DNA from: an uncultured Chloroflexia bacterium
GTDB taxonomy: Bacteria; Chloroflexota; Limnocylindria; Limnocylindrales; CSP1-4
Assembly (NCBI GenBank): GCA_963746845.1
Contig: CAVVCZ010000006.1
Coordinates: 192,001 to 256,000, forward strand
Direction: 5' to 3'
Length of the DNA stretch: 64,000 bases
Shown here: positions 1 to 64,000 of the stretch, piece by piece
Layout of the letters: every line of letters begins with the position of its first letter
How positions within the stretch are numbered: position 1 is the first letter of the stretch
The notes under the pieces: generated by a model
Seen by the model: the letters and a program-made list of their open reading frames with translations, nothing else
What the model was told of the DNA's origin: nothing
The model's database searches: none
Translations under genes and position numbers: made by a program

Positions 1-765
1 CCGGTCCCACCACGAGATCCCGCACTCCTCGACCTCCATGACGGTCGCGAGGTGGCGAGCGAGGACATTCGCGACCTGGTGCGAGTCCAGGCTGCCGGCG
101 AGGTCCGCGCTGACGTCGAGGAGCAGCCGCAGCTCGCCGGCGAGGGCACTGCTGCGGGCGAGGTTGCGGGCCGACTCGAGCGCGGTCGCCGCCTGGTCGG
201 CGAGGATCGACAGCAGGCGGAGGTCGTGGGCGTCGAACTGGTGGAGGCCGAGCTTCGAGAGCGTGATCACCCCGACGACCGCGTCGTCGTAGCGCATCGG
301 GACGACGAGCATCGATTCGTCGACGTCGTCGGTGCCCGGGATCGACGCGCCACGCGGATCGAGGTTCGCGTCGTGAACCAGCAGCGGCTCGCCGTGCAGC
401 CCGACCCAGCCGGTGAAGCCGACGCCGAGCGTGGTCCGGAGCAGGTCGAGGTCCACCTCCGCGTAGGCACCGACGCGGCCCTCGAACGCGATCGGGACGA
501 GGTCGCCGCCCTCGAGGACGTACACCCGGGCGTTGTGGTAATCGATGATTCGGCCGGTCTCCTCGACGACGGCGCGGCCGACCGCCTCGCGGCCGTCGGC
601 GCGGCTCATCCGGGCCGAGGCGAGCTGGAGGACCTCGAGCTGGCGACCGAACAGCTCGGCGTTGGCGGCGGGGCGGGGCGAGCGGCTGGCCCGTTCGACC
701 GTGGGCGTCGATGGGTGGGCGGGCGCGCGCGAACGCCGATGGCGGATGGGCGGATGCGCGCTCAT
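1..765 (-). CDS. GAF-domain sensor protein (N-terminal part; runs off window start; likely diguanylate cyclase or kinase)
   Basis: Manual minus-strand translation from ATG 765: ...RVYVLEGGDLVPIAFEG...GVGFTGWVGLHGEPLLVHDANLDPRG...ESMLVVPMRYDDAVVGVITLSK...FDAHDLRLLSILADQAATAL, then the start of a second GAF domain. Output domain is outside the window. Confidence 0.8.
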   Translation of the reverse strand, partial: MSAHPPIRHRRSRAPAHPSTPTVERASRSPRPAANAELFGRQLEVLQLASARMSRADGREAVGRAVVEETGRIIDYHNARVYVLEGGDLVPIAFEGRVGAYAEVDLDLLRTTLGVGFTGWVGLHGEPLLVHDANLDPRGASIPGTDDVDESMLVVPMRYDDAVVGVITLSKLGLHQFDAHDLRLLSILADQAATALESARNLARSSALAGELRLLLDVSADLAGSLDSHQVANVLARHLATVMEVEECGISWWDR

Positions 766-880
766 GACCGGACGGTCCCACGTCCGCGGCGTCGCTCCTG
801 CCGACCCGTGGTACCGACCCGCTCGGTCGAACGTACCGACGCCCCGTCGGTGGAGGACGGTCGGGGGCGGAACGGCCGGG

Positions 881-2344
881 TCAGGTGCCCGCGGGGACTC
901 CCTCGTCACGCGCGGCCCGCGCCGGCGGCGTGCGTTGGGGATGCTCGCCGCGGACGACGGGATGACCCTGGGCCCGCCAGGCGGGCACGCCCGAGGCGAC
1001 CCACGACACGTCCTCGAACCCGGACGAGCGGAGGATCGAGGCGGCAACGCCGGCCCGGAGACCGGCCGCGCAGATCGTCACGATCGGATGGTCGCGCGGC
1101 AGCTCGTCGAGCCGGTCCGGCAGCGAGCCCGCCGTGATGTGGATGCTGCCGGGCACGTGGTAGGCCTCGTACTCGTTCGCCTGGCGGACGTCGATGACGA
1201 GCGGTGCGTCACCCGGCTCGGAGCGCTCCAGGCGGGCGGCGAGCTCGTCCACGTTCAACCGACCGGTGGATTCGAGCGGGCCGCCGCCCTCCGCCCAGGT
1301 GCCGAAGCCGCCGCGGAGATGCCCGACGATCGCCCCTTCGGCACCGATCCGGAGCGCCTGGCGGATCGCCTCGTCCCAGTCCTCGGGGCGCTGGAGGACG
1401 AGGACGAGCGGCCACGCCGGATCGACGACCCAGCCGAGCCACGTCCCGAACGACGGGCCGAGCGGCACCGACTGCGATCCGACCGCGTGGGCGACGGCGT
1501 GGTCGGCCGGCGGCCGGAGGTCGAGGAGCAGGGCCCCGGCCGCGAGCTCGCGCCGCGTCTCCTCCAGGCTGAGCGGCCGCGCCTCCGGGATCCGCCCGCC
1601 GAGGAGCGACGGGCCGGCCTGGTTCGTCGGGCGCATCCGGGCGAAGTAGCGCGGGACGGCGGGCTGGCCGCGCAGCAGCCGCTTCGCGAACGTCTCCACG
1701 TCCTCGATCCGGACGAGCGCGTTGTGGCGTCGCTCGTAGCCGATCGTCGTCGTCGGGGTGGACGCGATGCCGGTCGCGCAGAGCGAGCCTGCGCCGTGGG
1801 TCGGATGGACGACCACATGGTCGTCGTGGCGCATGACGACGTCGCGCAGGCTCGCGTGCATCGAGACGGCGTAGTCGTGCGCGTGCTCCTGGCCGAGGAG
1901 GTCCGTCCGTCCGACCGCGCCGACGAGCAGCGAGCCGCCACTGAACAACAGCGCGGGGTCCTCGCCGCGGCCGATGTCCGCGACCGAGTAAGCGACGTGC
2001 TCTGGCGTGTGACCGGGCGTGTCCCGCGTCGTGAAGCGCAGCGCGCCGACGTCGAACGTCTCGCCGTCGCGCGACGGAGCGTGCTCGTGGCGGAGCTCCG
2101 CGCCGGCGCCGATGACGTGCCGCGCCCCGGTCAGGGCCGCGAGGTCGCGCCCGCCCGAGACGTAGTCGTTGTGCAGGTGGGTCTCGACGACATGCGTGAT
2201 CCGGACGTCGAGCTCACGCGCTGCCGCGAGGTAGATGTCCACGTCCCGCCGAGGGTCGACGACCGCGGCAACCCCGGCGACGTCGTCCGCGACCAGGGTC
2301 GACAGATGGCCGAGCCCCTCGATCCGAAACTGGCGGATCTGCAT
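881..2344 (-). CDS. MBL-fold metallo-hydrolase with tandem rhodanese domains (persulfide dioxygenase/sulfurtransferase-like)
   Basis: ETHLHNDY metal motif, PGHTPEH, HPTHGAGSLC, C-terminal rhodanese IDVRQANEY...ICAAGLRA. Confidence 0.88.
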   Translation of the reverse strand: MQIRQFRIEGLGHLSTLVADDVAGVAAVVDPRRDVDIYLAAARELDVRITHVVETHLHNDYVSGGRDLAALTGARHVIGAGAELRHEHAPSRDGETFDVGALRFTTRDTPGHTPEHVAYSVADIGRGEDPALLFSGGSLLVGAVGRTDLLGQEHAHDYAVSMHASLRDVVMRHDDHVVVHPTHGAGSLCATGIASTPTTTIGYERRHNALVRIEDVETFAKRLLRGQPAVPRYFARMRPTNQAGPSLLGGRIPEARPLSLEETRRELAAGALLLDLRPPADHAVAHAVGSQSVPLGPSFGTWLGWVVDPAWPLVLVLQRPEDWDEAIRQALRIGAEGAIVGHLRGGFGTWAEGGGPLESTGRLNVDELAARLERSEPGDAPLVIDVRQANEYEAYHVPGSIHITAGSLPDRLDELPRDHPIVTICAAGLRAGVAASILRSSGFEDVSWVASGVPAWRAQGHPVVRGEHPQRTPPARAARDEGVPAGT

Positions 2345-2347
2345 GGG

Positions 2348-3097
2348 CTACATCATCACGAGGCCGCCGTCGACGGCCAGCACCTGACCCGTGATGAACG
2401 CCGCTTCGTCGCTCGCGAGGAACGCGACGGCCGAGGCGATCTCCTCGGTCGTCCCGAACCGGCCGAGCGGCGTTCGCGACGTGATCTCGGCCTGGAGCGC
2501 CTCGGGCAGGTCCGCCGTGAGCTCGGTCAGGACGAAGCCGGGCGCGACGGCGTTGCAGGTGATCGAGCGCGAGGCCAGCTCCCGAGCCGTCGCCTTCGTG
2601 AGCCCGATCAGACCGGCCTTGGCCGATGAGTAGTTCGCCTGGCCCATCTGGCCGGCCTGGCCGCTGACGGAGGTGATGTTCACGATCCGGCCGCTCCGCG
2701 CCTTGAGCATCGGCCGCGTCACGGCCTTCGTCATGTAGAACGCGCCGAACAGGTTTGTTTCGAGGACCTCGCGGAACGCCTCGACCGACATCCGCATGAT
2801 CAGGTCGTCGCGGGTGATCCCGGCGTTGTTCACGAGGATGTCGACCTTGCCGAACGTGTCGACGACCTGCTTCACGACCCCCTCGGCCGCATCGGGATCC
2901 GTCGCGTTCGCCTGGATCGCCAGCGCCTGCCGGCCGAGCGCCGTGAGCTCGGCGGTACACGACGCGGCCGCTTCCTCGTTCCCGCGGTAGGTGAACGCAA
3001 CATCGGCGCCCTGGGTCGCGAGTCTGTTGGCGATCGCCCGGCCGATGCCTCGAGAGCCACCGGTGACGAGCGCGGTCTTTCCCGTCAGGTCGATCAC
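2348..3097 (-). CDS. fabG: 3-oxoacyl-ACP reductase
   Basis: TGGSRGIG, NNAGITRD, YSSAKAG motifs; GTG start overlaps the fabH stop. Confidence 0.95.
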   Translation of the reverse strand: MIDLTGKTALVTGGSRGIGRAIANRLATQGADVAFTYRGNEEAAASCTAELTALGRQALAIQANATDPDAAEGVVKQVVDTFGKVDILVNNAGITRDDLIMRMSVEAFREVLETNLFGAFYMTKAVTRPMLKARSGRIVNITSVSGQAGQMGQANYSSAKAGLIGLTKATARELASRSITCNAVAPGFVLTELTADLPEALQAEITSRTPLGRFGTTEEIASAVAFLASDEAAFITGQVLAVDGGLVMM

Positions 3098-4308
3098 GCG
3101 TGCACCTCTGTGGACGGGTGGGCCCGCTCCGGCTCGCCGGGCGCGACGTCGTCCAGCGGGACATCCAGCGATCCTGGCTGCCGCATCACCGCGGCGAGGG
3201 CGTCCGGGATCGGGTCGACGGAGTCCCAGTCGACCGGGAGCCGCACGGACACGTCCTCCGGCCGGACCGCCTCGTCCGCCGTGCGGCCGCGCGCCGGGTC
3301 CGCGGTCCACTTGATCGTCACCGCGCCGCTCGTGAAACCGGCTCCGAACGCCACGATCGTCACGTTGTCACCGACCTTCACGCAGCCCTCGTTGACCGCC
3401 TCGGCGAGGGCGATCGGCACGGACGCGGCCGACGTGTTCCCGTACCGATCGAGGTTGATGAACATCTTGTCCATCGGCAGGTCGAGGCCCTTCGCGACCG
3501 CCTCGATGATCCGGATGTTCGCCTGGTGGGGGATGAACAGGTCGACGTCCGCCGGCTCCAGCCCGGATCGGCGGATCGACTCGAGCGCGGTCGTCGCCAT
3601 CGTCTTCGTGGCGAACCGGTAGGTCTGGTTGCCCTCCATCCGGACGTAGTGCTCGCCCCGCCGGATCGTCTCCGCGGACGGCGGCGCCTTCGACCCGCCG
3701 GCCGGCAGCCAGATCATGTAGGCGCCCTGCGGCTCGGTCGTCATCTCGATCCCGAGCGCGCCGCCCGGCTCGTCGCTCGCGCTCAGCACCACCGCGCCGG
3801 CCCCGTCGCCGAACAGGATGCAGGTGCTCCGGTCCGTGTAATCGAGGAACCGGGTGAGGAGCTCCGAGCCGATGACGAGGACGTGCTTCGCAAGGCCCGC
3901 CTGGATGTACGCCTGGGCGGTCGCGAAGCCGTAGACGAAGCCGGAGCAGGCGGCCATGACGTCGAACGCGGTCGCGCGGGTGTTGCCGATCGCCTCCTTG
4001 ACGAGCGCCGCGGTCGACGGCATCCAGTAGTCCGGCGTCAGGGTGGCGAGGAGGATCAGGTCGATGTCGTCCGGCTGGATCCCGGCGGTGTGGATCGCCC
4101 GCAGCCCGGCGACCGCGCCCATCGACGCCGTCGTCTCGTTCGCGGCGGCGACCCGGCGCTCGCGAATCCCGGTCCGCGTCCGGATCCACTCGTCGGAGGT
4201 GTCGACCATCTTCTCCAGGTCGGCGTTCGTCAGGACCTGGGCGGGGGCGTAGCGGCCCCAGCCGGTCACGTGGGCGCGTCGGGTGGCGGGAGCCGTGGCG
4301 TCGTTCAC
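3094..4308 (-). CDS. fabH: beta-ketoacyl-ACP synthase III with C-terminal extension
   Basis: DTSDEWIRTRTGI, AACSGF, HQANIRII, GNTSAAS. Confidence 0.95.
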   Translation of the reverse strand: MNDATAPATRRAHVTGWGRYAPAQVLTNADLEKMVDTSDEWIRTRTGIRERRVAAANETTASMGAVAGLRAIHTAGIQPDDIDLILLATLTPDYWMPSTAALVKEAIGNTRATAFDVMAACSGFVYGFATAQAYIQAGLAKHVLVIGSELLTRFLDYTDRSTCILFGDGAGAVVLSASDEPGGALGIEMTTEPQGAYMIWLPAGGSKAPPSAETIRRGEHYVRMEGNQTYRFATKTMATTALESIRRSGLEPADVDLFIPHQANIRIIEAVAKGLDLPMDKMFINLDRYGNTSAASVPIALAEAVNEGCVKVGDNVTIVAFGAGFTSGAVTIKWTADPARGRTADEAVRPEDVSVRLPVDWDSVDPIPDALAAVMRQPGSLDVPLDDVAPGEPERAHPSTEVHA

Positions 4309-4907
4309 AGGGGTTCCACCTCGATCAGCGGCTGCTTCGCCTTGACCAGGGCACCGTTCTCCGGCACGACCTTGACGACCCTCCCCGCGAGGTCGGACTT
4401 GATCTCGTTGAACAGCTTCATCGCCTCGATCAGGCCGATGACCTGGCCGACGGCGACCTCGCGGCCGACGGCGACGAACGCTGCGGAGCCCGGCGCCGGC
4501 GAGCCGTACCAGACGCCGGTCAGCGGCGCCTTCACGGACGGGCGGCTCGGAGGCTCGGTCGGGGCGGCTGACGACGACCCGTCGTCGGGCGCGGGGGCCG
4601 GTGACGTGCCTGCGGCTGGTGCCGCGCCCGCGCCCGTCGCGGCGGCCGGAGCCGCGGCGACCGCGACCGCCTTGCGCAGGACGAGCCGCGTGCCGCCGGC
4701 CTCGACGGCGAGCTCCGAGAGGTCGCTCCGGTCGAGGAGCGCCCCGAGCCGGTCGACGAGCGCCAGCAGGGAGGCGTCACCCGGATCCTGGGGCACGACG
4801 GCGACGTCCGCATCGGGCTCCGGCGGATCCGGCGGATCGGCGTCCGGGAGCGAGTCCGCGAGCGTATCCGCGCCGCCGGCCGCGAGGGCCTCCGGCTCGC
4901 CCGTCAT
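4305..4907 (-). CDS. accB: acetyl-CoA carboxylase biotin carboxyl carrier protein (start may be 4928)
   Basis: IEAMKLFNEIKSD biotinylation motif, Ala/Pro linker. Confidence 0.9.
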   Translation of the reverse strand: MTGEPEALAAGGADTLADSLPDADPPDPPEPDADVAVVPQDPGDASLLALVDRLGALLDRSDLSELAVEAGGTRLVLRKAVAVAAAPAAATGAGAAPAAGTSPAPAPDDGSSSAAPTEPPSRPSVKAPLTGVWYGSPAPGSAAFVAVGREVAVGQVIGLIEAMKLFNEIKSDLAGRVVKVVPENGALVKAKQPLIEVEPL

Positions 4908-4915
4908 GCCGTCCG

Positions 4916-6199
4916 TCAGTCCGTCCATCGGCGGAAGATCAGCGCGGTGTTCTGGCCGCCGAACCCGAACGAGTTCGACAGGGCGATCGGGATGTCGTGA
5001 CGGCTCGCCACGTTCGGGGTCAGGTCCAGCCCCTCTCCCTCGGGGTCGACGTCGTGGAGGTTGACCGTCGGCGGGACGCAGCCCTCGCGCATCGTCTGGA
5101 TCGTGATGATCGCCTCGATCGCTCCTGCCGCGCCGAGCGTGTGCCCGATCATCGACTTGTTCGCGGTGATCGAGATCTCGCGCGCGTGCTCGCCGAAGAT
5201 CGTCTTGATCGCCTGCAGCTCGGCCTTGTCGCCCTCGGGCGTCGACGTCGCGTGGGCGTTGACGTGGGCGATGTCTCCCGGCTCGAGGCCGGCCTTCTCG
5301 AGCGCCCGCCGGGCCGCCCGGACCGCGCCGATCCCGCCGGGTGCCGGCAGCGTGATGTGCGACGCGTCCGCCGTCGCGCCGTAGCCGACGACCTCGGCCA
5401 GGATCTCGACGCCGCGGGCGCGGGCGTGGTCGAGCTCCTCGAGGATGAGGACGCCGCAGCCCTCACCGGGGACGAAGCCGTCGCGACCCTGGTCGAACGG
5501 CCGCGAGGCCCCCTCCGGGTCGTCGTTCCGGCGGGACAGCGCCCGCATGGAATCGAAGCCGCCCATCAGCGGCTCGAAGACGCCGGCCTCCGAGCCGCCG
5601 GCCAGCATCGTGTCGGCGTCGTTGCGGCGGATCGTCTCGAACGCCTCGCCGATCGCGTGGCCGCCGGTGGCGCACGCGGAGACAGTCGTGAAGTTCGGCC
5701 CGGTCATCCCGTAGTTGATCGCGATCTGCCCGGCCCCGATGTTCGGGATCCCCATCGGGATCAGGAACGGGCTGATCCGATCCGGCCCCCGCAGGGCGTT
5801 CGTCGTGATCCCCTCGACGAGCGTCCCGACCCCGCCGAGACCCGTCCCGAGGATCACCCCGGTCCGTTCGGCCTCGTCGCCCTCCATCCGCTCCGGCAGC
5901 GCGGCCTGGTCCATCGCCTGTCGCGCGGCGACGAGCCCGAACTGGATGTAGCGGTCGGTCCGCCGGATGTCCTTCCGGTCCATGACGCCCGACGCATCGA
6001 AGTCCTTGACCTCGCCGACGACCTGGGCCTTGAGGCGCGACGGGTCGAAGGCTGCGACCCGGGCGATCCCCGAGCGGCCGGCCACCATCCCCTGCCACGT
6101 GGACGCGACATCGTTGCCGAGCGCGGTGAGCATCCCGGTGCCGGTCACGACGACCCGGCGAGGGGTCGCCGGCCAGGCGCCGTTCGAGCGCGCGGTCAC
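4916..6199 (-). CDS. fabF: beta-ketoacyl-ACP synthase II
   Basis: RRVVVTG, SACATGGHAIG, NAHATST, SNSFGFGGQN; GTG start at 6199. Confidence 0.95.
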   Translation of the reverse strand: MTARSNGAWPATPRRVVVTGTGMLTALGNDVASTWQGMVAGRSGIARVAAFDPSRLKAQVVGEVKDFDASGVMDRKDIRRTDRYIQFGLVAARQAMDQAALPERMEGDEAERTGVILGTGLGGVGTLVEGITTNALRGPDRISPFLIPMGIPNIGAGQIAINYGMTGPNFTTVSACATGGHAIGEAFETIRRNDADTMLAGGSEAGVFEPLMGGFDSMRALSRRNDDPEGASRPFDQGRDGFVPGEGCGVLILEELDHARARGVEILAEVVGYGATADASHITLPAPGGIGAVRAARRALEKAGLEPGDIAHVNAHATSTPEGDKAELQAIKTIFGEHAREISITANKSMIGHTLGAAGAIEAIITIQTMREGCVPPTVNLHDVDPEGEGLDLTPNVASRHDIPIALSNSFGFGGQNTALIFRRWTD

Positions 6200-6942
6200 C
6201 GGACGAGCTTCCCGGTGCGGACGGTGGCCGCGCGGTACACGTCGCCGGCCAGCCCGCGGGCCGAGATCGCGTTCGAGACGGCCATCGTGTCGAATTCGGC
6301 GCGCCGGATCTCGGCGGTCACCTCGCGCCCGTCGATCTCGACCAGCGCCCATGAGGCGGTCGGGTCGCCGTCGAAGACGAGCCCGGCAGACCCGTCGTTG
6401 ACGATCAGCTTCCAGCCGAGGTCGCGGATCTCCGGGAGATGGGTGTGGCCGCAGCAGATCACCCGGGCGTCCGTCCGCGAGACGCGCTCGAGGACGACCG
6501 ACGGGTCGAGCTGGGTGTCGAACCCCTGGGTCTGCGAGCCGGGCGAGGCGTGACAGGCCAGGACCATCGTGTCGTCGAGGACCAGGCGGCGCTCGGACGG
6601 CAGGCGGCGCAGCCAGCCGATCCGCTCGTCACCGAGCGTGTCGTGGGCCCACTCGGCGGCCTCGCGGAAGGCATCCGGGACGCCGTCGGTCATCCACGGG
6701 AAGGCAGCCGAATAGTCGAAGTCGGCGACCGCCACGTCCGTGTTGCCCTGGACGATCGTCGCACCGGTCGCCTCCATCTCCCGGAGAGCGTCGACGACGC
6801 CCGCCGGATCCGGGCCCTGGAAGACGTGATCGCCGGCGATGACGACCGCGTCGGGTCGTTCCTTCTTCAGCGCGGCCCGGACGGCGGTCAGCGCCTCGAG
6901 GTTGCCGTGGACGTCCGAGAGGACCGCCAGGCGCGCGGTCAT
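6196..6942 (-). CDS. calcineurin-like metallophosphoesterase (YfcE/MJ0936-like)
   Basis: SDVHGN, GDHV, QGNTD, CHAS, CGHTH, NDGSAG motifs. Confidence 0.88.
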   Translation of the reverse strand: MTARLAVLSDVHGNLEALTAVRAALKKERPDAVVIAGDHVFQGPDPAGVVDALREMEATGATIVQGNTDVAVADFDYSAAFPWMTDGVPDAFREAAEWAHDTLGDERIGWLRRLPSERRLVLDDTMVLACHASPGSQTQGFDTQLDPSVVLERVSRTDARVICCGHTHLPEIRDLGWKLIVNDGSAGLVFDGDPTASWALVEIDGREVTAEIRRAEFDTMAVSNAISARGLAGDVYRAATVRTGKLVR

Positions 6943-7457
6943 CGCAGCGCGCCTTCCGGCGGGATGATGAAGCTGAGCGTCGCCTCGCAGGCCGTCTCGC
7001 CGTCGACGCTCGCGACCGCCCGGCCCTTGCCGAACCGCGAGCCGAGCTTGTCCATCGTGACCTCGAGCCGGAGCACGTCGCCCGGCACGACGATCCGCTT
7101 GAAGCGGCACTCCTCGATCGCCGCGAACAGCCCGATCCGCGTCCCGAACCCCGGCTGCTGCGCGACGTAGACCGCCATCGTCTGGGCCAGCGCCTCGACC
7201 TGGAGGACGCCCGGCATCACCGGCATCCCTGGGAAGTGGCCCTGGAAGAACCACTCGGTCGCCGACACGCCCTTGATCCCGACGATCCGCTTCGCGTCCG
7301 GGTCGTACTCGACGATCCGGTCGACCATCAGGAACGGCCAGCGATGCGGGATGAGCGCCTGGATCTGGCTCGTCGTGAGGATGGTCCCGGGTGGGCCGGG
7401 CAGGCCGTCGGGCGGCGCGGACGAGGCGTCCGCGGGCGGCGTGGCGGTGTCGGTCAC
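6939..7457 (-). CDS. fabZ: 3-hydroxyacyl-ACP dehydratase
   Basis: IPHRWPFLMVDRI, FFQGHFPGMPVMPGVLQVEALAQ. Confidence 0.95.
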   Translation of the reverse strand: MTDTATPPADASSAPPDGLPGPPGTILTTSQIQALIPHRWPFLMVDRIVEYDPDAKRIVGIKGVSATEWFFQGHFPGMPVMPGVLQVEALAQTMAVYVAQQPGFGTRIGLFAAIEECRFKRIVVPGDVLRLEVTMDKLGSRFGKGRAVASVDGETACEATLSFIIPPEGALR

Positions 7458-7562
7458 AAGTCTCTCCGTGCGATGTGGGTCAGTCTCGCCGCCCCGGGGC
7501 CCGTCGTGCGCGCCGTCGTGTGCAGGGACGCACGAGCGCGAGGCCGGCCTCGGGTCGGTGGG

Positions 7563-8933
7563 TCACGACCGGGCCGCGGCCGCGAGGAACGCGGACGACC
7601 CGACCCGGTCGAGAAGGTTCGTCGTCATCCGGCCATCCAGGAAGGCCTCGCTCGAGAGGATCGCCTGGTGGATCGGGACGTTCGTCACGAGGCCCTCGAT
7701 GATCAGCTCGTTCAGGGCGACGCGGCCCCGCTCGATGGCCGCCTGGCGGTCCGCGCCCCACACGATGAGCTTGCCCAGGAGCGAATCGTAGAACGGCGGG
7801 ACCTCGTACCCGGCGAACAGGTGGGAGTCCATCCGGACGCCCGGCCCGCCCGGGGCGAGGTAGCGGTCCACGACGCCCGCCGCAGGCCGGAACTCGCGTT
7901 CGGGGTCCTCGGCGTTGATCCGGAACTCGATCGCGTGGCCGCGGACGATGACGTCGGCCTGGCTGAAGCCGAGCGGCTCCCCGGCGGCGATCCGGATCTG
8001 GGTCGCGACCAGGTCGATGCCGGTCAGCATCTCGGTCACCGGATGCTCGACCTGGATCCGGGAGTTGATCTCGATGAAGTAGAAGTTGCCGTCCCGATCG
8101 ACCAGGAACTCGAGCGTCCCGACGTTCTCGTAGCCGGCCGTCACGACCGCCCGGATCGCCTGGGTGCACAGGTCGTTCCGGGCCTCCGGGCCGAGGGCCG
8201 GGGTGGGGCCCTCCTCGAGGATCTTCTGATGGCGGCGCTGGACGCTGCAGTCGCGCTCGCCGAGATGGACTCCACGCCCGTACCGGTCGACCGCGACCTG
8301 GACCTCGACATGGCGGGTCTCGTCGAGCCACCGCTCCAGGTACAGCGAGTCGTCGCCGAATGCGGCGCGCGCCTCGGACCGGCAGACATTGAGCGACGCC
8401 TCGAGCTCGCGCGGCGTGCGGACCATCCGCATGCCCTTGCCACCGCCGCCGGCCGCGGGCTTGATGAGGACCGGATAGCCGATCCGCTCGCCCTCCTCGA
8501 GCGCGTGGGCATCGTCACGGAGGATCCCGTTGGAGCCCGGGATCGTCGGCAGGCCGAGCGAGCCGAGCAGCCGGCGGGTCAATTCCTTGTTCGAGAACCG
8601 CTCGAGGACGTTGGCCGGCGGGCCGACGAAGGTCAGGTCGTGGGCCCGGACGACCTCGGCGAAGCCCTCGTCCTCGGACAGGAAGCCGTAGCCCGGATGG
8701 ATCCCGTCGCAGCCCGTGACGATCGCCGCGCTGATCACCGCGGGTGCCGAGAGATACGACCGGCGGGCATCCGCGGGGCCGATGCAGATCGCCTCGTCGG
8801 CCAGCTGGACCGGGAGCGACTCGCGATCCGCCTCGCTGTAGGCGACGACCGCCTCGATCCCGAGGGTCCGGCAGGCGCGCAGGACGCGGAGGGCGATCTC
8901 GCCGCGGTTCGCGATCAGGATCTTGCGGAACAT
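7563..8933 (-). CDS. accC: acetyl-CoA carboxylase biotin carboxylase subunit
   Basis: KILIANRGEIA, HPGYGFLSE, GGGGKGMR, ERDCSVQRRHQK, RIQVEHPVTE. Confidence 0.96.
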   Translation of the reverse strand: MFRKILIANRGEIALRVLRACRTLGIEAVVAYSEADRESLPVQLADEAICIGPADARRSYLSAPAVISAAIVTGCDGIHPGYGFLSEDEGFAEVVRAHDLTFVGPPANVLERFSNKELTRRLLGSLGLPTIPGSNGILRDDAHALEEGERIGYPVLIKPAAGGGGKGMRMVRTPRELEASLNVCRSEARAAFGDDSLYLERWLDETRHVEVQVAVDRYGRGVHLGERDCSVQRRHQKILEEGPTPALGPEARNDLCTQAIRAVVTAGYENVGTLEFLVDRDGNFYFIEINSRIQVEHPVTEMLTGIDLVATQIRIAAGEPLGFSQADVIVRGHAIEFRINAEDPEREFRPAAGVVDRYLAPGGPGVRMDSHLFAGYEVPPFYDSLLGKLIVWGADRQAAIERGRVALNELIIEGLVTNVPIHQAILSSEAFLDGRMTTNLLDRVGSSAFLAAAARS

Positions 8934-9667
8934 CAGGCCTCGCTCCGCTCGGCGGTCCGGCTCGCGTCCGCCGTCCGGGCGGTCAGCTCGATGACGACCA
9001 GCTCCTGGCCGTACTCGACCGCCTGGCCCGGCTCGACGAGCGTCGCCCCGACGATCCCGTCCGCCGGCGCGACGACCTCCTGGGCGATACCGAGCATGTC
9101 GACGGCGCCGAGCCGGTCTCCGGATCGGACGCGGGTGCCGGCCCGGGCCTCGGGACGCGGCTGGAAGACCCCGACCGCGGGCGAGGTCGCGATCGAGCGA
9201 TGTCCGTCGACGCCGTCGCCGGAGGCGCGACCCGTGGCGGACGCGGCCACCCCTCCGCCCGGCCCGCTGCCGTTGGTCGAGCCCGCGGCGACCGCCGCGG
9301 CAGCGCCGACCGGCCGGCTCTCGCGCCCGGTCCGGTGGCCCTCGAAGCCGCCCGGCGCGTGCCCGTGACCGGCGTGACCCGGGTGGGCCCGTGAGGCGCG
9401 GTCGGTGGTCCGGCGGTTGTGACCGGCGGCCCCGCCGGCCGGACGTCGCACGCGGATCGTCCAGTCGCCCTCGCCGACCTCGATCTCGCCCAGCCCGGTC
9501 GCGGCGAGCTTGGCGATCAGCGCGGGCACCAGGTCGTCGGCCAGCCGGTCGATCGCGGCGTGGTCGGCGAGACGGTCCGTGTCCGTGCGATCGGTCCGCG
9601 GGGTCGGGGTGGCCGCCGCCGGCTTCGCGGCAGATCGTGATCCGGTGGTGCGGCGTTCAGCAGTCAA
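8933..9667 (-). CDS. biotin/lipoyl-domain BCCP-like protein lacking the biotinylated lysine (BADC-like)
   Basis: BCCP architecture (LGEIEVGEG N-domain, linker, SPAVGVF...GDRLGAVDMLGIAQEVVAPADG...GQAVEYGQEL), but the EAMK motif is replaced by DMLG. Confidence 0.8.
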   Translation of the reverse strand: MTAERRTTGSRSAAKPAAATPTPRTDRTDTDRLADHAAIDRLADDLVPALIAKLAATGLGEIEVGEGDWTIRVRRPAGGAAGHNRRTTDRASRAHPGHAGHGHAPGGFEGHRTGRESRPVGAAAAVAAGSTNGSGPGGGVAASATGRASGDGVDGHRSIATSPAVGVFQPRPEARAGTRVRSGDRLGAVDMLGIAQEVVAPADGIVGATLVEPGQAVEYGQELVVIELTARTADASRTAERSEA

Positions 9668-9672
9668 GCGGT

Positions 9673-10704
9673 TCAGACCTCGTCACGGGCCGGCAGCTCG
9701 TCGCGGCGGCCGGCGGGGATCGACGGGATGCCGGACCAGCGGCCCGAATCGAGCAGGTTGCGGAAGCGATCGGTCAGACCCGGCCGCTCCGGCTGGGGCG
9801 GTGGCGGAGCCTCGACCTCGCGGTAGGCACCGAGCGTGCGGAAGCGACGGTAGCGCGCTTCGACGAGCGCGTCGAGGGACAGCCGGCCGAGGCCGTCGAG
9901 CTGCTCGAGGATGACGGTCTTCAGCCGGCGGGCGGTCTCGGCAAGGTCCGTGTGGGCACCCTCTCCGGGCTCGGCGACGACGATATCGATCACGCCGAGC
10001 GCCTGCTGCTCGCGTGCGGTCATCCGCATCGCGACGGCGGCGGTCGCCGCCTCGTCCGCCGTGCGCCACAGGATCGATGCGCAGCCCTCCGGGCTGATCA
10101 CCGAGTAGACCGCGTTCTCGAGCGCGACGATCACGTCGCCGACCGCGATCGCGAGCGCCCCGCCGGAGCCGCCCTCGCCGGTGATCACGACGACGATCGG
10201 CGTCCGGAGCCGGCTCATCAGCCCGATCGAGCGGGCGATCGACTCGGCGATCCCGCGCTCCTCGGACTCGGGACCGGGGTGTGCTCCCGGCACGTCGACG
10301 AAGGTGACGATCGGCAGCCCGAACCGCTCTGCGAGCTCCATCACCCGCATCGCCTTGCGATAGCCCTCGGGATGGGGCATCCCGAAGTTGCGCCGGATGT
10401 TCTCGTCCGTGTCGGCGCCCTTCTGCTGGCCGATCACGACGACCCGCCGCTCGCCGATCCGGGCCAGCCCGGTCACGACCGCCTCGTCGTCGCCGAACAG
10501 GCGATCGCCGTGGAGCTCGATGAACTCGTCGGCCATCTCCCCGACCAGGTCGAGGATCCGCGGCCGGCGCAGGTTGCGGGCCAGCTGGACCCGGGCCCAG
10601 GTCTCGGCCTTCGGATCCGACGGGGCGACGGTCGGCGCCTCGGCGCCGTCGCGCACGGTCCCGTCCGGGACGTCGCGGTTGCGGCCCAGGATGCGGTCAA
10701 CCAT
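9673..10704 (-). CDS. accA: acetyl-CoA carboxylase carboxyltransferase alpha
   Basis: ELHGDRLFGDD, NFGMPHPEGYRKA, GEGGSGGALAI, YSVISPEGCASIL. Confidence 0.95.
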   Translation of the reverse strand: MVDRILGRNRDVPDGTVRDGAEAPTVAPSDPKAETWARVQLARNLRRPRILDLVGEMADEFIELHGDRLFGDDEAVVTGLARIGERRVVVIGQQKGADTDENIRRNFGMPHPEGYRKAMRVMELAERFGLPIVTFVDVPGAHPGPESEERGIAESIARSIGLMSRLRTPIVVVITGEGGSGGALAIAVGDVIVALENAVYSVISPEGCASILWRTADEAATAAVAMRMTAREQQALGVIDIVVAEPGEGAHTDLAETARRLKTVILEQLDGLGRLSLDALVEARYRRFRTLGAYREVEAPPPPQPERPGLTDRFRNLLDSGRWSGIPSIPAGRRDELPARDEV

Positions 10705-11905
10705 GGGGCACCTCGTCGGCCGTGGCGACGACCGGTTCGTCGATCCCGGCGGTGTCCGGCGCCGGCCCGTCGGCATCGTCGGCGGCGGTCGTCGTCTCCG
10801 GCTCGGGCGCGACGGGCTCCTGCGGCGTGTCGGCGGCCGCCTTGCGCGATCGGCCCTTCGGCTTCGTCGCGGCCGGCTCGGCCGGTGGCACGGGCTCGGT
10901 CGACGCCACCAGGGCGGACCGCGTCGTCGGCTCGCCCGCCCCGTTCCCGGCCGGGACATGCGCCGGCTCGGTTTCGCCGGGAAGGACGCGCTCGGCGAGG
11001 TTCGACAGGAACGAGAACGGCCGGAAATTCGGCAGCCCGATGACCTCCTGCTCTTCCGCGGTGGCCGCGCCGGTCTGGCGCGGGACGAGGAAGCGGAGCA
11101 GGTCGACGACCTCGTCGCGGAGCGCCGAGCGGTGGACGACGCGGTCGAGGAACCCGTGCTCGAACAGGAACTCGGAGCGCTGGAAGCCGGGCGGCAGCTC
11201 CTGGGCGATCGTCCCCGCGGAGACGCGCGCGCCCGCGAACCCGATCAGCGCGTTCGGCTCGGCGATGTTCACGTCGCCGAGGACCGCGAACGAGGCGAAG
11301 ACGCCGCCGGTGGTGGGGTCGGTGAGGACGCTGACGAACGGCACGCCGGCCGTCCGGAGCCGCTCCAGCGCCGCGACGCTCTTGGCGAGCTGCATGAGCG
11401 ACAGGGTCCCCTCCTGCATCCGCGCGCCGCCCGACGCCGAGACGACGACCAGGGGGATCCGTTCGGCGAGCGCGTGCTCCGCCGCCCGGGTGACCTTCTC
11501 GCCGACGACCGCGCCCATCGAGCCGCCCATGAACCCGAAGTCCATGACGCAGATCGCGACGGGCCGGCCGTCCATGAGGCCGATGCCCCAGACGGCCGCG
11601 TCGCGCATCCCGGTCGCCAGCTGGGCCGCGGCGATCCGGTCGGGGTACGTCTTCTGGTCGACGAAGCCGAGCGGGTCCTCCGATTCGAGCCCCGCATCGC
11701 GCTCGATGAACGAGCCGTGGTCGAGAAGGAGCGCCAGGCGGAGGTCGGCCGACAGGCGGAAATGGTGGCCGCACGACGGGCAGACCCGGAGCACCTTGTC
11801 GAGCTGCTTGTTGAAGAGCATCTCGTCACAGGACGGGCACTTCGTCCACAGGTCCGCCGGATAGGCGTCGCGGCGCGGCCGGAACGACGGCAGCTTGATC
11901 GGCAT
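10697..11905 (-). CDS. accD: acetyl-CoA carboxylase carboxyltransferase beta with long C-terminal tail
   Basis: LWTKCPSC...CPSCGHH zinc finger, FMGGSMG, SGGARMQEG, PTTGGV, IGFAGARV. Confidence 0.95.
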   Translation of the reverse strand: MPIKLPSFRPRRDAYPADLWTKCPSCDEMLFNKQLDKVLRVCPSCGHHFRLSADLRLALLLDHGSFIERDAGLESEDPLGFVDQKTYPDRIAAAQLATGMRDAAVWGIGLMDGRPVAICVMDFGFMGGSMGAVVGEKVTRAAEHALAERIPLVVVSASGGARMQEGTLSLMQLAKSVAALERLRTAGVPFVSVLTDPTTGGVFASFAVLGDVNIAEPNALIGFAGARVSAGTIAQELPPGFQRSEFLFEHGFLDRVVHRSALRDEVVDLLRFLVPRQTGAATAEEQEVIGLPNFRPFSFLSNLAERVLPGETEPAHVPAGNGAGEPTTRSALVASTEPVPPAEPAATKPKGRSRKAAADTPQEPVAPEPETTTAADDADGPAPDTAGIDEPVVATADEVPHG

Positions 11906-12471
11906 CAGTCGAGCCCCTGGCGCCGACCGGGTGTCGCCGGCAGCGTGCCGGCCCCGGGAGCGGCCAGCCGGACCGAGCGGGCGGCCCGTGCGGCACGGAC
12001 CATGGGCGGCGTCGACCGGCTCGGCCGGCCGCGGCGCCAGGCGACGATCGCCGCGCCGGCGATGGAGATCGCCGCCGAGGTCAGGGCACCGCCGATCAGC
12101 AGCGGCCGCGCGATCTCGTGCGTCGCGGGATCGCCATCCGGGACCTCGCCGGCGGGGTCAAGGCCGGATGACGGCATGCGGAACGGGACGACGCGACCCT
12201 CGGCGCCGACGGCGGCCGGGAGGCGCATCGCCACAGCGGCCTCGGCGAGCCGCGTCGCCAGCCGCTCCTCGAAGCGGAACGACGGATGGACGCGGACGAG
12301 GTCCCGGCGGAGACGGTCGGCCGCGATCCTGGCGGCCGGATCCAGCGCGGTCGTGGGGTCGTCCGTGCCGGCCCCTCCCGATCCGAGCAGGGATCCGGCA
12401 AGCAGCGCATCCAGGTAGAGGTCGGTGAGGAGCGCCTCGGCCATCGCTCCGTCGCGGTCGACGAGGCTCAT
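11905..12471 (-). CDS. single-pass membrane protein, putative anti-sigma factor
   Basis: ATG overlaps the sigma stop (ATGA); PSFRFEERLATRL motif resembles anti-sigma N-domains; one TM segment (LLIGGALTSAAISIAGAAIVAW). Confidence 0.6.
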   Translation of the reverse strand: MSLVDRDGAMAEALLTDLYLDALLAGSLLGSGGAGTDDPTTALDPAARIAADRLRRDLVRVHPSFRFEERLATRLAEAAVAMRLPAAVGAEGRVVPFRMPSSGLDPAGEVPDGDPATHEIARPLLIGGALTSAAISIAGAAIVAWRRGRPSRSTPPMVRAARAARSVRLAAPGAGTLPATPGRRQGLD

Positions 12472-13112
12472 TCCTTGGCGAGGTCGCGGGCCACCGCCCG
12501 CAGCGCCCGGTGGACGAGGACCCGGACCGCCCCCTCGGACCGTCCGAGGACGCCGGCGATCTCCGCGGTCGACATCTCGTCGACGAACCGGAGGACGAGC
12601 GCCTGGCGACGATCCGCGGGCAGCCGCCCGACGGCCCGCCACGCGGCGGCGGCCTCGTCGCGGGTCTCGATCCCGCCCGCGACATCCAGCGGGTCCGCGA
12701 TCATCGCGGCCGCCTCGATCGGGGCGACGGGGTGTCGGCGCCGGCTCCGTCGCTGGTTGGCGACGGAGTTCCGGGCAATCTGGAACAGCCAGACGCGGAA
12801 CGTGGAGGCGCCGTCCCCGTCGGCCGGCCGCGCCCGCTCCTCGAACTGCGGCAGGCCCGCGAGAGCGGCGAGGAACGTGCGCTCGGTTGCGTCCTCGGCC
12901 TCGTGGTGGTCGCCGAGCTCGTGATAGGCGTAGCTGTACACCTGGGCGAGATACCTGCGATACAGGGCGTCGAACCGCAGCGGGTCGCGCCTGGCCTCCT
13001 CGACGAGCGCCCGGTCGCGATCGAGATGGGCGACGCGCGCGGTCGAACCCGCGGCGGCCGTCCGACCCGGACGATCGGTGGCGCTCACCCGTCCAAACAC
13101 CGGTCGCGCCAT
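12468..13112 (-). CDS. ECF-type RNA polymerase sigma-70 factor
   Basis: FDALYRRYLAQVY, AEDATERTFL, FRVWLFQIARN (sigma2); LPADRRQALVLRF...TAEIAGVLGRSEGAVRVLVHRA (sigma4). Confidence 0.92.
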   Translation of the reverse strand: MARPVFGRVSATDRPGRTAAAGSTARVAHLDRDRALVEEARRDPLRFDALYRRYLAQVYSYAYHELGDHHEAEDATERTFLAALAGLPQFEERARPADGDGASTFRVWLFQIARNSVANQRRSRRRHPVAPIEAAAMIADPLDVAGGIETRDEAAAAWRAVGRLPADRRQALVLRFVDEMSTAEIAGVLGRSEGAVRVLVHRALRAVARDLAKE

Positions 13113-13116
13113 CGTG

Positions 13117-13923
13117 TTACACCCGACCCTGGTTCGATGCGAACCGGAGATGGCGGATCTCGCCCGAGAACACGGCTCGCCGGCCCCGCCCGTCGTCGAC
13201 AAGGAGCGCCCCCGTCCGGTCATCCACGCCCACGGCATCGACGTCCTCGCGCCACCCGTCCGGAAGCTGGAGGACGACCCGACGCCCGGTCGTCACCTGG
13301 CGCGCGGCCCATGCCGTCGCATCGAACCGTCCGTCGCGCAGCTCGCGGACCCGGCCTTCGAGAGCGGAGAGGAAGGCGTCGAGGAGCGACCCGACGTCGA
13401 CCGGCCGGCCCGCGTTCGCGTCCATCAGCGAGGTCATCGCCCCGGCCAGATCCGGCGGGAAATCGGCCCGGCGCCAGTTCCCGTTCACCCCGATCCCGAC
13501 GATCACGTGCGGGTCGGTCGTCCCGAGGCCGACGGACTCGCCGAGCACGCCGGCGAGCTTGCGGACCGTCGCCCGATCCGCGATCACGAGGTCGTTCGGC
13601 CACTTCAGGCGGATCGTTCCCTCCGGCAGCCCGGCCGCCGCCTCCGCCGCCTCCGCCATCGCGAGGCCCACGACCGCCGGGAGCCGCCAGGCCAGGTCCG
13701 CGCCTAGCCAGCCCGGACGGAACCCGACGGACAGGAGCAGCGCCGCGCGCGGTGGCGCGACCCACGTCCGGCCCTCCCGGCCGCGGCCCGCCGTCTGCTC
13801 GGCCGTGACGGCCAGGCAGACCTCCGGCGTCCCGGCGGCCAGCCAGTCCCGGACGACGTCGTTCGTCGAGCCGACGCGCTCGAAGCGCTCGTGCCGGGAC
13901 AGGAACGGCGCGGTGACCGTCAC
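13117..13923 (-). CDS. birA: biotin-[acetyl-CoA carboxylase] ligase (type I, no HTH)
   Basis: VGSTND, QTAGRGREGRTW, LKWPNDL, KLAGVL, GIGVN. Confidence 0.93.
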   Translation of the reverse strand: MTVTAPFLSRHERFERVGSTNDVVRDWLAAGTPEVCLAVTAEQTAGRGREGRTWVAPPRAALLLSVGFRPGWLGADLAWRLPAVVGLAMAEAAEAAAGLPEGTIRLKWPNDLVIADRATVRKLAGVLGESVGLGTTDPHVIVGIGVNGNWRRADFPPDLAGAMTSLMDANAGRPVDVGSLLDAFLSALEGRVRELRDGRFDATAWAARQVTTGRRVVLQLPDGWREDVDAVGVDDRTGALLVDDGRGRRAVFSGEIRHLRFASNQGRV

Positions 13924-15206
13924 CGGCTCGCCAGGGCCCCCGACGTTGCGTCAACCGCCGCGGAGTCCGGCCGCTCCAGCTCGAACGCCTCGTGAAGGGC
14001 CCGAACCGCGGTCTCGAGGGCGTCCTCCGCGATGATCGTCGTGATCCGGATCTCGGAGGTCGAGATCATCTCGATGTTCACGCCGGCATCGGCCAACGCC
14101 CGGAACATCCGCGCGGCGTAGCCCGGGGCATTCTGGATGCCCGCGCCGACGATCGACACCTTCGCCACGGACGAATCGGTCGTCAGCTCGCGGAAGCCGA
14201 GCTCGCGCGCGATCGGGTCGAGGATCCGCTTGGCCTTCGCGAGCTCGACCTGGGGGATCGTGAAGCTCAGGTCGGTCGCGCTGCCGTGGCCGATGTTCTG
14301 GACGATCATGTCGACGTTGATCCCGGCCTCGGCCAGCGGGCCGAAGACGTGGGCGGCGACGCCCGGCCGGTCCGGGACCTCGACGAGGGTGATCTTCGCG
14401 ACATTCCGATCGTGGGCGAGGCCACGGACCTTGTTCCGCTGCTCCACGAGCGGGTCCTCCTTGATCAGCGTTCCGGGTGCGTCCTCGAACGAGCTGAGGA
14501 CCTCGATGACGACGTCGTTCACCCAGCCGAGCTCGACCGCGCGGGTCTGCATCACCTGGGCGCCCTGGCCGGCGAGCTCGAGCATCTCCTCGTAGCCGAT
14601 GACATCGAGCTGTCGCGACTGCGGGACGATTCGTGGGTCGGCGGTGTGGATGCCCCGGACGTCGGTGAAGATCTGGCAGCGGGTCGCCTTCAGGCGCGCG
14701 GCCAGGGCGACGGCAGTCGTGTCGCTGCCGCCGCGACCGAGCGTCGTGATGTCCGCGCCGGCGGCGTCGTCGCCCTCGGCCCGGCCCTGGAACCCGGCGA
14801 TGATCACGACCTTGCCCCCGTCGAGCTCGCGGCGCACACGGCCGGGGTCGATGGACGCGATCCGCGCCTTGCCGTACCGGCCGTCGGTCGTGATGCCGGC
14901 CTGCGGGCCGCTCAGGCTGATCGCGGCCACGCCGAGCGCGTGGAGCGCCATCGAGACCAGCGTCGCGCTCTGGTGCTCGCCGGTCGCCAGGAGCATGTCC
15001 AGCTCGCGCTCGTCCGGCGTGTCCGTGATCGCGGCGGCGAGGCCGAGCAGCTCGTCGGTCGCGTCGCCCATCGCCGAGACGACGACGACCAGGTCCGAGC
15101 CCGAAGCACGCTCGCGGGCGATCCGCCGCGCGACCCGGCGAATCCTGTCGGCGTCGGCGAGGCTCGAGCCTCCGAACTTCTGCACGACGAGCGGGGCGAC
15201 AGGCAT
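13920..15206 (-). CDS. lysC: aspartate kinase with two ACT domains
   Basis: VVQKFGGSS, VVSAMG, TTLGRGGSDTTAV, INVDMIVQN, MISTSEI. Confidence 0.95.
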   Translation of the reverse strand: MPVAPLVVQKFGGSSLADADRIRRVARRIARERASGSDLVVVVSAMGDATDELLGLAAAITDTPDERELDMLLATGEHQSATLVSMALHALGVAAISLSGPQAGITTDGRYGKARIASIDPGRVRRELDGGKVVIIAGFQGRAEGDDAAGADITTLGRGGSDTTAVALAARLKATRCQIFTDVRGIHTADPRIVPQSRQLDVIGYEEMLELAGQGAQVMQTRAVELGWVNDVVIEVLSSFEDAPGTLIKEDPLVEQRNKVRGLAHDRNVAKITLVEVPDRPGVAAHVFGPLAEAGINVDMIVQNIGHGSATDLSFTIPQVELAKAKRILDPIARELGFRELTTDSSVAKVSIVGAGIQNAPGYAARMFRALADAGVNIEMISTSEIRITTIIAEDALETAVRALHEAFELERPDSAAVDATSGALASR

Positions 15207-15212
15207 CGAGGC

Positions 15213-15218
15213 ATTCTA
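15213..15218 (-). promoter_or_regulatory. -10 box (TAGAAT) of a probable leaderless lysC promoter
   Basis: TAGAAT 6 nt upstream of the ATG; no Shine-Dalgarno. Confidence 0.6.
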
Positions 15219-15240
15219 CCGCCCGCTCCGGCTGGCTCCC

Positions 15241-15372
15241 GAGCCCCCAGCCCCTCGTGGCGTCGCCCCGGGCGCCCCGCCCCGGCGCCCCGGGGCGCCT
15301 CGCGCCGCTGCCGGGCCCCCTCCCCGCGCTCCGCCCCGAGCCCCGGCCCGCCCCTCCCCGCGCCCCGCCCCG
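15241..15372 (-). repeat. G-tract-rich low-complexity segment (potential G-quadruplex on the minus strand)
   Basis: Many CCCC/CCCCC runs separated by short spacers on the + strand. Confidence 0.6.
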
Positions 15373-15376
15373 GCGT

Positions 15377-15544
15377 TTCGCCGTCTTCCCAACCCGTGAA
15401 CACGGTGGGATGTCCACGTCCCGGATGTGCACCCACGATGCATCCGGGGCGCATCCGGGCCGCCGAAACCGCCCGTCCCGCACGGCCCGTACGTCGGGTC
15501 ACGCCGACCGTCGCGCGGAGTTCACGGGTTGAACATCCGGTGAC
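15377..15544. repeat. ~170-nt palindromic repeat unit, copy 1
   Basis: Aligns with 16267-16434 at offset 890; internal inverted arms caacccgtgaac / gttcacgggttg. Confidence 0.8.
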
Positions 15545-16197
15545 CGGATGAAGACGATGCCGCGCGGCGGCGTCCCGACTGGCCGACGGATCCAGGACCG
15601 GCACGCCTGCGCCGGTGCCGGCAGCGCCGCACCGAACGCCGGGGCGTGCCGGGAGATCCGCGCCCGGTTCGTCGTGCCTTCGCCCACCACGAGCAGGGCG
15701 GCGACCGGCCCCGCCCGCCAGCCTCGCTTGCGCGCGATCTCCGGCGTGAGCCGCGCCTTCCGGTCGATGCCGATCAGCGTCTGGTTCGCGTCGCCGATCG
15801 ACGCCTTGACTTCGACCGCCACCAGGGCGCCGCCGGGGTGTCGCCCGAGGACGTCGATCGAGCCTCGCTCGCCGAAGATCGCGAACGACACCTCAACCGC
15901 GACCTCCCAGCCCGCTGATCGAAGCCAGCGAACTGTCGCATCGACGATCGTGGCGTGGCGCTCGTCGATCAGCCGGTCCAGCGTCGCGCCGCGCCACCGG
16001 AGATCGAGATCCAGACGACCATCAAGCGCGGCTGCGATCGCCTGAAGATCCGCGAAGGCGATCCGTTCGATCCGTCCGGTCTCGATCCGGGAAACCGTCG
16101 ATCGCGAGAAACCGCAACGTTCCGCGAGCTGGGCCTGCGTCCATCGTCGGCGATCCCGGAGGGCGCGGATGGCTCGGCCGAATCGCCAGCGATCCAT
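15499..16197 (-). CDS. XRE-family HTH + PD-(D/E)XK restriction-endonuclease-like domain protein
   Basis: IRALRDRRRWTQAQLAERCGFSRSTVSRIETG (HTH_3), then GWEVAVEVSF...GSIDVLGRHPGGALVAVEVK (E...D...ExK nuclease core). Confidence 0.8.
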   Translation of the reverse strand: MDRWRFGRAIRALRDRRRWTQAQLAERCGFSRSTVSRIETGRIERIAFADLQAIAAALDGRLDLDLRWRGATLDRLIDERHATIVDATVRWLRSAGWEVAVEVSFAIFGERGSIDVLGRHPGGALVAVEVKASIGDANQTLIGIDRKARLTPEIARKRGWRAGPVAALLVVGEGTTNRARISRHAPAFGAALPAPAQACRSWIRRPVGTPPRGIVFIRSPDVQPVNSARRSA

Positions 16198-16266
16198 CGG
16201 ACCAGTTTCGCGATGCGTCCTTATCGCCCGGTCATCGCTCCATTCGTTCGGCGGCTCCCATTTCCG

Positions 16267-16434
16267 TTCGCCGATTTCTCGCTCGGTGAACTCCAGGTGC
16301 TGTCCGCGACCCCGAATGTGCACCCATGACGCCGGCGGGGCAGTCCGGGCTCACGCGCGGCCGAGGTCGAGCGTCGCGGTCGACGAAATCGGGCCGCATG
16401 TCGCGCGGTGTTCACGGGTTGAACATTCAGTGAC
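16267..16434. repeat. ~170-nt palindromic repeat unit, copy 2
   Basis: Shares ttcgccg..ttc.c, gtgaac, tgtcc.cg.c, atgtgcaccca, tccgggc and tcgcgcgg.gttcacgggttgaacat.c.gtgac with copy 1. Confidence 0.8.
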
Positions 16435-16495
16435 TCGGGCGTTCGCTGCCGCTCCGTCCGAGTCGCAGTAGCCTTCGAGCGGAGGTATCCGCCGC

Positions 16496-17278
16496 ATGTG
16501 CTTCGATCTCGACTCCCGCCCGCCGATCACGCCGATCGCCGGCGGCGCCCTGGACTCGTCCGAGCTGACCCTCGACGCCGAGGACGGCAACCGGTTCCGG
16601 GCGTTCCGGGCGCGGGCGACGGGGGGAACCGGTGCGGGGATCGTGATCCTCCCGGATGTGCGCGGGCTCCATCCCTACTACGAGGAGCTGGCCCTCCGGT
16701 TCGCCGAGCACGGCGTCGATGCGCTCGCCATCGACTACTTCGGGCGGACCGCGGGTCTCGGGCGACGCGGCGACGCGTTCGAGCACATGCCGCACGTCGA
16801 GCAGACCACGTGGGCCGGTCTCTCGGCCGACATCCGGGCGGCGGCGCGGAATCTCCGCGATGACGACGAGGGGCGCGTCGACGCCCTGTTCGCGACGGGC
16901 TTCTGCTTCGGCGGTCGCCTGGCGTTCCTGACGGCCACGCTCGGGATCGACCTCGCCGGGTCCATCGGCTTCTACGGCATCCCGGTCGGGCCGGGCCGCG
17001 CCGACATCCCGGCGCCGGCGGACGTCGCCGACGAGATGCGCAACCCGATCCTCGGCCTGTTCGGCGGCGCGGACGGCGCGATCGGGCCGGACAAGATTTC
17101 CGCGTTCGAGGCGGCCCTGACCGGCGCCCGCGTCGAGCACCGGCTCGTGGCGTTCGACGGGGCGCCGCACAGCTTCTTCGACCGCAAGGCGGACGAGTTC
17201 GCCGATGCGAGCGCCCGCGCCTGGGAGGAGACGCTCACGTTCGTCCGCGGCCACACGCCGAGCGCGATCGAGGCCTGA
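16496..17278 (+). CDS. dienelactone hydrolase family protein
   Basis: PDVRGLHPYY, GFCFGG nucleophile motif, GGAD, APHSFF; RBS ggagg. Confidence 0.9.
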   Translation: MCFDLDSRPPITPIAGGALDSSELTLDAEDGNRFRAFRARATGGTGAGIVILPDVRGLHPYYEELALRFAEHGVDALAIDYFGRTAGLGRRGDAFEHMPHVEQTTWAGLSADIRAAARNLRDDDEGRVDALFATGFCFGGRLAFLTATLGIDLAGSIGFYGIPVGPGRADIPAPADVADEMRNPILGLFGGADGAIGPDKISAFEAALTGARVEHRLVAFDGAPHSFFDRKADEFADASARAWEETLTFVRGHTPSAIEA

Positions 17279-17280
17279 TC

Positions 17281-17535
17281 GTGGGGTTCCTGAAGCGGCT
17301 GCTCGGCGGCTCCGACGACGCGGCGACGCCGCCCGCGACCGATCCGGCGGTGCCGACGGAGCCAGAGCTCACGCCCGAGGAGATCGAGCGGGCGCACGAG
17401 CTGGAGCTGGCGCGGTTCGAGCAGGACCGGACGACCGATCTCGTCCGGCGTCAGCAGCAGTACAGCGACAAGTCGTGGGTGCCGCCGGCACAGGGCGGCA
17501 CGGTCCGGGCCGGCGACGAAGAGGTGTCCGGCTAG
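17281..17535 (+). CDS. small hypothetical protein
   Basis: Follows the hydrolase stop by 2 nt; amphipathic N-terminus MGFLKRLLGG; typical codon usage. Confidence 0.65.
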   Translation: MGFLKRLLGGSDDAATPPATDPAVPTEPELTPEEIERAHELELARFEQDRTTDLVRRQQQYSDKSWVPPAQGGTVRAGDEEVSG

Positions 17536-17717
17536 CGCTTCGCCAGCTTCCAGGCCGACGCGACGAGGACCACGAACACCACGACCGCGAGCATCCCGCC
17601 CGGGAGCGTCCGGTCAAGCGCGCTGACCATGCCGCGGAGCGTGTCGCCGATGAACATCACGGAGCCGGTGACCATGCCGCTGATCCCCGATCCGACCGAC
17701 TGAAAGAGTCCGCCCAT
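17532..17717 (-). CDS. small membrane protein
   Basis: 61 aa with a C-terminal hydrophobic helix followed by basic residues. Confidence 0.6.
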   Translation of the reverse strand: MGGLFQSVGSGISGMVTGSVMFIGDTLRGMVSALDRTLPGGMLAVVVFVVLVASAWKLAKR

Positions 17718-17802
17718 GCCCGGAGTCTGGGCTCGCCGTCAATCGCCCCGGACTCCACCGGATGCCACCCCACGGCCGGGGATGTGCACCCGTGCACCGC
17801 GT

Positions 17803-18765
17803 TCAGGCGCGCTTGATCACCTGGGCGCCGTGGTTCAGCGGTGAGACGACCGTGATGTGGCCGGTCAGGTCCGTGTCGGCCGCCGCTGCGCCGAATGCGG
17901 CCTCGATCCGGGTGATCGTCCGGACGCTGTCCGAGAACGCGATGATGGTGGACCCGGCACCCGACAGGCATGCCCCGATCGCGCCGGCGCCGCGCGCGGC
18001 CTCGATGAGCTGCGGCAGCTGCGGGTAGACCTTCGCGCGATAGGGCTCGTGGAGCCGGTCCACAGTGAGGATCCGGAGGAGGTCGAACCGCCCGGTGGCC
18101 ATCCCGGCGACCCCGATCGCGACTCGGGTGAGGTTCGCGATCGCGTCCTCGAGCGGCACGGTCTTCGGCAGGGCCGACCGCATCTCCTTCGTGGGCAGGC
18201 GGAGATCCGGGACGAACAGGACCGCACGAAGGTCCCGCGGCGCGTCGAACCGGAGCGCCTCGACGACGCCGTCGATGATCGCGCAGGCCGTGAACCCGCC
18301 GAGGACGGCCGCGGCCGCGTTGTCCGGGTGCCCCTCGATCTCGGTCGCGAGCCGGATGAGGTCGCCCTGGGTCAGCGGCTCCCCGAGGAGCGCATTGCCC
18401 GCGACGAGGCCCCCGACCGTCGCCGCGGCCGACGAGCCGAGGCCGCGCGCGAGCGGGATCTCGTTGTGCATGTCGATCCGCCAGCCGACGCCCTCCGGCA
18501 TCTCCCCGCGGACCTCGCGGAGGGCGGTCTCGATCCCGAGGACGCAGCGGTTCGTCCGGTCCGACGGCAGCTCGCCCACCCCCTCGCCGTCGACGGTCAG
18601 GTCGATCTCGCCGCGGCTCCACCCGCGGACCTCGACCTCGATCCGGTTCGTCAGGCCGAGCGCCAGACCAAGACAGTCGTACCCCGCGCCGAGATTCGCG
18701 CTCGTTGCCGGGACCTCGACCACGACGCGCCGCCCGTCGAGCTCGGCGAGCCAGTTCGTCACCAT
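17803..18765 (-). CDS. thrB: homoserine kinase
   Basis: [39 protein letters not shown]. Confidence 0.95.
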
Positions 18766-19847
18766 CCGAGGGCGACCGCCACGCCGCCGACGGTGGGCTC
18801 GGCCCGGATCACGTGGCGATCGGCGATCGCCGCCTCCGCGGTCGCCGGGTCCTTGAGCCCCGTCCCGGTCAGCACGCACACGACGATCGCGTCGCGCGGG
18901 ATCGCGCCCTGCGCGGCGAGCCGGGTCACGCCGGCGACGCTGGCCGCCGACGATGGCTCGCAGAAGATCCCTTCCTCCTCGGCCAGCGCGCGCCACGCGG
19001 CGAGGATCTCGTCGTCGGTCACCGCGTCGATCGCGCCGCCGCTCTCGTCCCGGGCCGCGATCGCCTGACGCCAGGACGCGGGGTTGCCGATCCGGATCGC
19101 GGTCGCGACCGTCTCCGGCTCTTCGACCGGACGCCCGAGCACGAGGGGTGCCGCGCCCGCCGCCTGGAACCCGAGCATCCGCGGGGTGCCGGCCACCGCG
19201 CCGGCGGCCGCGTACTCCTTGAACCCGGTCCAGTAGGCGGTGATGTTGCCGGCATTCCCGACCGGGATCGCGAGGACGTCCGGCGCCCGCCCGAGGTCGT
19301 CGCAGATCTCGAACGCGGCGGTCTTCTGACCGTCGAGGCGGAACGGGTTGACCGAGTTGACGAGCGTCACGGGGTGGTCGTCCTGCTCCGCGAGAGCACG
19401 GACGACCCGGAGGGCAGCGTCGAAGTTGCCGTCGACCGCGACGACGCGGGCACCCGCGATCGTCGCCTGGAGGAGCTTGCCCGCGGCGATCTTGCCGGCC
19501 GGCAGGACGACGACGACATCGAGGCCATGGGCGGCGCCGTACGCCGCCGCCGACGCGGAGGTGTTGCCGGTCGAGGCACAGATGATCGCGCGGGCGCCGG
19601 CTTCGACGGCCTTGGCGACCGCGACGACCATCCCGCGATCCTTGAACGAGCCGGTCGGGTTCTGGCCCTCGACCTTGACGTGGAGACGATCGAGACCGAG
19701 ACGGCCGCCGATCCGGCGGAGCCGGACGAGCGGGGTGAAGCCCTCGCCGAGGCTGACCCGGGGCGTCGCGTCCGTGACCGGCAGGAAGGCGAGGTAGCGC
19801 TCCACGAGCGTCGGGCGGGGCCCGCGGAGGGCGGCCGGCGACGTCAT
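18759..19847 (-). CDS. thrC: threonine synthase
   Basis: [41 protein letters not shown]. Confidence 0.95.
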
Positions 19848-20902
19848 CGCGCGACGGCCCCCGCGAGGTCGCGCGCCGGCGGCAGGCCGGCCCACGTGCT
19901 CCCGAGCCCACGGGCGATCGCCACGAGGTCGCCGAGCACCGCGCTCGACGTGGCCGGGCCGCCCGCTCCCGGACCGCTGAACGCGACCGTGCCGACCGGC
20001 GTCGCGTCGACCTCGATCCGGTTGAGGACCCCGGCCGTGCGACCGAAGGCGGAGTCGGCGAGGACCGCGGTCGGGAGGACGGACGCGACGATCGCGTCGC
20101 CGTCCCGATGCGCGTCGGCGATGAGCTTGAGGACGCGGCCGGTCGCGCGGGCGGCGGCGATGTCGTCGGGCGCGACGCCGGTGATCCCGGGGGATCGGGC
20201 GCCGGGTCCGCGCTCGGCGATCGTCATGACCGTTGCCGGCGCGATCCACGACCCGAACGCGAGCCGGGCGAGGATCACGAGCTTGTTCACCGCGTCGTGG
20301 CCCTCGACGTCACCCGTCGGGTCGGCCTCCGCGTAGCCGGCGGCCTGGGCATCGGCCAGCACCGACGCGTAGTCGCGGCCCTCGTCGGTCATCGCCGTGA
20401 GGATGTAGTTCGTCGTCCCGTTGACGATCCCGCGGACGGCCGAGATCCGGTTCCCCGCGAGCTCGGAGGCGATCGGGCCGAGGACCGGGATCCCGCCACC
20501 GACCGACGCCTCGAACCGGAGTGCGGTGTCGGTCCGGCGGGCGATCCCCTCCAGCTCGGGGCCGTGATGGGCGATCACGTGCTTGTTGGCAGTGACGACG
20601 GCCTTGCCGGCCGCCATCGACGCGGCGATCAGGGTGTGGGCGGGCTCGTCGCCACCCATCAGCTCGATGACGACGTCCGTGTCGGGCGCGGCAACGAGGT
20701 GGGCCGGGGCATCGGTCAGCAGGTCGGCGGGCAGGCCCGCCGCGCGGGCCCGATCGACGTCGCGGACGGCGATCCCCGCGAGGACCAGGGGCGCGCCGTC
20801 GGACGGAGTGAGCTCGGCCGAGCGGTCCAGCAGCGCGCGGGCCACCTCGCGTCCGACCGTGCCGGCGCCGAGCAGGGCCACCCGGAGCGGCGGAGGGCTC
20901 AT
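19844..20902 (-). CDS. hom: homoserine dehydrogenase (no ACT domain)
   Basis: [53 protein letters not shown]. Confidence 0.93.
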
Positions 20903-21010
20903 CCGCGCTCTCCGCGCTCGGCTCGTGTCGGCTGCAGCATCCCGCGGAATGGTAGCCGAGCGCGAGCGCGCCCCGAACACCTCGGTGGCCCTCGGCTACA
21001 CTCGCCGCCC

Positions 21011-22036
21011 ATGACGACCGACCTCGCGCCGGCGCCGGCGCCCGCCCTCCAGACGGCCGACGCCCCGCGACCGCGGACGTTCTCCGGCATCCAGCCATCG
21101 GGGATCGTCCACCTCGGCAACGACCTGGGCGCGATCCGCAACTACGTCGCCCTGCAGACGCAGTACGAGGCGATCTACTGCATCGTCGACTACCACGCCC
21201 TCACGAGCACCCACGACCCGGAGCTGCTCCGATCCCGGACCCGCGAGATGGCGGCGGGCCTGCTCGCCCTCGGTCTCGACCCGGAGCGCTGCACGCTGTT
21301 CGTCCAGAGCCACCGGCCCGAGCACACGGAGCTCGCCTGGCTCCTGTGCACGGTGACGCCCGTCAGCTGGCTCGAGCGGACCCCCACGTACAAGGAGAAG
21401 GTCCAGCAGCAGCCGGACGACGTCAACCACGGGCTGCTGACCTACCCGGTTCTCCAGGCGGCGGACATCGTGATCTACAAGGCGTCGCTCGTCCCGGTCG
21501 GGCGCGACCAGGCGGCGCACCTCGAGCTGTCCCGAGAGATCGTGCGCGCCTTCAACCGCCGCTACGGCGACACGTTCCCGGAGCCCCAGGCGGTCTACAC
21601 CGAGGCGCCCGTCGTCCTCGGCACGGACGGCGTGCGGAAGATGAGCAAGTCGCTCGGGAACACGATCGACATCCTCGGCGAGCCCGACCTGATCCGTCGC
21701 CAGGTCATGTCGATGGTCACCGATACCCAGCGGATCAAGCGGACGGATCCGGGCCGACCCGAGGTCTGCAACGTCTGCCAGCTCCAGCGGTTCTTCGGCG
21801 ACGACTACGAGGACCTGTGGGATGGCGAGCGGACCGCCCGGACGGGCTGCGTCGACATGAAGAAGCTGCTGGCCGATCGGATCGTCCGGCGCTACGCGCC
21901 GGCCCGGGAGCGGTACGCGGAGCTCATGGCCCATCCCGCCGAGGTCGACGGGATCCTCGAGTCGGGGGCCGACCGGCTCGCCCCGAAGGCGAGGGCGACG
22001 ATGGACGAGGTGCGCGCGCGCATGGGCCTGCGCTAG
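21011..22036 (+). CDS. trpS: tryptophan--tRNA ligase
   Basis: FSGIQPSG, HLGN (HIGH), YPVLQAADI, VPVGRDQ, KMSKS. Confidence 0.96.
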   Translation: MTTDLAPAPAPALQTADAPRPRTFSGIQPSGIVHLGNDLGAIRNYVALQTQYEAIYCIVDYHALTSTHDPELLRSRTREMAAGLLALGLDPERCTLFVQSHRPEHTELAWLLCTVTPVSWLERTPTYKEKVQQQPDDVNHGLLTYPVLQAADIVIYKASLVPVGRDQAAHLELSREIVRAFNRRYGDTFPEPQAVYTEAPVVLGTDGVRKMSKSLGNTIDILGEPDLIRRQVMSMVTDTQRIKRTDPGRPEVCNVCQLQRFFGDDYEDLWDGERTARTGCVDMKKLLADRIVRRYAPARERYAELMAHPAEVDGILESGADRLAPKARATMDEVRARMGLR

Positions 22037-22154
22037 CCGGTCCAGGACCGCGGATGCAGCCGGGGTGCAGACGCGACGGCTACCATGACCCCCGAGGGAG
22101 GGGCGCCGTCCCTTCCCGAGTGAGCCGTCGCGCGCGCCGAGGTGGAACCCGAGG

Positions 22155-23333
22155 ATGCTGAGCCCGACCGACCGGCAGCAGCGCTGGCTGACGGCCGTCC
22201 TCATCCTCGGCACGGTCGTCCTCGCGATGGTCGCCGTCCAGCTCGCGGCGACGGTCTTCTTTGCCCTCGGCGACGTGATCCTCCTGTTCTTCCTCGCCTG
22301 GCTCCTCGCGTTCATCCTCAGCCCGATCGTGGCCGGACTGACCCGGCTCGTCCCCGTCCTGCCGCGGATCGGGGCGGTCGTCCTGGTCTACGTGACCCTC
22401 GTCGGTGCGATCGTCCTTGTCATCGTCCTCGTCGCGGGCGCGCTCGCCCAGTCGATCGCCTCGTTCATCGCGGGCGTGCCGGACCTCAGGGACCAGCTGC
22501 CGGTGATCCTCGCGCCGTGGCAGGACTGGCTGAAGTCCCTCGGTTTCGACCAGGTCAACCTCGTCGTCCAGGCCCAGAGCTTCCTCGACAACCTCGCGAC
22601 CTACGCGGTCCAGCTCGCCGGGCCCGTGCAGCAGCTCGCGGTCGCGAGCATCGGCGCGCTCGGCAGCGTGCTCCTCGTCCTGATCCTGTCGCTGTACATG
22701 GTGGTCGACCGCGACCAGATCCTGTCGTTCATCTTCCGGATCGTCCCGCCGGCCCGGAAGGACGAGGCCCGACTCCTCGAGCGGAGCGTGTCGCGCTCGT
22801 TCGGCGGCTTCCTGCGCGGCCAGGCGATCCTCGGCGTCACCTATGGCGCGATCGCGGCCCTGACCAGTGCCGTCCTCGGTCTGCCGTTCCTCGCCGTCAC
22901 GAGCGCGACCGCGGGCGTCCTGATGTCGATCCCGTTCTTCGGGCCCTTCGTCGCCTGGGCGCCGCCGGTCATCGTCGCGATCCTCACCCCCGGCGAGCAC
23001 TGGCTGCCGGCCGCGATCCTCATGGGGGTCGGCTGGCTGATCGTCATGAACGTCCTCCAGCCGCGGCTGATGCAGGAGAGCGTCGGCATCCATCCGCTCG
23101 TCGTCCTGGGTTCCGTCCTGATCGGGAGCAAGATCGCGGGGATCACGGGGGCGATCTTCGGGATCCCGATCGCGGCCGTTCTGTCGGCCTTCTTCTTCTA
23201 CTACCTCGCTCTGACCCGCGAGCCGACCCAGGTCACCGCCCGCGCCGCCGCCCGGGTCGAGGCGCGCGAGGGCCGCAAGGTCCGGATCCCGAGCGAGCCC
23301 GTGCCCGGCATCGATCCCGACGTCACCGCCTGA
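22155..23333 (+). CDS. AI-2E family transporter
   Basis: Multi-TM protein; GGFLRGQ, IPFFGP, NVLQPRLM...GIHPL...GAIFGIPIAA. Confidence 0.9.
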   Translation: MLSPTDRQQRWLTAVLILGTVVLAMVAVQLAATVFFALGDVILLFFLAWLLAFILSPIVAGLTRLVPVLPRIGAVVLVYVTLVGAIVLVIVLVAGALAQSIASFIAGVPDLRDQLPVILAPWQDWLKSLGFDQVNLVVQAQSFLDNLATYAVQLAGPVQQLAVASIGALGSVLLVLILSLYMVVDRDQILSFIFRIVPPARKDEARLLERSVSRSFGGFLRGQAILGVTYGAIAALTSAVLGLPFLAVTSATAGVLMSIPFFGPFVAWAPPVIVAILTPGEHWLPAAILMGVGWLIVMNVLQPRLMQESVGIHPLVVLGSVLIGSKIAGITGAIFGIPIAAVLSAFFFYYLALTREPTQVTARAAARVEAREGRKVRIPSEPVPGIDPDVTA

Positions 23334-23337
23334 GCCC

Positions 23338-24342
23338 GTGCCGGACGACGACGCGACACCGGCGGGAGATGGCCGGCCGGACATGACCCGCGAACGGGCG
23401 CGGACGGAGCGGCGCGACCTCGACAAGGAGCGCGGCGAGCCGGTCGCGGGCGGGGTCGAGGGCGGCGTCGCGCGCGGCGGGCCCCGCGCCCTCCGCCCCA
23501 CCGCCGGGCCGCTCCGCGACTGGTCGACGCGGCCGAAGATCCTCATCACGAACGACGATGGTGTCGAGTCGCGAGGCCTGCTCGCCCTCAAGCAGGCGCT
23601 GGATCCGATCGGCGACACCACCGTGGTCGCCCCGGACACGAACCAGAGCGCGGTCGGCCACACGAAGACCCTGATGCGGCCGCTCCGGATCCGGGAACGA
23701 ACGCTCGGCGACGGCTCGATCGCGTACTCCGTGGACGGCAGCCCGACCGATGCGGTGAGCATCGCCTTCCTCGGCTATTTCGGTCACGGGTTCGACCTCG
23801 TGGCCTCGGGGATCAACTACGGCGCGAATCTCGGCGACGACATCACCTACTCGGGCACCGTCAGCGCCGCGATGGAGGCGGTGATCAACAGCTGCCCGGC
23901 CTTCGCGATCAGCCAGGAGTATTACGAGCACCCGGACTTCGTCCTCGCCGCGGCCGCGGCGACGATCGTGGCCCGGAACATCCTCGAGCACGGCCTCTCG
24001 CGCGGGGAGCTGATCAACGTCAACGTCCCCGCCGTGAGCATCGAGGAGTGCGAGGGCATCGAGGTCACCCGCCTCGGCCGGCGCGTGTACCAGGATCAGC
24101 TCGTCGAGCGGCTCGATCCGCGCGGGATCCCCTATTTCTGGATTGGCGGCCCGCCGCCCTCGGGCCTCGCGGTCGTCGGCACGGACTTCCACGCGGTCGT
24201 CCATCGCCGGATCGCGATCACCCCGATCCACCTCGACCTGACCGGCCGGTCCCTCCTCCGCCGGCTGAAGACCTGGTCGTGGCCGCAGCCGACCGCGGAA
24301 GGCGAGGGCGACGGCCAGCGACGACAGATCGATCCCGGTTGA
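23338..24342 (+). CDS. surE: 5'/3'-nucleotidase SurE (start uncertain; alternative ATG 23383)
   Basis: ILITNDDG, VDGSPTD, SGINYGANLG, YSGTVSAAME. Confidence 0.93.
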   Translation: MPDDDATPAGDGRPDMTRERARTERRDLDKERGEPVAGGVEGGVARGGPRALRPTAGPLRDWSTRPKILITNDDGVESRGLLALKQALDPIGDTTVVAPDTNQSAVGHTKTLMRPLRIRERTLGDGSIAYSVDGSPTDAVSIAFLGYFGHGFDLVASGINYGANLGDDITYSGTVSAAMEAVINSCPAFAISQEYYEHPDFVLAAAAATIVARNILEHGLSRGELINVNVPAVSIEECEGIEVTRLGRRVYQDQLVERLDPRGIPYFWIGGPPPSGLAVVGTDFHAVVHRRIAITPIHLDLTGRSLLRRLKTWSWPQPTAEGEGDGQRRQIDPG

Positions 24343-24388
24343 TCACAATGGCCCGACGAGCGCCGCACGCACCACAGGGGGACGGGCC

Positions 24389-24835
24389 ATGGACTTCTCG
24401 AATCTCGTCAGCGGTCTCACCGGGGGCGCCGGCACCGACATGATCGACCCGACCGCCGCCGTCGCCAGCGTCCAGCAGCTGATCGACGACTCAGGCGGTG
24501 TCGATGGCCTGCTCAAGAAGCTCGAAGACGGCGGCCTCGGCGAGCAGGCGAAGTCGTGGGTGTCGACGGGCGAGAACCAGCCGGTCGAGCCGGAGCAGCT
24601 GGCCAATGCCCTCGGTCCGGAGACCGTGAACAAGCTGTCCGCGACGTCCGGCCTGTCGGTCCAGAGCCTGCTGCCGCTCCTCGCGATGTTCCTGCCGATG
24701 CTGATCAACCACCTCACGCCGAACGGGCAGAAGCCCCAGCCCGGGAGCGCGCAGAACCAGCCGGACATCGGCGGGATGCTCGGCGGGCTGCTCGGCGCGG
24801 GCGGGCTCGGGAGCATCCTCGGCGGCGGCCAGTAG
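24389..24835 (+). CDS. YidB/DUF937 family protein
   Basis: GGLGEQAKSWVSTGENQPV, INHLTPNG. Confidence 0.85.
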   Translation: MDFSNLVSGLTGGAGTDMIDPTAAVASVQQLIDDSGGVDGLLKKLEDGGLGEQAKSWVSTGENQPVEPEQLANALGPETVNKLSATSGLSVQSLLPLLAMFLPMLINHLTPNGQKPQPGSAQNQPDIGGMLGGLLGAGGLGSILGGGQ

Positions 24836-24917
24836 CCGCTCCCCACCGTCGAATGTCGTAGACCGTCGGCGTCGTCCGACGGCTGACCGGGCGGCGACGC
24901 GCGGCGACGATCCGGGC

Positions 24918-25490
24918 ATGGATCAGGACGCGTCCATTGTCGCCGCCACGGCCCGGGTCTCCCGCCTGCTCGAGACCGAGCCGGTGGTCTGGCTCAGCAC
25001 GGTCCGGCCGGACGGGCTGCCCCACCTCGTCCCGATCTGGTTCAGCTGGGACGGCGAGACCGTCCTGATCGCGAGCAAGCCGCACGCCCGCAAGGTCGCG
25101 AACCTGCGCCTGAACCCGCGCGTGATGCTCGCGCTCGGCGAGCCCGAGGAGGACTTCGACGTCGGCCTGCTAGAGGGCGTCGCCGAGATCCTCGATGCGC
25201 CCGCCTCCGAGGCGCTCCCCGCCGAGCACCTCCGCAAGTACCGCGACGAGATGGCGGCGATCGGCCTCGACCGCGACGAGTTCCTCGCGACCTACTCGCT
25301 GGTGATCCGGATCCGGCCGACCCGGTTCTTCCCGTGGCACGGTCGGACGACCCCCGCGAGCGCGGGGCCCGGCTGGACGCGCGCCGATCGCCGGCTCCAG
25401 GCGGCCGTTCGCCGCGTCGCCGCGGCGGTCGCAGGTGAGAGCACGTTGGCCCCGGGACCGATCAAGCTCCGCACCGCTCCGATCGGCTGA
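24918..25490 (+). CDS. pyridoxamine 5'-phosphate oxidase-like (PPOX class, possibly F420-dependent) protein
   Basis: VWLSTVRPDGLPHLVPIWF, KVANLRLNPRV. Confidence 0.85.
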   Translation: MDQDASIVAATARVSRLLETEPVVWLSTVRPDGLPHLVPIWFSWDGETVLIASKPHARKVANLRLNPRVMLALGEPEEDFDVGLLEGVAEILDAPASEALPAEHLRKYRDEMAAIGLDRDEFLATYSLVIRIRPTRFFPWHGRTTPASAGPGWTRADRRLQAAVRRVAAAVAGESTLAPGPIKLRTAPIG

Positions 25491-25509
25491 GTGTCCACCA
25501 GCCGACGAC

Positions 25510-27117
25510 CTAGCGTCGGCGCTTCAGGACCGACAGGATCTCGCGGGCCGCGTTCTGACCGGGGCCGCCGGTGATCCCGCCGCCCGGATGGGCGCCGGAG
25601 CCGCACAGGTAGAGCCCACCGACCGGCAGCCGGTACCGGCCGCTGCCGAGGAACGGCCGCCAGACGAACCACTGGTCGAGCGTCTGCTCGCCGTGAAGTG
25701 GGTGGCCGCCGGTCAGGCCGTAGTCGCGCTCCAGGTCGAGCGGGGTGATCACCTCGCGGGCCCTGACGCTCGCGGTCAGACCCGGCGCGAGCCCGTCGAG
25801 CACGCCGACGACCCGGTCGGCGAACGCATCGGCACGGCCACCCTCGTCCCAGGCGCTGTCGCGCAGCCGCGCCGGGGCGTACTGCGCGAGGACGCTCATC
25901 ACGTGCGTCCCGTCCGGGGCACCGTCCACGAGCGACGGGTCGACGAGGGACGGGATCGTCGCCTCGAGGATCGGCGTGTCCGACGTCCGGCCGTATTTCG
26001 CGGCATCGAACGCCCGCTCGATCGGGTCGATCCCGGGCGCCGCCAGGATCCGGCCGCGGAGGAGCTGGGCGTCGTCGCCGGTCGCGGCGGTGAACCGCGG
26101 CAGCCGATCGAGCACGAGGTTGACCTTCGCGACGACACCCGGCGTCCGGTAGTTGCCGGCGCGCCAGCGCATCGACGGGCCGAGCGTCACCGGATCGACG
26201 AGGTCCACGAGCGTCCGCTTCGGATCCAGCCCGGAGATCACGGTTGAGGCTTCGATCTCCTCGCCGGAGGCGAGGGCGACGCCGGTGACCCGGTCGTCGC
26301 GGGCGACGACCGAGACGACATCCGCACCACACCGGATCTCGCCGCCCGCCGCCCGGACCGCGGCCGCCAGTGCCTCCGACAGCGCGCCCGGTCCGCCGAT
26401 CGCGAACACGGTCTGGCCGGCGGCGCCGCCGTCGGTCCCGGCCGAATCGCCGAGCAGGATCGCCGTCGATCCGGCCGACCACGGCCCGAGGAACGAGTGC
26501 CGGACGCCGCGCCACGCCACCGCCGCCCGCAGCGCGTCCGTCTCGAATGCCTCCGCGACGAAGTCCGCGACGGCCATCGGCAGGACGCGCAGGATCGTGT
26601 GCGAGTCGTGCCTGCCGAGGCCGCGGAACGTCCGGCCGATCTTCAGGCCGGCGAGGGCGTCGCCGAGACCGGGCGACTTGATGTCGGGCGGCGTCTGGCC
26701 GGCGAGCTCGGCGAGGAACGAGCCGAGCGAGCGGACCAGCCGGTCGAAGCCGGGCCACGCGTCGGCGTCGGCGGCGCTCCACGACCGGAGACCCTCGACC
26801 GTGCGGGCCTGGTCGGCCCACAGGGTGATGGCGCGGCCATCGGGCTGCGGCGCGAACACGCGGACGTCCGGCGCGACGAGCCGAAGGCCGTGGGTGCGGA
26901 GATCCAGGTCGCGGACCACCGAGGGCCGGATCCGCCCGACCGTGTCCGCGAGCCGCGGGATCCGGACGCCGCCGAGCTCGGTCGTCTCGGCCGCCCCGCC
27001 GACGTGGTCGCGCCGCTCGAGGACGAGGACCCGCCGGCCGGCCCGTGCGAGGTACGCGGCGGTGACGAGGCCGTTGTGGCCGCCGCCGATGACGACCGCG
27101 TCACGCGTCGCAGCCAT
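25510..27117 (-). CDS. phytoene desaturase-like NAD(P)/FAD oxidoreductase (paralogue B)
   Basis: VIGGGHNGLVTAAYLARAG, TPLDLER, YLCGSGAHPGGGITG. Confidence 0.88.
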   Translation of the reverse strand: MAATRDAVVIGGGHNGLVTAAYLARAGRRVLVLERRDHVGGAAETTELGGVRIPRLADTVGRIRPSVVRDLDLRTHGLRLVAPDVRVFAPQPDGRAITLWADQARTVEGLRSWSAADADAWPGFDRLVRSLGSFLAELAGQTPPDIKSPGLGDALAGLKIGRTFRGLGRHDSHTILRVLPMAVADFVAEAFETDALRAAVAWRGVRHSFLGPWSAGSTAILLGDSAGTDGGAAGQTVFAIGGPGALSEALAAAVRAAGGEIRCGADVVSVVARDDRVTGVALASGEEIEASTVISGLDPKRTLVDLVDPVTLGPSMRWRAGNYRTPGVVAKVNLVLDRLPRFTAATGDDAQLLRGRILAAPGIDPIERAFDAAKYGRTSDTPILEATIPSLVDPSLVDGAPDGTHVMSVLAQYAPARLRDSAWDEGGRADAFADRVVGVLDGLAPGLTASVRAREVITPLDLERDYGLTGGHPLHGEQTLDQWFVWRPFLGSGRYRLPVGGLYLCGSGAHPGGGITGGPGQNAAREILSVLKRRR

Positions 27118-28754
27118 CAGGCCGCTCGCCGGCCCATCGACCGGAGCACCTCGAGCGCCGCGATCCGGCCGTTCGCGCCCATGATCCCGCCGCCCGGATG
27201 GGTCGAGGAGCCGCACAGCCAGAGGTCGCGGACGGGCGTTCGGAAGCGGGCGTACCCGGGCGTCGGCCGGTTGAAGAACAGCTGCTCGAGGGTCAGCTCG
27301 CCCTGGAAGATGTTGCCCTCGGTCAGCCCGGTCGTCCGTTCGATGTCGAGCGGCGTCTGGACGTTCCGGAACAGGATCGTGTCCGTGATGTTCGGCGCGA
27401 ACTCGGCGATCCGGTTGACGACCGCGTCGCCGAACGCCTCGCGCTGGTCGTCCCACGTCCCGAGCTCCGGCACGAGGTGGTACGGCGCGTACTGGACGAA
27501 GCAGCTGATGACGTGCTTGCCGGGCGGGGCCATCGTCGGGTCGACGAGGGTCGGGATGATCATGTCGATGTACGGCTTCGCGCTGAACCGACCGTACTTC
27601 GCGTCGTCGTAGGCCTGCTCCATCTCGTCGACGGACGGGCTGAAGGAGATCGCGCCGCGGAGGTGCTCGCCGGTTCCCGGGAGGCACGAGAAGTCGGGCA
27701 GCCGGTCGACCGCGAGGTTGACCTTGCCGGACGACCCGCGGAACTTGAACCGGCGAACCTCCTCCTCGAACTCCGCGTCCAGCGTGCCCGGCTCGAGGAA
27801 CGACAGGTACGTCCGCCGCGCGTCGACCGAGGAGAGGATCACGTCGGCGCGGATCTCCTCGCCCGTGCCGGCCAGGACGACACCCGTCGCCTTGCCCCCG
27901 CCGCGGCCGCGGTCGACCAGCACCCGCTCGACGGTCGCCTCCGTCCGGATCTCCGCACCGAGCGCCCGCGCCGCGTCGCCGATCGCGTTCGACACGCCGC
28001 CGGTCCCGCCCTTCGGGATCCCCCACGCGCGGAACGCCCCGTCGATCTCGCCCATGTAGTGATGGAGCAGCACGTAGGCCGTGCCGGGCGAGCGGACCCC
28101 GAGATACGTCCCGATGATCCCCGACGCGCTCATCGTCGCCTTCAGCGGGTCCGTCTCGAACCACTGGTCGAGGAAGTCCGCCGCACTCATCGTCATCAGC
28201 TGAACGAACACCGCCTGCTGTCGCTCCGGCAGCTGCTGGAAGGTCCGGAGCAGCCCGCCGAGCGGGAGGAGCGGGCGCGGGTCAAGGGACGTCAGGTCCG
28301 GCGGAGTGATGGCCAGGATCGGCTTGATGAACCGGGCCATCTCGACCATCAGCTGGCCGTATTCCTCGTACGCCTCCGCGTCCGTCGCGGACCAGCGCCG
28401 GAGCTCGCGGATCGTCCGACCGTGGTCGTTGACCCGCCACAGGTAGTCGCCGCCGCCCTTCGCCGGGCCATCACCGCGGCGCAGTGGGGTGAATGTGCCG
28501 TCGAGCGGGAGGATGTCGAGGCCGTGCCGCGGCAGCTCGAGGTCCCGGATGATCTCGGGCCGGAGGAGCGACACGACGTAGCTGAAGACGCTGAACCGGA
28601 AGCCCGGGAACAGCTCCTCCGTGACCGCGGCGCCGCCGAGCACGTGGCGCTGCTCGAGCACAAGCGTCTTCAGCCCGGCCCGGGCCAGGTACGCGGCGCT
28701 GACGAGGCCGTTGTGCCCGCCGCCGATGATCACCGCGTCGTAGCGCTGGGCCAC
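27117..28754 (-). CDS. phytoene desaturase-like NAD(P)/FAD oxidoreductase (paralogue A, PYROXD2-like)
   Basis: IIGGGHNGLVSAAYLARAG, GGAAVTEE, PGTAYVLLHH, GNIFQGEL, HPGGGIMG; RBS aaggag before GTG. Confidence 0.9.
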   Translation of the reverse strand: MAQRYDAVIIGGGHNGLVSAAYLARAGLKTLVLEQRHVLGGAAVTEELFPGFRFSVFSYVVSLLRPEIIRDLELPRHGLDILPLDGTFTPLRRGDGPAKGGGDYLWRVNDHGRTIRELRRWSATDAEAYEEYGQLMVEMARFIKPILAITPPDLTSLDPRPLLPLGGLLRTFQQLPERQQAVFVQLMTMSAADFLDQWFETDPLKATMSASGIIGTYLGVRSPGTAYVLLHHYMGEIDGAFRAWGIPKGGTGGVSNAIGDAARALGAEIRTEATVERVLVDRGRGGGKATGVVLAGTGEEIRADVILSSVDARRTYLSFLEPGTLDAEFEEEVRRFKFRGSSGKVNLAVDRLPDFSCLPGTGEHLRGAISFSPSVDEMEQAYDDAKYGRFSAKPYIDMIIPTLVDPTMAPPGKHVISCFVQYAPYHLVPELGTWDDQREAFGDAVVNRIAEFAPNITDTILFRNVQTPLDIERTTGLTEGNIFQGELTLEQLFFNRPTPGYARFRTPVRDLWLCGSSTHPGGGIMGANGRIAALEVLRSMGRRAA

Positions 28755-28819
28755 TCTGTTCTCCTTGGTCGGACGCCACTGTAGCGGACCGCAGGTCGGG
28801 CTCGGGGCCGACCGATTCC

Positions 28820-28985
28820 CCGACTTCTCACCCTGTGAACACGCCGAGGACCGTCGCGGGCCACGGGCGCGGATTTCGTGCGTGGACGGCCGCGGATCGA
28901 CGCTTTGGATCCGCCAGATGACGCGTGAAGGGAGAATCCGGCGACGATTCCTTGGGGGGTGATCTTCCGGTGAGAATCCGGTGGT
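28820..28985. repeat. solo, divergent relative of the 15.4/16.3-kb repeat unit
   Basis: ccgacttctcaccctgtgaacacg resembles ccgtcttcccaacccgtgaacacg (15381); terminal IR ttctcacc (28825) / ggtgagaa (28969); ends aatccggtg. Confidence 0.5.
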
Positions 28986-29049
28986 CCGCCAGGTCGGACC
29001 CGTCGGTGCAGGAGGACACGCACCCATCTCTGATGAGCACCATGGACAT

Positions 29050-29508
29050 GTGTCAGGACGACCGCGGCATGCGCACTCGCCATGGCGACACGCTCTGGCC
29101 GCGATGACTGTTGTCGCCGCGATCTCGGGAGGTTGCGTGGGCCTGGCGCCCGGCCCGCCCGCAATCGGATCCGTCGGGCCGACGACCTCGCCGGCGGCGC
29201 TTCCTTCAAGCTTGATGGACGCCGCCATGGCTACGCATCTGGCCAGAGAGCACGTCCAGACGACGGCAGTCGCGCAATCGGCGCGCGCCGACTTCTACGC
29301 GGCGCTGATCGGCGGGATCCAGGGTCGGCCCGATCTCGAGGTCAGCCCCGATCGTGCCGTGTGGGCCGTCACCTTCTCCGACACGTTCGCCATCTGCCCA
29401 CCGAATGGCGGTCCCTGCTTCTCTCCGCGGCCGGGCACGGTCACAGTCCTGCTGGACTACGTCTCGGGCGAGTTCATCACTTCGAGTACCTTTGCCCCTG
29501 CGCCCTGA
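29050..29508 (+). CDS. putative secreted lipoprotein (start uncertain: 29050 or 29104)
   Basis: Hydrophobic signal ending ISGGC; C-terminal AVWAVTF...CPPNGGPC...VLLDYVSGEFI. Confidence 0.6.
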   Translation: MSGRPRHAHSPWRHALAAMTVVAAISGGCVGLAPGPPAIGSVGPTTSPAALPSSLMDAAMATHLAREHVQTTAVAQSARADFYAALIGGIQGRPDLEVSPDRAVWAVTFSDTFAICPPNGGPCFSPRPGTVTVLLDYVSGEFITSSTFAPAP

Positions 29509-29577
29509 TCGAGCCCACTGCTGCCTCGATCCCCTGGGGTCGCCTGCTTGGGTACGTGTCCCACGTGAGGCCCTGAG

Positions 29578-31024
29578 ATGCCCGACCATCGCACCCTGCT
29601 CCGCCAGACCGCCGATCTCGCCGCCGACTTCCTCGACGGGATCGAACGACGCCCGGTCCGCGAGACGGCAACCCACGACGAGCTGGTCGCGGCGTTCGGC
29701 GGCCCGCTGCCGGTCCGCGGCGAGGCGCCCGGCGAGGTGGTGTCGGACCTCGCCGCGATCGCCGATCCCGGGTTGATCGCGAGCGCCGGGCCGCGCTACT
29801 TCGGGTTCGTCATCGGCGGCTCGCTGCCGTCGGCGCTCGCCGCGGACTGGCTGACGAGCGCCTGGGACAACAATGCCGGGCTGTATGCGATCGGCCCCGC
29901 GGCGTCCGTCGCCGAGGAGGTCGCCGGCGCCTGGCTCGTCGAGCTGTTCGGGCTGCCGGAGGGATCGTCGGTCGGGTTCTCGACGGGCGCGACGATGGCG
30001 TCGTTCACGGGGCTCGCCGCGGGCCGCCATCGCGTCCTCGAACGGACGGGCTGGAACGTGGAGGAGGACGGGCTGACCGGGGCGCCGGACATCGCTGTCG
30101 TCGTCGGCGCGGAGGCGCACGTCACGATCCACGTCTCCCTCCAGATGCTCGGGCTCGGTCGCAACCGCGTGTTCCGGGTCGATGCGGACGGGCAGGGCCG
30201 GATGCGGCCGGACGCCCTGCGAGCGGTCCTCGACGGACTGCACAACCGCCCGGTTCTCGTCTGTGCCCAGTCCGGCAACGTCAACACCGGCGCGTTCGAC
30301 CCGCTGCCGGAGATCGTCGCGGCCGTCCGCGAGCTGCCGAACGCATGGCTCCACGTCGACGGCGCATTCGGGCTGTGGGCCGCCGCGTCGCCGTCGCTCG
30401 CCCATCTCACGGAGGGGCTCGCGGGACGCCGACTCCTGGACGACCGACGCCCACAAGTGGCTGAACGTGCCGTACGACTCGGGCATCTCGATCGTCCGGG
30501 ACGTCGCCGCGCACCACGCGGCGATGACCCTCGGCGCGTCGTACTACGTCGAAACGGCGGGCGCCGAGCGCGACCCGTACAACTGGGTCGCGGAGTCGTC
30601 ACGCCGCGCGCGTGGCTTCCCGATCTACGCGGCGATCCGCGAGCTGGGGCGCGACGGGATCGCGGCGATGGTCGACCGCTGCTGCGCCATCGCCCGGCGG
30701 ATGGCCGACGGGCTGCGCGACGCGCCGGGCGTGACCATCCTCAACGACGTCGTCCTGAACCAGGTGCTCGTCCGGTTCGCGCCACCGTCGACCGACGGGA
30801 CGCCGCCCGATGCGGCGGCGATCGACGCATTCACCCGCGAGGTGATCGCCGCGGTCCAGGCCGATGGGACGTGCTGGCTCGGTGGCACGACCTGGCACGG
30901 CCTGGCGGCGATGCGGATCTCGGTCTCGAACTGGTCGACGACGGAGGCCGACGCCGACATGTCCGTGGCCGCGATCCGGCGCTGTGCCGACGCCGTCGCG
31001 GCGCATCCGGTCGGCGCTGCCTGA
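29578..31024 (+). pseudogene. PLP-dependent group II decarboxylase with a +1 frameshift at ~30423
   Basis: Frame 1: PRYFGFV, GATMA, WLHVDGAFGLW...EGLA; frame 2 continues DADSWTTDAHKWLNVPYD...ESSRRARG...MRISVSNWST; extra G in gcgggacgcc. Confidence 0.8.
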
Positions 31025-31070
31025 CGCTCGGCGCGGCCCGACCGTCGTCGGGTCCGCCCGTCGACGAGCC

Positions 31071-31322
31071 TCAGACGGCCCGCACCTCGTCGTCGGTCCG
31101 ACGGGCGACGGGCTCCGCAGGGAGCCGCTTCAACCAGCCGGTGACGACCGCGCTCAGTCGGTCGCCGAATGTCGGCGCCGGTGCTTCCGGTGGCAGTGGC
31201 AGTGCATCCGGCCGCCGGAACATCGCCTCGACCTCCTCCTGCCGGCGTCGTTCGAGGTCGCCGGTGATCAGAGTCAGCATCAGCTTCGGGTCCATCGGGT
31301 CGATCCCCCAGGGTGCCGCCAT
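31071..31322 (-). CDS. small hypothetical protein
   Basis: Compact ORF just downstream of the Crp regulator; plausible composition; start uncertain. Confidence 0.5.
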   Translation of the reverse strand: MAAPWGIDPMDPKLMLTLITGDLERRRQEEVEAMFRRPDALPLPPEAPAPTFGDRLSAVVTGWLKRLPAEPVARRTDDEVRAV

Positions 31323-31369
31323 CGGGTGACGGCTTCGGGATCAAGGCTGGCGGGCGGCTCGAGGAACGG

Positions 31370-32110
31370 TCAGGAACCTGCGTTCCAATCCGCCGGTGTC
31401 GCGTCGCCGACATCCGCCGCGAGACGGGCCGGGTCGAGGATCGTGATCGAGCGCGAGCCCGTTGCGACGATCCCCTCCTCGCGGAGGCCACGGAGCTCCC
31501 GGACGACGACCTCGCGGACCGTGCCCACCGCGTCGGCAAGCTGCTGCTGGGTGATCCGCGCGACGCGTGCCCGCCCGCGGCCCGGCTCCGTCGCGACGTG
31601 GAGGAGCTGGCGCGCGATCCGCTGCCGGACGGTCGAGAAGGCGCTGCCCGGGATCTCGCCGACGAACGCCACGACGCGCTCGCTGAGCTCGTCGAGGAAG
31701 GCGTTCGCGACCTCGACGTGCTCGCGCGCGAGGCGGCGGACCACCTCCGGCCGGAGTTCCAGCAGCTCGGAGTCCACGAGCGCGTACAGGGACCCGGGCA
31801 TCGTGTACCCCCGGGCGAACAGCGAGGCGGCGCCCAGGAGGTTGCCCGGACGCGCGTAGCGGATCGTGAGGCTGCGACCGTCCGGCGATGACACCTCGAC
31901 GCGGATGAGGCCGCTCAGGACCAGCTCCAGGTGTGAGCCGCCCGCCCCGATCGGCCGGACGAGGCTGCCGGCGGCGTCCGAGCGGACCCGCGAGCCGGCA
32001 AGGATCGGGTCGAGCAGGCTGGGCGGGACGGACCGGAGCCACGAGGCGGCGATCGCCAACGCCTGGCGATCCGGCGGCCTGGTCTCGCCCCCCGACGAAT
32101 CCATCGCCAC
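31370..32110 (-). CDS. Crp/Fnr family transcriptional regulator
   Basis: LVLSGLIRV...SPDGRSLTI...PGNLLG (cNMP-like domain); ITQQQLADAVGTVREVVVRELRGL (HTH_Crp). Confidence 0.9.
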   Translation of the reverse strand: MAMDSSGGETRPPDRQALAIAASWLRSVPPSLLDPILAGSRVRSDAAGSLVRPIGAGGSHLELVLSGLIRVEVSSPDGRSLTIRYARPGNLLGAASLFARGYTMPGSLYALVDSELLELRPEVVRRLAREHVEVANAFLDELSERVVAFVGEIPGSAFSTVRQRIARQLLHVATEPGRGRARVARITQQQLADAVGTVREVVVRELRGLREEGIVATGSRSITILDPARLAADVGDATPADWNAGS

Positions 32111-32191
32111 ACGCTAGCAGGCCGGTGCCACGCCGGCGTCACCATGCATACTGGCGATCCCGGTCACGACCCCTCGGAGGATCCCCGCGAC

Positions 32192-33394
32192 GTGAGCGTC
32201 GGCACCGCCTTCCATCCCGCGACCGCGCCCCTGAACCGCAAGCAGCAGTGGCGCGAGTGGTCGGGCTACTTCGCCTCCTCGGTCTACGCCGATGCCCATG
32301 ACATCGAGTACAACGCGATCCGCGAGGCGGCGGCGCTGATCGACGTCAGCCCGCTCTGCAAGTACGTCGTCGGCGGGCCGGACGCGGCGCGGCTCGTCGA
32401 CCGGGTGATCACCCGCGACGCGACGAAGCTCGTGCCCGGCCGCGTGATCTACACGCCGTGGTGCGACGAGCACGGCAGGGTGATCGACGACGGGACGGTC
32501 CACGCGCTCGACGACGGGACGTTCCGATGGACGGCCGCCGACCCGCAGCTGCGCTGGCTGCGGATGAACGCGGCGGGTCTCGACGTGACGATCGAGGACA
32601 CGTCGGAGACGCTGGCGGCCGTCGCCCTCCAGGGCCCGCAGTCCCGCGCCGTTCTGGAGGCCGCGACGGGGCAGTCGTTCGCCGACCTCGGCTACTTCCG
32701 CCGACGGGCGTCGGCGATCGGGAGCGGCCGGAAGAAGCTCGCGATCGACGTGTCGCGGACCGGCTACACCGGCGACCTGGGCTACGAGCTGTGGGTCGAC
32801 GCGGGGAAGGCGGTCGCACTGTGGGAGGCGCTCTGGGCCGCCGGGGGGGACCACGCGATCCGCCCCGCCGGGATGCTCGCCCTGGACGTCGTCCGACTGG
32901 AGGCCGGGCTGATCCTGCTCGAGGTCGACTACACGTCGGCCCGCCACGCGATGAACCCGGAGCAGAACTACAGCCCGTACGAGATCGGGCTCGGGCGGCT
33001 CGTCTCGTTCGACAAGGCCGACTTCGTCGGTCGCCTGGCCCTGGAGCGGGAGCAGGCCGCCGGCGGTCCGGCGCGCCGGCTCGTCGGCCTCCAGCTCGAC
33101 TGGTACGGGATCGAGGGTCTGTTCAGCGCCCAGGGCCTGCCACCGGCGATCTCGCCCGTCGTCGACCGCTCGCCCCGGCCGGTGTTCGTCGGCGGCCGTC
33201 AGGTCGGACGGGCGACGTCGGTCGGATGGAGCCCGATCCTCAAGCAGGCGATCGCGCTGGCATCCGTCCCGCCCGCGCACGAGGCGATCGGCTCGGCGGT
33301 CGACGTCGAGTGGACCGTCGAGGGCCGCCGTGGACGCGTCGGCGCGAAGGTGGTTGCCCTTCCGTTCCTCGATCTGGAGCGCAAGCGCGCCTGA
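32192..33394 (+). CDS. aminomethyltransferase (GcvT/DmdA-like) family protein
   Basis: EYNAIREAAALIDVSPL, GRVIDDGT, ALQGPQSR, SRTGYTGDLGYELW, RLEAG; RBS ggagg before GTG 32192. Confidence 0.9.
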   Translation: MSVGTAFHPATAPLNRKQQWREWSGYFASSVYADAHDIEYNAIREAAALIDVSPLCKYVVGGPDAARLVDRVITRDATKLVPGRVIYTPWCDEHGRVIDDGTVHALDDGTFRWTAADPQLRWLRMNAAGLDVTIEDTSETLAAVALQGPQSRAVLEAATGQSFADLGYFRRRASAIGSGRKKLAIDVSRTGYTGDLGYELWVDAGKAVALWEALWAAGGDHAIRPAGMLALDVVRLEAGLILLEVDYTSARHAMNPEQNYSPYEIGLGRLVSFDKADFVGRLALEREQAAGGPARRLVGLQLDWYGIEGLFSAQGLPPAISPVVDRSPRPVFVGGRQVGRATSVGWSPILKQAIALASVPPAHEAIGSAVDVEWTVEGRRGRVGAKVVALPFLDLERKRA

Positions 33395-33407
33395 CGCGGG
33401 CCGCCGC

Positions 33408-33448
33408 CCCGGTTCCTCCCTGCACCCGACCCGGTTCCTCCGCGCACC
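33408..33448. repeat. 19-bp imperfect direct repeat pair, 22-bp period (possible operator)
   Basis: cccggttcctccctgcacc / cccggttcctccgcgcacc upstream of a TACGTT -10-like box. Confidence 0.5.
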
Positions 33449-33518
33449 GGAAAACCGGTGGACCCGTTGCCTCCACGAGGGCGTGGCAGTACGTTCGGCT
33501 GCCAGCTAGGGGGCCCAA

Positions 33519-34358
33519 ATGGACCAGATCGACTCGGTTGACGCCCTCGCGTCAACGAACGGTGCGGTGACCACGGCTGACCACGAGCCACCCCCGGCCG
33601 TGGTCGCCAGCGTGCTGCCGTCGTTCCTGGCGGAGCTGACCCGCGCGATGCAGGCTGCCGCCGAGCAGCAGCGCGAAGAGATCGCCGCGGTCATCGAGGA
33701 CGAGGCCGCCGGTCAGGTCGACACGGCGCGCAAGCGGGCGGCCATCGAGGCCGAGGAGCTGCGCCGGCTCGCGGAAGAGGACGTCACGGACATCGAGGCC
33801 TGGGCGGCCGACGAGACCGAACGGATCCGCCTGGAGGCCGGCCGGCGCACCGAGAAGCGCCGGAAGGACCTGGAGGCGCACCTCGCCAAGCACGACTCGA
33901 TCATCACGACCGAGATCGACGGCGTCGGCATCGCCGTCCAGGAGTACCGCGCGACCCTCGATCAGTTCTTCGACGAGCTCCACGAGGCGACCAGTCCGGC
34001 CGAGATCGCCCGACGCGCGGGCTCGCTGCCGCCGCCGCCGGACCTGGACAATGTCCGGGGCCTGGCCCGGGCGAGCGCGGTGGCCGAGCTCGCCGTCTCC
34101 GACGCCGTGCAGGACACCGACGAGTCCGCGCACGACGAGCCCGAACCGCCCGGCGATGAGCCGGCCGAGCCAGGCCCGGGGCTGGGCGTCATGGATCCCG
34201 AGGCCGTCGGGCGGTCAGAAGAGCTGCCGGTCGACCCGATCCCGGACGACGCGGTCGCGGCGTCCGCCCAGCCGAGCGCGGCGGCGCGGCTGCTGCGCTC
34301 GCTCTCCTCGTGGAGTGTCGCCGGTCACGACGACGATCGCGGCACCCGGGGCTCCTGA
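33519..34358 (+). CDS. hypothetical coiled-coil protein
   Basis: Long helical, charged heptad-like region and an acidic Pro-rich tail. Confidence 0.75.
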   Translation: MDQIDSVDALASTNGAVTTADHEPPPAVVASVLPSFLAELTRAMQAAAEQQREEIAAVIEDEAAGQVDTARKRAAIEAEELRRLAEEDVTDIEAWAADETERIRLEAGRRTEKRRKDLEAHLAKHDSIITTEIDGVGIAVQEYRATLDQFFDELHEATSPAEIARRAGSLPPPPDLDNVRGLARASAVAELAVSDAVQDTDESAHDEPEPPGDEPAEPGPGLGVMDPEAVGRSEELPVDPIPDDAVAASAQPSAAARLLRSLSSWSVAGHDDDRGTRGS

Positions 34359-34616
34359 CCGGACGACCCGGCTTCTCGCCCCTCCGGTCAGCCCCGACGC
34401 AACTGGCTGAACCGCTTCCGGATCGCCTCCGAGCGTGTACGCGTGATCGCCGTGCGCTGGGCGGTCGAGACGTGCGACCTGAACGATCGATGGCCGACGC
34501 GGGCATGGACGGCGGCCGCGACGGCCGCGTGACCGGCCTCGCCGGCGACGTCCGATGCCCGGGCGCGGGAGGTCCACGCGGGACGGAGGTGCTTCATCGT
34601 CGGTACCCCGCCCGCT

Positions 34617-35417
34617 CTAGTTGACGACCAGGTAGCCGACGTAGACGGTCTTGCCCGGCGCCTTCGAGAGGTAGATCGTCACCGCGTTCGTCGACGGCAC
34701 GGCGGCCCGCACGTAGCAGCCGCTCACGCTCGTCTGGAGCGTCGCGATCGCCCACGAGTTCACGGTCGCGCCCGGCACGGTCACCTTGAGCGACGTGGCC
34801 GATGACGACATCGCCTTCCGGCCGCTCCGGCTCGTCTTGAAGCCGCCGCTCACGTACAGGGCGATCTGCGACGGCGAGCTGGCCGAGGCGTAGATCCCGG
34901 TGGTGGCGCCGGCACCGGCATGCGCATGGAGCGCGGTCCCGGGAGCCGGCACGTTCAGGTCCGATGAGCCGCTGAAGGCATGGATGCCGGTCCCGGTCTC
35001 CGGCGCGGACCCGATAGCGCCGACGAACCCGAACCCCGCGAGGCCCCAGTCGCCGGTGCCGACGACTCCGATCCCCTGGATCGTGTCGCCCCACACGCCG
35101 GCGTCCTTGATGTCGATGTCGGCGAAGCCGTACACGCCGACCTGGGTCGTGTCGGTCTCGGGCGTGTCGGCGCCGCTCTGGCCGTAGACGCCCGTGCCGG
35201 AGACGCTCTTGCCGTGGAAGACGGGATCGGCATCGGCCGACAGGGTCGTGGTACCGGTGCCGGCGTCATTCGGCGTGCCGATGACGAGGTTGTCGCCGCT
35301 GGCGGCGGACACGGGCGCGGCCCGGCCGATCGCGGAGGCGACGAGTGCGCCGGCCCCCCCCAGGGCTCCGGCGAGGATGGCGCGACGGGAGCGGGGCGCG
35401 GTCGTGTCGATGGCCAC
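34617..35417 (-). CDS. Tat-exported hypothetical protein with GVxG repeats
   Basis: SRRAILAG twin-arginine-like signal ending VSA-A; repeated GVYG/GVWG/GVVG/GIHA/GIYA. Confidence 0.75.
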   Translation of the reverse strand: MAIDTTAPRSRRAILAGALGGAGALVASAIGRAAPVSAASGDNLVIGTPNDAGTGTTTLSADADPVFHGKSVSGTGVYGQSGADTPETDTTQVGVYGFADIDIKDAGVWGDTIQGIGVVGTGDWGLAGFGFVGAIGSAPETGTGIHAFSGSSDLNVPAPGTALHAHAGAGATTGIYASASSPSQIALYVSGGFKTSRSGRKAMSSSATSLKVTVPGATVNSWAIATLQTSVSGCYVRAAVPSTNAVTIYLSKAPGKTVYVGYLVVN

Positions 35418-35561
35418 CGAATGAACCTCCCTCGTGCGCGACGCGAGGCCGGTGGCCCCGTCGACCGCCGCCGGACCCGACGTCCGACGACGGCATCATC
35501 GACGATGGCCGGGCTGATCACAACCTCGCAACGGCCCTCGACCTGATCGGCGCCCCGAAGG

Positions 35562-35861
35562 TCAGTCGCGCCCGCGCAACAGGGAGACCCGGAAGGGCCG
35601 CAGCTCGCCGCGCGCGAAGCCGGCAACGAAGACCGGGTCCTCGTCCATGATCCGGCGAGCGGTGGCCTCGTCCGGGGCTTCGAAGATCGCGATGCCCGTG
35701 TTCGTCGAGCCGAGGGTCGGGCCCACCAGGATGATCGTGCCCTCCGCGAGGAGCCGCTCGAACCGCTCGAAGTGGACGCTCCAGACGGCCCGCTCCTCGC
35801 CGGTCATCGTCGCGGCGAAGTCGTCGCGGAGCGGGTGGATGAAGTAGATCCACTCGGCCAT
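35562..35861 (-). CDS. YciI family protein
   Basis: HFERF...GTIILVGPT...GIAIFEA...IMDEDPVF. Confidence 0.85.
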   Translation of the reverse strand: MAEWIYFIHPLRDDFAATMTGEERAVWSVHFERFERLLAEGTIILVGPTLGSTNTGIAIFEAPDEATARRIMDEDPVFVAGFARGELRPFRVSLLRGRD

Positions 35862-35863
35862 CG

Positions 35864-36997
35864 TCAGGCGACCGGCTCCGGCCGATGGACGGCGAGGAAG
35901 TGCTCCAGCCCCGCGAGCGCGACGGGCAGGTCCTCCCGGCCGAACCCGATCCGGACGTGGTTACCGTCGTGCCCGATCACGCTGCCCGGGAGGAGCAGGA
36001 CGCCTTCGGCCTCGACGAGGGCGGCGGCGAACGTCTCGGCCGGCTCCTCGTCCAACAGCCGGGCGAACCCGATCGAGCCGCCGCGCGGCCGGACCCAGCT
36101 CCAGCGATCGGGGTGGTCGGCGAAGAACCGGTCGAGCAGCGGGAGGTTCGCCTCGACGATCCCGCGCGATCGTGCGAGGACCGTGTCGCGCGCGCGCAGC
36201 CCGATGAGCGCGAGGATCTCGGACGGCGCCGACGAGCAGATCGTCGTGTAGTCCTTGAACGCGGCGCAACGTGCGAGGAGGTCCCGGTCGCGGGTCGCCA
36301 GCCAGCCGATCCGCAGGCCGGCCAGCGCGAACGACTTCGACATCACGCCAAGCGAGACCCCGCGCTCGTCGGCGTCGGCGCCGGCGACGAGGCGGTCCGC
36401 GTCGTCGAACTCGAGGAACCGATAGACCTCGTCGGCGAGCAGGTGGATCCCGCGGTCTGCGAGCTCGCCGGTGAGCCGCGCCCAGGCCGCGTGCGATGGC
36501 AGCATCCCCGTCGGGTTGTGGGGCGCGTTGACGACGACGAGCCGGGTCTCGGGACGGAGCGCCGCGATCAGCCGGTCCGGGTCGAGCCCCCAGCCGTCGG
36601 CCTCGTGCAGGACGTGGAGGCTGATGTCGGCGCCGGTCGCGCGGCCGACCTCGTACAGGCTCTGGTAGCCGGGCCACGTGACGACGGCGTGGTCGCCGGG
36701 ACCGAGCAGCACGTTCGACAGGCAGAAGATCCCCTCCTCGGCACCGGCGAACACGAGGACGTCGGCGGCATCGACGGTGTCGTAGAGCGTGGCGATCTCG
36801 GCGCGGAGCAGTGGATGACCGGGCGCCTCCGAGTAGCCGAGCCGGAGGTTCGCCCAGAGATCGGCGGTCTCGTCGTCGGCGAGGGCGAGGAGGTCGGCCA
36901 TCGGCCAGCCCTCGACGTCGGACCCACACAGGAGATGCCGGACGGCGAACTCCCAGCGGGCGAAGAAGCGCTCGAGCGCGAATTCGGCGATGCGCAT
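35864..36997 (-). CDS. class I/II PLP aminotransferase family protein
   Basis: NAPHNPTG, ADEVYR, GVMSKSFALAGLRIGW, VLLLPG, VRIGFG. Confidence 0.9.
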   Translation of the reverse strand: MRIAEFALERFFARWEFAVRHLLCGSDVEGWPMADLLALADDETADLWANLRLGYSEAPGHPLLRAEIATLYDTVDAADVLVFAGAEEGIFCLSNVLLGPGDHAVVTWPGYQSLYEVGRATGADISLHVLHEADGWGLDPDRLIAALRPETRLVVVNAPHNPTGMLPSHAAWARLTGELADRGIHLLADEVYRFLEFDDADRLVAGADADERGVSLGVMSKSFALAGLRIGWLATRDRDLLARCAAFKDYTTICSSAPSEILALIGLRARDTVLARSRGIVEANLPLLDRFFADHPDRWSWVRPRGGSIGFARLLDEEPAETFAAALVEAEGVLLLPGSVIGHDGNHVRIGFGREDLPVALAGLEHFLAVHRPEPVA

Positions 36998-37035
36998 GGG
37001 CCGATGATCCCCCACGCAGGCCCGGCGGGCCAGCG

Positions 37036-38139
37036 TCAGTCGCGGTCCGCGACCCCGGCGTCCTCGAACGTCGCCATCTCGCCGAGGATCCGGAGGGCGG
37101 CGGCGATCACCGGCATGGCCAGCGCTGCGCCGCTCCCCTCGCCGAGCCGGAGCCCGAGATCCAGGACCGGCTCCAGGCCGAGGGCCTCGAGGACGACCCG
37201 GTGGCCGGGCTCGGCGGAGCGATGGCTGGCGATCAGCCGGCCCGGAAGGTCCGGGGCGAGCCGGCACGCGACGAGCGCCGCGGCACCCGTGATGAACCCG
37301 TCGAGGACGACCGGGACGTGGCGGCTCGCGGCCTCGAGGATCGCCCCGACGAGCGCCGCGATCTCGAGCCCGCCGACGGTGGCAAGGACGTCGAGCGGCC
37401 GCTCGCGATCCAGTTGATGCAGGGCGAGCGCGGCGTCGATGACGGCCGCCTTGTGCCTCACGCCGGCGTCGTCGAGACCGGTCCCGCGGCCCGTGACGTC
37501 GGCGGCCGGACGGTCGAGGAGCGCGGCGACGATCGCGCTGGCGGCGGTCGTGTTGCCGATCCCCATCTCGCCGACCCCGAGCAGGTCGCAGCCTCCGGCG
37601 ATCGCCTCGGCTACGATCATGCGCCCGACGTCGATCGCGGCGAGGGTCTCGGCCATCGTCATCGCCGGCTCGACCGAGAAGTCGCGGGTCCCGGAGGCGA
37701 CGCGGGCGGCGACGACGCGCGGGCCGTCCCTCGCGACCGGGTCGTGCTCGCGCGCGGGTTCGCCACCGACGCCGACGTCGACCACCACGAGGTCCGCGCC
37801 CGCCACCCGGCTCAGGACGTTGATCGCGGCACCACCGGCGGCGAAGTTCGCGACCATCTGGCCGGTCACCTCGGGCGGGTAGGGCGAGACTCCCTGGCGC
37901 ACGATCCCGTGGTCGCCCGCGAACACGACGATCACGGGGCGCCGGATCGAGGTGACGGGCTCCCCCCAGATGCCCGCCACCTCGATCGCCAGCGTCTCGA
38001 GCCGCCCGAGACTCCCCGGCGGCTTCGTCAATCGGTCGAGGCGACGCGCGGCCGCCGCCATCGCCTCGGGATCCAGCGGCCCGACGCCGTCGATGACCGC
38101 CTCGAGCGGCGCGAGGGAGATCGTCGGCGAGCCGCTCAC
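37036..38139 (-). CDS. cobT: nicotinate-nucleotide-dimethylbenzimidazole phosphoribosyltransferase
   Basis: LTKPPGSLGRLE, FAGDHG, GEMGIGNTT, GLRLGEGSGA, MATFEDAGV. Confidence 0.95.
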   Translation of the reverse strand: MSGSPTISLAPLEAVIDGVGPLDPEAMAAAARRLDRLTKPPGSLGRLETLAIEVAGIWGEPVTSIRRPVIVVFAGDHGIVRQGVSPYPPEVTGQMVANFAAGGAAINVLSRVAGADLVVVDVGVGGEPAREHDPVARDGPRVVAARVASGTRDFSVEPAMTMAETLAAIDVGRMIVAEAIAGGCDLLGVGEMGIGNTTAASAIVAALLDRPAADVTGRGTGLDDAGVRHKAAVIDAALALHQLDRERPLDVLATVGGLEIAALVGAILEAASRHVPVVLDGFITGAAALVACRLAPDLPGRLIASHRSAEPGHRVVLEALGLEPVLDLGLRLGEGSGAALAMPVIAAALRILGEMATFEDAGVADRD

Positions 38140-38720
38140 GCCACGACCCACAACGTGTCCCGCGGAGCCAGGCGGACCACCCCGCCCGGCCGGAGGGGCG
38201 CCTCGTCCACGCTGTCCGGCGCATCCGCGAGGACCCGGAGCAGGGCATGGAGGAATGCTCCGTGGGAGACCACGACGACCGGCCGGGTGGCCGCATCCGT
38301 GCGGATCCTGGACGCGGCACGACGAGCCCGCTCGCGCACCTCGGCCGTCGACTCGCCGTCCGGCCAGTCGATCGGGTCGCCGCGGCCGATCGCGGCCGCC
38401 ACGTCCGGCTCGCGGGCCGCGACCTCGGGCCAGGTGAGCCCTTCGACCCGGCCCATGTCGACCTCGTGCAGCTCGGCGGCGACCGCGACCGAGATCCCGG
38501 CGGCGGCGCCGATCGCCGACGCCGTGGCACGCGCCCGCCGGGCGGGGCTGGAGCGGACGATCGCCGTCGCGGGCAGATCCGGCGCGAGACGCGACGCGAG
38601 ATCGCGGGCGAGGACCCGGCCGTCGCGACTCAGCGGCGGGTCCGCCCGGCCGCACCAGCGCCGGCCGGTCCATGCTGTCGGGGTGTGACGGACGAGCCAG
38701 ATGTCGTGCGCGCTGGTCAT
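38136..38720 (-). CDS. cobC: histidine phosphatase, probable alpha-ribazole phosphatase (CobC-like)
   Basis: LVRH, SSPARRA, EVDMG, DGES, VVSHG; lies between cobU and cobT. Confidence 0.75.
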   Translation of the reverse strand: MTSAHDIWLVRHTPTAWTGRRWCGRADPPLSRDGRVLARDLASRLAPDLPATAIVRSSPARRARATASAIGAAAGISVAVAAELHEVDMGRVEGLTWPEVAAREPDVAAAIGRGDPIDWPDGESTAEVRERARRAASRIRTDAATRPVVVVSHGAFLHALLRVLADAPDSVDEAPLRPGGVVRLAPRDTLWVVA

Positions 38721-39286
38721 GGGACCGGCTCCCGGGTCAGCGGGATCGGGACGCCCGCGACGAGGAACCATCCCTCGTCGGCGTCCCCCACCAGGCGCTG
38801 GTGGGCGATCCCGAGCACGTCCCGGAACGCCCGGCTGAGCGGATCCATCGGCACGATGCCGAGCCCGACCTCGTCGCTGACGACGACCGCCGGCCCGTCG
38901 TGATCGGCGATGGCCGCCCGCAGCTCCTCGATCGGGCCGTCCACGATCGCCATGACGTCCGGCGGGCCGTTGCCGTTGCCGACGCCGTCGCCGTCGCCGA
39001 GCAGCAGGCTGACCCAGAGCGTCAGCCCGTCGAGGAGGATCGTCGTGCCGGCGGGGATGGACCGGATTGCCGCGACGAGGTCGCGGCCCGGCTCGAGCGT
39101 CGTCCAGCCGGGCGGCCGGTCGCTCCGGTGCAGGGCGATCCGCTCGTCCAGCTCCGCGTCCCCGGGGAGTGCGGTCGCGACGTACGTGACCGTGCCGTCG
39201 CCCGCGACCTCCGACGCCCGGTCGCGCCCGAACCGGCTCTTGCCGCTCCGGGTCCCACCGAGGATCACGACCAGCGGCCGGCTCAT
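38717..39286 (-). CDS. cobU: adenosylcobinamide kinase/adenosylcobinamide-phosphate guanylyltransferase
   Basis: LGGTRSGKS, YVATA, RIALHRSDRP, VSDEVGLGIVP. Confidence 0.93.
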   Translation of the reverse strand: MSRPLVVILGGTRSGKSRFGRDRASEVAGDGTVTYVATALPGDAELDERIALHRSDRPPGWTTLEPGRDLVAAIRSIPAGTTILLDGLTLWVSLLLGDGDGVGNGNGPPDVMAIVDGPIEELRAAIADHDGPAVVVSDEVGLGIVPMDPLSRAFRDVLGIAHQRLVGDADEGWFLVAGVPIPLTREPVP

Positions 39287-40071
39287 CCGAGCACGACCGC
39301 GACGAGGAGCACGGCGGCGAACGTGATCTCGATGATCGCGCCGTAGCCGTCGCCGTCGAGCTGGCCACGAAGCAGCACGACGAGACCGCCGACGACGATC
39401 CCGACGCCGGCGCCGGCAACGGCCGCGAGGGCGACGCCCGGACCCGCGAACTCCATGAGCACGATCGAGACGAGCGCCGCCGTGACCACCGCGAACGCGG
39501 CCGCCGCGACGGAGACGTGATCCGCGAACCACGACCCGAGCCCGTCGATCGGCCGCAACCGGCGCCCGACCGTCACCGCCCAGACCGGGGCCACCGCCCG
39601 CGAGACCGTCGCGGCGGCGATGAGGGTGGCCGCGGCCCGGAGCCCGTCGTTCGCGGCCAGCTCGGCGAGGGCGGCGGCGTCCAGGCCGAGGACGGCGACG
39701 ATCACCACGACCCCGGCGGTGCCCGTCCGCGGATCGGTCCGTGCCCGTTCGGCGCCGCCGGCCGGCGCGGCCAGCGCGTCGAACGTGTCGGCGAGACCGT
39801 CGAGATGGAGCGCGCCGTCCAGGATCGCCAGGATGGCGACGGCGGCGATCGCCGCCACCACGGGATGGGCGAGCCCGGCGACTGCCAGCGGCAGGGCCGC
39901 CACGAGCCCGAGGCCCGCCCCGACGAGCCCGAACGCGGCCGCCCCGGTCCGTGACCGGCCGCCGGACCGCGCGGCGACCGGCACCCGCGTCAGGAACGCG
40001 ATCGCCGCAGCGACCTCCGCGAGCGGGTGGCCTCGCTCCGCGCCGTGCTCGCCGGCCGCGATCTCAGCCAT
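39283..40071 (-). CDS. cobS: adenosylcobinamide-GDP ribazoletransferase
   Basis: AFLTRVP, GALHLDGLADTFD, DPRTGTAG, GQLDGDGYGA. Confidence 0.92.
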   Translation of the reverse strand: MAEIAAGEHGAERGHPLAEVAAAIAFLTRVPVAARSGGRSRTGAAAFGLVGAGLGLVAALPLAVAGLAHPVVAAIAAVAILAILDGALHLDGLADTFDALAAPAGGAERARTDPRTGTAGVVVIVAVLGLDAAALAELAANDGLRAAATLIAAATVSRAVAPVWAVTVGRRLRPIDGLGSWFADHVSVAAAAFAVVTAALVSIVLMEFAGPGVALAAVAGAGVGIVVGGLVVLLRGQLDGDGYGAIIEITFAAVLLVAVVLG

Positions 40072-40846
40072 GGGCGACCGCCACAGGCCGGCTCCAGGGC
40101 CCGTCCGGCAGGAGCGCCGGATCCACGCCGAAGACGTCGCGGATCCGGTCGTGGCCAAGGGCCTCGGCGGGCGGGCTGTCGGCGACGATGCCCCCGTCCG
40201 CCACGACGACGATCCGGGGGATCCGCTGCGCCGCGAGATGGAGGTCGTGGAGCACGGTCACGATCGTCCGGCCGTCGCGCCGGTTCAGGTCGGCGAGCAG
40301 GTCCATCACGTCGAACTGGTGGCGGATGTCGAGGTGGACCGTCGGCTCGTCGAGCATGACGATCGGTGCCGCCTGGGCGATGGCGACCGCGAGCAGCACG
40401 AGCTGACGCTCACCCAGCGACAGCTCCCGGACGTCGCGGCCGACCAGCCGGCCCAGGCCGACCCGATCGATGGCCGCCGCGATCGCGGCACGATCCGCGG
40501 GACGCAGGCCACGGAACCGGTCCTCGTGCGGCAGGCGGCCCAGCGCCACGACGGACTCGACGGTCGCGGCGAACGGCAGGCTGGACGGCTGGGGGACGAC
40601 GGCGATCCGGCGGGCGATCGCGTCGCGGTCCAGCGTCGCGAGCGACCGATCGTCGACGGAGATGGTCCCCGTCGTCGGCGCGAGGAGCCCGGTCATCAGC
40701 CGCAGCAGGGTCGACTTGCCGGCCCCGTTCGGGCCGACGATCGCCACCCACTCGCCCGACCGGATCTCGAGGTCCACGTCGCGGAGGACCGTGCGCGGGC
40801 CGTACGCGGCGGACACGCCCCGGAGGGCGAGGATCGGATCGCTCAC
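40064..40846 (-). CDS. cobalamin/iron-chelate ABC transporter ATP-binding protein (BtuD-like)
   Basis: GPNGAGKST, LSLGERQ, MLDEPTVHLD, VLHDL. Confidence 0.9.
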   Translation of the reverse strand: MSDPILALRGVSAAYGPRTVLRDVDLEIRSGEWVAIVGPNGAGKSTLLRLMTGLLAPTTGTISVDDRSLATLDRDAIARRIAVVPQPSSLPFAATVESVVALGRLPHEDRFRGLRPADRAAIAAAIDRVGLGRLVGRDVRELSLGERQLVLLAVAIAQAAPIVMLDEPTVHLDIRHQFDVMDLLADLNRRDGRTIVTVLHDLHLAAQRIPRIVVVADGGIVADSPPAEALGHDRIRDVFGVDPALLPDGPWSRPVAVAHG

Positions 40847-41922
40847 AGCTCGTACCCGCGCTGGGCGCGGCGCAGCAGGATGAGGAAGAACGGCGCCCCG
40901 ATCACCGCCGTGATCACCCCGACCGGGATGCCGCCGAGGAGTCGCGCCGCGAGGTCGGCGACGACCATCAAGAGCGCGCCACCGATCGCCGACAGCGGCA
41001 GCACGAGCCGCGCGTTCGGGCCGACCAGCATTCGGACCACGTGCGGCACGACCAGCCCGACGAACCCGATCAGGCCGCTCACTGCAACCGCCGCAGCCGT
41101 CACGAGCGACGCGAGGGCGAGCAGGATCGCCCGTTCGCGCCGGACGTCCACCCCGAGATGGGCGGCCGTCTCCTCGCCGAGCAACAGTCCGTTGAGCGTG
41201 CGGGCCCGGACGAGGATCAGCAGCGATCCGATCGCGATCAACGGGACGGCTCCCGCCAGCTCGCCCCAGGACGCGTTCTCGAAGCTCCCCAGCAGGTAGG
41301 CGAAGATCTGGCGCAGCGCCGCCCCGGACAGGTACATCGCCATCGCAAGGGCGGCCGCGAGGAGCGAGCCGAGCGCATAGCCGGTGAGCAACAGGCTCGT
41401 CATCGGCGAGCCGCCGGCGGTCCGTGACAGGCGATAGACCGCGGTGATCGCCAGCAGCGCTCCGACGAAGGCGAACAGCTGGAGGAGGCTGAACGCGAGG
41501 AACTCGATCCGGATCGGGATCAGCACCGCGATCGCCGCGCCGAGCGCGGCCCCGGACGCGGTGCCGAGCACGTACGGATCGGCGAGCGGGTTCCGGAGCA
41601 GTCCCTGGAAGGTCGTCCCGGCGACGGCCAGCCCGAGCCCCACGATCATCGCCTCGAGGACCCGGGGCAGCCGCAGCTCCCAGACGATCGTCTCCTCGGT
41701 TGCCGTCCACGTCCGGGGCAGGTCCAGGGGCAGGAGCCGGTGGAGGACGATCCCGATCGTGTCGCCCGGGGCGACCGCCACGGTTCCGAACGCCACCCCT
41801 GCCACCAGGGCGACCCCGAGCGCGGCCAGCCCGATCACCGCCAGCACGATCGGCCGGCGGTGACGGGTCAGCGCGAGCTCGACCGCCGTCGGGTCGGCGA
41901 GGGCGTCCTGGCGGGTGGCCAT
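40843..41922 (-). CDS. cobalamin ABC transporter permease (BtuC/FecCD family)
   Basis: LRLPRV, QGLLRNPLADPY, GLIGFVGLVVPH, GAPFF. Confidence 0.92.
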   Translation of the reverse strand: MATRQDALADPTAVELALTRHRRPIVLAVIGLAALGVALVAGVAFGTVAVAPGDTIGIVLHRLLPLDLPRTWTATEETIVWELRLPRVLEAMIVGLGLAVAGTTFQGLLRNPLADPYVLGTASGAALGAAIAVLIPIRIEFLAFSLLQLFAFVGALLAITAVYRLSRTAGGSPMTSLLLTGYALGSLLAAALAMAMYLSGAALRQIFAYLLGSFENASWGELAGAVPLIAIGSLLILVRARTLNGLLLGEETAAHLGVDVRRERAILLALASLVTAAAVAVSGLIGFVGLVVPHVVRMLVGPNARLVLPLSAIGGALLMVVADLAARLLGGIPVGVITAVIGAPFFLILLRRAQRGYEL

Positions 41923-41924
41923 GA

Positions 41925-43010
41925 TCAGCCGCCCGATGCCGCCGGGGACACGGCCGCGGGCGACGCCTGGCCCGGGAACAGGTCCGGGTGGATCGTCCGT
42001 GCGAGAAGCTCGAGCCCGTCCGCGAGGCGCGGGCCGGGCCGGGTCACGACGATGTCCTCGATGCCGACGACGTTCCGGTTCTTCACGGCGGTGATCGCCG
42101 TCCAGCCCGGTCGCGCGGCGACGGCCTCCGGGGTCACGCCGTACGCCGAGTCGCCGAGGATGATCAGTTCGGGATCCGCCGCGAGGATCTTCTCGGTCGG
42201 CATCTCCCAGTTCGTCGCGCTGCCGGTCGTGATCGGCGTGCCGCCCGCGAGCGAGATCATCTGCTGGTACACGGACTTGTCGGCGATGCCGTAGATCGCC
42301 GGCTGGTCACCGGTCTCGTAGAAGACCTTCGGCTTCGGCGCGCCGGCGGTCGCGGTCGCGACCCCCTCGAAGCCCGCCTTCATCTTCGCGACGAGCGCAT
42401 CGGCCTCGTCCGCGGCGCCGACCGCGTCCCCGGTCAGCTCGATGTCCTGGTAGACACCGTCGACGTCCGGGGCGTACATGACCAGGACCGGGATCTTCAG
42501 CGAGCGCAGCTTGGCGATCGCGTCGGGCGGGCTGCCGCCCTGACCGCCGGCGATCACGAGGTCCGTCCCGAGCGAGAGGATCTTCTCGGTGTCGACCTCC
42601 AGGCCGGTCGAGCCGAACTTGCTCACGACCGGCACGTCCTTCGCCTCGGGCGGGTAGTCGGCGATGTCCTCGACCTTGCCGACGACCTTGTCGCCGGCAC
42701 CGAGCGCGTACAGCACCTCGGTCTCGGCGGGCGTGAGCGACACGATCTTGTCGGGCTCGGCGGCGAGCTGGACCGTTGTTCCCTCGTCGTCGGTCAGGGA
42801 GACGGGGAACGCGGGGCTCGGCGACGGGGCGACCGACGGCGGGGCGCTGGCGGTGGCGGGCGGGACGAGCGCGCCGGTCGCGCTCGCCGCTGGCGTCGAA
42901 GGCGTGGGCGTGGCGCTCGCGCCGCACGCGGCGAGGATGAGGGTCAGGGTGGCGACGAGCGCGGCGAGGCCGCGCGGACGGGCGGACGGAAGAGCGGACA
43001 GGGCGGACAC
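41925..43010 (-). CDS. cobalamin ABC transporter substrate-binding lipoprotein (BtuF-like)
   Basis: Lipobox LAAC; KIVSLTPAETEVLYALG, TRPGPRL; downstream of a B12 riboswitch. Confidence 0.88.
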   Translation of the reverse strand: MSALSALPSARPRGLAALVATLTLILAACGASATPTPSTPAASATGALVPPATASAPPSVAPSPSPAFPVSLTDDEGTTVQLAAEPDKIVSLTPAETEVLYALGAGDKVVGKVEDIADYPPEAKDVPVVSKFGSTGLEVDTEKILSLGTDLVIAGGQGGSPPDAIAKLRSLKIPVLVMYAPDVDGVYQDIELTGDAVGAADEADALVAKMKAGFEGVATATAGAPKPKVFYETGDQPAIYGIADKSVYQQMISLAGGTPITTGSATNWEMPTEKILAADPELIILGDSAYGVTPEAVAARPGWTAITAVKNRNVVGIEDIVVTRPGPRLADGLELLARTIHPDLFPGQASPAAVSPAASGG

Positions 43011-43057
43011 AGCGGGCTCCGGGGCAGGAGGGAGGCGCGAGGGCCGTGGGCACACGA

Positions 43058-43087
43058 AACCCCTCGCTTCGGTTCGAAGGAGGGGTT
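43058..43087 (-). terminator. hairpin of the riboswitch expression platform (attenuator candidate)
   Basis: aacccctc...gaggggtt stem followed by a short U-rich tract on the minus strand. Confidence 0.55.
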
Positions 43088-43139
43088 GTCAGCCGGTCGG
43101 ACGCATCGTTGCCTGCCCTTTCTCTCGAAGGTAGAGCAT

Positions 43140-43240
43140 CGACCGCGGGACCGGCGACCGGACTTCCACCGCCGTTGGGCGGTGGTCACCGTAGCGGGAC
43201 TGTGCCGGACTCTCACCGGCTTCGCGACCCCGCGGCATCG
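43140..43240 (-). ncRNA. cobalamin riboswitch (compact form)
   Basis: GAAGCCGGTGAGAGTCCGGCACAGTCCCGCTACGGTGA core and AAGTCCGGTCGCC B12-box-like element, closed by a ccgcggg/cccgcgg stem, upstream of the btu/cob operon. Confidence 0.88.
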
Positions 43241-43385
43241 AGGTAGCCGGCGGATCGTACCACTCCGCTCCGGCGAACCGTCGCGAACCGCCAGGTGAGC
43301 GCCGGATAAGAGTCCCCTGCGAGACTGCCGCCCTCGCCGCTCCGCCTCCCCCGCCGGCCGACCCGCCGGAGGAGGTTTCGTCCAG

Positions 43386-44540
43386 GTGGCAGGTCGGCGA
43401 ACGACAGGGTCGGTGGAGACGAGCCATGTCGCGAAGATCAGGATCACGAGCTTCGGGGGGATCGCCCTCGCGGGGGCCGTGGCCGTCGCCGTCGGCGGCG
43501 GGCTCGTCCTGCACCAGACGCTCGTGCCGCAGCACGCTCGTGGGGCAGGCGTCGTGGCCCGGGACCGGGGCGCGACGCGCGACGTCGAGCCGCGGCCGGG
43601 CGCCCGGGTCGCCCTCCGCGTCCCGGATGTTCCGTGGCTTGCCGAGCGCGGTGACGGCGTGTGGCTGCACGGCCGGGGCGCCGCGCCGACTCGCGACGTC
43701 CTGCCGGCCGGCGAGACCGGTTTGGGGATCGACGAGCGGTATGTCGCGACCACGGTACCGGCGGCGGGCGGCCGATCTACCGTCCGGCTCCGTGACCCGG
43801 GATCGGGCCGGCTGGTCCGTGCGGTGGACCTGCCGATCTGGGTCTCGGCTGGGGCATGGACCCGCGGCGGGCTGGTCGTCACCGGCTATCGGGACTCGTC
43901 CATGGCGTGGGACGGCGGGCTGGTCCTCGTGACCGTCCCGGACTTCGCCGTCCGGACGCTCGTCGCACCGCGGCCATACCCGGAGCGGCTCGGGGCGCCG
44001 GTGGCCCGCGGCGAGGTGGTGGCGAGTCCGTCCGGATCGATCGTCGCGTCGAACCTGTGCGGCGTCCGGCTGTGCGACACCCAGGTCGTCGACCTCGCCA
44101 CGGGCGAGATCTTCCGGCCCATCCAGTCCGCCGAGGGCTTCCTCCGGGTCGTGACGGACGACCTGATCGTCACGACCGACGACGACTACGGCTGGATCTC
44201 CGGCCGACGGTTCCGCGACGGGTCGGAGGCGTGGCACCAGACGGACAGCATGCTGCTCGACCCGCTCGCGGCCGCCGATGGCGCGGTCGTGGGCGTCGTG
44301 GGCTCGCGCGTCGCCGGTTGGGGCGTCGCCGCGTTCGACGGCCAGGGCCGCGTCCGGAACCTGACGTCCCGGACCGGAGCCGACCGTCCGTGGCCTCGCA
44401 TCTGGCGCCAGCTATCCACCCCGACGACCGCGGTCGTGGGACGGGAGGGCTTCGAGGACGCCGTCCGCACGACGCTCGGGAGCCCGGAGGCAGTCCTGCC
44501 CGTGGTCGCGCTGCCGGCGGCGCCGGAGGTGACCCCGTGA
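43386..44540 (+). CDS. membrane-anchored or secreted beta-rich hypothetical protein
   Basis: N-terminal hydrophobic helix; beta-propeller-like strands (VVDLATGE, CGVRLC). Confidence 0.7.
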   Translation: MAGRRTTGSVETSHVAKIRITSFGGIALAGAVAVAVGGGLVLHQTLVPQHARGAGVVARDRGATRDVEPRPGARVALRVPDVPWLAERGDGVWLHGRGAAPTRDVLPAGETGLGIDERYVATTVPAAGGRSTVRLRDPGSGRLVRAVDLPIWVSAGAWTRGGLVVTGYRDSSMAWDGGLVLVTVPDFAVRTLVAPRPYPERLGAPVARGEVVASPSGSIVASNLCGVRLCDTQVVDLATGEIFRPIQSAEGFLRVVTDDLIVTTDDDYGWISGRRFRDGSEAWHQTDSMLLDPLAAADGAVVGVVGSRVAGWGVAAFDGQGRVRNLTSRTGADRPWPRIWRQLSTPTTAVVGREGFEDAVRTTLGSPEAVLPVVALPAAPEVTP

Positions 44541-45667
44541 CCCGGCGGCGCGCGATCGCGGTCGCCCTCTCCGCGGTCGCGCTTGCGTCCTCGGCATCGC
44601 CAGCCCTTGCCGGCGAGCCGGACCCGGGCCACGCCGACCTGTTCCCGCACGATCCCGGGGATCCGCGGATCACCCTCGACTGGCACTTCGCCAGCACCTC
44701 GTACCCGGCCTGGTTCCGGTCGAACGTCGAGACCGAGCTGGAGGTCTACTGGGACGACCCGGTCGCGAACAACTCGAACGTCCCTCGCTACGACAATGGC
44801 GGCGACAACAGCGGCGGCGGAACGGTGACGTACACGGCGGCTGCGGCGTCGCCCTGCACGGGATCGACCGTCTGGATCGCGTGCAACCCGGCGGGCGGGC
44901 TCCGCGCCTTCGGCATCTACGTCCGGTCGCTGCCGTCGCCGAGCGCCCCGACGTGGCTGTGGTACCACCGCGACGGCACCTGCTCGGACCTGTACGACGG
45001 CAGCCCGAACGCCGACGACGGCTATCCGACCTCGGTGTGCTTCTCGGTCCTCCGGGTCGTCGCCCACGAGAGCACGCACAACACGCTCGTCCGTCCGCAC
45101 TACGACGCCGGCGCGGACGACGAGACGATCATGATGTCGACGACGCCGACGCCGAACGGCTCGCCGGCCAACTGGAACCGCCGGAACTTCCTGCCGTGCG
45201 ATGCGGCTGCGGCCCAGCTCGAGTACGGCCCGGCCGATGCCTCGGGGAAGTACGCCGACTGCTTCGCTGCGAAGCCCGGCGACGGGGTGAAGGGCCTGAA
45301 CTCCGCCCTGACCGTCACGTCGGCGGCGTCGGCCAGCCGATGCGTCGGGACGAGCGGAACGGCGACCGGACGCCTGGCGCTGGCCAGCTCCGCGAGCTAC
45401 GAGGACATGCGGAACTGGCCGCTGGCCGGACGGGTCGTCCGGATCGATCGTCGGCCGACCGGGTCATCGACCTGGACGACCGGGGTGACCTCGGTTGCCG
45501 CGTCCGGGGCCGGTGGCAACAACTGGAAGGCGACGATCGGCTCGTCGGTCGCGGGATCGTTCGACTACCGGGCGACGTGGTTCACGAGCGCCGCCGAGCC
45601 GGCCGTCAACACGTCCAACGCGGTGACATGGACGATCCGCTGGACCACCATCGGCTGCCCGTCATGA
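44537..45667 (+). CDS. secreted metzincin-like zinc metallopeptidase with C-terminal beta domain
   Basis: Signal peptide (ASPALA-G); VVAHESTHNTLVRPH and downstream ETIMM Met-turn; several Cys pairs. Confidence 0.65.
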   Translation: MTRRRAIAVALSAVALASSASPALAGEPDPGHADLFPHDPGDPRITLDWHFASTSYPAWFRSNVETELEVYWDDPVANNSNVPRYDNGGDNSGGGTVTYTAAAASPCTGSTVWIACNPAGGLRAFGIYVRSLPSPSAPTWLWYHRDGTCSDLYDGSPNADDGYPTSVCFSVLRVVAHESTHNTLVRPHYDAGADDETIMMSTTPTPNGSPANWNRRNFLPCDAAAAQLEYGPADASGKYADCFAAKPGDGVKGLNSALTVTSAASASRCVGTSGTATGRLALASSASYEDMRNWPLAGRVVRIDRRPTGSSTWTTGVTSVAASGAGGNNWKATIGSSVAGSFDYRATWFTSAAEPAVNTSNAVTWTIRWTTIGCPS

Positions 45668-46572
45668 CGATGACCCGTCGGTTGCGCGGGGAACGAGGCT
45701 GGCTCATCGCCGGACTCGTCCCCGTCCTCGTCCTGGCGGGATGCGCGACGGCCGGCCCGTCGCCATCCGCCAGGTCCAGCTCCAGCCCGCCGACCGTCGC
45801 GCCGTCCCTCGAGTCCGCGCCATCCACGAGACCGTCCGGGACCAGCCCCGTGGCAGCCACGCCGATCCCGGAGGCGGCGGGGATCCCGGTCCCGCTCGAC
45901 GAGGTGACGCTCGTCTGCGAGAGCTGGGGCTCCGAGCCGCCCGCGACGGCGATCCCCTGCCGGGACGCGGCATCCCTGGCTCTCGGGGCGCTCGGACCGT
46001 CGGCGGCGGCCCGCGTCGATCGCCTGGACGTCGGGTTCGGCGCGGGCTGCCAGCTAAAGCCGACCTGCCCGGACCGGCGGGCCGACGTCGGCTGGGTCCT
46101 CGCCCGGTCCGGCGACCGGGGCTGGCAGCTCTTCGATGTCGAACGGAACGCCTCCGGCGAGCTGGAGGTCTGGCCCCCCGTCTCGAGCCCGCCGCGGCCC
46201 GCACCGGCCTTCGAGCCGCCGCCTCGCGCCGCCCCGGACCTCGGCACCGACGCGCCGGGCGCGCTCCGGGATCGCGAGGCCCTGCCCTTCTGCGGCGAGG
46301 AGGATCTCGGGCCGACGGGCGCGTACGACGTCGCGGCGCGCCGCTGCTTCGTCGACGGCGTCCTCGCCGGTTCACCGGTCGAGCTGATCAGCCGAGCGCC
46401 GTCGACCGAGGGTGACCCGGTGCTGACGCTCTACCGGTTCGGCGGCGGTGGATCGGTCGTCCGGTCCGTCCACGCCGGCGGCCGGTGGGTGACCTCGGTC
46501 TGTGCGGTCTCGCCCATCGCGACGGACGCGGCCTTCGTCATCGCGGGCGGCTGCGACGCCGCCAAGCCGTGA
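45664..46572 (+). CDS. putative lipoprotein
   Basis: Lipobox VLAGC, Ser/Pro-rich linker, Cys-paired domains. Confidence 0.75.
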   Translation: MTMTRRLRGERGWLIAGLVPVLVLAGCATAGPSPSARSSSSPPTVAPSLESAPSTRPSGTSPVAATPIPEAAGIPVPLDEVTLVCESWGSEPPATAIPCRDAASLALGALGPSAAARVDRLDVGFGAGCQLKPTCPDRRADVGWVLARSGDRGWQLFDVERNASGELEVWPPVSSPPRPAPAFEPPPRAAPDLGTDAPGALRDREALPFCGEEDLGPTGAYDVAARRCFVDGVLAGSPVELISRAPSTEGDPVLTLYRFGGGGSVVRSVHAGGRWVTSVCAVSPIATDAAFVIAGGCDAAKP

Positions 46573-46648
46573 CCCGGACACGGCGAGGGCGCCGGTCCGT
46601 CGATCGACGCCCCGCGGTTGCGGCTGCCGGCGATGCCGCCGGCGCGGG

Positions 46649-46924
46649 TCAGGCCGGGACGGGCGGCTGCGCCGAGAAGATCGATTCCTGGGCTTCCTCG
46701 GGCAGCATCACGCCCATGATCTTCTGGAGCGTGAGGACGTGGACGCACGTCCGCCAACTGTCGAAGTAGTGGCAGGTGCAGTGCCACTGACCGGCGTCGA
46801 GACTGACGTGGTGCGTGTCATTGTCGCCGCGGAACGTGAGCGCCAGACGATCGATCGTGATCCGGTCCAGCTCACGGGCGTAGCGATTCGCCTTCTCGAC
46901 CTTGCCGATCAGGGAACTGTGCAT
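46649..46924 (-). CDS. small SWIM-type zinc finger protein
   Basis: WHCTCHYF...TCVH (CxC-xn-CxH); strong RBS ggaggt. Confidence 0.8.
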   Translation of the reverse strand: MHSSLIGKVEKANRYARELDRITIDRLALTFRGDNDTHHVSLDAGQWHCTCHYFDSWRTCVHVLTLQKIMGVMLPEEAQESIFSAQPPVPA

Positions 46925-47081
46925 CGACGCATACCTCCGCCGCCCCTCGAGGGGCGCTCACGAGGCCGCCAGTCCGGTCGCGCACCCGACCGGTGAAGCG
47001 GTCGTGCCGCCACCATACACCCCGCCGCCCGGCTGGTCACCCCCCATTCGATGAGGGCCGACCCGGACCTTCCACCCCGCT

Positions 47082-47456
47082 CTATGGCGCGGACGTTCCC
47101 TCGCGTCCGAAGTCGTCCTCGACGCGGACGACGTCATCCAGCTCCGGGGTCGAGACCTCGATCAGCTCCACGCGATCGACCGCCTCGAACCGGTGGCGGC
47201 GGCCGACCGGAACCCGGGCGAAGTCGCCCGGCCCGAGCTCGCGGACGGTCATCGTCCCGGCGTCGTCCTCGAGATGGAGCCGGAGCCGGCCGGCGATCAC
47301 GTAGATCGACTCGTCCTTGCGATCGTGGTACTGGAGCGACAGCCGGCGGCCCGCCTCGATGACGATGACCTTGCCGCAGTAGCGGTCCGTGAGGACCCAG
47401 ATCAGCTCGTGGCCCCACGGCTTGTCGACGCGGCGGGGCGCGGCGGCGTCCGTCAT
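47082..47456 (-). CDS. cupin domain protein (mannose-6-phosphate isomerase type II C-terminal-like)
   Basis: VDKPWGHE, LSLQYH, KDES, RRHRF, EVSTPELDDVVRVEDDFGR. Confidence 0.85.
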   Translation of the reverse strand: MTDAAAPRRVDKPWGHELIWVLTDRYCGKVIVIEAGRRLSLQYHDRKDESIYVIAGRLRLHLEDDAGTMTVRELGPGDFARVPVGRRHRFEAVDRVELIEVSTPELDDVVRVEDDFGREGTSAP

Positions 47457-48931
47457 CCCCGGACCAGCCGCTCGCCGGCGACGAGCATCGCCTCGCGGAG
47501 GTCCGGCGTCGTCGCCTCCGTGTAGACCCGGACGAGCGGCTCCGTGCCGCTGGCCCGGATGAGCAGCCACGTCCCGTCGGCCAGGAAGAATTTGAACCCG
47601 TCGTTCGTCGACAGCGGCACGGTGTGGTCGATCGGGTGGCCGCCGAGCTCGCTCGGAGCCTGCTCGCGGAGGTCCACCAGCAGCCGTCGCTTCGTCTCGT
47701 CGTACATCGATCGCTCGACGTGGACGTCGATCCGCCGGTAGAACGACGGCCCGGCGATCTCGTGGAAGTGGGCGAGGGCCCTCGACACCGGCCAGCGGCC
47801 GGCCGCCTTCTCGGCCAGGAACAGCTCCAGCAGCATCAGGTCCGCGTAGATCCCGTCGCGCTCGGGCAGGTGCATCCCGAACCCGAACCCGCCGGACTCC
47901 TCGGCGCCGAGCATCGCGCCGGTCCGGATCATCTCCGGCCCGATGAACTTGAACCCGACCGGGGTCTCGTGGACGGCGATCCCGAAGTGCTCCCCGAGCC
48001 GCTCGGCCATCGAGGTGTTGTTGACGCTGACGACGACCGGCTCGCGGAGCTTCCGATGCTCGGCGAGGTGGTACATCAGGAGCCCGGTCACCTCGAGCTG
48101 ATGGATGAAGACGCCGGTCTCGTCGGCAGCGCCAGCGCGATCCGCGTCGCCATCGAGCAGCAGCCCGAGGTCGAACCCGCCCCCGGCCAGCATCCCGAGG
48201 GCCTCGTCGACGTTCGGGCGGATCGGCTCCGGGTTGATCCCCCCGAAGAACGGGTTCCGCTCGCTGTGGATCTCGGTCACCCGGATCCGACCGCCCGCCA
48301 GCAGCCGTGGGATCCAGCCGGCACCCGCGCCGTACAGCGGCTCGACGAGGATCGCGATGTCGGCCGCCTTGAGCGCGTCGAGGTCGATCGTCCGCCGGAC
48401 GAACTGCTCGTAGCCGGTGAACGGGTCGAACCGCTCGACGAGCCCGGCGGCCTCGGCGTCGTCGATGGGCCGGCGTTCGATCGCGGCCCCGCCGTTGTCC
48501 GCGATGGCCGCCTCGAGCACGCCCAGGATGTCGCCCCCGGCCGCGGCCCCGGTCGGTGCCTTGACCTTGAAGCCGTTGTCGGTCCACGGGTTGTGCGACG
48601 CGGTGATCACGATGCCGGCCGCCGCGCTGCGCTGGACGACCTCGTAGGAGCTCATCTGGGTCGGGACGGCGCCGGTCGCGAGATAGACCGGGATGTCGCG
48701 GGCGAGGAGGACCTCGGCTGCGGCGGCCGCAAAGTGCTCGGAGGCGAACCGCCGGTCGAACGCGATCACGACGCCCTTCGCCTGCTCCCCGCGCCCGACG
48801 ACGTAGCGCGCCACGCCGTCGGCGCAGCGGCGGACGTTCTCGAACGTGAAGTCGTCGGCGACGCGCGCCCGCCAGCCGTCCGTCCCGAAGACGATGGTCG
48901 TCGGGGTCGGTGCCTGGGCGATGATCGTCAC
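47453..48931 (-). CDS. phosphoglucomutase/phosphomannomutase
   Basis: FGTDGWR, ITASHNP, DGDADR, GAEESGG, RASGTEP. Confidence 0.93.
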   Translation of the reverse strand: MTIIAQAPTPTTIVFGTDGWRARVADDFTFENVRRCADGVARYVVGRGEQAKGVVIAFDRRFASEHFAAAAAEVLLARDIPVYLATGAVPTQMSSYEVVQRSAAAGIVITASHNPWTDNGFKVKAPTGAAAGGDILGVLEAAIADNGGAAIERRPIDDAEAAGLVERFDPFTGYEQFVRRTIDLDALKAADIAILVEPLYGAGAGWIPRLLAGGRIRVTEIHSERNPFFGGINPEPIRPNVDEALGMLAGGGFDLGLLLDGDADRAGAADETGVFIHQLEVTGLLMYHLAEHRKLREPVVVSVNNTSMAERLGEHFGIAVHETPVGFKFIGPEMIRTGAMLGAEESGGFGFGMHLPERDGIYADLMLLELFLAEKAAGRWPVSRALAHFHEIAGPSFYRRIDVHVERSMYDETKRRLLVDLREQAPSELGGHPIDHTVPLSTNDGFKFFLADGTWLLIRASGTEPLVRVYTEATTPDLREAMLVAGERLVRG

Positions 48932-50025
48932 GCGCGAACCTCCTGGTGCTCGACCCGATCGAGCAGGGCCTGGACATCGTCCTCCACGCGGATCGCCCCG
49001 GCGAGATGGGCCCATACGCCGTCCGCCACGATCGTACCGTCCGACGCACCGCCGATCGCGGGCGCGGCCTCCACGACCAGGTGCCCGTCCAGCGGGCGGA
49101 TGACGAGGTCGTCGGGCCCGAGCGCGATGGTCTCGCCACCCTGGACGACCCGGCCCGTCACGCCGGAGGCGCGATCTCCGGCCAGGACCCCGAGCAGGGC
49201 CGTCCATCCGCCGATGTCGTTCCAGCCGACGTCCATCCCGCCCATGACGACCTGGTGGTCGGATGCCGCTCCCTCCATGACCGCCTTGTCGATCGAGATC
49301 GGGGTGATCCGGTCGTACGCGTTCTGGAGCGCCAGGTCCGAGCCGACGGCCTGGTCGATGAGCATCGGCAGCGGCGTGTACTTCTCGAGCGCCGCACGGA
49401 TCGCACCGCGCTGCCAGAGGAACATGCCGGCGTTCCACGAGACGTCGGGCATGCCGAGCAGCTGCACGGCCCGCGCCTCCGTGGGCTTCTCCTCGAACGC
49501 CTTGAGACGGTGGGCGGACAGACCGTGGATGTCGGCGCCGTGGAGCGGCTCCGGGACCAGGTAGCCATAGTCGGTCGACGGGAAGGTCGGCTGGATGCCC
49601 AGGGTCACGAGCGGCTCGGCGATGTCGAAGCACCCGGTCGCGAGACCGAGGGCCGCGTCGTTGATGACGCCCTGGAACACTGGCTCGTCAGCGATCCAGT
49701 GGTCGGCTGGCAGGACGACCATGACCTCGTCGCTCGGTCGCTCGATCATCCCGGCCGCGAGGGCGATCGCCGCCGCCGTGTTTCGTCCGGCCGGCTCGAC
49801 GATCAGGTTGATCGCGGGAACCTGCTCGCGGACGAGATGGCCGAACCTGCGATCCGCCACGCAGTAGATGTCGCGTGGCGAATCCACGAGCGGCAGGATC
49901 CGGGCAACGGTCCGCTGGAGGAGCGTCTCGTCGCCGAGGAGCGGCAGGTAGGGCTTCGGGCGGTCCGGGCGGCTCAACGGCCAGAGCCTCGTGCCGCCGC
50001 CCCCGGCCAGGATCACGACGTACAT
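48928..50025 (-). CDS. manC: mannose-1-phosphate guanylyltransferase
   Basis: ILAGGGGTRLWPLSR, EPAGRNTA, LPADH, FEEKP, WNAGMF, SIDKAVME. Confidence 0.9.
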   Translation of the reverse strand: MYVVILAGGGGTRLWPLSRPDRPKPYLPLLGDETLLQRTVARILPLVDSPRDIYCVADRRFGHLVREQVPAINLIVEPAGRNTAAAIALAAGMIERPSDEVMVVLPADHWIADEPVFQGVINDAALGLATGCFDIAEPLVTLGIQPTFPSTDYGYLVPEPLHGADIHGLSAHRLKAFEEKPTEARAVQLLGMPDVSWNAGMFLWQRGAIRAALEKYTPLPMLIDQAVGSDLALQNAYDRITPISIDKAVMEGAASDHQVVMGGMDVGWNDIGGWTALLGVLAGDRASGVTGRVVQGGETIALGPDDLVIRPLDGHLVVEAAPAIGGASDGTIVADGVWAHLAGAIRVEDDVQALLDRVEHQEVRA

Positions 50026-50049
50026 CGGGCTAGTGTCTCAGGTTGGATC

Positions 50050-50235
50050 GCCCGGGAGTCGCGGGCTCGCCGCTCCCTGGTTCATTCGACAGCCACGCCC
50101 ACTCCATCCAGTCGTGTGCGCCTCGGATCGCGCGAAACACGATCAACCGCCGCGCCGGCTGTCGGATGGGCGCGTCGGGACTGGTGCCCTGCCTGATGCG
50201 TCCGTGGCTGTCGTTGGAGCGAGAGTCCCGGCGAG
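50050..50235. repeat. long imperfect intergenic hairpin (REP-like element or ncRNA)
   Basis: Nested inverted repeats cgctcc/ggagcg, cgacagccacg (50087)/cgtggctgtcg (50203), ccagtc/gactgg. Confidence 0.55.
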
Positions 50236-50305
50236 GGACGACTGAAGTCGCGGATCAGAAGCTCGGCGTTGTCGAGCAGAACAGCACGACCGCCCGGCGC
50301 GCTCC

Positions 50306-51529
50306 TCAGGCGGCGGAGATCGGCTCCGGCTGGGCGACCCCGGCATCGGCCGCGAGGATCGCGGCCTTGTCGGTCCGCTCCCACGGCAGGTCGAGCTCCG
50401 GGCGTCCGAAGTGGCCGTACGCCGCGGTCTGCCGGTAGATCGGGCGGCGCAGGTCGAGCGCCGCGATGATCGCGGCCGGCCGGAGGTCGAAGTGGCGCTC
50501 GATCAGGCGCTGGATCTCCGCATCCGGGATCCGCCCGGTCCCGAACGACTCGACCGAGAACGAGATCGGCCGGGCGATCCCGATGCCGTAGGCGATCTCG
50601 ACCTCGAACCGGTCGGCAAGACCGGCGGCCACGACGTTCTTCGCGACCCACCGTGCGGCGTACGCGCCGGACCGGTCGACCTTCGTCGGATCCTTGCCGG
50701 AGAACGCGCCACCGCCATGACGGGCCATCCCGCCGTAGCTGTCGACGATGATCTTCCGGCCCGTCAGCCCGGCATCGCCCATCGGGCCGCCGGTGACGAA
50801 CCGGCCGGTCGGGTTGACGTGCATCACCGGGTCCGTGTCGCGCAGCTCCTGCGGGATCGACGGCAGGATCACCGCCTCGACGAGGTCGTCGTGGAGCTGG
50901 TCGGCCCGGACGTCGGGGTCGTGCTGGGCGGCGAGGACGACGGTCCGGACCGCCTTCGGGACGCCGTGCTGGTACTCGACGGTGATCTGGGTCTTGCCGT
51001 CCGGCCGGAGGTACGGCAGCTGGCCGGTCTTCCGCGCCGCGGCGAGCTTCTGGGCCATCCGGTGGGCCAGCGCGATCGGGAGCGGCATCAGCTCCTCGGT
51101 CTCGCGGCAGGCGAACCCGAACATCATCCCCTGGTCGCCCGCGCCGAGCTCGTTCGCGCCCCCGTCGTCACGGGCCTCGAGCGCCGCGTCGACGCCCTGC
51201 GCGATGTCCGGCGACTGGCCCTTGACCGAGATCAGCGTGCCGCAGGTCTGGTAGTCGAAGCCGTAGTCCGCCTTCGTGTAGCCGATGTCCCGAACGGTTT
51301 CGCGGACGATCGTCTGGAAGTCGACGTAGGTGTCGGTCGTGATCTCGCCGAGGACCACGACGAGGCCCGTCGTCGTGGCGGTTTCGCAGGCGACGCGGGC
51401 ATCCGGGTCCTCGCGCACGATCGCGTCGAGGATCGCGTCGGAGATCTGGTCGCACATCTTGTCCGGGTGACCCTCGGTCACCGATTCGGACGTGAAGAGG
51501 TACTGCGAAGCGTCGACGATGCTGGTCAT
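50306..51529 (-). CDS. metK: methionine adenosyltransferase
   Basis: [43 protein letters not shown]. Confidence 0.97.
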
Positions 51530-51592
51530 GGATCCCTCTGCGGCGTTCCCGCGAGGGTATCACCCGACGCGCCCGTCGCTAGACTCGGGCGA

Positions 51593-52846
51593 ATGGACAC
51601 CGAAGCCGTCGCGTCCGCCGCGACGGCGGTTCCCGCAGGCATCGACCCGGCCGCGCTCGACGCCGCCGACGTGCTCGCGCCGTTCCATCGGCGGTTCGTC
51701 GTGCCGGACCCGGAGCTCATCTACCTCGACGGGAACTCGCTGGGCCGGCCACCGCTGGCGGCGCTCGAACGACTCGCCCGCGTCGCGTCCGTGGAGTGGG
51801 CCGGCGAGCTGATCCGCGGCTGGGACCATTGGCTGGCCGAGCCACGACGGGTCGGCGACCTGCTCGGGACCGGGATCCTCGGGGCGAAGCCCGACGAGGT
51901 CGCGATCTGCGACTCGACGACGATCGACTTCTACCGGCTCGCGAGCGCGGCCCTGGACGCCCGGCCCGATCGACGCTTCATCGTCACGGACCGCTCGAAC
52001 TTCCCGACGGATCGCTACGTGCTGGAGGGCCTGGCCCGGGACCGGGGTCGCGAGATCGCCTGGCTCGACCCGGACGTCATCGACGGCCCGACGGTCGATG
52101 ACCTGACCGCCGTCCTGGCCCCCCATCCCGACGACGTCGCGCTCGTGACCCTGAGCCACGTCAACTACCGGTCCGCCGCGATCGCCGACCTTCCGGCGAT
52201 CACCGCGCTCGCCCACGACGCGGGGGCGCTCGTCGTGTGGGACCTGTCGCACTCGGGCGGGTCGATCCCGGTCGGGCTGGCGGAGCACGGCGTCGACCTG
52301 GCCGTGGGGTGCACGTACAAGTACCTGAACGGGGGCCCCGGTGCGCCCGCGTACCTCTACGTCCGGTCCGACCTGCAGACGGAGCTGCGGAACCCCATCC
52401 AGGGCTGGTTCGGGCAGGCCGAGCAGTTCGAGATGGGCCAGGGGTTCCGGGCGCAGCCGGGGATCGGCGGCTGGCTGACCGGCACGCCCGGGATCCTCGC
52501 GCTGGCGGTCGCCGAGGAGGGCATCCGGCTGACGGCCGAGGCCGGGATCGACCGGATCCGGGCGAAGGGGATCGCCCTGACCGAGTACGCGATCGCGTTG
52601 CACGACGCGATCCTGGCGCCGCTCGGGTTCACGCTCGGGAGCCCGCGCGACGCGACCCGACGCGGCGCGCACGTCTCGATCCGGCGGGCCGACGCGCGCG
52701 ACCTGACCCGCCGGATGATCGCCGCGGGCGTGATCCCGGACTTCCGCGCGCCCGACTCGATCCGCCTCGGGCTGTCGCCGCTCACGACGTCGTTCACGGA
52801 CGTCCGCCGCGCGTTCGACCGCATCGCGGAGCTCGCGGCGGTCTGA
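51593..52846 (+). CDS. kynU: kynureninase
   Basis: IYLDGNSLG, NFPTDRY, WDLSHSGG, GCTYKYLNGGPG. Confidence 0.92.
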   Translation: MDTEAVASAATAVPAGIDPAALDAADVLAPFHRRFVVPDPELIYLDGNSLGRPPLAALERLARVASVEWAGELIRGWDHWLAEPRRVGDLLGTGILGAKPDEVAICDSTTIDFYRLASAALDARPDRRFIVTDRSNFPTDRYVLEGLARDRGREIAWLDPDVIDGPTVDDLTAVLAPHPDDVALVTLSHVNYRSAAIADLPAITALAHDAGALVVWDLSHSGGSIPVGLAEHGVDLAVGCTYKYLNGGPGAPAYLYVRSDLQTELRNPIQGWFGQAEQFEMGQGFRAQPGIGGWLTGTPGILALAVAEEGIRLTAEAGIDRIRAKGIALTEYAIALHDAILAPLGFTLGSPRDATRRGAHVSIRRADARDLTRRMIAAGVIPDFRAPDSIRLGLSPLTTSFTDVRRAFDRIAELAAV

Positions 52847-52907
52847 ATCCCACCGAGGAACGGCGAGTGCTGGCACGTCTCGCACGCGACTGCGTTCGAC
52901 AGCCCTG

Positions 52908-54584
52908 CTAGACCTCCATCCTCAGCTCCTCGAGGTCCAGGTCGCGCTCGACGACGCGATACACCTCGTCCGAGATCGCGCCGCGCTCGCGCAGCGTCAG
53001 CAGCGCCTCGCGCTCGGCTTCCAGAACAGACGTCCGGATCTCGCGATGCTCGATCAGCTCCTGCTCGGCCTCCTCGTCCGCCTCCTCCGGGTGCTTGCGG
53101 ACCTGGGCATGGCGCGTGCGGTCGTCGTACTGGGCCTTGAGCCGGTCGATCAGCTCCATGTGGCCGGGCCACTCGGCGGCGAGCTGGTCGAGCCGGCCCA
53201 GCGCGGCGTCGGCCGCGACGAGCTGGGCGTAGGCCTCCTCGCGATCGGTGACCCCACGGCCGTCGTCGATCCCCAGCCGGTCGATCAGGAACGGGAGCGT
53301 CAGGCCTTGCCCGACGAGCGTCGCGAGGATGACCGCAAAGGTCAGGAAGATCACGAGGTTCCGGTCGGGAAACTCGATCGGCAGCGCGAGGGCGGCGGCC
53401 AGCGAGACCACGCCGCGCATTCCCGCCCAGGCGATCAGGGCGACGGCGCGCCGGGGCGGCGCCGGGTCGCGCTCGCGGATCTTCGCGCTCAGCAGGCGCG
53501 GAAGGTACGTCGCGGGGAAGACCCACACGATCCGGGCGAGGATCGTCGCGGCGGACACGGCGACGGCGAGCCCGATCAGCTCTGCGGGGCTGTACCCGGC
53601 GAGACCGGACAGGACCGTCGGCAGCTGCAGCCCGATGAGGATGAACACCGAGCCGTTGATCAGGAACAGGAGGATCTGCCAGGCCGACACGCCGGACAGG
53701 CGGACCTCGGAGCTCATCAGCCGGGGAGCCTTCCGACCGAGGTAGATCCCGGCCGCGACGGTGCACAGCACGCCGGACAGCTGGTACGGGAAGTTGACCG
53801 CGGCGAGGTATGCGACCAGGGGCGCGAGGAACGTCAGGACGACCGAGAAGACCGGGTCGTTGACCCGGCCCACCGCCCAGGCCGTCACGGCCCCGATCGC
53901 GAGACCGAGAAGGATCCCGCCGACCGAGGCGACGACGAACGTCGAGCCGGCGTCGACCAGCGAGAAGCCGCCGACCGTCCCGGCGATCACGGCGAACCGG
54001 TAGGCGACGAGCGCCGTCGCGTCGTTCAGGAGGGACTCGCCCTCGAGGATCGTCACGATCCGGCGCGGCACGCCGAGCCGCTCGAACACGGTCGTGGCGG
54101 CGACGGCGTCCGGTGGCGCCACGATCGCGCCGAGGGCGAAGGCGGCCGCCAGCGGCAGGTCTGGCACCAGCGCCTGTGCGACGGCCGCGACGACCACGGT
54201 CGTGAACAGGACCAGCCCGACCGCCAGCAGGAGGATCGGCCGGAGGTTCGCCCGCAGGTCGCGGATCGAGGTGAAGAAGCCGGCCCCGAACAGGATCGGC
54301 GGCAGGAAGAGCAGGAAGACGACATCCGGCGCGAGCTCGACCGTCGGCAGCCCCGGGATGAACCCGATCGCGAGGCCGCCGAGGACCAGGAGGATCGGGT
54401 ACGGGATGCCGAGCCGCCGCGCGACGATCGCGAGCGCGGTCGCCGCGATGAGCAGCGCCAGGAGCAGCTCGATCGAGGCGCTCGCGCTCCCGTCGGTCAG
54501 GCCCGCGGCGAGACCCGGCCCGGGTCCGACCGTCGTCGGTGAGGCGATCGCCGCGACCGAGGCGAGGAACGTGCTGCCGATCAC
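52908..54584 (-). CDS. Na+/H+ antiporter (CPA1 family)
   Basis: FLPPILF, APPDAVA, EGESLLNDA, WAGMRGVVSLAAAL, QGLTL, DLDLEE. Confidence 0.92.
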   Translation of the reverse strand: MIGSTFLASVAAIASPTTVGPGPGLAAGLTDGSASASIELLLALLIAATALAIVARRLGIPYPILLVLGGLAIGFIPGLPTVELAPDVVFLLFLPPILFGAGFFTSIRDLRANLRPILLLAVGLVLFTTVVVAAVAQALVPDLPLAAAFALGAIVAPPDAVAATTVFERLGVPRRIVTILEGESLLNDATALVAYRFAVIAGTVGGFSLVDAGSTFVVASVGGILLGLAIGAVTAWAVGRVNDPVFSVVLTFLAPLVAYLAAVNFPYQLSGVLCTVAAGIYLGRKAPRLMSSEVRLSGVSAWQILLFLINGSVFILIGLQLPTVLSGLAGYSPAELIGLAVAVSAATILARIVWVFPATYLPRLLSAKIRERDPAPPRRAVALIAWAGMRGVVSLAAALALPIEFPDRNLVIFLTFAVILATLVGQGLTLPFLIDRLGIDDGRGVTDREEAYAQLVAADAALGRLDQLAAEWPGHMELIDRLKAQYDDRTRHAQVRKHPEEADEEAEQELIEHREIRTSVLEAEREALLTLRERGAISDEVYRVVERDLDLEELRMEV

Positions 54585-56563
54585 CCTCGGGGGCCGGACC
54601 CGCCCGTCGCGGCGGCGCCTTCGCCGAGGAACGCGACGTCGATCGGCTCGATCGGATCGGCGGGGACGAACCCGAAGACCTGCCCGTAGAACGACAGCTC
54701 GGTCTCGAACGCGCGGATGATGCTGGATGCCGCGCGGAACCCGTGGTCCTCGCCGGGGAACACGACGTAGGCGTGGGGCAGGTGGCGCTCCCACAGGACG
54801 TCGACGATCTGCTCCGCCTGGGCCGGCGGGACGATCCGGTCCTCGGCGCCCTGGAGGATCAGGACCGGGCACGAGATCCGCTCGGCGTAGTTCAGCGGCG
54901 AGCGGTCGTGGTACAGGTCCTTGCGCTCCGGGTACGGCCCGATCAGCCGGTCGAGGTAGCGCGACTCGAACTTGTGGGTCTCCTTGATGAACGTCTCGAG
55001 GTCGCCGATCCCGAAGTAGCTGGTGCCCGCGGAGAACGCGTCGCTGAACGTGACCGCGCAGAGGGTCGTGTAGCCGCTCGCACTACCGCCCCGGATCGCG
55101 AGCCGGTCACCGTCGACGATCCCTCGCTCGGCGAGCCAGCGGGCACCGGCGACGCAATCGGCGAGGTCGACGACGCCCCACTCCCCCTCGAGGCGCTTGC
55201 GATAGTCGCGGCCGTAGCCGGTCGAGCCGCCGTAGTCGACATCGAGCACGGCGAACCCGCGGCTCGTGAACAGCTGGACGGGCACCGAGAAGGCCGTCGA
55301 CGCCTCCGCGGTCGGGCCACCGTGGCTCGTGACGATCAGTGGCGGCAGCTCGCCGTCCGGACCGTGGGCCGTGCGGTTGACCGGCCGATAGAGGAAGCCG
55401 TACGCCGTCCGATCGCCGTCGGTCGGGAACTCGACCGGCTCGCAGGCGGCGAGGTCGGCCGGGTCGTACCGGATCGTGGTGGACGGCTTGAGCTCGCGGG
55501 TCGTGCCGGTCGCCAGGTCCAGCTCGACGATCGCCCACGGCCGGTCCGGCGCGGCCGCCCGAAAGACCGCGGCATCCCCGTCCGTCGCGACGTAGCTGAT
55601 CTCGGTGAACGGCAGGTCGATCAGTGTGGCGGCCCCATCCGTCGCGATCCGGTAGAGCCGGTCGCGCCCGCCGCTCCGACCCACGGCGAGGATCGACCCG
55701 TCGTCGACGAACGCGAAGTTCGCCAGCTGGAACACCCAGTCCGCGAACGCGAACTCGGCCTGCACCGGCACGCTCGCCCGCTGGACGACCTCCCCCGGAC
55801 CGAGCCGGAACAGGTTCATCCAGCCGTCCGGCTCGGCGACGAAGTGGAGGACGCCGGCCGGCGACCAGCGCGGCTGGGCGATCCAATCCGACGGGCTGCC
55901 GGCGACGACCCGCGCGCCCACGGGCCGCCCGGCGGCGTCGAGGCTGGCGAGGACCAGCTCGGTCCCGTCCCACGGCAGATTCGGGTGGTCCCAGCGCAGC
56001 CAGGCGAGCCGCGATCCGTCCGGCGAGAGCCGCGGCGACGAGAAGAAGTCGAAGCCGTCCGCGAGGACCGTCACCTCGCCGCTCGCGAGATCGATCGAGA
56101 CGACGGCGTTCTCGGCCTCGCCATGACGGGCCAGCGTGTCCGGGTCGTGATCCTCGCGGATCGCCAGGATCCGGTTCCGGTCGCGATCGACGCCCAGATC
56201 GGCGAAGCGCCACGCCCGCCCGTCGGGCGTCAGCGGCTCGAGGACGCCGGGTGCGGTCACCCTGTGGAGCCGCCCCGTCGCGAAGTCGGACACGACCACG
56301 AGGTCGCCCTCGATGAGGTACGCCCCGCCGCCGTACTCGTGGACGCGACATCGCGCATTGAACCCCTCCGGTGTCAGACGCGTCTCGGTGCCGTCCGTCT
56401 CGCGCCGGACGAGGACCTGCCGGCCGCCCTCCTCGGGGCGGCCCTCGAGCCACGAGCGCCGGCCGGCCGCGGCCCCGATCTCGGCGAACGAGACGGTCCC
56501 CTTGGTCAGCAGCTCGATCGCGAACGGCGATGGCCAGGCCCCGAACGGGACCGCGGAGCTCAC
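54581..56563 (-). CDS. S9 family serine peptidase
   Basis: [37 protein letters not shown]. Confidence 0.92.
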
Positions 56564-57852
56564 GTCCCGTGCTGCCACGAGGACACGTAGGCCTTCTGCT
56601 CCGGGGTCATGTCGTCGAGGGTGATCCCGAGCGCCGCGAGCTTCAGCCGAGCCACCTCGGCGTCGATCGCCTCGGGGACCACGTAGACCCGCGGCTCCAG
56701 CTCCGCGTGGTGGATCGCCACGTACTCCGCGGACAAGGCCTGGTTCGCGAAGCTCATGTCCATGACGGCGGCCGGGTGGCCTTCGGCCGCGCCGAGGTTC
56801 ACGAGCCGGCCCTCGGCGATGAGGTTGACCTTCTTGCCGCCGAGGTCGAACTCCTGGACGTTCTCGCGCGCGTCGCGAACATGCCCCTCGGCCATCTCGC
56901 GGAGCGCCTTCAGGTCCAGCTCCGCGTCGAAGTGGCCGGAGTTGGCCATGATCGCCCCGTCGCGCATCGCCGCGAAGTGCTCGCGGCGGAACACGTTCAG
57001 GTTGCCGGTCGCGGTCACGAACAGCTCGCCCCACGGAGCGGCGTCCGCCGCGGTCATCACCTGGAACCCGTCCATCAGCGCCTCGAGCGCGCGGACCGGG
57101 TCGACCTCGATGATCGCCACATGGGCGCCCATCCCGTGCATCCGGGAGGCGATCCCGCGGCCCACCCAGCCATAGCCCGCGATGACGACGTTCCGCCCGG
57201 CGAGGAGGATGTTCGTCGCGCGGAGGATCCCGTCGACGGTGCTCTGGCCGGTGCCGTAGCGGTTGTCGAACAGGTGCTTCGTGAGCGCCTCGTTCACCGC
57301 GACGACCGGGAAGCCGAGCGCACCGTCCGCGGCCATCGCCTTGAGCCGGATGACGCCGGTCGTCGTCTCTTCCGTCCCGGCGAGGACCTCGGGCACCTGC
57401 CCGGGCCGCTCGCTGTGGAGCAGCGACACGAGGTCGCAGCCGTCGTCCATCGTGATCTGCGGCCGCGTGTCCGCGACGCTGTTGAGGTGCGCGTAGTACG
57501 TGTCGCGGTCCTCGCCCCGGCGGGCGAACGTTGCGATCCCGTACTCGGCGACGAGCGCGGCCGCGACGTCGTCCTTCGTGGACAACGGGTTCGAGGCCGC
57601 GAGCACGACCTCCGCGCCGCCGGCCTTGAGGGTCCGCATCAGGTTCGCGGTCTCGGTGGTGACGTGAAGGCATGCCCCGATCCGCAGGCCGGCCAGCGGC
57701 TGCTCCCGGGCGAACCGCTCGCGGATCAGGCGGAGGACGGGCATCTCGCGCTCCGCCCACTCGATCCGCCGGACGCCCTCGGCCGCCAGGCCGAGATCGG
57801 TCACGTCGTGAGCGGGCAGCCCGATCGCGGGCACAATCTGGGTATCGGTCAT
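56560..57852 (-). CDS. ahcY: adenosylhomocysteinase
   Basis: [45 protein letters not shown]. Confidence 0.96.
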
Positions 57853-58721
57853 CGAGGATCGTTCTCCCTGCGGGTGAAGAAGCGTCGGAGCGGGCCGGTG
57901 AAGCTCGGCCAGGGCGAGCCGAGCCGGTGGGCGAGGCGCTCCTCGAACCGGACATGCTCGGCGTAGCCCAGGCGCTGGTAGGCCTGGAGGGCGGGCGGGT
58001 TGTCGGAGCGGACGTTGAGGACGACCTGGTCGCAGGTCCGGAGCAGCTCCGCGGTGACGGCCCCGGTGACGGCCGTCGCGAAACCGCGTCCACGATAGTC
58101 GACATGGGTCAGAACGTTGCCGACGACCGCCAGCCGGCCGCGCGGACTGATGACGTGGGTCCCCGCGGCGGCCACGAGCCGGCCCCCGACGCGGATCCCG
58201 AAGTAGACCCCGTCGCCGATCGCCGACGACGGGAGCCACGAGGCGAACCCGAGCTGGTAGAGCCGGTTCAGCTCGCCGATGTCGATCGGCAGGAGACGCC
58301 GGACGTCCGCCGGGTACGGCCGGAACCGCGTCCGGTCGACCCACATCCGGACCATCTGGGGGCCCGGGTCCAGCCGGTACGACGTCCGGACGGCCTCCAC
58401 GGATTCCGGCAGGACGGCGACGTAGGCGGCGCGCGGCCGGACGACGTCGCGGAGCACCGCCTCGATCCCGTCGGAGCGACCCATCACGAACAGCGGCTGG
58501 GGCGTCAGCCCGGAGTATTCGAGGGCGAGGGCGACGAGCCGGTCGCCGTCGAACGCGCCGCCCCAGCGGGTCTTCCCGAACTCCCGGTCCTCGAGATCGC
58601 AGATCGCATAGGCGGCCATCAGCCGGTCCGTCTCGAGGAACGCCCGGAGCTGGGTCCGGTCGTTGATCGTCCGCGTCGACAGGCCGTGGGTCCGGCTCCT
58701 CGTCGCGGTAACGCTGGCCAT
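57849..58721 (-). CDS. GNAT family N-acetyltransferase (FR47-like C-terminal domain)
   Basis: [35 protein letters not shown]. Confidence 0.88.
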
Positions 58722-60163
58722 CAGCCGGCCGCCTGGACAGGGGGCAGGGCCGTGGGCGACGGCACGGGTGCCGTCGTGGGCACTGCCACGGAGCGTGAGG
58801 AGGCCCAGCGGGCCGTCGCCGCGGCCACGGCATCAGCGAGCCCCGCCGCGAACGGCGGCCGGACGACGCCCTCCTCGGTGACGATCCCGGTGATCAGCTC
58901 GGCGGGGGTGACATCGAACGACGGATTGCGGACCTCCGTGCCGGCCGGCGCGATCAGGACGCCGCGGATCCGGAGGACCTCGTCCGCCGGTCGCTCCTCG
59001 ATCTCGATCGCGTCGCCGTCGGCCGTCGCGAGATCGATCGAGGTCGTCGGCGCACAGACGAAGAACGGGATGCCGTGCCGCGCGGCCAGGACCGCGAGCG
59101 GATACGTCCCGACCTTGTTCGCCGTGTCCCCGTTCGCCGCGACCCGGTCCGCGCCGACGAGCACGACGTCGACCTCGCCGCCGCGCATCAGCGAGCCCGC
59201 AGCGACGTCCGGGATCAGCGTGTGCGGCACGCCGGCCTGCTCCAGCTCCCAGGCCGTGAGGCGCGCGCCCTGGAGGTAGGGCCGCGTCTCGTCGACCCAG
59301 ACGCTGATCTCGCGACCGGCGTGGTGGGCGGCCTGGACGATCCCGAGGGCGGTCCCGAACTGGCCGCAGGCGAGCGGCCCGGTGTTGCAGTGGGTGAGGA
59401 TCCGGAGCGGCCCGAACTCGCGGGTCGGGAGGGCCTCGAGCCCGAACTCGGCGAGGCGCCCGTGGTCGGTCGTGGCCTCGGAGACGATCGCATCGGCCTC
59501 GGCTCGGAGCGCGGCCGCCACCATCGCCCCGTCCTCGGTCAGGTCGCCGACCGCCTCGTAGCGGGCGATCATCCGGTCCACCGCCCAGCCGAGGTTCACG
59601 GCGGTCGGCCGGGCGGCTCGCAGCGCCGACGCCGCACCGCGCAGGATCGCCCGGCGCGCGTAGGGCATCGTGTCGCGGGCTCGCTCGGCGGACAGCGCGA
59701 GACCGATCGCCGCGACCTGCCCGATCGCCGGCGCACCCCGGACGACCATCTGGCGGATCGCGTTGGCGGCCTCGGGACCGTTGTGGACCTCGACCTCGAC
59801 GAGCTCGTCCGGGAGGCGCCGCTGGTCGATCAGCAGGAGCACGCCGTTGTCCTCGCGGAACGGCGTCCGGAAGCCGGTCGGCGGTCCGGACGGGACCGGC
59901 GCGCTTCCGGGCGGGGCCGTCGCGTCACCCTCGCGGAGCGACGCGTTCACGGGATCGAGGATCGCCCCGGCCGCCTCCGCGGATGCTCGCTGGAGCGCCT
60001 GCGCGGCACCGGCGACGGTCGCCGCCGTCTGGATCAGCTCGCCGGCGAACTGCCGGAAGAACCGCCGACGCGCGAGGTCGACCTCCTCGACGGGCTCGGC
60101 CGCGTCGGCGGTCCCGGCCGGGTCGGCGGGGACAGGTTCGGGATCGCGCGTCGGGTCGGCCAA
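58721..60163 (-). CDS. mtnA: S-methyl-5-thioribose-1-phosphate isomerase with ~100-aa N-terminal extension
   Basis: [56 protein letters not shown]. Confidence 0.92.
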
Positions 60164-60211
60164 TGCGGTCTCGCTGTGGTCAGTCGGGAGCGTCGACGGC
60201 CGGCGTCCGGG

Positions 60212-60733
60212 TCAGTACTGGATGACGCTGGTGACCCGGCGCCCGTCGAGCCGGTCGCGGCCCTTCAGGAAGTCGAGCTCGACGAGGAACGCGAGACCCA
60301 CGACGTTGCCCTTCAGTCGCTCGACCAGCTCGATCGTGCCCTTGACCGTCCCGCCGGTCGCGAGCAGGTCGTCCACGATCAGGACCTTCTGGCCCGGCTC
60401 GATCGCGTCGCGGTGGATCTCGAGCGTGTTCGATCCGTATTCGAGCGCGTACTCGACCGTGATCGTCTCCGCCGGCAGCTTGCCCAGCTTGCGAACCGGC
60501 ACGAGCCCGGCCTTCAGCTGGTAGGCCATCGCGGAGCTGAAGATGAAGCCACGCGACTCCATGCCGACGACGATGTCGATCTGCTCGCCCTCGTAGGGCT
60601 TGAGCATCAGGTCGATCGCCTCGCGATACGCCGCCTTGTCCTTCAGCAGCGTCGTGATGTCATAGAAGAGGATCCCGGGCTTCGGGAAGTCAGGGATCTC
60701 GCGGATCTTTGCGCGAAGCTCCTCGGCGGACAT
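60212..60733 (-). CDS. apt: adenine phosphoribosyltransferase
   Basis: IPDFPKPGILFYDITTLL, ESRGF, YALEYG, IVDDLLATGGT. Confidence 0.96.
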   Translation of the reverse strand: MSAEELRAKIREIPDFPKPGILFYDITTLLKDKAAYREAIDLMLKPYEGEQIDIVVGMESRGFIFSSAMAYQLKAGLVPVRKLGKLPAETITVEYALEYGSNTLEIHRDAIEPGQKVLIVDDLLATGGTVKGTIELVERLKGNVVGLAFLVELDFLKGRDRLDGRRVTSVIQY

Positions 60734-60840
60734 CGGCGCGCGTTCCTCCAGGTGGGCAAGGCCCGGTGCAGGTCCCGATCGGACGGTGCGCAAGTCTACC
60801 CCTCCGGGACCGTGCTGCGAACCCGTCGGTCAGGACCGGA

Positions 60841-62283
60841 TCAGGCCGCCCCGATCGCCTGTTCCGGCACGCGCGCGCCGGCGCGTCGACGGACGCGCGG
60901 CGTCAGCGTCAACCCCACGACCGCCACGGCGATCGACACGGCGAAGGTCAGCGCCAGCCCGACCCAGCCCGCCGATCCGGACCGTGCGGCGCCCGCGATG
61001 AACGCGCCGCCGAGCCCGGTCCCGAGGGACGTCCCGAGCACGTCCGACAGCTGGAGCCCGGCGGTGGAGGCCCCCTGCAGCTCCGCCGGTGCGTCGCGCA
61101 GCACGATGATCGCCGGCGTGGAGTAGCTCAGGCCCATCCCCAGCCCGGCGACGCTCCAGGTGACGACCGCGACGATCAGCGGGACCGAGGGGATCAGGAT
61201 CGCCGCGAACCCCGCGATCCCGAGGGCGAGGACCGCGAACCCGAGCGCGAGGAACCGACGGGGACCGTACCGCTCGATCCGCTGGGCGAGAATCCACGAG
61301 CCGCCCGTCCACGACAGCGTCGACGCGGTGAACACGAGCCCGGACACCAGCGCCGGCTCGCCCCGCCAGTCCTGGATCGCGAGCGGGACGAAGGCGTCGG
61401 CGCAGAAGAAGGCGAACGTCAGGAATCCGCGCAGGAGGACGGCCGCCGGCATCCCCCGTGCGGCCCGGATCGTCCCGGCCGGGGTGAGCCGGGCGAAGGC
61501 CGGGGTCCCGATCAGCAGGCCCGCGACGATGAGCGGGATCGGCGCAGGCCCGAGGTTCGACAGCCCGGCCACGGTCAGGGCCGCGCCGGCGACGAGGACC
61601 AGCGCGAGGGGGAGGCGGCGGCGCGCGTCGACGGCGACTTCGTGCTCGCCCTCGGCCGCCTCTGCCCCCGGAGCCACCGAGCGGATTGCCGGCAGGGTCA
61701 GGATGACCGCGACGGCGATCAGCGGCAGCAGCCCGAGGAAGACCAGGCGCCAGTGGAAGGTCTCGGCGACGATCCCCGCGAGGCTCGGTCCGATGACGCC
61801 CGGGATCACCCAGGCGGTCGAGAGCGTCGCGAACATCCGGGGCCGCAGCCGTTCCGGCAGCGCCCGGCCGATCGAGACGTAGGCGACCGCCGGAATGGCA
61901 CCCGCGCCCAACCCCTGGATCACGCGGGCGGCGACGAGGACGGGCATCGTCGGGGCGAGGCCGCCGATCAGCAGCCCGAGCGAGAACAGGCCGATGCCGG
62001 TGAGGAATGGCCGGGTGAGGCCGCCGCGATCGATCATGATCCCGGCCACGACGATGCCGAGCAGGCTCCCGAGAAAGAACCCGGAGAAGACCCAGCCGTA
62101 GAGGTCGAGGCCGCCGAGATCCTTCGCGACGATCGGCATGATCGTGGAGACGGCGAGGGCCTCCGACGCGACGATCGTGACGTTCAGGACGAGCCCGATC
62201 GTCAGCGACCGCCGACCCGGGGACCACAGGGAGTCGGTGGCGGCGCCGCGTTCCGTGGGCTCGGCGGCGGCGGATGGGTTCAC
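60841..62283 (-). CDS. MFS transporter
   Basis: Multi-TM protein; LYGWVFSGF, ARVIQGLGAG, WRLVFLG. Confidence 0.88.
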   Translation of the reverse strand: MNPSAAAEPTERGAATDSLWSPGRRSLTIGLVLNVTIVASEALAVSTIMPIVAKDLGGLDLYGWVFSGFFLGSLLGIVVAGIMIDRGGLTRPFLTGIGLFSLGLLIGGLAPTMPVLVAARVIQGLGAGAIPAVAYVSIGRALPERLRPRMFATLSTAWVIPGVIGPSLAGIVAETFHWRLVFLGLLPLIAVAVILTLPAIRSVAPGAEAAEGEHEVAVDARRRLPLALVLVAGAALTVAGLSNLGPAPIPLIVAGLLIGTPAFARLTPAGTIRAARGMPAAVLLRGFLTFAFFCADAFVPLAIQDWRGEPALVSGLVFTASTLSWTGGSWILAQRIERYGPRRFLALGFAVLALGIAGFAAILIPSVPLIVAVVTWSVAGLGMGLSYSTPAIIVLRDAPAELQGASTAGLQLSDVLGTSLGTGLGGAFIAGAARSGSAGWVGLALTFAVSIAVAVVGLTLTPRVRRRAGARVPEQAIGAA

Positions 62284-62355
62284 TTCCGGAAGGATGCCCG
62301 CTCGACGATCGTCGCGCCGTGGACGATCGTCGGCGCCCGGTCTACGCTGCGCGGC

Positions 62356-62874
62356 ATGACCGTCATCGGCGAGCGTCCCGTCCCGGGCGACGCAACCAGC
62401 GCCCCGACCGGCATCGGCCGGGTGGAGTCGATTCACATCGCGAGCGCAGGAGGCGGTCCCATGCACGCCGTCGAGCGGGTGCGTGCGCTCGCAGGGATCG
62501 GCCTCGAGGGCGACCGCTACGCGGTGGGCGTCGGTCACTACTCCAGCCGGGTGGAGCCGGATCGGCACGTCACGCTGATCGCCGCCGAGGAGCTGGATCG
62601 GCTGGCCACGGAGCACGGGATCGTCCTGGCCTCCGGCGAGAGCCGCCGCAACGTCACGACCCGCGGGATCGACCTGAACGCGCTGGTCGGCCACCGGTTC
62701 CGGATCGGGGCGGTGGAGTGCGAGGCAACCCGGCTCTGCGAGCCCTGCCAGTACCTGACGGACCTGCTCGGCAAGCCGGTGCTCCCGCACCTGGTCCATC
62801 GCGCCGGGCTGCGGGCCCGGATCCTCACGGATGGCGAGATCGGGCCCGGCGACGAGGTCGTCGCGCTCGACTGA
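62356..62874 (+). CDS. MOSC domain protein
   Basis: GLEGDRY, RRNVTTRGIDL, LCEPC, GLRARIL. Confidence 0.88.
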   Translation: MTVIGERPVPGDATSAPTGIGRVESIHIASAGGGPMHAVERVRALAGIGLEGDRYAVGVGHYSSRVEPDRHVTLIAAEELDRLATEHGIVLASGESRRNVTTRGIDLNALVGHRFRIGAVECEATRLCEPCQYLTDLLGKPVLPHLVHRAGLRARILTDGEIGPGDEVVALD

Positions 62875-62909
62875 CCCGCGCAGCGTCGACGCGCGGCGCG
62901 GTCGAGCCC

Positions 62910-63635
62910 TCAGCGGTGCCGGAACGGCTCCAGCGGCTCTGGCCGGTGCTCGACTGTCAGTCGCGGGCCGATGGGCTGCGCGGCCCATCGGACGGCGTTC
63001 GCGATCACCCGACGGACGTTCGCGTCGAAGTACGTCGGGTGGGTCTCATGGCCGGGCCGGAAGTAGAAGACCCGGCCGCGGCCGCGCTCGTAGCAGCAGC
63101 CGCTCCGGAAGATCTCGCCGCCCTCGAACCAGCTGACGAGGACGAGGCGGTCCGGCGCGGGAACGTCGAACGGCTCGCCGTACATCTCCTCCTCCGGCAG
63201 GACGATCGAATCGCCCAGCCCATCGGCGATCGCGTGCGTCGGGTCGACCACCCAGAGCCGTTCGCGCTCGCCGGCCTCCCGCCACTTCAGGTCCGCTGTC
63301 GTGCCCATCAGCCGCCGGAAGACCTTGGAGTGGTGTCCGGAGTGGAGGACGATCAGGCCCATCCCGTCCAGGACGCGGCGCTGGACGCGGTCGACGATCG
63401 CGTCCTCGACCTCGTCGTGGGCAACGTGGCCCCACCATGTCAGGACATCTGTCTCCGCGAGGACCGACTCGGTCAGGCCGTGCTCCGGCTCGTCGAGCGT
63501 GGCGGTCCCGACGTCGAAGCCGGCCTCCGTCAGGCCCGCCGCGATCGCGGCATGGATCCCGTCCGGGTAAACGGCCCGGACCGACGCGTCGGAGCGCTCC
63601 TGGCGGTACTCGTTCCAGACGGTGACCCGGGTCAT
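62910..63635 (-). CDS. ThuA (trehalose utilization) family protein
   Basis: [42 protein letters not shown]. Confidence 0.9.
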
Positions 63636-64000
63636 CACGCAGCACCGGCCGTCGCGGGCTCGCCGATCCGGACGACCCGGCCGCCGTCCGCCGCGGACCC
63701 GCGGATCGCGTCCCAGAGCCGCGCCATCCGCAGGCCGACCTCGGGTGGGCTCGGGTTCGCGATCTGGCCGCTCCGGACGTTCAGGAACTGCTCCCAGACC
63801 GGGATCGGCGCGACCGAGCGCACCTTCCGCAGGCTGCGCCCCCCAGACCGCTGGATCTCCAGCAGCTCGCCCCAGATCCCCGTCCGGAGGATCGCCCGGG
63901 GAGTGAACACGCGGATGTCCGAATGGCACGACGGAATCGCGCTGCCGCAGCCGTTCATGGTGACGAGCGCACCGGAAGCGAGACGGGCCATCACGACGGC
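63635..64000 (-). CDS. Gfo/Idh/MocA-like oxidoreductase, C-terminal fragment (start outside window)
   Basis: EQFL...[23 protein letters not shown]-terminal pattern; stop overlaps the thuA ATG. Confidence 0.55.

Follow-up and report, generated by a model that had tools for sequence, protein, structure and literature searches.

The window, that is, the whole 64,000-nt stretch of DNA analysed here, belongs to a 3.56-Mb assembly (genome G000, 92% complete). A single gene for an XRE-type HTH protein occupies the spacer between lysC and a dienelactone-hydrolase-family (DLH) gene, with one copy of a palindromic element at either end (Table 1); a biotin ligase gene and a sigma factor gene complete the neighbourhood. 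The right element is placed between the start of the HTH gene and the divergent DLH gene, and a low-complexity tract separates the left element from the start of lysC. This tract falls within the segment that is absent from relatives with an empty site, as in G016, in which query positions 94-1315 are missing.

Table 1. Features of the lysC-DLH locus and the third element copy in the window; R3 is a covariance model of the element.
Feature	Position	Strand	Basis or remark
lysC (aspartokinase), left border	13920..15206	-	AA_kinase 4.4e-44 and ACT domains
G+C-rich low-complexity tract, CCCCGCCCC-like short repeats	15220..15376	.	repeat families D4, D5, D12
Left palindromic element	15371..15551	.	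gene-linked 3' module; R3, E 2.8e-20
HTH + predicted PD-(D/E)XK-fold gene, 232 aa	15499..16197	-	Pfam for the HTH; predicted structure for the nuclease fold
Right element	16261..16441	.	gene-less (solo) copy; R3, E 3.1e-18
DLH-family gene, right border	16496..17278	+	DLH 4.8e-33
Third element copy, solo	28810..28992	.	R3, E 2.9e-14 (C6:220810-220992)

Translation of the HTH gene likely begins at ATG 16197 and not at GTG 16323; an equivalent M/V-D-R occurs in 30 of 39 aligned homologues, with seven N-termini longer and two shorter. Pfam detects only the HTH in the product, at residues 1-63 (~16009-16197; HTH_31 7.5e-15, HTH_3 1.2e-12). We assign residues ~80-222 (~15532-15960) to the PD-(D/E)XK fold because of structure prediction and invariant residues: the AF2 model (pLDDT 89.5) presents its strands in the order expected for a restriction-endonuclease-like core, and D78, H81, E102, D115, E129 and K131 do not vary among 40 sequences, the last two forming the motif E129-V-K131. 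Foldseek matched the model to SduA, R2 endonuclease, AF1548, NucS and Card1/Can2, at a probability of ~1.0 for R2 endonuclease, NucS and AF1548, and VIA-align of residues 80-222 returned Z-scores of 10.2 and 10.0 to XisH (2inb and 2okf, respectively) and 9.7 to AF1548. At the sequence level, Pfam gave no match to XisH (PF08814), the Pfam MmcB-like family reached E 0.014 (15.5 bits vs a cut-off of 22), YraN of NCBIfam reached E 0.015 (15.4 bits vs a cut-off of 111), and among the anti-phage defence models of PADLOC the matches covered the HTH region only (capH, HTH_VI and control protein; residues 3-79). The model and the invariant residues support a C-terminal domain with a PD-(D/E)XK superfamily fold and an intact D...E-x-K signature, a predicted nuclease. 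Both halves of the XRE-HTH/PD-(D/E)XK assignment in the preliminary description are thereby borne out, including conservation of nuclease residues (D115, E129 and K131). Homologues number ~1250. A protein atlas returned clusters from Chloroflexota exclusively, and among 201 sampled genomes the family is confined to one class of this phylum.

The preliminary description saw two degenerate direct repeats of ~170 nt around the gene. Two copies do bracket it, each 181 nt by covariance-model boundaries (E 1e-18 to 1e-44 for the two copies), and direct similarity is concentrated in repeat D3 (15503-15544 / 16393-16434; 42 nt, 86%, spacing 890) and repeat D7 (15420-15450 / 16311-16341; 31 nt, 81%, spacing 891). 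The left copy comprises outer arms (~15378-15410 and 15511-15544), an inner hairpin (15421-15447) and a core (~15461-15510). As had been noted, the C-terminus of the gene enters this copy: the stop codon (15499-15501) lies inside it, along with the last ~17 codons. Mean column identity in a MAFFT alignment of the two copies is 79%, and ungapped identity is 51% over the whole and 74% over the last 47 nt. Their 50-nt cores are unrelated, as first described, at 36% identity vs 32% +/- 6% for shuffled sequence (p = 0.33). Inverted repeat I9 (15390-15410 / 16401-16421, 86%) contains the perfect 14-bp pair CAACCCGTGAACAC / GTGTTCACGGGTTG that had been taken for the outermost arms of a larger unit; the pair exists, but because the 3' arm of the left copy itself (15511-15531) pairs with the 5' arm of I9 at 81% (inverted repeat I13), this 'outer' repeat merely reflects that each copy is palindromic. 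The inner 9-bp pair, ggagttcac (15517) / gtgaactcc (16286), was likewise read in the sequence. When BLAST was run against the full 3.56-Mb assembly, the right copy was the sole other match below E 0.01 (2.9e-7 and 0.023), and the resulting picture of a private, two-copy duplication was overturned by the covariance models, by which a genome-wide count reaches seven R3 loci in G000: the gene's own, the right copy and five more.

The left copy is the normal 3' appendage of this gene family. Seven of seven further lysC-linked orthologs carry a palindrome of the same build in the same place with other arm sequences. In the general plan of the family, one arm starts within the last codons and is matched by a partner 130-200 nt downstream of it, the arm motif is usually repeated once more in direct orientation, and the core between the arms is free to vary. 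The arms are paralog-specific. The 75 nt that follow the invariant G213 codon were reverse-complemented and compared with a gene's own downstream flank and with those of other genes, using a local alignment anchored at that codon in place of an ungapped, stop-codon-anchored finder that had missed most modules. The own flank was the better match for 22 of 25 genus genes (z >= 2 in 15 of 25; spans 129-248 nt; Wilcoxon 4e-6) and, elsewhere in the class (other genera and another family), for 16 of 23 genes (z >= 2 in 11 of 23; p = 0.003), and both p-values are overstated because kin genes are not independent. In ~40-50% of family genes this comparison, which is crude and biased towards ungapped matches, gave no clear 3' inverted repeat. 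Orthologs of the left element occupy the same position in G057, G017 and G048. Only G000 has the right copy, which is missing from the corresponding spacer of these three relatives; we regard it as an extra, gene-less copy that arose in the lineage of this species and was most likely derived from the left copy, which is its closest relative among 15 copies (60% overall).

Of the 39 loci read in the genus, 36 keep lysC in synteny; those of G017, G022 and G014 are without it. The preliminary description had raised the matter of empty-site alleles, and these were sought at lysC: of the 38 genus genomes that could be read there, 11 have the HTH gene in the lysC|DLH spacer and 27 lack it, and in the latter lysC and the DLH gene are 71-764 nt apart. 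Relics of its first 9-18 codons persist in the 'empty' sites of G052, G013 and G023. The lysC-linked genes form one clade (9/9, support 95/97). The gene has thus long resided in the chromosome at the lysC-DLH spacer and has been deleted in most relatives, and it is not a cassette moving between two repeats. We give practically no weight to the original idea that repeat, gene and repeat make up one composite mobile unit. Its appeal came from the two similar copies around the gene in G000, to which the tandem pair of elements beside the gene in G048 may be added, but it is already contradicted by a 5'-side copy confined to one of the 11 gene-bearing genomes, by a syntenic locus with a monophyletic gene group and surviving codon relics, and by flanking direct repeats at none of the nine other G000 paralogs tested.

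The patchy distribution also bears on a homing-endonuclease-like selfish gene, one that would cut the empty lysC|DLH spacer, invade with the palindrome as part of the invading unit and then decay. On the flanking-gene tree, presence and absence at this one fixed site are so scattered that six filled rows need six changes, at least four of them forced by well-supported branches; the G012 copy is broken and split over two frames, alongside the deletion relics; the gene tree unites G000 with G048 and G017, which the flanking-gene tree separates; and GC3 of the gene is 0.81 vs 0.94 in its neighbours. However, the 'species' tree on which losses and gains were counted was built from the two flanking genes, over no more than 588 columns, and recombination may have distorted it as well. 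Moreover, other paralogs hold fixed sites of their own with orthologs in relatives, and identity among the lysC-linked orthologs amounts to just 53-82%, on branches that are long, so that there is no sign of recent transfer. On balance, a selfish gene of this kind appears improbable. A T-box or riboswitch leader for lysC was dropped from consideration because lysC at an empty site has a 71-nt spacer and the elements have no consistent orientation relative to downstream genes.

Covariance models find the element in relatives as well, at six loci in G017, seven in G048 and one in G057. They found no element in five of five gene-less relatives searched, an absence that could reflect shared history instead of dependence on the gene, and a stricter first model gave no full-length match in the other 39 of 43 genus genomes. 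Copies range from 172 to 194 nt. The third copy in the window sits in the divergent spacer between an amine-oxidoreductase gene (-) and a PLP-decarboxylase gene (+), upstream of the real start, because the Pfam domains of the ORF that overlaps it begin only at residue 163. The flanks of 14 solo loci in three genomes lack mutual homology. One solo site of G000, on contig C5, has empty counterparts in G016 and G057 with flanks 12-25 nt apart; no target-site duplication was visible in this single filled/empty comparison, the borders of which are blurred by divergence and a triplicated 5' end. No remnant of a family gene was found within 1.5 kb of eight solo copies, and no solo copy adjoins any paralog.

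Two further element types show dispersal. The arm motif of the G056 type recurs at two extra loci in G056 and one in G024; a search of G053, G020 and G000 did not find it, and a reversed control pattern gave no match. A second paralog in the source genome, p3 (C6:284076-284723), has a module of its own with at least three solo relatives. Spread is not general, because the element of G004 gave no second copy by BLAST in G004, G022, G054, G012 or G047. A scan of G000 for a 16-nt end motif yielded 23 matches vs 6 in the reversed genome and recognised no pair of ends enclosing a transposase; one candidate pair, 5 kb apart on C8, was dropped as it lacked element structure. No Y1_Tnp domain (PF01797) was detected in G000 by a search that was positive in 6 of 14 control genomes, in agreement with the earlier statement that the enzyme here is other than an HUH transposase. 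A pattern scan of public genome contigs returned seven stretches; four fit the model, all from Limnocylindrales/Chloroflexota MAG records, and the other three (Truepera, Rariloculaceae and Actinomycetota) did not match it and are chance hits. Three stretches from metagenome contigs, two with 36% G+C and weak scores and one that misses the model, all look like chance too. Five soil DNA sequencing runs contain 0.15-0.22 of the words, with no RNA run among those listed. The lineage is an uncultured soil group, and the literature searchable here describes no repeat families in Limnocylindrales.

To describe the element as DNA or RNA we relied on its pairing pattern. RNAalifold returned a useless 8-pair structure on a 13-copy alignment and the consensus structure was then set by hand; its outer stem has 29 pairs, about 76% of them paired over the 13 copies. 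Observed pairing of 77.5% compares with 29-44% when the partner is slid and with 76% in shuffles, 42 of 500 of which reach the observed value, and there is no covariation beyond the conserved sequence. Mismatches of G:T vs A:C type number 44:29 (p = 0.10) and 33:45 (p = 0.21), showing no G:U strand bias. The covariance models score both strands of the elements. Rfam 15 gave only a chance-level snoRNA match (E 0.35) in window positions 14000-18000, outside the elements, and a promoter and terminator consensus scan found nothing. We therefore favour a DNA-level reading of the palindrome.

These data weigh directly on two alternatives. The first, also entertained in the preliminary description, treats the ~180-nt elements as RNAs with a scaffold and a variable segment, which would guide or regulate the nuclease much as omega RNA does. 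An element overlapping the 3' end of an ORF, a length held at 181-183 nt in all seven G000 copies although their cores are unrelated, and a layout that resembles, by analogy, that of TnpB and its omega RNA would all suit such a role, but covariation, strand bias of wobble pairs and an Rfam match are all lacking, the models score either strand, and solo copies lie far from any family gene. In addition, the left copy folds as a long hairpin (z -2.3), whereas the right copy alone folds poorly and misses the shared hairpin (z +1.4). We consider a guide RNA very improbable.

The second alternative is that the palindrome is a cis-acting 3' structure (a terminator, an mRNA-stabilising hairpin or an autoregulatory operator) and the protein an ordinary XRE-type regulator, with its nuclease-like domain serving for dimerisation or ligand sensing; solo copies would then owe their spread to an unrelated process, for example replication slippage, recombination or another transposase, and may have a terminator or insulator function. 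The left element does stand between co-directional genes, the HTH gene and then lysC, and one G000 solo copy lies between convergent genes, 46 nt past a stop codon. Long stems kept with paralog-specific sequence fit selection for structure, and the text of PMC3424549 available to us proposes a role in transcription regulation for HTH-fused PD-(D/E)XK families. Against this, no terminator-like site scored, the G:U strand bias that an RNA hairpin would leave is missing, and four of the seven G000 copies reside in divergent or upstream spacers, not behind genes. Composite palindromes of 130-200 nt with a duplicated arm far exceed terminators in size, and a purely structural domain need not keep D115, E129 and K131 invariant across 40 sequences. 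A cis-acting structure served by an ordinary regulator is, in our judgement, unlikely.

The explanation that we prefer, with a probability of roughly 0.55 as a whole, combines a palindrome at the gene's tail, the spread of solo copies and a cognate nuclease working on the palindrome. Its descriptive part, the palindrome at the gene's tail and its solo relatives, we hold with good confidence; that the protein acts on the palindrome is a more tentative proposal, to which we assign somewhat less than even odds and which covers binding, cleavage and protein-caused spread alike. Mechanistically, the HTH would bind the repeated arm motifs of the protein's own palindrome, and the nuclease domain would cut or nick the palindrome as a duplex, an extruded hairpin or a single-stranded hairpin. 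Repair or copying after cutting might occasionally seed a new solo copy elsewhere, and each paralog would thereby keep a small private palindrome family, following REP/RAYT logic with a different enzyme. The broadest form of this proposal, which we hold to be less likely than not, is a Limnocylindria-only HTH + PD-(D/E)XK family, each member of which would recognise and process a private ~180 bp palindrome joined to the last codons of its gene and so seed gene-less copies of it, similar to REP/RAYT but independently evolved.

If a cognate nuclease does work on the palindrome in this way, the family members would be sequence-specific hairpin or duplex nucleases whose targets could be read from the arms beside each paralog's gene, and this activity would explain the upkeep of a family of 'XRE regulators' at 2-15 copies in small genomes. 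If the protein is inactive on the palindrome, the cassette reading still gives way to a documented history in which a long-established syntenic gene was deleted repeatedly and a single repeat copy was added.

Several known systems share parts of this arrangement. The attC sites of integrons are imperfect palindromes at ORF 3' ends with conserved ends, variable centre and sequence and maintained structure, and they have core sites of the form RYYYAAC ... GTTRRRY, an integrase and cassette arrays. The element resembles them in being an imperfect palindrome at or over an ORF 3' end with conserved ends, a variable centre and gene-specific sequence; it differs in its ends, GTGAAC ... GTTCACG, which do not fit GTTRRRY, in its length of ~180 nt, in lacking a cassette array and an adjacent integrase, and in a linked gene that is always of the same family. 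In TnpB/IscB systems the 3' end of the nuclease gene overlaps a structured element of ~150-250 nt, the omega RNA. Here, too, the 3' end of a nuclease-fold gene overlaps an element, but the protein has no RuvC or HNH domain and the element shows no strand bias, covariation or Rfam match. MITEs are also comparable: the elements carry no coding sequence, measure less than 300 nt and have long terminal inverted repeats around a variable middle part, and they form lineage-specific intergenic insertions with empty sites in relatives. No target-site duplication was visible at C5, the one site compared, with its blurred borders, and neither the end-motif scan nor the Y1_Tnp search turned up a parent insertion sequence sharing these ends. 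In contrast to MITEs, every ortholog has one copy fused with the 3' end of a gene outside the transposase families.

For the protein, the nearest comparisons are HTH-fused PD-(D/E)XK 'predicted transcriptional regulators', namely COG1395, COG5482 and Replic_Relax, and XisH, which is listed in the same superfamily (PMC3424549, available text). The protein shares with the former the fusion of an HTH to a restriction-endonuclease-like domain, and the XisH structures 2inb and 2okf are the best structural matches of its predicted C-terminal domain (Z ~10), although at the sequence level the only matches were to MmcB-like and YraN, both under their cut-offs. The available text of PMC3424549 mentions no cognate palindrome for any of them, and the pairing of gene and palindrome looks like a previously undescribed partnership.

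An enzyme gene with its own dispersed palindromes is known mainly from REP/RAYT systems, where the enzyme is an HUH transposase. REPs usually number hundreds of copies per genome, whereas the elements here number 1-7. In the accessible part of PMC3733652, REP units are described as 20-40 bp long, with a GTAG or CGTC tag and a high copy number, and as occurring in inverted pairs able to fold into larger structures. The same source provides two likenesses: a single-copy chromosomal gene adjoins palindromes of its own type that are also dispersed between genes, and gene lineages differ in their cognate repeat type (PMC3733652, same part). A gene with dispersed cognate repeats is what we find for the G000 type, for the G056 type (gene and two loci) and for the p3 type (gene and at least three). 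Unlike REP/RAYT, the enzyme here combines an HTH with a predicted PD-(D/E)XK fold instead of HUH/Y1, the units are ~180 nt without a GTAG or CGTC tag at their aligned ends, the repeat overlaps the last codons of the gene, and each of the several paralogs in a genome comes with its own module. The REP/RAYT analogy drawn in the preliminary description thus stands as regards cognate palindromes at gene 3' ends and dispersed gene-less copies; its other half, action of the protein on them, is a proposal. The same genomic logic is realised here with an unrelated enzyme, through a welded palindrome, paralog-specific arms and species-specific solo copies, and, if the protein acts on its palindrome, a nuclease-repeat partnership, whether domesticated or selfish, would have arisen here independently.

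Two direct repeats at an offset of about 890 nt bracket the HTH/nuclease gene, as the preliminary description had reported, and our repeat search recovered two blocks that recur in both copies, D3 (42 nt, 86%) and D7 (31 nt, 81%), at a spacing of 890/891, together with the inverted repeats noted between the copies. The window lies within contig C6 of the source genome G000 (3.56 Mb, 12 contigs, 71% G+C, 92% completeness), and the same repeat also occurs in public MAG records of Candidatus Limnocylindrales / Chloroflexota. When aligned, the left and right copies have 79% of columns in common around 50-nt cores that are, as first described, unrelated (36% identity vs 32 ± 6% in shuffles). The 5' arm of the left copy matches the 3' arm of the right copy because each copy is palindromic in itself (inverted repeat I13). 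A single long hairpin is predicted for the left copy (z -2.3) and no such fold for the right copy (z +1.4), and Rfam returned no match for the repeats. The neighbouring low-complexity tract, directly upstream of lysC and inside the segment missing in empty-site relatives, is built from short repeats resembling CCCCGCCCC (families D4, D5, D12).

Features of the lysC/DLH locus (window positions) and solo copies elsewhere in the source genome
Feature	Position	Strand	Remark
lysC	13920-15206	minus	left border of locus
G+C-rich low-complexity tract	15220-15376		between lysC and left repeat
Left repeat	15371-15551		between low-complexity tract and HTH/nuclease gene
HTH/nuclease gene	15499-16197	minus	
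Right repeat	16261-16441		between HTH/nuclease gene and DLH
DLH (dienelactone-hydrolase family)	16496-17278	plus	divergent from HTH/nuclease gene
p3-type solos	C6:415740, C1:276700, C6:365200		in G000, outside the window

The gene belongs to a family with 12 matches in G000, about six of them full length, and with matches in 24/24 genus genomes of a first draw and in 0/16 genomes (~1.1 Mb) of a sister family. Among 201 Chloroflexota genomes searched at E 1e-25 it was found only in this class, in 6/7 and 8/12 genomes of two families, the remaining families giving no match. The lysC/DLH locus was readable in 38 of 43 genus genomes; eleven hold an ortholog there (G000, G057, G048, G017, G024, G056, G004, G054, G020, G022 and, broken, G012), and the gene is absent from 27, where the lysC-DLH gap measures 71-764 nt. 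The unpublished genome G010 is one of these 27 empty loci and one tree row, and no result hangs on it alone. A tree was built from 29 family proteins, leaving out G057 and G012, whose matches are broken up by frameshifts. It unites the lysC-linked copies in a single clade (9/9, support 95/97), and the remaining G000 paralogs cluster with other species' orthologs. On a two-gene tree of the flanking genes (32 rows, seven loci with <350 aligned residues having been dropped) the filled genomes are scattered, six rows entailing six changes, at least four of them forced. Gene-start relics persist in three 'empty' spacers: codons 1-18 in G052 (78%, E 7e-5), codons 1-9 in G013 and codons 1-13 in G023, the last with 63 nt at 78% to the G022 gene start. 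Given one clade and relics in empty spacers, the gene was present here ancestrally and has since been lost by repeated deletion. Recurrent gain and loss in the manner of a homing gene is a less probable alternative. Empty-site alleles, which the preliminary description had proposed to look for, exist at 27/38 loci, three of them with the start relics. In G057 (locus L061) the lysC, DLH and HTH gene matches are all frame-split, which looks like assembly frameshift errors rather than three pseudogenes. In G004 (L103) lysC and DLH are 3.9 kb apart, and in G054 (L104) DLH lies ~14 kb away; in both spacers extra DNA has entered beside the gene.

The proposal that gene and flanking repeats form a mobile cassette is contradicted by these monophyletic, syntenic copies, by the relics and by the paralogs, of which only 1 of 10 tested in G000, the window gene itself, has similar sequence on both sides. 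What does usually accompany the family is a 3' element, and the left copy is this usual 3' tail. For each gene, the reverse complement of the 75 nt after the invariant G213 codon was aligned to the following 265 nt of its own and of other genes. In the genus set the cognate score exceeded the non-cognate mean in 22/25 genes (z ≥2 in 15, z ≥3 in 12; Wilcoxon p 4e-6), and in a second set of 23 genes taken from other genera and from a further family of the class (27 loci minus two with short flanks and two with early-ending matches) it did so in 16/23 (z ≥2 in 11; p 0.003), p-values that overstate the significance, since relatives are not independent, with a direction consistent in both sets. Spans in the genus set were 129-180 nt, with one at 248. 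Since it starts 4-35 nt past the G213 codon, the proximal arm is coding sequence for the protein's C-terminal tail, which is variable and of low model confidence. The other lysC-linked sub-clade (G056, G020, G024, G004, G054, G012, G022) has a like-built element in like place with different arms, and in further paralog groups the build is kept while the arms differ again. The G056/G024 arm, CCGRATGTCCGYGGTGCGGGCGTTAC, occurs twice direct and once inverted; G056 has the motif at two further loci and G024 at one. Searches of G053, G020 and G000 gave no match, nor did a reversed control pattern. The gene-palindrome link is thus family-wide, with paralog-specific arms.

A two-copy profile detected a copy each in G057 and G017 and a partial one in G048, in every case between the 3' end of the gene and lysC, and nothing in empty lysC/DLH spacers. 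The spacer from gene start to DLH is 298 nt in G000 vs 138, 136 and 99 nt in G057, G017 and G048, so the right copy is G000-specific. A four-copy covariance model, R1, added more diverged copies in G000, G017 and G048 that BLAST had overlooked. The genome-wide count was run with R3, a 13-copy model whose structure was set by hand, and gave 7 loci in G000, 6 in G017, 7 in G048, 1 in G057 and 0 in five gene-less relatives (G016, G007, G011, G021, G052). The G000 loci, all 181-183 nt, include a third window copy (28810-28992, ~182 nt) located between two divergent genes, for an FAD amine-oxidoreductase (minus) and a PLP-decarboxylase (plus). Across the four genomes two length classes occur, with a GTGAAC-GTTCAC inner distance of 118 nt in 181-183-nt copies and 130-131 nt in 190-194-nt copies, and G048 has a tandem pair in the interval from lysC to the 3' end of the gene (C4:50056-50245 and 50268-50461; L118/L155). 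The consensus ends are TCGCCGAATTCTCACC..GTGAACA and GTGTTCACC.GGTGAGCATTCGGCGA, and the outer motif recurs once more in direct orientation, giving an inner hairpin, CCGAATGCGCACC...GCATTCGG.

Base pairing across the outer stem and the inner hairpin is 77.5%, vs 29-44% with slid partners; column shuffles pair at 76% and reached the observed value in 42/500, so sequence conservation accounts for the palindrome, with no measurable covariation within this element family. Non-Watson-Crick positions showed no strand preference, either in the 13-copy alignment (44 G:T vs 29 A:C, p = 0.10, the model's strand choice favouring G:T) or in the arms of the 20 genes, out of 48, whose repeats are clear (33 sense-strand G:U-type vs 45 antisense, p = 0.21). 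As the covariance models also score both strands, we read the element, from its sequence, as a DNA palindrome. A guide RNA, in which the common flanks would serve as scaffold and the unrelated cores as variable segment, is unlikely given the lack of strand bias, covariation and Rfam match.

Copies also occur without a gene. The 14 solo loci in G000, G017 and G048 share no flank similarity at E 1e-10, orthologous DNA being ~70-89% identical between these genomes, and no family-gene remnant was found within 1.5 kb of eight solos (29 query proteins, E 0.05). At the G000 C5 solo the flanking convergent genes are 305 nt apart vs 12 nt in G057 and 25 nt in G016, and filled and empty sites reveal no visible target duplication. 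The solos are lineage-specific insertions. Two extra tandem copies of the first ~17 nt, GGCGATCCGCCCGTCCC, precede the 5' end of the C5 solo (L120 ~1440-1510; G000 C5:333660-333730), a triplication that may be a trace of the element's copying-in. The second G000 paralog, p3, has a module at C6:284706-284920 with arms TCTGTCAACCGGCC... / ...GGCCGGGTGACAGA and at least three related solos that share its type; p3-type elements are a second private palindrome family. Nearest to the right copy among 15 copies is the left copy (60% overall, 67% and 75% at the ends), and the simplest view of the right copy is that it branched off locally from the gene-linked module; a composite repeat-gene-repeat cassette, although it would match the bracketed arrangement, is unlikely. 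The stated lack of an HUH gene holds for G000, where no Y1/HUH transposase was found.

Pfam identified only the N-terminal XRE-type HTH (HTH_31, 7.5e-15). Residues D78, H81, E102, D115, E129 and K131 are invariant among 40 homologues, and we take D115 with E129-x-K131 to fit the PD-(D/E)XK signature. The AlphaFold model has a pLDDT of 89.5 and is confident outside residues 223-232; Foldseek hits for its C-terminal domain are SduA, the R2 retrotransposon endonuclease, AF1548, NucS/EndoMS and Card1/Can2, and VIA-align matched the domain to XisH 2inb (Z 10.2, rmsd 2.8, 111 aligned), XisH 2okf (Z 10.0) and AF1548 (Z 9.7), each over residues 80-222. Sequence-family matches all fell under the cut-off (YraN E 0.015, MmcB-like E 0.014). 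The original domain call is therefore supported at fold level for the predicted C-terminal domain; XisH is counted among PD-(D/E)XK families in PMC3424549. A 130-aa product of the same contig (P0050) matches 56% of the query at 99% identity; the source annotation seems to have a shorter gene than the homologue-supported 232-aa reading. Third-position G+C in the window gene and G000 paralogs is 0.79-0.84, below the lysC/DLH neighbours at 0.94.

We propose that the HTH would read the repeated arm motifs, that the nuclease domain would then process the palindrome, and that this processing would seed solo copies elsewhere, a working built on the observed anatomy, gene-palindrome link, cognate-type solos at new sites and intact nuclease signature. 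The main rival holds the palindrome to be a purely cis-acting 3' structure and the protein an ordinary regulator, a role proposed for HTH-fused PD-(D/E)XK families in PMC3424549. We confirm the sequence observation and reject its reading as a cassette. There remains a real, unexpected regularity, probably a new form of the theme in which an enzyme gene is paired with palindromes private to it.

Integron attC sites place a palindrome over an ORF end and come with core sites, cassette arrays and an integrase; the present element resembles them in the first respect but is without attC core sites, arrays or an adjoining integrase. MITEs are alike in ends and size, whereas here the C5 site has no visible target duplication and no parent element was recognised. 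In full-text searches outside subscription journals, no account of repeats like these turned up for this lineage, and none of a RAYT-like role for a restriction-endonuclease-like protein. PMC3733652 gives 20-40-bp tagged repeat units and high copy number as features of REP/RAYT; these features and the HUH transposase are missing here, but the logic is alike, and the analogy drawn at the outset stands in its gene-linked cognate palindromes and dispersed solos.
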